Shown piece after piece: positions 1-32,000 of a stretch of DNA of 32,000 nucleotides. The position numbers and the translations under genes are program-made. The stretch spans positions 1,200,001-1,232,000 of the forward strand of contig NC_003364.1 in NCBI RefSeq assembly GCF_000007225.1. Direction: 5' to 3'. The stretch is from Pyrobaculum aerophilum str. IM2 (GTDB lineage: Archaea; Thermoproteota; Thermoprotei; Thermoproteales; Thermoproteaceae). The notes beneath the pieces were generated by a model. It had not been told where the DNA came from and made no database searches. It was given only the letters and a program-made list of their open reading frames with translations. The stretch's first letter is position 1; each line of letters starts with the position of its first letter.

Positions 1-192
1 CCCGGGCTTGCGGTCGGACTCAATAATTATCTCAACTTGACTCCCAACCCGCCGTTTAAATACGGCGATTTTAGGCGGCTCCATCCAGGCATTGAGGCTG
101 TAGGCAAAGAGCGGTATTAAAGAGAGGAGGGCCGCATCCGGGCTCCCCAGCGCGAGGCCCGCGGCCAAGAGCACCGCGGCGACGGTTAACAT
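1..192 (-). CDS. partial CDS (N-terminal part only, continues past window start): membrane-anchored protein, possibly a DUF58-type MoxR partner
   Basis: Reverse-strand ATG at 192..190 opens MLTVAAVLLAAGLALGSPDAALLSLIPLFAYSLNAWMEPPKIAVFKRRVGSQVEIIIESDRKPG, which stays open to position 1. The N-terminus is hydrophobic. It is divergent from the MoxR gene, with TATA-like TTTTTAGATATAATA in the 49-nt spacer. The DUF58 idea rests on context only. Confidence 0.4.
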   Translation of the reverse strand, partial: MLTVAAVLLAAGLALGSPDAALLSLIPLFAYSLNAWMEPPKIAVFKRRVGSQVEIIIESDRKPG

Positions 193-241
193 GTTCCTAG
201 CCACAGCCCCAACATCTTTTTAGATATAATACTTCTCGCCC

Positions 242-1147
242 GTGAGGAAGGTAGTTGACGTCTTGGCGGGCTACTACGTGGCGCCTAGGGAGACGCTAGA
301 GCTCCTCCTGTCGGCTATAATAGCCAGGGGGCATGTCCTTTTCAACGACCCGCCGGGGCTCGGCAAGACTACCCTTGCGAAAATCCTCGCCAAGGCCCTT
401 GGCCTAAACTTCAGGAGAATTCAATTTACTCCAGATATGTTGCCGAGCGACGTCATTGGCGTTAACGTCTGGAGACCTCACGAGGGGCGTTTTGAATTTA
501 TTAGGGGGCCGGTATTTACCAATATCTTGCTCGCCGATGAAATCAACAGGGCCCCTCCCAAGACTCAAGCCGCGTTGCTGGAGGCCATGGAGGAGAGACA
601 AGTGACTGTAGACGGCGTGACGTATAAATTAGAGGAGCCCTTCATCGTCTTAGCCACGCAGAATCCCGTTGAGTTCCGCGGCGTGTACCCCCTCCCAGAG
701 GCAGAGCTTGACAGATTTCTCATTCAGCTCTCCGTGGGCTACCCCAGCCCCGGCGAAGAGGCGGAGATATTAAGACGCCGCATTTCCTGGAGAGGCGACG
801 ACCCCTCTATTTATGTAAAACCTGTGACAAATAGAGAGGAAATTATCCAGTGGATGCAATACGTTGAGGCCGTATATGTAGACGAGGCAATTATTCAATA
901 CATCGTGAGAATAGCCCAGGCCCTCAGGACGCACCCCCTCAACGCCTATGGGCCCAGCCCCAGGGGCTCCATAGCCCTTATGAAAATATCCAGAGCCCTT
1001 GCCCTTTTAGACGGGAGAAATTACGTAGCGCCAGACGACGTGAAAAAGGCGGCGGTGGCAGCCCTGGCGCACAGAATAGCGCCTAAAGAGGGAGACCCCA
1101 GGGATTTAGTGAGAGAGGTTTTAAACAAAACCCCCATCCCCTATTAG
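242..1147 (+). CDS. moxR: MoxR-family AAA+ ATPase
   Basis: 301-aa ORF with a GTG start. Walker A is NDPPGLGKTTLAK and Walker B is ILLADEINRAPPKTQAALLEAMEE. The MoxR-type C-terminal lid is GPSPRGSIALMKISRALALLDGRNYVAPDDV. Confidence 0.9.
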   Translation: MRKVVDVLAGYYVAPRETLELLLSAIIARGHVLFNDPPGLGKTTLAKILAKALGLNFRRIQFTPDMLPSDVIGVNVWRPHEGRFEFIRGPVFTNILLADEINRAPPKTQAALLEAMEERQVTVDGVTYKLEEPFIVLATQNPVEFRGVYPLPEAELDRFLIQLSVGYPSPGEEAEILRRRISWRGDDPSIYVKPVTNREEIIQWMQYVEAVYVDEAIIQYIVRIAQALRTHPLNAYGPSPRGSIALMKISRALALLDGRNYVAPDDVKKAAVAALAHRIAPKEGDPRDLVREVLNKTPIPY

Positions 1148-2058
1148 AGATACCTATTGAGAAGGGCCATTACCCGCCTGAGGTGGCGCAGGCGCCTACG
1201 CCTATTCCACCTCTCCACAAGCTTGGCGACTAGCGGCGGCGCAAAGGGAGACGGCTCAATGTCCTTATATGCCAAGGCCGCCCGCACTACCTCTAGAACT
1301 CGCCCCTCATCAACGCCGCCCTTGGCCATGTAGTACGCCACGTACGTCGTAAGTAGCGAGACGTCTCCCGTCTCCACAAACCTCCTTTCCAGCCTCTTGG
1401 CCTCAATTACGTCTTGGTCGTCGTAGAGTTGCGCCGCACGGGGCCTTTTTACATCGCCGCCGAGCAGTAATATAGCGGCCGCCGAGCCTATGGCAGTGGA
1501 GTAGAATACCCACGCGGCTCCGGCCAGAGAGCTTATATAATACAGCGCTGTTAAGAGGCCGCCGAGCACGCCAAAAGCCGCGGTGTGCCTTGCGAAAAAT
1601 CTGCCCACTTTTTTAAAACGGCCTCTCGCCAGCCCCAGCGTCGAGGCTATAAAAGCCCCAGCCCCGGCTCCCCACACAAGCAAGTAGAGAAGGGGGATGT
1701 GAGTAAGCTGTAAAAACGACCCGAGGCCCCACGCAGTAACGGCGATAGACACCGGGGCGAGGGCTCTTTTTAAACGGCGGGAGAAAAACCTAACGGCGTT
1801 GAGGAAAAACCCAAAGGCCACTGCGACGAGGTATAGCTTATGCGCCGGGGTGAAAACCGGCAGCGGGATGAGGAATACCGCGGCGGCAACCCCCAGAAAA
1901 GTCGCCAAATACCCCAAAACGTGCCTTCTCTTTTTGTGTAACAACCCCCCGACTCCGTATGCGGTAAAAAAAGCCCCCAGGGGGTGGGCCGCAAACCGCA
2001 ACGCCGGGTCTAAATAGCCCAAAAAGATAAGGAAGAGCCCAAGCGCTATGAACGTCAT
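1144..2058 (-). CDS. polytopic membrane protein with a soluble C-terminal domain, function unknown
   Basis: 304-aa ORF with about 7 hydrophobic helices in the first 200 aa, followed by a charged C-terminal domain. Its ATG overlaps the stop of the upstream transglutaminase gene as ATGA (2055-2058), implying translational coupling. Confidence 0.7.
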   Translation of the reverse strand: MTFIALGLFLIFLGYLDPALRFAAHPLGAFFTAYGVGGLLHKKRRHVLGYLATFLGVAAAVFLIPLPVFTPAHKLYLVAVAFGFFLNAVRFFSRRLKRALAPVSIAVTAWGLGSFLQLTHIPLLYLLVWGAGAGAFIASTLGLARGRFKKVGRFFARHTAAFGVLGGLLTALYYISSLAGAAWVFYSTAIGSAAAILLLGGDVKRPRAAQLYDDQDVIEAKRLERRFVETGDVSLLTTYVAYYMAKGGVDEGRVLEVVRAALAYKDIEPSPFAPPLVAKLVERWNRRRRLRHLRRVMALLNRYL

Positions 2059-3560
2059 AACGCCCTCCTCAGCCTCTCCACATCCTCACGGCTGGCCCTG
2101 GGGCCGAACCGAATTCTTTCAAATAAAAGCGCTACCTCCCCGTACTCCGGCCTCAGAGAGGCGAGCTCCCTGGGCGTGACAGTGGGCGGGAGGCCGAGTC
2201 TTTTTAAAACCCGGCGGTACAGACTGCCGGCCAGCCGCTTGTAGTCCAACACCCTCACTAAATAGACCAGGGGCCCAGCCCTCACGACATAAAAGCCTGG
2301 CTTGTCAAAAACAAGCCTAGCCGGCGCCTTGCCCACAAGCCTCTTGTTCACATATACGGCAAAACCCGCGGGCCCTCCTACCACGAACTCCTCCCCAACT
2401 CCAAGCGTAATATACCTACGCCTAGCCGTCAGCACAATGGGGATTGCGACAAAGGCGGCGACGGCGGCTAGTATCCACGAGGGAATTTCCAGCGGAGGAG
2501 CGGGCGGACCTGCAGGCGCCGCGGCGGCGGGCGTCTCAGGGGGAGCGTCCAGAGGGAGTTGCACAGCGCCAAGAGGCGCCTGCGCCGCGCCGCCAGGAGT
2601 GGCCTCAACGCCGACCCAGCCCACTCCCTCCACGTAATACTCTGCCCACGCGTGGGGGCTGAAGGCCGTGAGGGCCCAGCCAGTGGGGACGGGCCCGTCC
2701 GACACATAGCCGATCACCAGTCTTGCCGGCACCCCGGCGGCTCTGGCCAGGAGCACAAAGGCTGAGGCGAAGTGAATACACACCCCCCTCTTCCCCTCTT
2801 TTAAAAACCAGAGGACGGGATCAACGCCCTGCGGGATCTCAGGCCACACGGCGTCTAAAGTGCCGTCGTAAATAAAGCCAGAGGCGAGAAAGGCCTTAAT
2901 TCTAGCCGCTACGCAACGGGCATCGCCGCAACCTGCCGTAATATTGGCGACAATCCCCTCCAGCGTGGGCTTGAGGTCGGGTGGTACGTATAAGTGCCTG
3001 TCGTTGGGCCTCCCCGGCGCCGCCCCTTCGCCAATATATGAGACAATATGGGAAAGCAACCCGCCGGCAAAAGACACGTACAGCCCCTCTAAATCGGCGG
3101 CCAGCCTAGCCCCAGGAGCCGCCACTTTAAACCCGCCGAGAACTAAGCCGTCTACTGCGGGAGTCGCCAAGGGAACGCAACCGCCCATTAAAGGCGCAGA
3201 GAGGTTCACCTCGCCGCCGAATTTAAAAGGCCCAGGCCCCACGGTCACCACCCCGTCTCCAAACGAAGAGCCCCCTGACCCCTCATATATCCACGATCCG
3301 CTCAGGTACACGTCATATACATAACAACGCAAGTACATCACGCCGCCAGTTCCCCTGGCGTTAATATAGGTCTTGAAGTAAAGCCCGCTTGACACGCTAA
3401 CGGCCGGAGGCGGAGAGGCGGAAAAGCCGCTGGCGCCGCCCGGCAGAGGCCTGCCGGGGGCATAGCCAGGCTGGGCCAAGGAGATCACTCCAATGGCCAC
3501 GAGCAAGACGCCGACAATTCCAAAAAGCCACTTCACACGCCCATAACGAGAGTAGTTCAA
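2055..3560 (-). CDS. transglutaminase-like membrane protein (TgpA-like, with a DUF4129-like C-terminus)
   Basis: 501-aa ORF with a TTG start. It has an N-terminal TM helix. The transglutaminase core has Cys in KRGVCIHFASAFVLLARAAGVPARLVIGY and His in SPHAWAEYYVEGVGWVGVEAT. A second TM follows an Ala/Pro-rich linker. The C-terminal LTPRELASL...RFG segment is typical of DUF4129. Confidence 0.85.
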   Translation of the reverse strand: MNYSRYGRVKWLFGIVGVLLVAIGVISLAQPGYAPGRPLPGGASGFSASPPPAVSVSSGLYFKTYINARGTGGVMYLRCYVYDVYLSGSWIYEGSGGSSFGDGVVTVGPGPFKFGGEVNLSAPLMGGCVPLATPAVDGLVLGGFKVAAPGARLAADLEGLYVSFAGGLLSHIVSYIGEGAAPGRPNDRHLYVPPDLKPTLEGIVANITAGCGDARCVAARIKAFLASGFIYDGTLDAVWPEIPQGVDPVLWFLKEGKRGVCIHFASAFVLLARAAGVPARLVIGYVSDGPVPTGWALTAFSPHAWAEYYVEGVGWVGVEATPGGAAQAPLGAVQLPLDAPPETPAAAAPAGPPAPPLEIPSWILAAVAAFVAIPIVLTARRRYITLGVGEEFVVGGPAGFAVYVNKRLVGKAPARLVFDKPGFYVVRAGPLVYLVRVLDYKRLAGSLYRRVLKRLGLPPTVTPRELASLRPEYGEVALLFERIRFGPRASREDVERLRRAL

Positions 3561-3864
3561 ATACTTGTCGCCCCCGCCAATAAAGGCCCGCAGATGCCCA
3601 GCCCAAACGCCGCAAGTAGGGAAAGATATACTTGGAAGGCGGCTTTAACACGGCCGCAGAACGGCGGATATTACATAACTCCTTCCCGGCGATCTCCTCC
3701 GCGGTTGCAATCCGCCGACTTGCGGCCTCATCTCGCGCTCCTCAAGCCCCGGCTTAAAGGCCCCTGCCGCCTTCTCGACGGCAGTGACCTACGCGGCGCT
3801 CCTCACAGCTGTCCCTTAAAGGCGCGTACGTATGCCGTGCGTCCGGTGAGTGATCGGCTTATAC

Positions 3865-4227
3865 CTATCCCTTTTCAACCATTTTCTTTAAAAGCACGGC
3901 GATATGTGGGGCTTTTTTCTCTAACACGGCGAGGGCGTCGCGGAGAGTCATGTCGGACTTCACGCCGAAGGCGGCCAGAGTCAGTATAAAATCCTCCAAC
4001 ACGTCGGCCACTCTTATATTGCCCAGCCAGTCGGAGGTCTTCAACGCCACGTACCTCCTCTTGCCCACTTTAATAGTCTCCACCAAGCCCTCCCGCTCTA
4101 GAGAGAAGACGTACCACTGCACAGCGCCGTAGGAAAGGCCCAGCTCCTTGGCGAGCTTGTAAATAGGGACGGGGCCCTCTCTGCGTAAAATTTCCAATAT
4201 GGCGTCTCTGGGGTCCTTTTTCTCCAC
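3865..4227 (-). CDS. winged helix-turn-helix transcriptional regulator (ArsR/MarR-like)
   Basis: 120-aa ORF. AILEILRREGPVPIYKLAKELGLSYGAVQWYVFSLEREGLVETIKVGKRRYVAL is a classic wHTH. It lies 42 nt downstream of the KaiC-like gene on the same strand. Confidence 0.8.
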   Translation of the reverse strand: MEKKDPRDAILEILRREGPVPIYKLAKELGLSYGAVQWYVFSLEREGLVETIKVGKRRYVALKTSDWLGNIRVADVLEDFILTLAAFGVKSDMTLRDALAVLEKKAPHIAVLLKKMVEKG

Positions 4228-4269
4228 TGTTTTTTCACTAGACCTGTTTATTAAACCTAAATGTAAAAA

Positions 4270-5445
4270 TCACTTAAATACAAACTTGCCCCCCTCCTCC
4301 ACTATTTTCAACTCGTGCACAGGCCAGCCCAGCGCCGACTTGACCACCACAGCCCTGTCGGGGTAGTACCTCCACACGGTGTTAAACGCGTTTAACAACT
4401 CAGGCGTTGGCTCTACGCCTCTAAACGTGGCCAGCAACGCCACGCCGGGCAAAGCGCTTTGAATAAAGTCGAGGATATAGGCCACTCTCTCCGGCCCGTA
4501 AACAGTTAAGACCTCCTCCAGGCCGTATAGAGAGACCACCGGGGCCCCGCGTATTTTCTCCACGGCCTCCTCCAGGGGGTAGTCCTCTGAGAGGGCAGAG
4601 GCGGGCAACACCACCTCCTCAACCTCGCAGCCGAAATGCCTCGCCAAAAGGCCAATTAGGCGGGCCGTGGATATAACGCCCACTTTCACGTTGTCTAAAT
4701 AGTCGCATAAATAGGCGGCGGCCAGCCTGAGGCACTTGGGGTGGTCGCAGAGGTATACGGCCACTCTGCTGTTATACAGCAGGCCGGGCCTCCTAACTCC
4801 CGGCATGTGCTCCCCCAGGGACTTGGCCACCTCCTCTGAAAACGCCACTCTCCTCCCCGAGGGCGCCGCCACTGTCTTGTCCCCCAAATCGCTCTGAGAC
4901 CACTTTTTAATTATGCGGACGCCCCTCCTCGATATTGTGAAGTAGAACTCCGCGCCGGGGCTGGGGCCGAGCCTCGTCTTCACCACCCTCAACCTCCTGT
5001 AACGAGCCCCTCTGTGGAAAAACTGCGCAACCTCCAAGAGGGTGTCCGCCATGTAGGCAAAGTGGGAGCCACCGATTTGCTCCTCGCCTATGGCAATGAC
5101 GGGGCCGCGGAAGAGGCGGTATAGAGAAGAGGCGGCCTCTCTGCTCTGCGGCAACGCGTTAATCCCGTCGAGAATAACCACGTCGGGAGAGGCCTTCACG
5201 TACTGATCCACCACGCCCGCCAGCAATAAATCCACCTCGGAGATAGAGACGTAGTCCAAAACGACGAATTTAGACGGGTCGAGGCCGAGCCCAGCCGCCT
5301 TCTCCCGCACTTTCTCGGCAGTTTCGTAAAAACCCACGTACAGAACCCTCTCCCCCATTTGTGCCGCGGCGTGGAGGGCCAGAGAAGTCTTCCCAGACCC
5401 CGGGGGGCCGTAAATAAGAGTAAAGCCCTGGAAAAACTCCCTCAT
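4270..5445 (-). CDS. KaiC/RecA-superfamily ATPase with an uncharacterised C-terminal domain
   Basis: Walker A is LIYGPPGSGKTSLAL, the Walker B-like strand is DVVILDGINAL, and the RecA-like core ends around RRLRVVKTRLG. I place the start at ATG 5445 (MREFFQGFTLIYGPPGSGKT) because it forms an ATGA overlap with the upstream small ORF. The ORF track extends it to 5493. Confidence 0.8.
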   Translation of the reverse strand: MREFFQGFTLIYGPPGSGKTSLALHAAAQMGERVLYVGFYETAEKVREKAAGLGLDPSKFVVLDYVSISEVDLLLAGVVDQYVKASPDVVILDGINALPQSREAASSLYRLFRGPVIAIGEEQIGGSHFAYMADTLLEVAQFFHRGARYRRLRVVKTRLGPSPGAEFYFTISRRGVRIIKKWSQSDLGDKTVAAPSGRRVAFSEEVAKSLGEHMPGVRRPGLLYNSRVAVYLCDHPKCLRLAAAYLCDYLDNVKVGVISTARLIGLLARHFGCEVEEVVLPASALSEDYPLEEAVEKIRGAPVVSLYGLEEVLTVYGPERVAYILDFIQSALPGVALLATFRGVEPTPELLNAFNTVWRYYPDRAVVVKSALGWPVHELKIVEEGGKFVFK

Positions 5446-5744
5446 ACCCCGCCCAGCTCTTGGAGAAAACGCCGCCAGCCCTCCTCGCTCCACAGCGCCT
5501 CCGCGGCCGACTGGGCGTATATCCTACGCCTACGCACGAACTCCACAAAAAGCGTGGAAATAAGCTCGGCGTTGTGTCTGCCCAGGGCCTCCTCCACGTA
5601 GCGCAGAAAAAGCCACGGCTTTTGAAAAACCTCTCCCGGGTTCCTCCCTGCCCTCCTGGCCTTAAATTCAATCAACGCCCTCAGCGGCATCCCCAGGGAC
5701 GTGTAGAACTCCCGAAACAATTGATACGCGTCCACAAACTCCAA
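5442..5744 (-). CDS. small helical protein of unknown function, translationally coupled to the KaiC-like ATPase
   Basis: 100-aa ORF with a TTG start and no recognisable motif. Its TGA stop overlaps the ATPase ATG (ATGA at 5442-5445). TATA-like TTTAAA lies at 5755-5760. The start position is uncertain. Confidence 0.5.
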   Translation of the reverse strand: MEFVDAYQLFREFYTSLGMPLRALIEFKARRAGRNPGEVFQKPWLFLRYVEEALGRHNAELISTLFVEFVRRRRIYAQSAAEALWSEEGWRRFLQELGGV

Positions 5745-5800
5745 TTAGAACCACTTTAAATACTTTACTTCATACACGCCGAACCCCACCAGAAGAAGCC

Positions 5801-5808
5801 TTAAAACC
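5801..5808 (+). promoter_or_regulatory. TATA-like box upstream of the C/D sRNA candidate
   Basis: TTAAAACC lies 20-27 nt upstream of the candidate C box at 5828, which matches archaeal promoter spacing. Confidence 0.35.
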
Positions 5809-5827
5809 AAGAGCAGAGAAATACACA

Positions 5828-5877
5828 GTGATGTCGCCAGGCGCTGCCGAGCCGTGAAGACAGCTCGAGAGGGCTGA
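5828..5877 (+). ncRNA. candidate C/D-box sRNA (2'-O-methylation guide)
   Basis: Hand parse: C GTGATGT | 12 nt CGCCAGGCGCTG | D' CCGA | GCC | C' GTGAAGA | 13 nt CAGCTCGAGAGGG | D CTGA. It lies in the 189-nt gap between the divergent KaiC-like operons. The C box deviates at its last base and one spacer is 13 nt rather than 12. Confidence 0.45.
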
Positions 5878-5933
5878 CATTACACCCCCCTATCTACACC
5901 AAAGAATATATAAAGCTAGGGGCAAAGACCCTC

Positions 5934-6935
5934 GTGGCTGAGATATTAGACCTCGCAAAACGCGGCATGTCCCTCATCTACGGACCCCCAGGCTCGGGAA
6001 AAACCTCGCTAGCTCTGCGAGTGGCGAGTAGAATAGCCGACAGAGTGCTGTGGATCTCCACATCCGAAGGGCCCGAACTGCTGAGAGAGACCGCCAAAAG
6101 ACTCGCCGTGGATCCCGCCAAATTCGACTTTTACGACTTCCCCCGCGCCTTTCAACAAGACATTGCCCGCTATATACTCGACCACGCCCCCAGCTACGGC
6201 GCCGTCGTGGTGGACTCCGTCGAGGGAGTAACCGGCAGACAGAACATAGACGTCGTCGCCCACTCCGTGCTCTACCAAATATCCAAAGAAAAGCCGGTGA
6301 TCCTAGTCGCCGAGGAGGAAACCCCCCGCGTGGCGTACATAGCAGACCACGTAGTCCACGTGTGGTACAGAAAAAACTCCCTGGGACACGTCGTTAGATA
6401 CATTCAGCTGGAGAAATCCAGATTAATGCCGCCGGGACCCAAATATATATTCGACATAGTTGAAGGCTTCGGCCTATTTTACATAAAGCCGTTGAAATTT
6501 AGAGGCGAAGAGAATTGGGTTGAAGACAGCGGACTGGGCAAAGTCGTGCTTATAAAAAGCGGAATTTGTATCCACTCGGAAAGTCTGAAAAATATTGCTG
6601 AACTCCTCTCAAAAATACATTCAGAGGCTATATTTCTTAAAATTGGCCCATGGACTTCTTTCCGTGGGGTAAAAACAACGCCAGAAAAGCTGTTTGTTGC
6701 ACAGACTTTTCATGACTTCTTTAAATTAGCAATACTGCTTCATACACAACAACTCAGGGCAAAGTACATAGTGGTAGGAGGGTTACTCAATATTCCCGAT
6801 GGGGAGATAGATGATTATCTTAGCGTGTTATACGCTTACACTGATTACGTAGGCTTTATTGTGTTTACCGCCGTAGGTCCCAAAGAGGAAACAAAGAGAC
6901 TTGAAAAATATTGCGAAGAAGTTATATATGTTTAG
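5934..6935 (+). CDS. KaiC/RecA-superfamily ATPase paralogue with a different, AT-rich C-terminal domain
   Basis: 333-aa ORF with a GTG start; TATA AATATATAAAG lies at 5903-5913. Walker A is LIYGPPGSGKTSLAL. The first ~190 aa align by eye with the 4270..5445 product; the C-terminal ~140 aa are unrelated to it. Confidence 0.8.
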   Translation: MAEILDLAKRGMSLIYGPPGSGKTSLALRVASRIADRVLWISTSEGPELLRETAKRLAVDPAKFDFYDFPRAFQQDIARYILDHAPSYGAVVVDSVEGVTGRQNIDVVAHSVLYQISKEKPVILVAEEETPRVAYIADHVVHVWYRKNSLGHVVRYIQLEKSRLMPPGPKYIFDIVEGFGLFYIKPLKFRGEENWVEDSGLGKVVLIKSGICIHSESLKNIAELLSKIHSEAIFLKIGPWTSFRGVKTTPEKLFVAQTFHDFFKLAILLHTQQLRAKYIVVGGLLNIPDGEIDDYLSVLYAYTDYVGFIVFTAVGPKEETKRLEKYCEEVIYV

Positions 6936-7185
6936 AGAATATCAAAACCTACGTCTTTGCCGTCCGTCGGCAATACGCCAGCAAGCACTAGTATCGCGGA
7001 TATTGATAATATGGCAAATTTCATTACTACTCTTGTTGTTTCAAGTGTTTTTACTACTTTGTATCCGTTCATGTGCTTTTATGTCAAATTTTCGACACGG
7101 CGTATACTAGTAGCTGTGTAATACTTTTAATTTTCGCGTTCAGCACATAAAGTAATTTTTATCTAAATTTCGCCTCCTCAGGTTT

Positions 7186-8043
7186 ATGGAGTTTGGGGTT
7201 TTTGACAATCACGCTCATGCCAACGAGTATAGCGGCTACGGAGCCGCCGAAGTTGTGCGTAGGTTTAAGGCGGCGGGGGGCGGGGGGATAATATTCGTCT
7301 CCCTCCTAACGTGGTCTATTGGGGGGAGGCCCGGGGACAAGGAGTGGGTGGTTAGGCTTTACGACCACACAGTGAGAAACGCGGAGGTGGCCCGGGGGGC
7401 CGGCCTGGTGTCGGGGGCCGTCGTGGGCGTCCACCCGGCGGAGTGTGTAAAACTGCTAGAGGCAGGGTGGACTCCCGGGGAGGTGGAGGAGTTTATGCGC
7501 TGGGCTGTGGACCTCGCGGCGAAGTATGTGGAGGAGGGGAGGGCGGTTGGGCTGGGGGAGTTCGGGAGGCCTCACTGGCCTGTGCCTAACAGCGTCGTGG
7601 AGCTGTGTAATAAAGTCACCCTGTACGTGTTGGAGAGGGCTAGGGATGTGGACGCCGCCGTTCATTTACACCTAGAGCGGGGCGGCACGGCCACTGTTGA
7701 CTCAATCGCCAAGCTCGCGGCGGAGGCCGGAGTGGATCCCAGGCGGGTGGTTATGCACCACATTGAGGGGGCTTTGGCGGGCTACGCCTATTCTAAAGGC
7801 CTATCCCCCTCAGTTCCCATGGGCCGGAGGGGGGAGTTTGAAGACGCGTTGAGGCACGGCCCCGTCTTTGTGGTGGAGAGCGACTATATAGACGACAAGT
7901 CTAGGCCGGGGGCTGTGATCCCCCCGTGGACTCTCGCCTCCAAGTTTAAACAGTATGTAGCCCGCGGCGTTCTCTCCGCCGATGATATGTACAAAATCTG
8001 CGTAGAGAACGTGAAGAGTATATACAAGTGGCGTCTGCTATAA
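7186..8043 (+). CDS. TatD-family metal-dependent hydrolase (amidohydrolase fold)
   Basis: 285-aa ORF with N-terminal FDNHAHANE (HxH metal motif), later HLHLERGG and HHIEG histidines, and a VVESDY acidic motif. TATA-like TTTTTATCTAAAT lies at about -25. Confidence 0.75.
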   Translation: MEFGVFDNHAHANEYSGYGAAEVVRRFKAAGGGGIIFVSLLTWSIGGRPGDKEWVVRLYDHTVRNAEVARGAGLVSGAVVGVHPAECVKLLEAGWTPGEVEEFMRWAVDLAAKYVEEGRAVGLGEFGRPHWPVPNSVVELCNKVTLYVLERARDVDAAVHLHLERGGTATVDSIAKLAAEAGVDPRRVVMHHIEGALAGYAYSKGLSPSVPMGRRGEFEDALRHGPVFVVESDYIDDKSRPGAVIPPWTLASKFKQYVARGVLSADDMYKICVENVKSIYKWRLL

Positions 8044-8161
8044 TAAACAATATATTCAAAATACAGATTACAATGAATTTTATATTTCTAAAACATAGTT
8101 TTAGATTATCAATATGCTAAAATCGAGAATTTTCAATAAAAAATTTACTTAAAATTTTGAT

Positions 8162-8812
8162 TTACCTTTGCCTTTTCTCTTTTATTAACATAAATATTAA
8201 TAATGACATTAATAATATACCAAATGTTAACTCATATATGTAATAATATGCGATAATATTAATTAATCGTAAAGCTATTGCACCTAGTATGAACCCATAA
8301 ATTGATGAAAAGTAAAATCCTATTACCCCACCTATTACAAGTAACGAAGAATAGGACCAAAAAGTGAGATCTGAAGTTACCGGTCAGATACGCAATTAGC
8401 ACACCTGAAACGCTTCCAAACAATGCCGAAATTATGTTCACTCTTAAGATAACTCTATCGGGTTCTATACCTAAAGCAGGTAGGCGCAATTCATTTTCCC
8501 TAAGACCAACGGCGTTCCAGAAAAGTGAACTGTTGATATATTTAATTCTAAATAGTAATGCAAAAGAAAAGTAACAAAAATAAAAATAAAATATTAAAAT
8601 TACCTCTCATACCAAATAATGTAAATGATGGTATAGAAATTCCATCAGAACCCCCTGTATAATAATACATTTTTACAAGAATTCCATATATGACCATTGA
8701 GATAAAGATGAGATTTTTGAAGGTATTGCACCTAAAATAGCTGATGAAATTAAAAAATAATTAAAGATGTAGTAAATAACAAGAAAACAACAGTAATTTT
8801 AGCTGAATCCAT
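8162..8812 (-). pseudogene. frameshifted and N-terminally truncated LivM-like branched-chain amino acid ABC permease
   Basis: LivM-type segments occur in three different reverse frames. These are MYYYTGGSDGISIPSFTLFGM, then FALLFRIKYINSSLFWNAVGLRENELRLPALGIEPDRVILRVNIISALFGSVSGVLIAYLTGNF, then LLVIGGVIGFYFSSIYGFILGAIALRLI...KEKRQR with a stop at 8162-8164. The sequence is very AT-rich. Confidence 0.6.
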
Positions 8813-8871
8813 AACAGTATATATAGAAGGTTTGTATGACAATATATATTTTATAGATAGGGGAAAAATAA

Positions 8872-9948
8872 TTAGAAAACAATGATTCCTCTTCCTAGGA
8901 TTTTTCCTTCTTTTAATTTATTAAAAGCTTTATTTACATCTTCTTCTGTAAATTTAAATCTTTCTGATATTACCTCTTTGTAATTAATTTTCTTCGCTAG
9001 CTTAATTACATTAATTTGATCAGCTAACGATCCTGTATATGTAGTTATTATAACTATTTCTTTTCTAATAAGTATTTGCGTAGGTATTGTTACTTCATGT
9101 CCCATTAAGCCGACAAGGTTATAAACTCCTTTTGTTGTAAGTATTTTGCTGTATATTGGCACAGTATTATTGTTTGAAACTAGGTCTATTACTGCTCTAA
9201 CACCTCTCCCCTTGGTTATCTCATTTAGAATTTCAATAGTGTTCGCGTTTACCTTAGTATATACTACATCTCGTACGATCTTTGATGCAAACTGTAGAGC
9301 CTCTTCTCTAATGTCTACCGCGATGATATTGGCCTCTGGCAAGAGTACCTTGGCCCATTGCACTGCGTATATACCTAAACCTCCAAGTCCTACTATTAAA
9401 ATATAATCATCAGGCCTTATATACTTCCGTATTTTCTTAACGGCGTTATATGTAGTTAGTCCAGCGCAACCAAGTGGTGCAATACTTTCTATTTCTTCAA
9501 AACCCTCTAATGGTATTACATACTTATAGTGAGGAACCACTATATACTCTTGGAGACCTCCTTCTATGTCAAATGCATATCTACGTCTCCTTGACGCAAG
9601 TTGTGTATACCCTTCTGCAACTATTTCATCGTTTTCATCCGCAGGTTGCCAAGCATAAACCAATACTGGTGTGCCTTCTCTCAGAGACTCTGGAACTAGT
9701 GAACCCTTTTTAGCAATAGTACCAACTATCTCATGTCCTACAATCCACGGCAAACTTTTAGGAAGACCTATTGACTTATAATCGCCTTGCCAAAGGTGTA
9801 GATCAGAATGACATATGCCCACAGATCTTGTCTTCACTAGTAGCCCGTAAGGCGGCACCTCTTCGGGTGTGGGCACTTCGTCTATTTTAAACGGACCTGC
9901 TATTTCGTAAAAGAAAGCCGCTTTATGGGTCTTTCTTATTCCGGTCAT
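8872..9948 (-). CDS. adh: zinc-dependent alcohol dehydrogenase (MDR family)
   Basis: Motifs are GICHSDLHLWQGDY, GHEIVGTI and the Rossmann loop IVGLGGLGIYAVQWAK. The start is placed at ATG 9948 (MTGIRKTHKAAFF), with TATA TTTTTAATTA 20-29 nt upstream (9968-9977); ATG 9960 is an alternative. The ORF-track extension to 10368 runs antisense into AOR and is an artefact. The coding sequence is only about 25-35 percent GC. Confidence 0.85.
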   Translation of the reverse strand: MTGIRKTHKAAFFYEIAGPFKIDEVPTPEEVPPYGLLVKTRSVGICHSDLHLWQGDYKSIGLPKSLPWIVGHEIVGTIAKKGSLVPESLREGTPVLVYAWQPADENDEIVAEGYTQLASRRRRYAFDIEGGLQEYIVVPHYKYVIPLEGFEEIESIAPLGCAGLTTYNAVKKIRKYIRPDDYILIVGLGGLGIYAVQWAKVLLPEANIIAVDIREEALQFASKIVRDVVYTKVNANTIEILNEITKGRGVRAVIDLVSNNNTVPIYSKILTTKGVYNLVGLMGHEVTIPTQILIRKEIVIITTYTGSLADQINVIKLAKKINYKEVISERFKFTEEDVNKAFNKLKEGKILGRGIIVF

Positions 9949-9967
9949 TAGTTGGATCATAAGATTG

Positions 9968-9977
9968 TAATTAAAAA
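9968..9977 (-). promoter_or_regulatory. TATA box of the adh gene
   Basis: Reverse-strand TTTTTAATTA lies 20-29 nt upstream of ATG 9948. Confidence 0.4.
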
Positions 9978-10030
9978 CATTATACTGAAAACGCGAAAAA
10001 CATAAAAATAAATTTAGATAATGCATCACT

Positions 10031-11833
10031 ATGCAAACGCTAAGAGGCCTAGTAATCGATTTATCTAAGCGCACAATTAAATCTCTTGAAAACGGCAGTA
10101 AGGCGGCCAGGCTTTTTATTGGAGGTCGAGGAGTTGCCACATATCTCTTTTGGAAATTCGGGGGGCACTTGGCGGATCCCCTCTCTGGCGAGGGCCCTCT
10201 TATATTCGCCGCGGGGCCTCTCACGGGGACTGGGATTCCCATGTCGGGCAGGGCCGCCGCGGTGTTCAGATCGCCTCTTACGGGCATCCTCGGGGCCTCT
10301 AACCTCGGGGGAAGGCTGGGCCCGGCGATGCGCTTCGCCGGCGTTGACGTTCTCGTCGTTGTGGGCAAGGCCGAGAGGCCTGTTTATTTAGTGGTGCAAG
10401 AGGGGAGGGTTGAGTTTAGAGACGCGTCTCATCTCTGGGGGAAAGACGCCATTGAGACTGAGGAGGTTTTGCTGAGAGAGCACGGCCGCAACTCCGCTGT
10501 TTTGACCATCGGCCCCGCGGGGGAGAACTTAGTGAGGTTCGCCTCTATTAATCACGATTTGTGGAGGCAGTTTGGGAGGACTGGGGGAGGCGCAGTGATG
10601 GGGGCGAAGAGGCTTAAGGCAGTTGTCTTCGTGCCGGAGAGGAGGGGCGTGGACGTGGCCATGCCTGAGAAACTCGCCGAGTTTCTCAAGAAGTTTGTGC
10701 CGTATTTTGTCGGGGAGAAGAGCGTGAAGGCCCTTTTCGAGGGGGGAACGCCGCGTTTAGTAGAAATCGCAAACCAAATGGGCTTTTTCCCCACGTATAA
10801 TTGGAGGCGCGTCTCTATGGACGGGTGGGAGAGAATTGCATGGCCTGCATTGAAGAGGGATTATTTCGTCAAGCCGGCCGCGTGTCTCCACTGCCCCGCG
10901 GCTTGCCACCGCCTTGTGAGGTCTAAGAAATACGGCGTTGACGTGGATATTGAGTACGAGACTATTTTCGCCCTGGGTGGCCTCACCGGTTGCGCCGACC
11001 CAGACGAGTTAATTAGGCTTAACGACTTGGCCGACAGGCTGGGAATGGACACAATTTCGCTGGGGGGCGTCTTGGCCTTTGCCATTGAGGCGGCTGAGGA
11101 GGGAAAGCTGAAGTTAGAGGCGGAGTGGGGCTGCGGGGGGCTGGCTAAATTAATAGAGGACATCGCTTATAGGAGGGGCGTTGGGGATATCCTCGCCGAC
11201 GGCGTCAAGGTAGCGGCGGAGAGACTCGGCGTTGGGGAGGCGGCGGTTCACGTGAGAGGCCTCGAGCCCGCCGGCTACGACCCCCGCGTCCTTAAGGGTA
11301 TGGCGCTTAACTACGCCATTGGGTACAGAGGAGCTGACCACTTGGCCACTATGGCCTACGCCATTGATATCGGCGGCTACGCCGGCGGCCCGCAGAGCTT
11401 GGGGGAGGAGAAGGTACGCGCCGTTGCCCATATGGAAGAGGCCTCCGCCGTTTTTGACTCCCTCGTCTTGTGTAAATTCGGGAGGGGGGTTTACGACATG
11501 TACCCAGGCGGAAGGGGGTTTGAAATAGCGGCAGAGCTCCTCACATATGTAACTGGCGAGGACTGGTCTGCGAAATCTCTGCGAGAGGCGGCGCTTAGAA
11601 TTATAAACTTGACAAGGGTTTTGAACTTAAAAATGGGCGCCGGACCTGACGGCTTGCCGGAGAGGTTCTTCAAGCCAGTCCGTTTTGAGGGGAGGGAGTA
11701 CGTTTTAACGCGGGGGGAGTTGGAGGCGGCTTTAAGGAGTTACTACGCGCTTAGGGGCTGGGACGAAGAGGGGAGGCCGAGGCCGGAGACTTTAAGGGAG
11801 TTGCAACTGGACTTCTTACTCTCACCGCCTTAA
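10031..11833 (+). CDS. aor: tungsten-containing aldehyde:ferredoxin oxidoreductase family protein
   Basis: 600-aa ORF with the AOR N-terminal domain (IDLSKRTI...GGRGVATYLFW). Cluster Cys ligands are in CLHCPAAC. GMDTISLG and GLEPAGYDPR-type motifs are present. Confidence 0.92.
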   Translation: MQTLRGLVIDLSKRTIKSLENGSKAARLFIGGRGVATYLFWKFGGHLADPLSGEGPLIFAAGPLTGTGIPMSGRAAAVFRSPLTGILGASNLGGRLGPAMRFAGVDVLVVVGKAERPVYLVVQEGRVEFRDASHLWGKDAIETEEVLLREHGRNSAVLTIGPAGENLVRFASINHDLWRQFGRTGGGAVMGAKRLKAVVFVPERRGVDVAMPEKLAEFLKKFVPYFVGEKSVKALFEGGTPRLVEIANQMGFFPTYNWRRVSMDGWERIAWPALKRDYFVKPAACLHCPAACHRLVRSKKYGVDVDIEYETIFALGGLTGCADPDELIRLNDLADRLGMDTISLGGVLAFAIEAAEEGKLKLEAEWGCGGLAKLIEDIAYRRGVGDILADGVKVAAERLGVGEAAVHVRGLEPAGYDPRVLKGMALNYAIGYRGADHLATMAYAIDIGGYAGGPQSLGEEKVRAVAHMEEASAVFDSLVLCKFGRGVYDMYPGGRGFEIAAELLTYVTGEDWSAKSLREAALRIINLTRVLNLKMGAGPDGLPERFFKPVRFEGREYVLTRGELEAALRSYYALRGWDEEGRPRPETLRELQLDFLLSPP

Positions 11834-13036
11834 GTGGCTTAGGACTTTTTTAAACGCCGCCGCCGTGTCTAACGCGTCTTGTTCTGTGAGATTGGGCATT
11901 ACCAGCAACGAAACTACTCTCTCGGCGGCCCATTCGGCGTTTGGAAGCGGTTTGTACTCAACTCTCCTTTTATAATAGGGACACGTCCAGGGACAGCCGA
12001 GGCCGTGGCCCTCTTGCCTCTGGAACAGGGGCGTTTTGTAGAGGGGGACTGGGTAGGCCACAAAGGCGTTTCCCACCCCCTCAGCCCTTAGGGCCTCCAC
12101 CACGTAGTCCCTGGGCTTTTTCAGCTTCTCCACTGCGAGTAGTATTTGGACTAAATGCCAGGCGTGTTTCATATACGGCCTGGGCCTCGGCACTGTGATT
12201 AAGTCCCCCTCGAGCGGCGCCAGCTCTTCTAACAACGCCTTAACGTAGGCCTCCCTACGCCTCTCCATCTCCGGCAACTGTTTCAGCTGGTAGTAGGCCA
12301 AAACGCCTTGGATTTCAGTCATGCGGTAGTTATAGCCGAGGAGTTCGTAGCTGTACTTCCCCACCTCGCCGTGCGCCCTAATGAGCTTCGCCCTCTCTGC
12401 ATACGCGGCAATGTCTGTGGCGACTGCGCCGCCTTCTCCCGACGTTATGTGTTTAGTCGCGTAGAAACTGAAGGCAGACACGTGGCCGATAGAGCCAGCC
12501 CTCCTTCCTCTGTACTCAGCGCCGAGGGCTTGGGCCGCGTCTTCTATAATCTTAACCCCGTACCTCTCCGCCAGCTTCATGAACTGGTCCATCTCAGCCG
12601 GCATCCCGGCGAGGTGGACGACCACCACCGCCTTGGTCTTGTCAGTAATCCTCTCCTCCACCGAGGCGGGGTCTAGGTTTAGAGTCTCCCTGTCTATATC
12701 GGCGAATACAGGCACGGCGTTGGCGTGTAACACCGCTGTCGCAGACGCGGCGAAGGTAAAAGGCGTTGTTATCACCTCGTCCCCGGGCCCCACGCCTATT
12801 GCTTTAAGCGCTGTGTGTAGGGCAGTAGTGCCGTTGGAAACCGCCGCCGCATACCTCACCCCGAGGTAAGAGGCCAGCTCGGCCTCAAACGCCTTTACCC
12901 ACTTGCCGTGTTGCGCAGTTAAGACGCCGGATTTCAACACCTCGGCAATGGCTTGCAACACCTCCTCGCTGTACACCGCAGGCCTCGCCACAATGGGCGT
13001 TTCCCTAACAGGCTTTCCTCCCTCTATTGCCAGCAT
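11822..13036 (-). CDS. DegT/DnrJ/EryC1/StrS-family PLP-dependent aminotransferase
   Basis: 404-aa ORF with SFYATKHITSGEGGAV (PLP lysine motif), a GDEVITTPFTF motif and DIDRETLNLDP. Its 3' end overlaps the AOR 3' end by 12 nt (convergent). Confidence 0.9.
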   Translation of the reverse strand: MLAIEGGKPVRETPIVARPAVYSEEVLQAIAEVLKSGVLTAQHGKWVKAFEAELASYLGVRYAAAVSNGTTALHTALKAIGVGPGDEVITTPFTFAASATAVLHANAVPVFADIDRETLNLDPASVEERITDKTKAVVVVHLAGMPAEMDQFMKLAERYGVKIIEDAAQALGAEYRGRRAGSIGHVSAFSFYATKHITSGEGGAVATDIAAYAERAKLIRAHGEVGKYSYELLGYNYRMTEIQGVLAYYQLKQLPEMERRREAYVKALLEELAPLEGDLITVPRPRPYMKHAWHLVQILLAVEKLKKPRDYVVEALRAEGVGNAFVAYPVPLYKTPLFQRQEGHGLGCPWTCPYYKRRVEYKPLPNAEWAAERVVSLLVMPNLTEQDALDTAAAFKKVLSHLRR

Positions 13037-13065
13037 AGGTTTTAAAATAAGTCTTTTTTAAATCT

Positions 13066-13503
13066 GTGAGATGGCTCTACTTCACTTACGTGGTGTTCTG
13101 GTCCGCGGCGCTGTTGGCGTTAATGCTGGGGGCCGCGGGCATTCAGTTAATTAAGCCAGAGGACGTGGCAAGGGAATTAAACGAGACTGCGGCTATGCCG
13201 TATGAACAGAGATTTGCCCAGGCGGCTACCCAATTCATTCTCGCCGCAGCCCTCTCCTACCCAGCCCTTTTATTTTTAGCCGCCTTATACGGCACGGCGA
13301 CTGCCGCTGTGGCTTTAGCGCTCGGCGCGTGGCAGGCGCTCCTCTACGCGGCGGTATGCCACGTAGTACTGCTCTTTATGGAGGAAGCGGCGAGGTGGCA
13401 CCCCCTTGTGCAGAAATTCGCCAAGAGGGAAAAGATAGAGTGGAAGAGATATCTCTTGTGGGTGGCGGCCTCAATATCACTGGCAGGCGTGTTGTCTCTC
13501 TAA
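13066..13503 (+). CDS. small integral membrane protein, unknown function
   Basis: 145-aa ORF with a GTG start and about 4 hydrophobic helices. No recognisable motif. Confidence 0.5.
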   Translation: MRWLYFTYVVFWSAALLALMLGAAGIQLIKPEDVARELNETAAMPYEQRFAQAATQFILAAALSYPALLFLAALYGTATAAVALALGAWQALLYAAVCHVVLLFMEEAARWHPLVQKFAKREKIEWKRYLLWVAASISLAGVLSL

Positions 13504-13886
13504 CTCTGTTGCGCCGCGAGATACTGTTCTACAATGTCGTATCCATATATAGCTTTAAACATCTCCCTGCCCCTCGGCGTCATTTGAGTGGGATCCCAGG
13601 GCCTTTCAAAATCCACCTCTACCTCCACGTCCTGCGCCTCGGGCACTGCGCTTTGTATCGCGTAGCCCACTTCCTGCGCGACGTTGCCGGCAACTGGACA
13701 GCCCACGGCCGTAAGAGTCATAACTACTTTCAGAGTACCGTTTTCTAAAACTACTTTTCTAATAAGCCCTAAGTCGTAAACGTTAATAGGAATCTCCGGG
13801 TCGTACACCTCCCTCAAGACCTCTACTATTTTTTTCGCCTTCTCGGGCGGAAGGTTTGTCTCAAACGCTATTTTTTCCTCTTCCAT
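13500..13886 (-). CDS. DUF59/MIP18-family Fe-S cluster assembly protein (SufT/PaaD-like)
   Basis: 128-aa ORF with VYDPEIPINVYDLGLI and TLTAVGCPVAGN, the conserved DUF59 Cys motif. Confidence 0.85.
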   Translation of the reverse strand: MEEEKIAFETNLPPEKAKKIVEVLREVYDPEIPINVYDLGLIRKVVLENGTLKVVMTLTAVGCPVAGNVAQEVGYAIQSAVPEAQDVEVEVDFERPWDPTQMTPRGREMFKAIYGYDIVEQYLAAQQS

Positions 13887-13965
13887 AGCTCAAATACCGA
13901 TTTATAGTTAAAAACGTTAAGGGGGCTTGGTAAAAAGCTTTTAAGACAATAAGGAAGTGAGCTTC

Positions 13966-14178
13966 ATGGAAATAATCGACGTGAGCGGACAGCAGTGTCC
14001 CGACCCCCTTAAAAACGTGGCATCTGTTCTGGCCAACGCCCCCAGCGGCGCGAGGTTTAAAATAATCACCGACGATTACGTCTGCTACATGATGCTTAGG
14101 AGGCTCATGGCGTTAAACGACGTGAAAATACTAGAGGCAGACGAGGGCGGACCCTACACGCTAGTGGTAGAGAAGTAA
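13966..14178 (+). CDS. TusA/SirA-family sulfur carrier protein
   Basis: MEIIDVSGQQCPDPLKNV carries the CPxP active-site motif. About 70 aa. GTG 13957 is an alternative start. Confidence 0.8.
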   Translation: MEIIDVSGQQCPDPLKNVASVLANAPSGARFKIITDDYVCYMMLRRLMALNDVKILEADEGGPYTLVVEK

Positions 14179-14391
14179 TTACACAAGGGGTATTCCGGCC
14201 TCTCTGGCCTTTTCTAAAAACTCCTCAACTCCCACGCCGGCCAGCCTCGCTGCCGTTCTGAAATCCCCCGTCTTTATGTAATATATCAATGCGTATTTAA
14301 TTCTCGCCGGCTACCGCTCTATAAAGTCCCAATCGGCCTCCCTACGCCTAATCTCCCTAGCCTCCTCCATTAGCTCAACCCACTCAGACAC
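14179..14391 (-). pseudogene. UPF0175-like (antitoxin-type HTH) small gene interrupted by an in-frame TAG
   Basis: The reverse frame reads VSEWVELMEEAREIRRREADWDFIER, then TAG (14311-14313), then PARIKYALIYYIKTGDFRTAARLAGVGVEEFLEKAREAGIPLV and a stop at 14179-14181. The second half resembles the UPF0175 C-terminal HTH. It is absent from the ORF track because each half is under 60 aa. Confidence 0.45.
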
Positions 14392-14437
14392 TGAGATATC
14401 TGGCGTTAGTGTTATAAAGATTGACGCCTATCTCTAC

Positions 14438-14980
14438 ATGTATGAGGGAAAGTTCTACCGCCTGCTCCACCCGAGGCCTACTGTCGTCATTGTGACGAAG
14501 TGCCCAAACGGGCGTTTTAACCTCATGCCGGCCTCTTGGAACACTCCCGTCTCGGAGGAGCCGCCAACTATAGCGGTGGCGGTTGACAAGGAGTCTTACA
14601 CCCACCAGTGTCTGCGACACTACAAATACGCCACTATCAACGTCCCGCCCATAGACGCCGCCGATTTGATTTACAAACTGGGCACGACCAGCGGGAGGGA
14701 GGTGGACAAAGCGGCACAATTCGGCGTCAAGCTAGAGCCTTCTTCTAAAATAGATGTGCCGAGGATGTCCGGCGCCCTGGCCGCGTACGAGGCTGAGGTG
14801 TATAAAGAGGTGGAGGTGGGGGAGGTGGTGCTCTACATTTTCAGAGTTCTCGATGTCTGGACCGCCCCCGGCGTTGCCGACCAGTGGGGCTTTGACTTCA
14901 AGAAAGTGAACATCCCCCTACACGGCGCGGGGAGGGCCTTCTACCGCGTTGACCCCAGGCCTGTCTTCGCCAAGAAATAG
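14438..14980 (+). CDS. flavin reductase-like FMN-binding domain protein
   Basis: 180-aa ORF. LLHPRPTVVIVTKCPNGRFNLMPASWNTPVSEEPPTIAVAV is typical of the flavin reductase / split-barrel family. Confidence 0.85.
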   Translation: MYEGKFYRLLHPRPTVVIVTKCPNGRFNLMPASWNTPVSEEPPTIAVAVDKESYTHQCLRHYKYATINVPPIDAADLIYKLGTTSGREVDKAAQFGVKLEPSSKIDVPRMSGALAAYEAEVYKEVEVGEVVLYIFRVLDVWTAPGVADQWGFDFKKVNIPLHGAGRAFYRVDPRPVFAKK

Positions 14981-16144
14981 CCTCGCGACGCGGACATACG
15001 GCGGAGGCTTTGAATCGCCTATTAACACAAACCACACCTCTTTAAAAACAGCCCTGGCCTCTTTTAGCACTACTGGGTTTAACTTGTCGTCTTCGCCGTC
15101 TGTGACCACGGCCAGGGTGTAGCCCTCCAGCCTCCGGCTCTTTGCGTCCTCTGTAGCGGCCTCAACTGCCTTTGTGATATCCGTGCCGCCGCTGGCCACA
15201 ACTCTCGTCAAGACGTCCACGAGCTTTTCCACGTCGCTGATAGGCTCGTAAACCTCCGCGTCGAAAAAACGGACGACCACGTTTTTAAACCTCCTCAGCG
15301 CCGCGATGGCGTAGGCCGCGGCCACGGCTATTTTCTCCACGCCTTTAACAGCTCCATACATAGAGCCTGACTTGTCAATTAACAAGTAAACCCCCTTGTC
15401 GCCGCCTCCCCTGGCCCTGTACACGGGGATTTCCGCCCACGCGGCCTTGTGGAGAAAGAGAAGGGGGGCTCCCACGGATAGTGCCTTGGCGTATAAAGCC
15501 GCCCTCCCGATTCTAGACAGAGAGCCGTAGGCCCTCTCCCATTCTATAAACCCGGGGCGGCCCCTCCCGTCGAAAAGCAAACCCATCCTCGGGGCGAGCT
15601 CTAAGGCGCGCGCCAGAACTCTGGCCAGTCTGACTCTGCGGGGATCTGTGGCGACGGAAAGCGCAAGAGCCGCCGGGTCTCCCGACCTCCCCCTGCCGAG
15701 GATCTCGCCGAGTTTTTTAAAAACCCGGTGCAACTCTGCGACGTCCGCCGGGTCTCCCATATGGCGCCTAATCTGCCTCATCGCCTCCGCCCACGCCTCC
15801 CGCGCCCCCCTCCCGAACCAAGCCCTCCCGTAGTTTTCAAGGCTTTTTAAATAAGATTCAAACGCCCTCAACAGCCTCGCCGCGGCCTCGAGAGAGGCCT
15901 TGTGGTTAAGCCTGCACACCCCCGCCACTGCTCTGTAGTAATGAGACTTGACGTAAGTAGTCAAAAACCTCTCCCACACTGGGCTGGAGGAGCGGCCGCC
16001 AAAGATGGGCGATCTGTAGTGAACATAATACGCCTCTGCGGCCTCCTCAATCCCCACAGACTTAACGCCAGAGGCTCGCAACGCCCTCAAGGCCCTCGCC
16101 CTCACCAACGGATCGGAATAGTCTACGTTCAGGAGGAGGCCCAC
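14918..16144 (-). CDS. von Willebrand factor A (VWA) domain protein, CoxE-like architecture
   Basis: The C-terminal VWA has the MIDAS motif LLIDKSGSM ... SGGTDI ... VVTDGEDD. The N-terminal ~250 aa are helical and Arg-rich. I propose GTG 16144 as the start. The ORF-track ATG 16318 would overlap the upstream gene by 118 nt and adds a low-complexity Gly/Arg head. The start remains uncertain. Confidence 0.75.
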   Translation of the reverse strand: MGLLLNVDYSDPLVRARALRALRASGVKSVGIEEAAEAYYVHYRSPIFGGRSSSPVWERFLTTYVKSHYYRAVAGVCRLNHKASLEAAARLLRAFESYLKSLENYGRAWFGRGAREAWAEAMRQIRRHMGDPADVAELHRVFKKLGEILGRGRSGDPAALALSVATDPRRVRLARVLARALELAPRMGLLFDGRGRPGFIEWERAYGSLSRIGRAALYAKALSVGAPLLFLHKAAWAEIPVYRARGGGDKGVYLLIDKSGSMYGAVKGVEKIAVAAAYAIAALRRFKNVVVRFFDAEVYEPISDVEKLVDVLTRVVASGGTDITKAVEAATEDAKSRRLEGYTLAVVTDGEDDKLNPVVLKEARAVFKEVWFVLIGDSKPPPYVRVARLFLGEDRPGVNAVEGPPRAV

Positions 16145-16200
16145 ATTATAAACCTGTATTAAAAAGTTGAGTTTTTGAGGCGGATCTGGGAAAAATTTAA

Positions 16201-17016
16201 TTAAGCCCCCAGCCCAGCCCTCAGCTCCTCTGCTTTCCTCCTCGCCTCCGCCAGCCGCTCCCTCACCCAGTCCATGTACCGCGTGGCGTTTGCGTCGCCG
16301 TACCAGCGGCTGAGCCACTCCATCCTCTCAGGGCGTTGAAGCGCCGACTCGTAGATAAATTCCCAATTCCTCCAGTGGACGTATAAATACGCCTCAGTCG
16401 GCGCCTCAATTACTGCATATGACCTATACGGCGGAACGTCGGCGAAATACTCGGCGAAGCACTTGCCTATATATCCAGCTGGCTCCTCCGAGCGGATTTT
16501 AATAAAGTGGACTTTCAGCAGGAGGTTCACGTGGAAGTAGGCCCTCGCCGTGCTTACGCTAACGCCGTACCAAGCAAGGGGCAGAAACGCCTCCACCTCT
16601 TGGCCTTCAGCAAAAGTGCCGTTATGGCGGCTCGGAAGCACTATGGAGTTGTCGCAGGGATCTATCTCGTGCCCAACGAACTTTCTAGTAAACCTCCTGA
16701 AATCCCCGTCGTCTAGCACGAGGATTTCTACGGCAGGTCCCTCAGCCGTCGTGGCGTTTTTCCTGGCGACTAACACAGAATATTCAAGGCGGCTGGCGAA
16801 GTACACGTCGCCGACGGGCACCTCCCTCTTCAGCCTCTCCACAAACGACATGAACTCGCCGGGAGTTACAGTAAACGGGTTCTTAAGGACAAAGTCCACA
16901 ACCCCAGCGGAGGAGTTGTACTTCAGCCCCCTGAACTCTTTAAGCGCCTCTTCGTCTAACGCGCCGAATGTTCTCACGACAGTATCGTTCCTCTTAGGCT
17001 TCTTGAAGTAATCCAT
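16201..17016 (-). CDS. hypothetical protein (271 aa), no recognisable motif
   Basis: The composition is protein-like, with no Walker or HExxH motif. Its ATG directly abuts the TAG of the upstream ORF (17016/17017). The C-terminal helix is RERLAEARRKAEELRAGL. Confidence 0.65.
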   Translation of the reverse strand: MDYFKKPKRNDTVVRTFGALDEEALKEFRGLKYNSSAGVVDFVLKNPFTVTPGEFMSFVERLKREVPVGDVYFASRLEYSVLVARKNATTAEGPAVEILVLDDGDFRRFTRKFVGHEIDPCDNSIVLPSRHNGTFAEGQEVEAFLPLAWYGVSVSTARAYFHVNLLLKVHFIKIRSEEPAGYIGKCFAEYFADVPPYRSYAVIEAPTEAYLYVHWRNWEFIYESALQRPERMEWLSRWYGDANATRYMDWVRERLAEARRKAEELRAGLGA

Positions 17017-17388
17017 CTACACAGCCCTATACGCCGCGTAGATTTTCTCAAAGCCGTAGACGGCTATTTCCAAATTCATTAAAGTCGGCGGCCCCCACGC
17101 GCGGGCCTTAGACTTATTGCCCTCAGATCCCTTCGCCGAGGCGCCGGGGCTCACAGTTTCCGTTAGCGACTGCCCCGGCTCCGAAGCACGCCCCGCCTCA
17201 ACAGCCGGGGGAGACGACGCCGTCGTGGAGGGCTGTTGCTGAGCAGTTGATGAAGCGGAGGCTTGGCTCTGCTCCACATACCCCGTCGCCGGCCCGCGCG
17301 CCTGAGGAGAAGCGCCGACCCACAATGCAAACGCCGCTAAGACGGCGACTAAAACGACCGTTAAGAATAACGCCGGCCTCATGGCCAT
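17017..17388 (-). CDS. signal-anchored protein with a Ser/Thr/Ala/Pro-rich linker
   Basis: 123-aa ORF with an N-terminal TM or signal segment (RPALFLTVVLVAVLAAFALWVGA). A low-complexity linker is followed by a short conserved-looking tail, WGPPTLMNLEIAVYGFEKIYAAYRAV. Confidence 0.55.
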   Translation of the reverse strand: MAMRPALFLTVVLVAVLAAFALWVGASPQARGPATGYVEQSQASASSTAQQQPSTTASSPPAVEAGRASEPGQSLTETVSPGASAKGSEGNKSKARAWGPPTLMNLEIAVYGFEKIYAAYRAV

Positions 17389-17577
17389 ATCAAAATGGAG
17401 TTTAACTTCTATTTTTTCGTTCGACTAAACACGTATTTAAATTCGCAATTTGTCGACACACTTGTTCCAGGCTTGGCAAAGATTTTCATACGAAAAACCT
17501 TTGCATCTCTCAAAAGCGTGAACCACGTCAATAACCGCTGCATAAAAACTTAAAACCCCCCATTCATTATATTACAG

Positions 17578-17665
17578 GCGGGGGTGCCCGAGCCAGGTCA
17601 AAGGGGCAGGGTTCAGGTCCCTGTGGCGTAGGCCTGCGTGGGTTCAAATCCCACCCCCCGCACCA
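17578..17665 (+). tRNA. tRNA-Leu (anticodon CAG), class II, CCA encoded
   Basis: Hand fold: acceptor GCGGGGG/CCCCCGC, D arm CCC-GAGCCAGGTCAAA-GGG, anticodon arm CAGGG-TTCAGGT-CCCTG, a 14-nt variable arm, T arm GTGGG-TTCAAAT-CCCAC, discriminator A and CCA. Confidence 0.9.
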
Positions 17666-17742
17666 CCTTTTCACCGCTTTAATTATTGGGGATAGCCCCA
17701 GCCAGCTACAAGCTCACTCTCCCTTCACTTCGGCATACCACT

Positions 17743-18651
17743 TCAGTAGCTCCCACCCTCTTGTGTCTTGCCAGGGGAATAAATGCCTAGTGGTAATTCT
17801 ATACCCCTCTTTCCCTTTGTCGAATTATCGCCCGTTAGGGCGGTCAGCACCAGGGCCCTCTCGCCGTCTAGCCACACGCCAGCGACGACTCTACTCCCCC
17901 CCCCCCCCACAACGCCCCAAATGAAGGAGAAGGACTTCACCTCCCCGCCTACTTCTTACTCTACCGTAATTCTCGGCCGCCTGCCCTCCCGTTTCGCTTT
18001 TACCTCTCTAATTACCATCCCCCGCTCCCCGTCCTCCGCGGCCAGGCACCTGGTGTCGACGGTCTCCGCCTCCATAGCCGTCTTTAGGTACTCCTCCAGG
18101 AGGTCGGAAAAGCCCCTCGCCACCTCCTCAATGCGCCTCAACGCCATGTCAGCCCAGATAACGCCCAGCCTGCTGAGCTCCACAAGGCGCCACAGCCCGG
18201 CCGGCAACTTTAGGCGTATATACCCCTTCTCGCCGTCCTCTTGCCTCTTCGCAGTGAAGTGCACTCCCTCCTCAAAGCCAGCGCCTCTAAGCGCCTTTAG
18301 GGCGGCGTCAAAGGCATTTGCAGACCTCGGCCGGAACGCAATAACCAGCGACTTAGATTTTCCAATAAGTACTTTCATGACGTTTAGCTCCATGTCGGCT
18401 ATTTCAGGGCTGGCGCCGGTTGCTTTCAGCAAACTTTCCCTCTGCCCCTCGCTTATTGCGCCCCTTTACTCCTCCACGAGTGCCCCGACCGCTTCCAGCC
18501 ACTCGTTACGGCTAATAGCGGCAATGGAGTAGGTGCGCTTCGTTCTCTGCCAAGCCTCCGCCAGCAAGAGATCTCCACACACGGGAGAGAATATCTCTTC
18601 GGCGCACTCCGCGCCGAAGTGCGCGATGTCCGCTATACCGAGATCTTCTTA
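17743..18651 (-). pseudogene. decayed gene, from memory PaREP2-like (Pyrobaculum repeat protein family), broken by in-frame TAA codons
   Basis: One reverse frame holds segments of 60, 169 and 70 codons, separated only by TAA at 18466-18468 and 17956-17958 and preceded by TAA at 18649-18651. The segments include HFTAKRQEDGEKGYIRLKLPAGLWRLVELSRLG, EAETVDTRCLAAEDGERG, RPRITVE and EVGGEVKSFSFIWGV. A G13 run (17896-17908) encodes GGGG. The opposite-strand 249-aa ORF is Ser/Pro-rich and judged spurious. Confidence 0.5.
17896..17908. repeat. C13/G13 homopolymer tract
   Basis: 13 consecutive C on the plus strand, inside the decayed gene. Confidence 0.95.
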
Positions 18652-18973
18652 TTGCCTTATCAGTTTTACGCCGCCGTCTACGGCGTTTAGAAAGCGGCTA
18701 CTTCTGAAACGGAGAAGAGGTGGGCACCTTTGTGAGACATTGCGCTGTGTGAAGAGGCTAGGCGGGTGGGGGAAGGTGAGCAACAGAGGGCAGGGCTCAG
18801 GGGCTCGGCCGTGCGACAACCCGGCAGGCGCCGCGCTATAGGGCAGGTTGCACAGCACGCTCTCAAAGCCCTTTTGGCTCGGCGCAGGCGCTCTTAGTAG
18901 GGGTTTCAGCTTTTACGCAATAGACGTGGCGAGGGGAGTTAAAACTTTTAAAGCCGCTTGTATGTTGTTAGTA

Positions 18974-19067
18974 GCCGCCGTAGCTCAGCCTGGAAGAGCG
19001 CTCTGGGGCTAGGCCCCGCGTAGGGCTCATAACCGGGTTGCCCCGGGTTCAAATCCCGGCGGCGGCA
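18974..19067 (+). tRNA. tRNA with CAT anticodon (elongator Met or Ile2) carrying a 20-nt intron at a non-canonical site (about 29/30)
   Basis: Acceptor GCCGCCG/CGGCGGC, D arm GCTC-AGCCTGGAA-GAGC, T arm CCGGG-TTCAAAT-CCCGG, discriminator A, no encoded CCA. The anticodon arm CTCGG-CTCATAA-CCGGG forms only after removing 19004-19023 (TGGGGCTAGGCCCCGCGTAG), which gives a 74-nt mature tRNA. Confidence 0.8.
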
Positions 19068-19075
19068 TTTTTATA

Positions 19076-19128
19076 GTGATGAAGGCGTCGGGACACTATA
19101 GAGGGGTGATAGCCACCTGGAGGGCTGA
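19076..19128 (+). ncRNA. candidate C/D-box sRNA immediately 3' of the tRNA(CAT) gene
   Basis: Hand parse: C GTGATGA | 12 nt AGGCGTCGGGAC | D' ACTA (weak) | TAGAGGG | C' GTGATAG | 12 nt CCACCTGGAGGG | D CTGA. It starts 9 nt after the tRNA discriminator base. The ORF-track 69-aa ORF starting at 19076 simply begins on the C box. Confidence 0.6.
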
Positions 19129-19140
19129 GGGGCGTAGCCA

Positions 19141-19722
19141 TTATTTACACTCGGCGTCTAATAGCGGCGTCAGTGGCGCCTCCGCTATCCCCTCGTCTAT
19201 TGCCCAAATGGCCGTGTGCAACGCCGCGCGGGAAATCGGCCCCAAGGGCAACGGCGTGTTGATAAGTTGCGGGTCGTGCGCGTAGTCCGCCTGGGGGCAC
19301 TCGCCGCCGTATTTCGACGCTATTAGAGTTAGATCTGGGGCGTATTCCTTTGCCCTCCTCGCGAGGGCCTTGGCGAGGGGCTTGTCGGCGCATGGTATTA
19401 TCAAGGCGTCGGCGGAGGTGGTATACGCCAGCACTCTGTCGGCTAGGTGGTTGTAAAACGCCTCTTCTAGCAACCAGTCTATATCCTCGCCGTCTTGCGC
19501 CCATTTGCACAGCCCGCCGCACGCCGTTTCTATTATCCTCGCCGCCTTGGGATCGCCGTGGCGGAACTGGGCTATCCCCGCATCGGCCAGCCTCTTTGCT
19601 ACATACAGCGCGACATATTGTATATAATGTAGGGCTGGGGTCGTGTAGAGCAACGCAGTGGGTATTCTGCGGCCTTTGTAGTAAACGGCCAACCCTTCTT
19701 GGTACAGCTGGTAAACTATCAT
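19141..19722 (-). CDS. hypothetical protein (193 aa)
   Basis: Protein-like composition with no motif I recognise. It is divergent from the acyl-CoA dehydrogenase gene, with only about 25 nt between the start codons. Confidence 0.6.
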   Translation of the reverse strand: MIVYQLYQEGLAVYYKGRRIPTALLYTTPALHYIQYVALYVAKRLADAGIAQFRHGDPKAARIIETACGGLCKWAQDGEDIDWLLEEAFYNHLADRVLAYTTSADALIIPCADKPLAKALARRAKEYAPDLTLIASKYGGECPQADYAHDPQLINTPLPLGPISRAALHTAIWAIDEGIAEAPLTPLLDAECK

Positions 19723-19747
19723 TTAAATAATGTTTGTAGTGGGTTTT

Positions 19748-20965
19748 ATGGACTTCGGGCTTTCTAGAGAGGATAAGCTGTTTTTAGAATCTGTTAAGTC
19801 TTTTGCCGAGAGAGTAATTGCGCCCCGTTGGGTGGAGATCGACGAGGGAAAGTGGTCTATTGAGGAGGTTGCGGCGAAGCTGGCTGAGGTTGGGCTGATT
19901 GGCATACCTCTGAGCTCTAAATACGGCGGGCAGGACGGCACGTTTTTACAAGCCGCTCTAGCCGCTGAGGAGTTAGCCTACGCGGATCCCTCTCTGGCTA
20001 CACCTGTCTATATGCTGTTAGAAACGGCGTGGCCGTATATGGTCCAGCTCTACGGCAGAGAGGAGGTTAAGGGCGAGGTGCTGCCGGAGGTGACGGCCGG
20101 CAGGGCTTTTATTGGCATAGGCTCTACTGAGCCCCAGGGGGGTAGCGACGTTGCGTCCTTTCAGACGAAGGCAGTTAAGGAGGGGGACGTGTGGAGGCTA
20201 TACGGCGAGAAGAACATGGTGACGGGCGTGACTACTATTTTAAACCTGCCTTACGGCGGCGGCGTCATTGCCATCACGAGAACTGGCAAGCTTGAGGACA
20301 GGCACAGGGGGATAACTGTTTTTCTCGCCCTTTTGAAGAGGAGGGGGAGGGTGTCGCCGGGCTTTTCGCACAGAGACTGGGAGGAGATCGGCCGCCACGG
20401 CCTTCCCACTGGCTACTTAAGGCTGGAGGGCTTGCCGGTGGAAGAGGCGTTTATGTTGGGCGAGCTGAACGGCGGGTTTAAAATAGCCATGGAGGGCTTC
20501 AACTTGGCGAGGACTATTATCGGCGCGGCCTCTATAGGCGCGGCGCGCTGGCTCATGGACAAGGCGCTGGAGTGGATTAAGCAGAGGGTAGTCTTCGGGA
20601 GGCCCATTGCCTCTTACCAAGCCGTGTCTTTTAAATTCGCTGAGTTGTACGCCAGGCTTGAGTCGGCAAAGCTCGCCGTTTATAAAGCCGCCTGGGTCGC
20701 CGATAGGCACTACAGCGGCGACACGGCCTTTACGCTTCAAGACGTGGCCACGGCTGGCGCCATGGCTAAATACCTAGCCGTAAGTCTCGCGGTGGAAATA
20801 GCTTTGGAAGTAATGAAGTGGTTCGGCGGTGCGTCGTATTTCAAGGAGACGAACGTGGCGAGGTCGCTGTTGGGGGTTTTGTCCTATTACGTAGGCGCCG
20901 AGGGCGCGGAGAATATATTAAAGCTGATTATCGCCAGGAACATCATAGGGAGAGAGTTCGTCTAG
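19748..20965 (+). CDS. acyl-CoA dehydrogenase
   Basis: It has the ACAD N-terminal helices, the mid-domain motif GSTEPQGGSDV and a C-terminal helical domain. The start is placed at ATG 19748 (MDFGLSRED) because TATA-like TTTAAATA lies 19-26 nt upstream. The track start is 19730. Confidence 0.9.
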   Translation: MDFGLSREDKLFLESVKSFAERVIAPRWVEIDEGKWSIEEVAAKLAEVGLIGIPLSSKYGGQDGTFLQAALAAEELAYADPSLATPVYMLLETAWPYMVQLYGREEVKGEVLPEVTAGRAFIGIGSTEPQGGSDVASFQTKAVKEGDVWRLYGEKNMVTGVTTILNLPYGGGVIAITRTGKLEDRHRGITVFLALLKRRGRVSPGFSHRDWEEIGRHGLPTGYLRLEGLPVEEAFMLGELNGGFKIAMEGFNLARTIIGAASIGAARWLMDKALEWIKQRVVFGRPIASYQAVSFKFAELYARLESAKLAVYKAAWVADRHYSGDTAFTLQDVATAGAMAKYLAVSLAVEIALEVMKWFGGASYFKETNVARSLLGVLSYYVGAEGAENILKLIIARNIIGREFV

Positions 20966-21012
20966 CCGTCAGCTGATATTTAAAGGTAATAATATAACAC
21001 ATTTTTATAGAC

Positions 21013-21708
21013 GTGAAGAGAATAGAGGGCATTAGGATGCAACTTGACGCAGTCGGCTACTTAAAATCTGTCAAGGCACTACTCGGCATTACTTATAAAG
21101 AGCTCGCCGCGGTGTTGGGCATCCCCGAGAGCGTGCTTTCCCGCTACGCGACTGGCGACATGTTGCCCTCGGTGGAGACGGCGCGGGAAATGTTGGAAAA
21201 GCTAGAGGCTAGGTACCACATTAGTAGTGTAATTAAGGCGAAGTTCAAAATGTACGACACGTATATCGACATGTCTTTTGTAAATATGCCCGAATTCTGG
21301 CGGCTGTATGAAATATACCTCTCCCGGAGATTCCCCGGCCTAGGGGTAGACGTGGTGCTCACAGCAGCCGCCGACGGAATACCCCTAGCCGTGGCGGCCG
21401 CGTCTAGGTTTGAGGCCTCTCTAGTTGTGGCCAAACAGTACAGAGAGCCTGGCGTGGAGAACTATGAATATACATACTTAAGGGAGGGGAGGCCTGTGAC
21501 TCTGTATGTGCCCGCGGCGCAATTGAAGAAAGGACAGACGGTGTTTATTGTTGACGACATAGCGAGGACTGGGAAGACCCTTAAAGCTCTAATAAACCTC
21601 GCCTCAAAGGCCGGGGCGAGAATAGTAGGCGCCTCTGTATTAGTGGCGCGCAGAGAGGTCAGCATAGAGGCGGATTTTCCGGTAGACGTGCTTTACACAA
21701 TTGAATAA
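21013..21708 (+). CDS. HTH (XRE-type) domain fused to a phosphoribosyltransferase domain; GfcR/PurR-like putative regulator
   Basis: The N-terminal HTH is ITYKELAAVLGIPESVLSRYATGDMLPS. The C-terminal PRPP-binding loop is VFIVDDIARTGKTLKAL. Confidence 0.8.
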   Translation: MKRIEGIRMQLDAVGYLKSVKALLGITYKELAAVLGIPESVLSRYATGDMLPSVETAREMLEKLEARYHISSVIKAKFKMYDTYIDMSFVNMPEFWRLYEIYLSRRFPGLGVDVVLTAAADGIPLAVAAASRFEASLVVAKQYREPGVENYEYTYLREGRPVTLYVPAAQLKKGQTVFIVDDIARTGKTLKALINLASKAGARIVGASVLVARREVSIEADFPVDVLYTIE

Positions 21709-21737
21709 ATATATATACAGGGTAGTAAATCCTCAGT

Positions 21738-22154
21738 ATGATAAGAACTTCAGAGCTTTTAAAAAGGCCCCCCGTCTCCCTGCCTGAGACTGCGACGATA
21801 AGAGAAGTGGCCACCGAGTTGGCTAAAAACAGAGTGGGGCTGGCGGTGCTCACCGCCAGGGATAATCCCAAAAGGCCAGTTGCCGTCGTTTCTGAGAGGG
21901 ACATCCTCAGGGCGGTGGCCCAGAGGCTTGACCTCGACGGGCCGGCAATGCCAATTGCCAATTCGCCTATTACGGTGCTGGACACAGACCCCGTACACGT
22001 AGCGGCGGAGAAAATGAGGCGGCACAATATTAGGCACGTCGTGGTTGTGAATAAAAACGGAGAGCTAGTGGGGGTGTTGTCTATACGAGATCTCTGTTTT
22101 GAAAGAGCCATATTACTGGAGCTGGCAACCGCCGAGGTGCCCGCCACGCCGTGA
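21738..22154 (+). CDS. CBS domain pair protein
   Basis: 138-aa ORF with two CBS repeats (VGLAVL...[11 protein letters not shown] and [22 protein letters not shown]). Its stop overlaps the next gene's start (GTGA at 22151-22154). Confidence 0.85.
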
Positions 22155-22960
22155 TAGTGGAAAAACCCTGTAGAGTAGTTGCAGTAGTCTCCGGAGGCCC
22201 CGACAGCACTTGCTACACGGCGCTGTGGCTGAAGAGAGGGTGCGACGTCCACGCCCTCTCTTTTTTGTACGGCCAGAAGGCAGTAGTGGAGGTGGAGAGG
22301 GCGCAACTCTTATTGCGGAGGCTAGACGGCATAGCGGCAGAGAGGGGGTGGGGGCGCGTAGTGGAGCACAGAGTAGTTGATTTGTCGTCGCTGGGAGAGC
22401 TCTGGCGGGGCACTCAGCTGACAGACCCGTCGGTCTCCGTGGAACAGAGCTACACCCCCACGGTAGTCGTGCCGATTAGAAATGTAGTCATGGCGGCGGT
22501 GGCCACGGCATATGCGTACACCGTGGGGAGAAACGCCGGGGCGAAAACGTACGTAATCCTGGGATCTCACTACGACGACATTAAGCCAAGAGAGGACACG
22601 TGGGAGCCGCTATACCCAGACTGCTCGCCGGAATGCGTAGAGGCCATGCAGACTGCTTTTAGAATTTGCCACTTCAGGGGGGAGAGAGGCGTGGAGATTT
22701 GGACCCCGTCGAGAGAGGGGCTTAGGAAGTCGCAACTATTAAAAATGTGCCACCAAGAGGTTGGCGATTTAATTTACGACACGTGGTCGTGTTATAAATC
22801 GGGAGAGGCGCACTGCGGCTCGTGTGAGAGTTGTAAAAACCGCCACGCGGCGTTTATAGAGGCGGGGTTGCCGGATTGCACTGCTTATTTAACGCCTCCG
22901 GGCCCTGGCTTTGAAAAACGCGGACAGTTTTATTTACACATTAGTTGTAAAAAACAGTGA
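22151..22960 (+). CDS. queC: 7-cyano-7-deazaguanine synthase (QueC-like PP-loop ATPase; archaeosine precursor pathway)
   Basis: PP-loop [11 protein letters not shown] and the C-terminal Zn cluster [21 protein letters not shown] start coupled to the CBS gene. Confidence 0.8.
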
Positions 22961-23005
22961 TGACCTCTTCGCTGCGCGGATTAATGACCAATCCGGCGGA
23001 GCTGA
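22957..23005 (+). ncRNA. candidate C/D-box sRNA starting on the queC stop codon
   Basis: Hand parse (49 nt): C GTGATGA (contains stop TGA 22958-22960) | 12 nt CCTCTTCGCTGC | D' GCGG/CGGA | ATT | C' AATGACC (weak) | 12 nt AATCCGGCGGAG | D CTGA (23002-23005). Confidence 0.45.
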
Positions 23006-23007
23006 CG

Positions 23008-23056
23008 TCAGCCAATCAAGCCTTCGCCATCTATCCGCCGTTCCCACGTTCATCAC
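23008..23056 (-). ncRNA. candidate C/D-box sRNA starting on the C-N hydrolase stop codon
   Basis: Hand parse on the reverse strand (49 nt): C GTGATGA (contains stop TGA 23055-23053) | 12 nt ACGTGGGAACGG | D' CGGA | TAG | C' ATGGCGA | 12 nt AGGCTTGATTGG | D CTGA (23011-23008). Confidence 0.6.
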
Positions 23057-23829
23057 GTACAGAGCCTTTTGTATAGACTAGGCCTCCTTAAATTTAAAGC
23101 CGGCACTGTCCTCCTGGCCTCGTCTACGAGAGAGGGATCTATGGTCACCACGCGGTATTTAGACCCCACGCCGAGATCCGCCTCCACAACGCCGAAGGGG
23201 TTTACTACTAGCGAGCGGCCGGTGAAGCGCTGGCTGTACAACGCCGCAACGGCTATGAATACGCCGTTTTCCACAGCCCTGGCCCTCGCCAAGACGTGCA
23301 GTATCTCTTCTTTTAAAGGCCCTGAGTACCAAGCGGCGGGGACTGCCACTAGCTGGGCCCCTCCCAGCGCGAGTTCTCTGAATACCTCTGGAAATCTCAG
23401 CTCAAAACACACGGCAAAGCCGATTTTAATCTGCCTCACGTCGAAAATCCCCGAGAGCTCCCCGCCAGGCTCTACCGCCTCGGACTCCTTATAGCCATAG
23501 GCGTCGAAGAGGTGAGTCTTGCGATATGTCCCGACGGCTTTGCCCGCGGGGCTTACTAACACGGTGGTGTTGAACACCTTAGGCCGCGGCCCCCTCTCTA
23601 AAAACCCGCCTGCCACATACGCCCCCGTCTCCGCGGCAATTTTAGCTAGACCCTCGACGAAGTCCTCAAGCGCAGTTGTCCGCTCCCACACTTCCTCAGG
23701 CTTTAAACCAGTGGGATCGAAGAGGGAGTACTCGGGGAGTAGTATCAAGTCTGCCTTGCTCCCCGCAACCATTTTCACCACCTCGGAGAGGGGGCCGGGG
23801 GATTTCTGCACCAAGCCCAACCTGAACAT
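23053..23829 (-). CDS. carbon-nitrogen hydrolase (nitrilase superfamily; Nit/omega-amidase-like)
   Basis: 258-aa ORF with the Glu-Lys-Cys triad contexts LILLPEYS, YRKTHLFD and GFAVCFELRFPE. Confidence 0.88.
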   Translation of the reverse strand: MFRLGLVQKSPGPLSEVVKMVAGSKADLILLPEYSLFDPTGLKPEEVWERTTALEDFVEGLAKIAAETGAYVAGGFLERGPRPKVFNTTVLVSPAGKAVGTYRKTHLFDAYGYKESEAVEPGGELSGIFDVRQIKIGFAVCFELRFPEVFRELALGGAQLVAVPAAWYSGPLKEEILHVLARARAVENGVFIAVAALYSQRFTGRSLVVNPFGVVEADLGVGSKYRVVTIDPSLVDEARRTVPALNLRRPSLYKRLCT

Positions 23830-23993
23830 ACACCCTAATTACCACGAGTTAATATTGTTTATCCCAACGCGCGCTCCCGCGGAGGCCTTACACGCTCAGC
23901 ACGCCAGTTGTTGGAAGGCAATCCCAGCTCAGACGCGGCGCTGGGCGGGATAGGCCGTTTTAAACTTTTTTAAAGTCTACTGTTAACTCTAAT

Positions 23994-24614
23994 ATGGAGG
24001 TGGTCGCACTCTCCATGACAATAATGACAATTACTCCGTCGGGGGCCTTCTCCCCGGGCCCGCTGACGGCCTCGGCGGTGGCCAACGGATCTATCCGCGG
24101 GTGGAAAGCCGGTTTGTACACGGCGCTTGGCCACACCGCCTTTGAACTGCCCTATGTGGCGGCGCTGGTTTACGTCGCCAAGAGCCTAAACCTCGGAGTT
24201 TATAAAACGCCTCTGGCCGTTGCGGCCGCGGCCTTTATCGCCTACTTTGCGTATTTATTGTTGAGAGACGCATGGGGGATTATACACGGCAACCCGCCCG
24301 CGGCCCCTAAATCGAAATTCGCAAATCCTCTGGCCGCCGGCTTTGCCCTCACGGCTTTAAACCCCTATTTCTTAGTGTGGTGGATAACAGTGGCCTCCCC
24401 CGTTGTCGTGGCCCTGGCCGATCAGCCGCTTTATGTGTTTATTGTCGTATACGCCGCCCACGTGTGGATGGACTACTTCTGGCTGACGCTTATGGCGGCC
24501 CTTGGCAACGCCGCCACGAAGCTGTTATCCACAAGGGGCTACGCCGTATTTTTAACAGCTCTAGCAATTCTCTTGGTCTACTTCGGCGTAGAATTACTGC
24601 GCGGATTGTTTTAA
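23994..24614 (+). CDS. LysE/RhtB-family amino acid exporter
   Basis: 206-aa ORF with about 6 TM helices and the N-terminal SPGPLTA motif typical of the LysE family. TATA TTTTTTAAAG lies at about -24. Confidence 0.75.
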   Translation: MEVVALSMTIMTITPSGAFSPGPLTASAVANGSIRGWKAGLYTALGHTAFELPYVAALVYVAKSLNLGVYKTPLAVAAAAFIAYFAYLLLRDAWGIIHGNPPAAPKSKFANPLAAGFALTALNPYFLVWWITVASPVVVALADQPLYVFIVVYAAHVWMDYFWLTLMAALGNAATKLLSTRGYAVFLTALAILLVYFGVELLRGLF

Positions 24615-25289
24615 CAACGCCAGCATAGACCTGGCGTTTTCAAGCATGGCGTGATTGTTGTTAAAAAATACGTACACTTTCTTGGGGCCCAGCGCCAAAA
24701 TTCTCCCGGCCACCTCCCTCAGCTCCTCTTCGTCGTAGAAATGGGAATACCAAAAGGTGCGGCCGTGCATTCTCAAGTAAACAACGCCCCTCGTGGAGAC
24801 AATCCAAGAGGTCTCGGGGGAGTCCACTGAGACTAAGACGGCGCCAATTCCCTCGGCCCACTCAACCACCCCTTCTGTAAACCAACTGGGGTGTCTGAAC
24901 TCAAACGCGGCTCTCTCGCCGAGTGGCAACGCGATCTTTTCAATTCTAGACATGTTTTCTGCGGTTTTCTTAAAAGAGGGGGGCATTTGAAATAGGTAGA
25001 AGTCTATCAAATCCTCCATGGGGCGAAATAGGGCGAGAAAACGGCGCAAGAGCTCCAGAGCCCTCTCGGAGAGCTTTCTGTAGTGTGTCACCCCCCTGTA
25101 GACCTTCACAGCCCACCTAAGCCCGCGCCCGGCCTCGGCCCAGCTCCTCACTTGTTTCTCGCTCGGCATTCTGTAAAAGCTGGAGTTCAGCTCAACGGAG
25201 TTTAAGCCGGAGTTTTCCACATACCACTTTAAAGACTTACCCAAATTCCACGAGTAAAGCCACCCCGAAGTGCCGACGTATATCTCCAC
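24594..25289 (-). CDS. DUF72 (UPF0759) family protein
   Basis: Motifs are IYVGTSGWLYSWN, NSSFYRMP and FEFRHPSWF. The start is placed at GTG 25289 (VEIYVGTSGW) with TATA TTTTAAAG about 24 nt upstream. The track ATG 25349 would sit on the neighbouring gene's TATA box. Confidence 0.8.
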   Translation of the reverse strand: MEIYVGTSGWLYSWNLGKSLKWYVENSGLNSVELNSSFYRMPSEKQVRSWAEAGRGLRWAVKVYRGVTHYRKLSERALELLRRFLALFRPMEDLIDFYLFQMPPSFKKTAENMSRIEKIALPLGERAAFEFRHPSWFTEGVVEWAEGIGAVLVSVDSPETSWIVSTRGVVYLRMHGRTFWYSHFYDEEELREVAGRILALGPKKVYVFFNNNHAMLENARSMLALLKQSAQ

Positions 25290-25365
25290 GCGTTTAGACA
25301 GACACCGCTTTAAAACACTCACCTGTTGTGAGTTTCTCTTATAAACCACCTCTCAAGAGGCACAT

Positions 25366-25878
25366 ATGAAGGCGCGGATAACAATAGCAATACTGGCCGT
25401 GGCGCTTATCGTAGCAGCCGTGGCAATGGCCTACGCCCAAAACGCCACTGGGACAACGAAAACGCCGGCGGCTAAGGCCGGGTGGAGGCCTGAGTGGCAC
25501 AAAGGGTGGGCCCCGAGGGGAGTTACAGGCCAATGCAAAGCCGCCAATATAACTCTATACTCCACAAGCAGGCAGCTCACAATCACGGGCGACGGCATAA
25601 ACGTCGCCCTTAATGTCGACGTGGTTAACGCCAACGCCACGTCGCCTTACGGCAGAATAGTATACGGCACAGGCACGGTGCAATTAGGCGGCAATACTTA
25701 CACCGCCAAGAGCGTGTACGGAGCTGTTGGGCCGCGGGGCGCCACGCTGACTGTATACACTGGAAAAGAGCTCGTGGTTATTAGGTACTTCAACGGCCAG
25801 TACCTCGCCGTGGTCAAGACCTTCGGCCAGCAGGGCTACCAGAGGTACAACGGCACGGCCACGTTAAACATCTCCTAA
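25366..25878 (+). CDS. secreted protein of unknown function with several N-glycosylation sequons
   Basis: 170-aa ORF with the signal peptide MKARITIAILAVALIVAAVAMAYA, beta-rich composition and NAT/NIT/NGT sequons. TATA CTTATAAA lies at about -25. Confidence 0.6.
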   Translation: MKARITIAILAVALIVAAVAMAYAQNATGTTKTPAAKAGWRPEWHKGWAPRGVTGQCKAANITLYSTSRQLTITGDGINVALNVDVVNANATSPYGRIVYGTGTVQLGGNTYTAKSVYGAVGPRGATLTVYTGKELVVIRYFNGQYLAVVKTFGQQGYQRYNGTATLNIS

Positions 25879-25886
25879 AACAAAAA

Positions 25887-25906
25887 CCCCCCTTCCCCCC
25901 CCCCCC
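25887..25906. repeat. C6-TT-C12 homopolymer tract
   Basis: CCCCCCTTCCCCCCCCCCCC in the gap between the secreted-protein gene and the 3' end of tRNA-Asp. Confidence 0.95.
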
Positions 25907-26003
25907 TCAACCTAAGGCCACACTCCCTAGGGTTTTTGACTGGTTATGTTAAGCAGAACGGCCTCTTTCTATTTCCTCTGCGCGTAATGAATGAAAATAG
26001 GGT

Positions 26004-26120
26004 TGGCGCCCCGGCCGGGATTTGAACCCGGGTCACGGGCTCGACAGGCCCGCATACTAGTCCGGGCTATACTACCGGCTAGAGCGGTCGGCGTACCGTG
26101 GCTCCCCAGCCTGCCGGGGC
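26004..26120 (-). tRNA. tRNA-Asp (anticodon GTC) with a 39-nt intron in the 5' acceptor-stem region, CCA encoded
   Basis: The reverse strand reads GCCCCGG [CAGGCTGGGGAGCCACGGTACGCCGACCGCTCTAGCCGG] TA GTAT-AGCCCGGACTA-GTAT G CGGGC-CTGTCGA-GCCCG TGAC CCGGG-TTCAAAT-CCCGG CCGGGGC G CCA. Removing 39 nt gives a canonical 78-nt cloverleaf. The junction is ambiguous between positions 3/4 and 7/8 because CCGG is repeated at both borders. Confidence 0.85.
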
Positions 26121-26140
26121 AAGGTTCTGGTGAACTTGGG

Positions 26141-26148
26141 TATATAAC
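26141..26148 (-). promoter_or_regulatory. TATA box of the tRNA-Asp gene
   Basis: Reverse-strand GTTATATA lies 21-28 nt upstream of tRNA position 1 (26120). Confidence 0.5.
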
Positions 26149-26186
26149 TTTTTCTTCCACTTCCTCTTTTGGCGTCCTGCCAACGC

Positions 26187-26888
26187 CTATCTTAGCCCTA
26201 GGTACAGCCGGCCGAGTTCTTTATTGTTTAAGAGTTCCTTCGCTGGTCCGAAATAGTTTATCCGTCCCGAGACTAGTAAGTAGGCGTTGTCGGAGATTTC
26301 CAGCGCCTTTTTTGCGTTTTGCTCGGCCAAGACCACAGTGTAGCCCATGTCTTTTAGTTTTTGGATTAGCGTTAGAATTTCGGCTGCGAATTTCGGAGAT
26401 AACTGGGCTGTGGGTTCGTCGAATAAAAAGTACTTGGCATCTCTTATAAGCGCCATTGCCACCGCGACCATTTGTTTCCACCCTCCGCTCAGCTCGTAGG
26501 CCGGTCTCTTCAAATATGGCTTTATGGGGACTATCTCTAGGACTTCCTCAAGCTTGTCTTTGAACTTTTCGTCCTCCAGCCCATATCCCGCCATTCTCAA
26601 ATTCTCGTATACTGTGAGGTTTTGGAACACGTTTTTAGTCTGTTGTAAGTAGGCGAGGCCCAGCCTTGCCCTTTCGTGAGGCGGTTTTTTAGTCACGTCG
26701 AGGCCTCCAATATAGACACTCCCTGAGAATATTCTAGCTATCCCCGCAACTGCTTTTAACAACGTTGACTTACCGCTGCCGTTGGGCCCCACCACTGCCG
26801 TTATCTCCCCCGGCCTCGCCTCGAAGTCCACTTCGTAGAGGACTTGAAGCTTCCCGTATCCCGCGTTAAGCGCCTTGGCTGATATCAT
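26187..26888 (-). CDS. livF: branched-chain amino acid ABC transporter ATP-binding protein (LivF-type)
   Basis: Walker A GPNGSGKST, signature LSGGWKQM, Walker B YFLFDEP. ATGA overlap with livG (26885-26888). Confidence 0.9.
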   Translation of the reverse strand: MISAKALNAGYGKLQVLYEVDFEARPGEITAVVGPNGSGKSTLLKAVAGIARIFSGSVYIGGLDVTKKPPHERARLGLAYLQQTKNVFQNLTVYENLRMAGYGLEDEKFKDKLEEVLEIVPIKPYLKRPAYELSGGWKQMVAVAMALIRDAKYFLFDEPTAQLSPKFAAEILTLIQKLKDMGYTVVLAEQNAKKALEISDNAYLLVSGRINYFGPAKELLNNKELGRLYLGLR

Positions 26889-27628
26889 TCTCCCAAGTAG
26901 ATCTGGGCCACTAGGGGGTTTTTAAAGACTTGGTCGGGCGGTCCCTCCAACACCACCTTTCCCTCGTGCATAAAATAGGCATAGTCTGCGAAGTCTATCG
27001 CCAGGTCCAGCCTGTGTTCCACCACTAGTAGTGCCACGCCCGTTTTTGCCAAGTCCCTAAGCCTTTTGAAGAGGTCCAGGGCGAGGCTTGGGTTGAGGCC
27101 TGCGGCGGGCTCGTCAAGTAGCAGAACTGCGGCGCCTGACATGACGGCCCTGGCCAGTTCTAAAAGCTTCATTTGGCCGCCGCTTAACTCCCCGGCAGGC
27201 CTGTCCCACATATGGTCAAGGCCTACGATTTTTAATAGCTGAAACGCCCTGTCCGCCAGCTCCCTCTCCCTCTTCTCCCAGCCCCCCAGCGCCGGTTTCT
27301 CATTTTGTAAATATCCCACTATAACGTTGTCGAGGACTGTGAGTTTAAAGGCAAGGCGCGGCGTCTGGAAGGTTCTAAATATGCCCAGCCTTCTCCTCTC
27401 ATAGGAGGGCAAGTCCGTTATGTCTCTGCCGCCGTAAATAATCCTCCCTCCGTCTGCTTGCAAAAGCCCAGTCACTACATTTATGAGCGTGGTCTTTCCA
27501 GATCCGTTAGGCCCTGCCAGCAGGGTGAAAAAACCTGGCCTTACCTCGACGGTGGCCCCGTCAAGGGCCTTTACCCCGCCGAAACGCTTTACGAGTCCCT
27601 CAGCTCTTAACAATGGCCCAGATTTCAT
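26885..27628 (-). CDS. livG: branched-chain amino acid ABC transporter ATP-binding protein (LivG-type)
   Basis: Walker A GPNGSGKTT, signature LSGGQMKLLELA, Walker B LLLLDEP. It has the LivG-type C-terminal extension. Confidence 0.9.
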   Translation of the reverse strand: MKSGPLLRAEGLVKRFGGVKALDGATVEVRPGFFTLLAGPNGSGKTTLINVVTGLLQADGGRIIYGGRDITDLPSYERRRLGIFRTFQTPRLAFKLTVLDNVIVGYLQNEKPALGGWEKRERELADRAFQLLKIVGLDHMWDRPAGELSGGQMKLLELARAVMSGAAVLLLDEPAAGLNPSLALDLFKRLRDLAKTGVALLVVEHRLDLAIDFADYAYFMHEGKVVLEGPPDQVFKNPLVAQIYLGE

Positions 27629-28994
27629 AATCGGCGCTTTCCCTATCCCCGGCCTCGTTCAGCTTAGTGTAGCCAGAGGCGCCGAAGTATTTAGCCGCCA
27701 CTGTTGGGAGTGTGTCATGTATCTTCTGGCTATCCGCCGTCCCAGCTTGGAGTATGGAGTACGCAATTAGCCACACTGCGTCGTAGGCGTTATAGGCGTA
27801 GGAGTCGGGCTCTCTGTTGTAGTTCTTGAGAATGTAGTCTCTCACTCTGTCGTAGTAGGGGCTTCTGGCTGGGGCGAACTTAGGGCTTACAAATCCGCCT
27901 ACTTGCACTGCGAATTGTGCGGCGTCTGGCACTAGGAGCTCTGAGAGGCCGGTGGAGCCGTCGGCTCCGTACCACTTTACTTGTTTTAATTCCTCGTATT
28001 TAGCCGCCGTGATGAAAATAGTCTGCAACTCGGCGAATCCAAAGGCCGCCACAGCCACTTTATCCGCGCCGTATTTGGCAATTGCCTCTCTGACTTTTTG
28101 GGCCAAGACGCTGACTTCAGTTGAGAACTCTCCCTTCTGCGGGTCGTAAGTAGCTGCCCTAATGACCTCAAACCCTCTGGACTGGGCCACGGCCTCAAGC
28201 CCTTTCACCAGCCCGTTGCCCCAGTCGTCATTACGCCAAATTACAACAACAGCCTTAACGCCCGCGTCTTGCAGTATTTTAGATATCGCCTTAACTTGTT
28301 TTGTGTCGTCTGGCGGGAGCCTAAACACGTAGTCCCCCGGTATGGCGAGGGCGGGGGCTGTTGAAGACACGGAAATCACAATGAGCTTGTTCTCGTCTGC
28401 ATATGGCTTCATGGTGCGCACTTCGCCGGAAGTCCTCACTATATAGAACTTAACCCCTCTGCTGTGTAAGGCCTTCATTTGATCGAGAGCCTTAGTGGGA
28501 TCGGCGGCCGTGTCAGCCGTCACAACTCTAATTCTAAATGTGGCGTTTATCTTCGTGAGGTAGGCGTTTACATCTTGTTCGGCCAGAGTAGCCGCCGCCG
28601 CGGCCAACTGGCCTAGCGACGCAAGTCTGCCGCTGAGGGGTTGCAGGACTCCTATTTCTACTACTGTAGGCGCCTCCGTTGGCTTGACGTCAACTATGAC
28701 AGGCGTTAAGTAATCTGGCGGCGGCTGTTGCACCGGGGGCTGGCCTTTCACTACTTTGTCCTCGGCGGCTATGTACATGCCTATTAACTGCCACTTATAC
28801 GTCGGAGCTACAGTCGTCGTGGTCTGAGTTGTAGTGGCAGAGGGGGTTGGCGTAGAGGTCGTTGCCGGCGGTTGCGTGGGGCTTGTCCTCGTCGGCGTTG
28901 GGGTTTGTTGAGGTTGTGTAGAGAGGAATAACAGTGCCGCAACAACTGCCACAATTATAACGAGGGCTATCCCAATTCCCACTGTTTTGTTCAT
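27600..28994 (-). CDS. membrane-anchored type-1 periplasmic-binding-fold substrate-binding protein (LivJ/K-like)
   Basis: 464-aa ORF with an N-terminal TM anchor and a Thr/Pro/Gln-rich linker (TPTPTRTSPTQPPATTSTPTPSATTTQTTTT). The rest is an ANF-receptor/LivK-like body (GVLQPLSGRLASLG, WYGADG). Confidence 0.85.
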   Translation of the reverse strand: MNKTVGIGIALVIIVAVVAALLFLSTQPQQTPTPTRTSPTQPPATTSTPTPSATTTQTTTTVAPTYKWQLIGMYIAAEDKVVKGQPPVQQPPPDYLTPVIVDVKPTEAPTVVEIGVLQPLSGRLASLGQLAAAAATLAEQDVNAYLTKINATFRIRVVTADTAADPTKALDQMKALHSRGVKFYIVRTSGEVRTMKPYADENKLIVISVSSTAPALAIPGDYVFRLPPDDTKQVKAISKILQDAGVKAVVVIWRNDDWGNGLVKGLEAVAQSRGFEVIRAATYDPQKGEFSTEVSVLAQKVREAIAKYGADKVAVAAFGFAELQTIFITAAKYEELKQVKWYGADGSTGLSELLVPDAAQFAVQVGGFVSPKFAPARSPYYDRVRDYILKNYNREPDSYAYNAYDAVWLIAYSILQAGTADSQKIHDTLPTVAAKYFGASGYTKLNEAGDRESADYEIWAIVKS

Positions 28995-29013
28995 AGTGTA
29001 CAGTAAGTTGGTG

Positions 29014-29033
29014 TTTTTAAGCTTATTTAAATA
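29014..29033. promoter_or_regulatory. divergent promoter region of the split liv cluster
   Basis: The 59-nt spacer contains TTATTTAAATA 21-31 nt upstream of livH ATG 29054. On the other strand, CTTAAAAAC lies 20-28 nt upstream of the binding-protein ATG 28994. Confidence 0.5.
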
Positions 29034-29053
29034 CGTGTTTTTATCTCGCCATT

Positions 29054-30013
29054 ATGGCTAAATGGTATGTATTTATTGTACTTGTCGCTTGGATTGTAAT
29101 ATCTTCTTTTTATTTTCCGCGCGAAGTCGCAGATGCGTTAGTATACGCCTCAGTTTTAGTGCTCGCATCAGTCGGCTTGACATTAACCTACCAGACCACT
29201 AAAGTGCCTAACTTCGCGCACGGAGTTTTTATAAACCTCGGCGTGATGGCCGCCCTCACAGTGGCGCAGATTTATAAAACATCTCCTTATGCGGCGTTGC
29301 CCCTGGCCGTGGTCTTGTCAACTGCATCTTCACTCGCCTTGTATTTTTTCCTCCTCCCGCTTTATAAGAGGCAAAGCCCGCCGGAGGTTATGATGATGGC
29401 CACAATGGCTTATAACATAGTCTTTATAGGAGTTTTAAACGCGTATGCGGATTGGATAGGGAGAGCTGCCGGTATTTTCACTAGGGGGATTACCTTAAGG
29501 CCCTACGACGTGGAAATACTCGGCACCGCCGGCGTTTACATATTAGCCCCACTGACGGCCTCCGCGATCTCCCTCGCCCTTTACCTTTTTTTAAAAACAA
29601 AAATCGGCACTGCGCTGAGGGCCGCGGTTGAGAACGAGGAACTGGCCAGGACCTTGGGGATAAACGTTGAAAGGATGTACGCAATTGCCTGGGCAATATC
29701 GGGCGCCGTCGCCGGCGTTGCGGGGGTTTTTCTGCCTTTGTACATAGAGGCTACGCCTGACGTTGGGTGGCTCCTCCTCGCGAGCTTCTTCGCGGCGAGT
29801 ATAGTGGGGGGTTTGAATAATATCTACGGGGCGTTGGCCGGAGGGGTTTTAATGGGCTTTGTGGAGCTGCTCGGCACTATTCAATTCGCAGCGCTTTTAA
29901 ACGCCCTTTTCGCTACGCCTCAGTACCAAGTCACCGCCTACAGGCCTCTAGTGCCGTTGCTCGCAATAGCCATTACTCTACTCATATCCCCTAAAGGACT
30001 GTTGGGGCGATGA
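29054..30013 (+). CDS. livH: branched-chain amino acid ABC transporter permease (LivH-type)
   Basis: 319-aa polytopic protein. VPNFAHGVF and GTALRAAVENEELARTLGINV are typical of LivH. Confidence 0.88.
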   Translation: MAKWYVFIVLVAWIVISSFYFPREVADALVYASVLVLASVGLTLTYQTTKVPNFAHGVFINLGVMAALTVAQIYKTSPYAALPLAVVLSTASSLALYFFLLPLYKRQSPPEVMMMATMAYNIVFIGVLNAYADWIGRAAGIFTRGITLRPYDVEILGTAGVYILAPLTASAISLALYLFLKTKIGTALRAAVENEELARTLGINVERMYAIAWAISGAVAGVAGVFLPLYIEATPDVGWLLLASFFAASIVGGLNNIYGALAGGVLMGFVELLGTIQFAALLNALFATPQYQVTAYRPLVPLLAIAITLLISPKGLLGR

Positions 30014-31095
30014 GGCGTTACGCGGGAGTACTGGCATACATCGCCAGCGTTTTAGTGGTCTGGGCTACTGGCCGTGATGTGAATAGCTATATGCTCACCA
30101 CCGCAGTGGACATTTCGATATACGTGCTCATAACGCTTTCGCTAAACTTAGAGGCGGGCATCGCCGGGATACCCAACTTCGGGAGAGTTTTAACAGTGGC
30201 ATTCGGCGCATATATCGCGGGGGGCGTGCTGGGCAGAATAGCCCTCTGGGCGCTGGGGCTTAATTACGATTACGTCGCCGATAACCCAACCGCGGTATCT
30301 GCGCTGTCTAAAACTCTCACGCCCCCAATGGCAGCCCTGCTGTTATTAGCTGGGTTGTTTCTAGCGGGCATTGTAGGCGCGGCTATTGGCGTCGCGTCCT
30401 CATTCCCCGCGAGGAGGCTGACGGCGGATTATCTGGCGATTACCCTACTGGCCTTTGGCGACGTGGCATATTACATAGGTCTTAACTACGAGCCCCTCGT
30501 AGGCGGAACGCTAGGCGTTTCAGCGCCTCCTATTTACGAGGGCATTTTCGGAGGCGGCGTCATGAGGGCCGTGGGCGCCGCCTTGGTCTCCGCATCTGTG
30601 GCGACGGCCACATACGCCTTGTTTACAAGGCTGGACAAGTCCCCATTTGGGAGAATTTTAAGAGTCCACAGGGAAGATCCCGAGTTAGTGTCCATGTTGG
30701 GGAGAGACCCGGCGGCACTACGGGGGTGGGCCATGGCAATTGGAGGGGCCGCGTCTGCAGTCGCAGGGCTTTTATATGCATTATACGTCGGCGCGGTGCA
30801 CCCCAGGGGCTTTGAGAGAATTAACTTCACCTTCTATCCGTGGCTTATAATGGTAATGGGCGGCATGGGGAGCAACCGCGGCGTTTTAGAAGGCGTATTT
30901 ATATTTATTGTGATCTACCGCCTCCTCGATATATACAAGTATGAAGTCGGCAACGTTGTTGGTTTTGACCCTGTTTGGCTAGGCTATATTCTCTTCGGCG
31001 CGTTAGCCATGTTAGTAATTGTGACAATGCCCCGGGGGGTAGTCCCAGAGGAAGCAAAACCGCTTATTGAGATAAAGAGGCGCGGAGAGGAATGA
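30010..31095 (+). CDS. livM: branched-chain amino acid ABC transporter permease (LivM-type)
   Basis: 361-aa polytopic protein with SPFGRILRVHREDPELVSMLG and a GGMGSNRG motif. ATGA overlap with livH. Confidence 0.88.
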   Translation: MRRYAGVLAYIASVLVVWATGRDVNSYMLTTAVDISIYVLITLSLNLEAGIAGIPNFGRVLTVAFGAYIAGGVLGRIALWALGLNYDYVADNPTAVSALSKTLTPPMAALLLLAGLFLAGIVGAAIGVASSFPARRLTADYLAITLLAFGDVAYYIGLNYEPLVGGTLGVSAPPIYEGIFGGGVMRAVGAALVSASVATATYALFTRLDKSPFGRILRVHREDPELVSMLGRDPAALRGWAMAIGGAASAVAGLLYALYVGAVHPRGFERINFTFYPWLIMVMGGMGSNRGVLEGVFIFIVIYRLLDIYKYEVGNVVGFDPVWLGYILFGALAMLVIVTMPRGVVPEEAKPLIEIKRRGEE

Positions 31096-31205
31096 GGCGA
31101 ATTCCCCTCTTGTAATAATTCGAAATTGGTTCGGAATAGAAATACTTAAAAATACATGATATAGAGGTACTCAAGACGTCTGAAGTAAAAGGCCCGTATC
31201 TGGGG

Positions 31206-31751
31206 ATGAAAATACCAGAAGATCTATGCTTCAACACCGACCACGGCCCGAAATGCTTTAAGGACTATAAGGGCAAGTGGCTGTTGCTTTTCAGCCACCC
31301 GGCGGACTTCACCCCCGTGTGCACCACGGAGTTCGTGGCGTTTAGCAGGAAATATGAGGAGTTTAAGAAAAGAGGCGTCGAGCTGTTAGGCCTCAGCGTT
31401 GATACAAACTACAGCCACATTGAGTGGAAGAGGCAGATTGAGCAAGCATTCGGCGTCAAAGTGCCCTTCCCCATAATCGCAGATGTGGATATGAAAGTCG
31501 CCAGCATTTTCAACGCCGTGCCGCCGGGGCAAAACCTCACAGTGAGAACTGTCGCGTTGATAGACCCAGACTTAAAGCTCGCGTGGTTCGCGGCCTATCC
31601 CTACACCAACGGCCGTAATATCGACGAGATCCTCAGAGTTATCGACGCAATTCAATTCTCATATAAATACGGCTACGCCACGCCGGCAGACTGGAAGCCG
31701 GGCGACCCTGTTATCGTCCCACCGCCGCCTACCACAGAAGGGGCCGCGTAG
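31206..31751 (+). CDS. peroxiredoxin (Prx6/archaeal Prx type), short form without the C-terminal arm
   Basis: The peroxidatic Cys motif is FSHPADFTPVCTTEF. The thioredoxin-fold body continues to WKPGDPVIVPPPP. At 181 aa it is shorter than the 215-250 aa I recall for archaeal homologues. Confidence 0.88.
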   Translation: MKIPEDLCFNTDHGPKCFKDYKGKWLLLFSHPADFTPVCTTEFVAFSRKYEEFKKRGVELLGLSVDTNYSHIEWKRQIEQAFGVKVPFPIIADVDMKVASIFNAVPPGQNLTVRTVALIDPDLKLAWFAAYPYTNGRNIDEILRVIDAIQFSYKYGYATPADWKPGDPVIVPPPPTTEGAA

Positions 31752-32000
31752 GCGGCTCTCCACATCTGCCAGGGCAATCCCACGTCGGCATATATACAGC
31801 CAGCAGGCGCCCTCCCCCTAACCGGCTTGTCTACTATAATCCCCATGTCGAGCTTAAAGCGGTAGACAAATCTGTCAAAAGCGGCAAACGCCGCGAAGAA
31901 CCACGCAGTTCTCTCCTCGAGGGATATCCTCACCACGTCGCCAAACCACTGGTTAAGCCAGATGGTCTTGCTCCTGGCAATATCCCCAAGCTCTTTAAGA
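31673..32000 (-). CDS. partial ORF (open to the window end), unknown function
   Basis: The reverse frame is open from 32000 (LKELGDIARSKTIWLNQWFGDVVRISLEERTAWFFAAFAAFDRFVYRF...) to a stop at 31673. The last ~26 codons are antisense to the peroxiredoxin 3' end. No motif recognised. Confidence 0.3.
   Translation of the reverse strand, partial: LKELGDIARSKTIWLNQWFGDVVRISLEERTAWFFAAFAAFDRFVYRFKLDMGIIVDKPVRGRAPAGCIYADVGLPWQMWRAAYAAPSVVGGGGTITGSPGFQSAGVA

Follow-up and report, generated by a model that had tools for sequence, protein, structure and literature searches.

A convergent pair of predicted box C/D sRNA genes between queC and PAE2075 in Pyrobaculum aerophilum

Among the box C/D sRNAs described in Pyrobaculum is the sR09 family, with Pae sR09 and PCAsR09 among its members (Dennis et al. 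2015, PMC4644070; Lui et al. 2018, PMC6009581). RNA-seq has detected PCAsR09 in P. calidifontis (PMC4644070), and the target of the sR09 D guide has been given as 23S U912 (Lui et al. 2018, PMC6009581). Across Pyrobaculum, an RUGAUGA C box donates the stop codon of the upstream gene in 23 cases, and sR34 and sR40 form convergent pairs with 16 nt between them in both P. arsenaticum and P. oguniense (PMC6009581). For P. aerophilum, Lui et al. 2018 described the convergent pair sR113a/sR08, with a gap of 1 bp, as ‘highly unusual’, and reads were reported for both members (PMC6009581). The 3′ end of PAE2075 has 49 sense and 0 antisense small-RNA reads and was flagged, as was that of Pisl_1857, as carrying a sense-oriented snoRNA-like sRNA (PMC3388794). 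A further system with related targets is sR25 of Ignicoccus hospitalis, a dual guide detected by RNA-seq (PMC4644070, Additional file 1).

The window analysed here is a stretch of 32,000 nt from P. aerophilum str. IM2 (NC_003364.1, positions 1,200,001 to 1,232,000), and coordinates below refer to it. In the window, queC (7-cyano-7-deazaguanine synthase, 22151-22960, plus strand) and PAE2075 (carbon-nitrogen hydrolase/nitrilase family, 23053-23829, minus strand), whose proteins are identical to AAL63927.1 and AAL63928.1, converge on a gap of 92 nt (22961-23052). An earlier sequence-only reading had proposed that this gap is filled by two units of 49 nt each, and the rechecked coordinates confirm it: one unit lies on the plus strand (22957-23005) and one on the minus strand (23056-23008), both running from GTGATGA at the 5′ end to CTGA at the 3′ end with 38 nt between them. 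That reading was also right that the C boxes supply the stop codons of the flanking genes, the stop occupying positions 2-4 of the box in both units (22958-22960, a TGA, for queC, whose last codons precede the plus sRNA; 23055-23053 for PAE2075). It had likewise denied an inverted duplication, and indeed the two units agree at just 20 of 49 positions, which amount to little more than the boxes, while the only match in an inverted-repeat search was one of 75% between the box-bearing centres. The overall anatomy that it described holds up as well, with two corrections in the plus unit: the C′ box, given as AATGACC, is better read as ATGACCA (22984-22990), which is closer to RUGAUGA, and the guide spacers, all taken as about 12 nt, measure 13 and 11 nt there, against 12 and 12 nt in the minus unit. 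The pattern RTGATGA-N36-42-CTGA occurs three times in the window, in both units and in a third sRNA (19076-19128), where 300 first-order Markov simulations of the window gave an expectation of 0.04 and a maximum of 1, a 75-fold enrichment. We are highly confident that the two units represent true box C/D sRNA genes, which would give two separate, convergent RNAs of about 49-55 nt.

The minus unit reads GTGATGA, ACGTGGGAACGG, CGGA, TAG, ATGGCGA, AGGCTTGATTGG, CTGA. These correspond to a C box at 23050-23056, a D′ guide at 23038-23049, a D′ box at 23034-23037 (CAGA, CCGA or CGTA in orthologues), a degenerate C′ box at 23024-23030 in which the G-A tandem is missing its second A and which is GTGAAGA in most relatives, a D guide at 23012-23023 and a D box at 23008-23011, assigned from the box geometry. 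The D′ guide forms 11 consecutive pairs (9 Watson-Crick and 2 G-U) with UCGUUCCCAUG, part of the 12-nt segment UCGUUCCCAUGA at 879-890 of P. calidifontis 23S rRNA, and N+5 falls on U883 (E. coli 757); here and below, target positions follow the P. calidifontis numbering of the published alignment. The D guide forms 11 contiguous Watson-Crick pairs with CCAAUCAAGCC at 912-922, its N+5 being U916, the U of CCAAU (E. coli U790), and both targets coincide with sites annotated P9 in the published 23S alignment. PCAsR09 has the same 49-nt geometry, is identical at 38 of 49 positions, addresses both of these 23S targets and has the guide cores TGGGAACGG (D′) and GGCTTGATT (D) in common with the minus unit. 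It differs in its C′ box (GTGAAGA), in an A of the D′ guide that makes an A-U pair with P. calidifontis rRNA where the G of the minus unit makes a G-U pair, and in its position at another locus (1.42 Mb), away from the hydrolase gene. The minus unit shares the guides and 23S targets of the sR09 family, including the U912 D target, and by sequence it is the P. aerophilum member of this published family; the evidence for its expression comes from the literature.

The plus unit reads GTGATGA, CCTCTTCGCTGC(G), CGGA, TTA, ATGACCA, ATCCGGCGGAG, CTGA. Its C box (22957-22963) is unchanged in 5/5 intact orthologues, and the D′ guide (22964-22976) is followed by a degenerate CUGA at 22977-22980 (CGGA or AGGA in orthologues); CGGA is the best reading of this D′ box, relatives having AGGA, and it yields the C-to-D′ spacer of 13 nt. 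The C′ box is a degenerate RUGAUGA, present as RTGACCA in four lineages and as GTGACAA in L031, and the D guide (22991-23001) leads into a D box (23002-23005) that four lineages have as CTGA and L031 as CTGG. All 12 of 12 positions of the D′ guide form Watson-Crick pairs with GCAGCGAAGAGG (P. calidifontis 23S 1404-1415, T. tenax 1407-1418), which puts G1407 at N+5, or C1408 with the box placed 1 nt upstream (E. coli 1271/1272). The D guide matches CUCCGCCGGA (P. calidifontis 23S 1428-1437) at 10 of 12 positions, as 10 contiguous Watson-Crick pairs with G1432 (E. coli G1296) at N+5, and the two targets are 24 nt apart in P. calidifontis and T. tenax alike. Ignicoccus sR25 resembles the plus unit in both 23S stretches (one of them GCAGCGAAGAGG-like, the other CUCCGCCGGA) and in the G of CUCCG as the nucleotide to be methylated, but its D′ and D guides are swapped, its boxes and genomic context are different and its lineage is distant, which suggests module rearrangement or convergence rather than orthology. 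A 6-bp CGGAUU/AAUCCG hairpin within the plus unit was considered and rejected, as it is not kept in relatives.

Searching the four guides against rRNA, as the sequence-only reading had proposed, gave complements for all four on 23S rRNA, with P. calidifontis and T. tenax supplying the rRNA sequences; what was asked for was complementarity of 8-9 bp or more to an rRNA or a tRNA, and Watson-Crick pairing at N+5. Every N+5 pair is Watson-Crick, and the two targets of each RNA are at most 35 nt apart on 23S rRNA. Shuffles of single guides with G-U pairs allowed gave 0-11 in 300, which is only moderately significant, and the joint test of two guides was decisive, none of 3000 shuffled guide pairs equalling the real pair in either unit. 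Neither unit matched an Rfam family at the gathering score, a scan that missed the third sRNA too; the best sub-threshold match was sR2 on the minus unit, which reached 21.8 bits where the gathering score is 42. A model derived from ten P. calidifontis sRNAs was not discriminating, giving both units 5.6 bits (E = 1.7, ranked 3rd-4th); the Lowe-lab Pyrobaculum model has thresholds of 13-17 bits. The D′ and C′ boxes are rightly placed and conserved in relatives, with degenerate sequences (CGGA/ATGACCA in the plus unit, CGGA/ATGGCGA in the minus unit), and K-loops are known to be variable in Pyrobaculum (PMC6009581).

The availability of related genomes allowed a comparison of five plus-unit and eight minus-unit orthologues. 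L009/L032, L022, L026 and L031 have an intact plus unit with unchanged guides, while across the five lineages that include P. aerophilum the D′-C′ linker changes (TTA, TCT, TCCG, TCAG, GCG) and the identity of the queC protein falls to about 80%. In a WP30-like lineage (L007, L008, L024, L034) it has decayed through deletions and the loss of the C and D boxes; the boxes go first, the C box being left as GTAATA or GTAA. P. calidifontis, P. neutrophilum and P. oguniense have no plus unit at this locus. Of the minus unit, eight lineages have an intact copy, and the copies in L009 and P. neutrophilum have decayed. A metagenome scan for the plus unit added one orthologous locus (L026) and returned one false positive, located within a gene from a bacterium (L027); the paralogue sR113b was not found in it. 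The expectation of the sequence-only reading that boxes would be conserved while guides vary is contradicted by the orthologue alignment, in which guides are conserved too and it is the D′-C′ linkers that vary, orthologous guide RNAs keeping their guides because the rRNA target is fixed. Nor does the full symmetry, to which a meaning had been attached, survive the comparison: in Pyrobaculum sp. 3827-6 the C box does not end the hydrolase ORF, which continues through it, and queC ends 22 nt short of the C box in L009, so that the symmetry is an accident of P. aerophilum.

Compared with the published stop-codon C boxes and with sR34/sR40, the present locus differs in that both members of the pair donate stops and the whole gap is filled, a double stop donation and gap filling that relatives do not conserve. 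Like sR113a/sR08, the pair is from P. aerophilum, convergent and almost touching, with one member that would carry an original number (at most 65) and one that would carry a new number (at least 100); unlike the pair in that text, which names sR08 and a gap of 1 bp, the present one has an sR09-like partner and D boxes 2 bp apart. Judging from the published description, we consider it likely that the two pairs are one and the same, and the plus unit is probably the published Pae sR113a; a literature search for sR113a or for the guide strings returned nothing further. Pyrobaculum, the genus that the sequence-only reading invoked, is that of the organism, and for this genus stop donation by C boxes and tight convergent pairs are already published (PMC6009581). 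The sRNA family, the stop-codon overlap, the convergent pairing and the rRNA sites are all in the literature.

Could the locus hold a single working gene, or none at all? That TGATGA is here a plain tandem stop, accompanied by chance CTGA motifs, would agree with TGATGA being a plausible double stop and with generic models failing to separate the units from background, but the geometry statistics, the four guide-target matches, the homology to PCAsR09, the published PAE2075 reads and the conservation pattern refute it, and we give it practically no credence. A subtler possibility is that only the minus unit (sR09) works, the plus unit being a relic, or a look-alike that is not expressed, which happens to survive in P. 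aerophilum. The decay and absence of the plus unit described above show that several Pyrobaculum lineages can dispense with it, its C′ and D′ boxes match the consensus poorly, L031 has CTGG as its D box, and the published 23S alignment annotates no P. calidifontis or T. tenax sRNA at its targets. Against this, its C and D boxes are perfect in P. aerophilum, its guides are invariant in five lineages over which linker and queC diverge, and they match adjacent 23S sites to a degree not reached by chance in 3000 trials; the same sites are used by the expressed sR25 of Ignicoccus, and reads were reported for 99% of catalogued sRNAs and for sR113a, the latter bearing on the plus unit if it is that gene (PMC6009581). 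We therefore hold a non-functional plus unit to be highly improbable and retain two genuine genes as our reading.

Another reading concerns the ground between the two genes. The D boxes are separated by CG at 23006-23007, and because CTGA and its complement TCAG lie only 2 nt apart on the two strands, they form the palindrome CTGACGTCAG (23002-23011), in which the sequence-only reading saw a shared terminator or coupled 3′-end formation. On this account the abutting D boxes would be a functional module, either a bidirectional terminator or a mutual stop to transcription through 3′-end formation or RNP assembly; no T-rich terminator lies between the units, spacings of 0-2 nt occur in three lineages, and the zero antisense reads at the PAE2075 3′ end (PMC3388794) indicate that plus-strand read-through is not stable. 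However, adjacent convergent D boxes always give a palindrome, and this one has no T run and no oligo-T tract, nor does it form the stable G+C-rich hairpin of a terminator: it folds into at best a 4-bp stem with a 2-nt loop (−5.4 kcal/mol, z −0.41), no better than shuffles, and z scores of −0.4 to −1.9 for the palindrome, for each unit and for both strands of the 100-nt block indicate no structure beyond chance. The spacing between the D boxes is 0 nt in L009/L032 (CTGATCAG) and L031 (CTGGTCAG), 2 nt in P. aerophilum, 41 nt in L026 and 47 nt in L022, so that the palindromic sequences differ and both units stay intact when well apart, which marks the palindrome as a by-product of adjacent D boxes and not a terminator. 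The units also occur singly, PCAsR09 elsewhere in its genome and the minus unit alone in WP30. In view of this a functional module is very unlikely, and a role of the palindrome as a CRE-like or restriction-site element was rejected because it is not conserved. It is unlikely, too, that the plus RNA is missing from the published catalogue, sR113a/sR08 then lying elsewhere, and/or that the near-touching layout is a mutual transcription roadblock. In such a roadblock, emergence of the D box would allow the RNP assembling on each nascent RNA to halt the polymerase coming from the other side, which would replace a terminator and couple the levels of both RNAs, in a layout that recurs with 0-2 nt between D boxes in three lineages.

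For two independent sRNA genes, we propose that in each RNA a kink-turn would arise from the terminal C and D boxes and a weaker K-loop from the internal D′ and C′ boxes, and that L7Ae, Nop5 and fibrillarin, the methyltransferase, would bind to both. The two guides of about 12 nt would then pair with two nearby stretches of 23S rRNA, and 2′-O-methylation would fall on the nucleotide opposite guide position five, counted upstream from D′ or D. For the minus RNA the predicted sites are U883 and U916 (E. coli 757 and 790, in domain II), and for the plus RNA G1407 (or C1408) and G1432 (E. coli 1271/1272 and 1296); the plus guides would clamp both flanks of one small rRNA hairpin, as befits a dual guide that assists local rRNA folding as well. 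The RNAs, including the plus RNA if it is expressed as we infer, may be transcribed from TATA-like elements within the last codons of queC and PAE2075 or be excised from the 3′ ends of the mRNAs. On the plus strand, the TATA-like TTTTATTTA (22928-22936), within the queC codons for Q-F-Y-L and centred about 25 nt 5′ of the C box, is a possible embedded sRNA promoter; relatives show TTTTATAT at this position even where the plus unit has decayed, and thus protein coding alone could explain the element. The 3′ ends of both sRNAs would be fixed by protection inside the assembled RNP, with no involvement of the palindrome.

These results leave current understanding unchanged, and they confirm that a raw sequence read without tools can recover real archaeal guide RNA genes. 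The comparative series, which leads from an intact pair through loci with one decayed partner to loci where both are gone, over spacings of 0 to 47 nt, lets the birth and loss of guide RNAs be followed as a natural experiment on a small scale, and it shows that the conspicuous symmetry of the pair lacks a conserved function. The locus itself is a clean example of how tightly sRNA genes are packed in Pyrobaculum, with stop codons placed within C boxes and no spare intergenic DNA.

The 92-nt gap between queC and the convergent carbon-nitrogen hydrolase gene holds two convergent box C/D sRNA genes of 49 nt each, in both of which positions 2-4 of the C box are a stop codon (queC TGA, 22958-22960, plus strand; hydrolase stop, 23055-23053, minus strand). 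The plus unit (22957-23005, +) reads GTGATGA / CCTCTTCGCTGC(G) / CGGA / TTA / ATGACCA / ATCCGGCGGAG / CTGA and the minus unit (23056-23008, -) GTGATGA / ACGTGGGAACGG / CGGA / TAG / ATGGCGA / AGGCTTGATTGG / CTGA, confirming the two-unit box anatomy proposed by a sequence-only reading. The units are identical at only 20 of 49 positions, and the palindrome CTGACGTCAG (23002-23011) exists because their D boxes sit 2 nt apart. Throughout the window, RTGATGA-N36-42-CTGA matches three times (0.04 expected), the third match being a separate sRNA at 19076-19128. The encoded proteins match AAL63927.1 (7-cyano-7-deazaguanine synthase, QueC) and AAL63928.1 ('nitrilase, conjectural', P. aerophilum str. IM2) exactly, and the intergenic sequence is identical in six contigs (MAGs and metagenome assemblies) encoding an identical QueC. 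The nitrilase-family gene is PAE2075 in Bernick et al. 2012 (PMC3388794); by that paper and the gene order of the window, PAE2070, an acyl-CoA dehydrogenase, lies two genes upstream of queC.

Guides were tested on the 16S and 23S rRNAs of P. calidifontis and T. tenax, rebuilt from published alignments, with E. coli numbering verified at G745. By complementarity, the plus unit is a predicted dual guide to 23S rRNA: its D' guide pairs perfectly (12/12) with GCAGCGAAGAGG (P. calidifontis 23S 1404-1415) and its D guide forms 10 contiguous Watson-Crick pairs with CUCCGCCGGA (1428-1437). T. tenax has the same sequence at both sites, which lie on either side of a single small hairpin (GAGGGG-UGAGAAG-CCCCUC). 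Methylation is predicted at G1407 (C1408 if the D' box starts 1 nt earlier) and G1432, equivalent to E. coli 1271/1272 and 1296. The RNA-seq-verified sR25 of Ignicoccus hospitalis carries both guides with their D' and D positions swapped. The published 23S alignment (PMC4644070) shows no sRNA of P. calidifontis or T. tenax over either site, which for P. calidifontis fits with the plus unit missing from its queC locus. Single shuffled guides (G-U allowed) attained the observed scores in 0, 9, 11 and 1 of 300 trials; when both guides of one RNA had to do so within 100 nt on one rRNA, the result was 0/3000 for each unit.

The minus-strand gene is sR09. Among the supplementary sRNAs of Dennis et al. 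2015 (PMC4644070) is an RNA-seq-detected P. calidifontis RNA, PCAsR09 (GTGATGAGCATGGGAACGGCGTATGTGTGAAGAGGGCTTGATTAACTGA), which equals the minus unit in length and box positions, agrees with it at 38 of 49 positions and has near-identical guides; the 23S alignment of the same paper marks 'P9' above both stretches complementary to the minus-unit guides. According to Lui et al. 2018 (PMC6009581), sRNA families 1-65 were numbered after the original P. aerophilum annotation, and the D guide of sR09 is aimed at 23S U912. The N+5 nucleotide of the minus-unit D guide, its predicted target, is the U of CCAAU (916 in the P. calidifontis row of the alignment; E. coli U790). The 3' end of PAE2075 has been flagged for a sense-oriented snoRNA-like sRNA, with 49 sense and 0 antisense reads, as has its P. 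islandicum orthologue Pisl_1857 (PMC3388794, Table A2), and the minus RNA has therefore been seen experimentally. Together, the 23S guide matches, the sR09 homology and the published reads bear out the earlier proposal that these are RNA genes.

Orthologous loci were obtained via QueC, via a metagenome DNA pattern and via the hydrolase. Four other lineages carry an intact plus unit (L009/L032, L022, L026 and L031, the last being Pyrobaculum sp. 3827-6). In them the C box and the D guide TCCGGCGGAG show no change, and the D' guide differs by a single 5' base, only in L031; C' is RTGACCA (GTGACAA in L031), the D' box is CGGA or AGGA, and the linker is free to vary (TTA, TCT, TCCG, TCAG or GCG). 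In the WP30-like lineage (L007, L008, L024, L034) it is a recognisable wreck, GGTAATA-CCTCCTTGCGGGG...CCGA, with C and D boxes lost and deletions present. The minus unit is intact in P. aerophilum, L031, L022, L026, L008, L007/L034 and L024, and at a different locus in P. calidifontis; in L009/L032 its C box and 4 guide nucleotides are gone, and P. neutrophilum retains a decayed remnant within the hydrolase 3' end, a pattern that fits the 'five members' statement of Lui et al. (PMC6009581). No sRNA is present at the queC-hydrolase locus of P. calidifontis, L011/L033 or P. oguniense. In L022, L026, L007, L008, L024 and L034 the minus D guide is CGGCATGATTAG instead of (A/G)GGCTTGATT(GG/AG/AA), and its pairing with the P. 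calidifontis 23S site is interrupted by two internal mismatches; either these lineages differ in rRNA sequence, or their guide is shifting towards another or a weaker target. In P. aerophilum (22977-22995, +), the plus-unit D' box and linker (CGGAUU) can pair throughout with the first bases of the D guide (AAUCCG), in a 6-bp stem that places the C' box in a 7-nt loop; in relatives only CGGA/UCCG is left.

The layout had also been read as a shared terminator-like palindrome with coupled 3'-end formation or mutual termination. A palindrome results automatically wherever two convergent D boxes touch. Folding gave this one no advantage over shuffled controls (-5.4 kcal/mol, z -0.41), it is not followed by a T run, and each unit and the whole block likewise showed no significant structure. 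The D boxes abut (0 nt) in L009/L032 (CTGATCAG) and L031 (CTGGTCAG), lie 2 nt apart in P. aerophilum, and are separated by 41 nt in L026 and by 47 nt in L022, where both units are intact. The double stop-codon symmetry is lineage-specific: in L009, 22 nt separate the queC stop from the C box downstream, and the L031 hydrolase ORF (L031 1501-2316) passes through the C box of sR09 in a different frame (TGT GAT GAA) to end 13 codons later at a TGA within the D guide (GCT TGA; 271 versus 258 aa), most of that sRNA gene thus also being coding. Variable spacing, lack of a fold and lineage-specific symmetry therefore leave a shared terminator or coupled 3'-end formation without support. Transcriptional interference between the two genes is possible, and Lui et al. 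remark on it for their own convergent pair (PMC6009581).

The sRNAs could arise from embedded promoters or by excision from mRNA 3' ends; either would fit, and both routes are discussed for sRNAs overlapping gene ends by Lui et al. (PMC6009581). About 25 nt before the plus C box, the queC codons for Q-F-Y-L include the TATA-like TTTTATTTA (22928-22936). In L007, L008, L024, L026 and L034 the hydrolase 3' codons contain a perfect archaeal TATA-like TTTATAAA at promoter distance (about 23-30 nt) ahead of the minus C box; in P. aerophilum, deletion of 12 nt puts the equivalent TATACAAAA (23064-23075) within 11 nt of it, too close. The expression route of sR09 may differ between species. That none of the reads from the 3' end of PAE2075 is antisense suggests that plus-strand read-through over the minus gene is not stable.

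Across the window, Rfam release 15 detected the three tRNAs at gathering score and none of the three box C/D sRNAs, the best sub-threshold match being sR2 on the minus unit; Pyrobaculum sRNA families seem absent from Rfam. A sequence-only model from ten P. calidifontis sRNAs did not separate the units from background. Both results agree with the remark of Lui et al. (PMC6009581) that such genes are not detected reliably by automated means unless a curated structural model is used. The third sRNA (19076-19128, +; GTGATGA AGGCGTCGGGAC ACTA ... GTGATAG CCACCTGGAGGG CTGA) begins 8 nt past an intron-containing tRNA (18974-19067), called Pro(agg) by ARAGORN, whose CTCATAA loop looks like tRNA-Met (CAU). 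Its D guide is complementary to P. calidifontis 23S 2148-2157 (C2151 at N+5), and the two genes resemble the sR44-tRNA-Met dicistron described by Lui et al. 2018 (PMC6009581). Elsewhere, window positions 8001-10000 form a sharp low-G+C island (27% and 39% versus about 55%), comprising an AT-rich stretch (~8050-8870) and, within 8872-10368 (-), the body of an ORF resembling zinc-type alcohol dehydrogenases; the island is possibly horizontally acquired.

Pyrobaculum box C/D sRNAs, and their tendency to lie at gene 3' ends, have been published before. Lui et al. (PMC6009581) describe 23 cases of a C box as source of the stop codon, the convergent pair sR34/sR40 at 16 nt, and P. aerophilum sR113a/sR08, convergent at 1 bp, 'a highly unusual arrangement'. 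That last pair is quite probably the one analysed here, since organism and layout agree, with one old-numbered and one new-numbered gene, and since a second such pair in a curated genome would surely have been reported alongside the first; however, its text names sR08 as partner and a distance of 1 bp, whereas ours has an sR09 homologue and 2 bp. At the sR113b/PAE3005 locus, PAE3005 has 177 antisense reads (PMC3388794). It is unlikely that the plus RNA is missing from the published catalogue. All of these findings fall within a well-described system, and the locus has most probably been published already.
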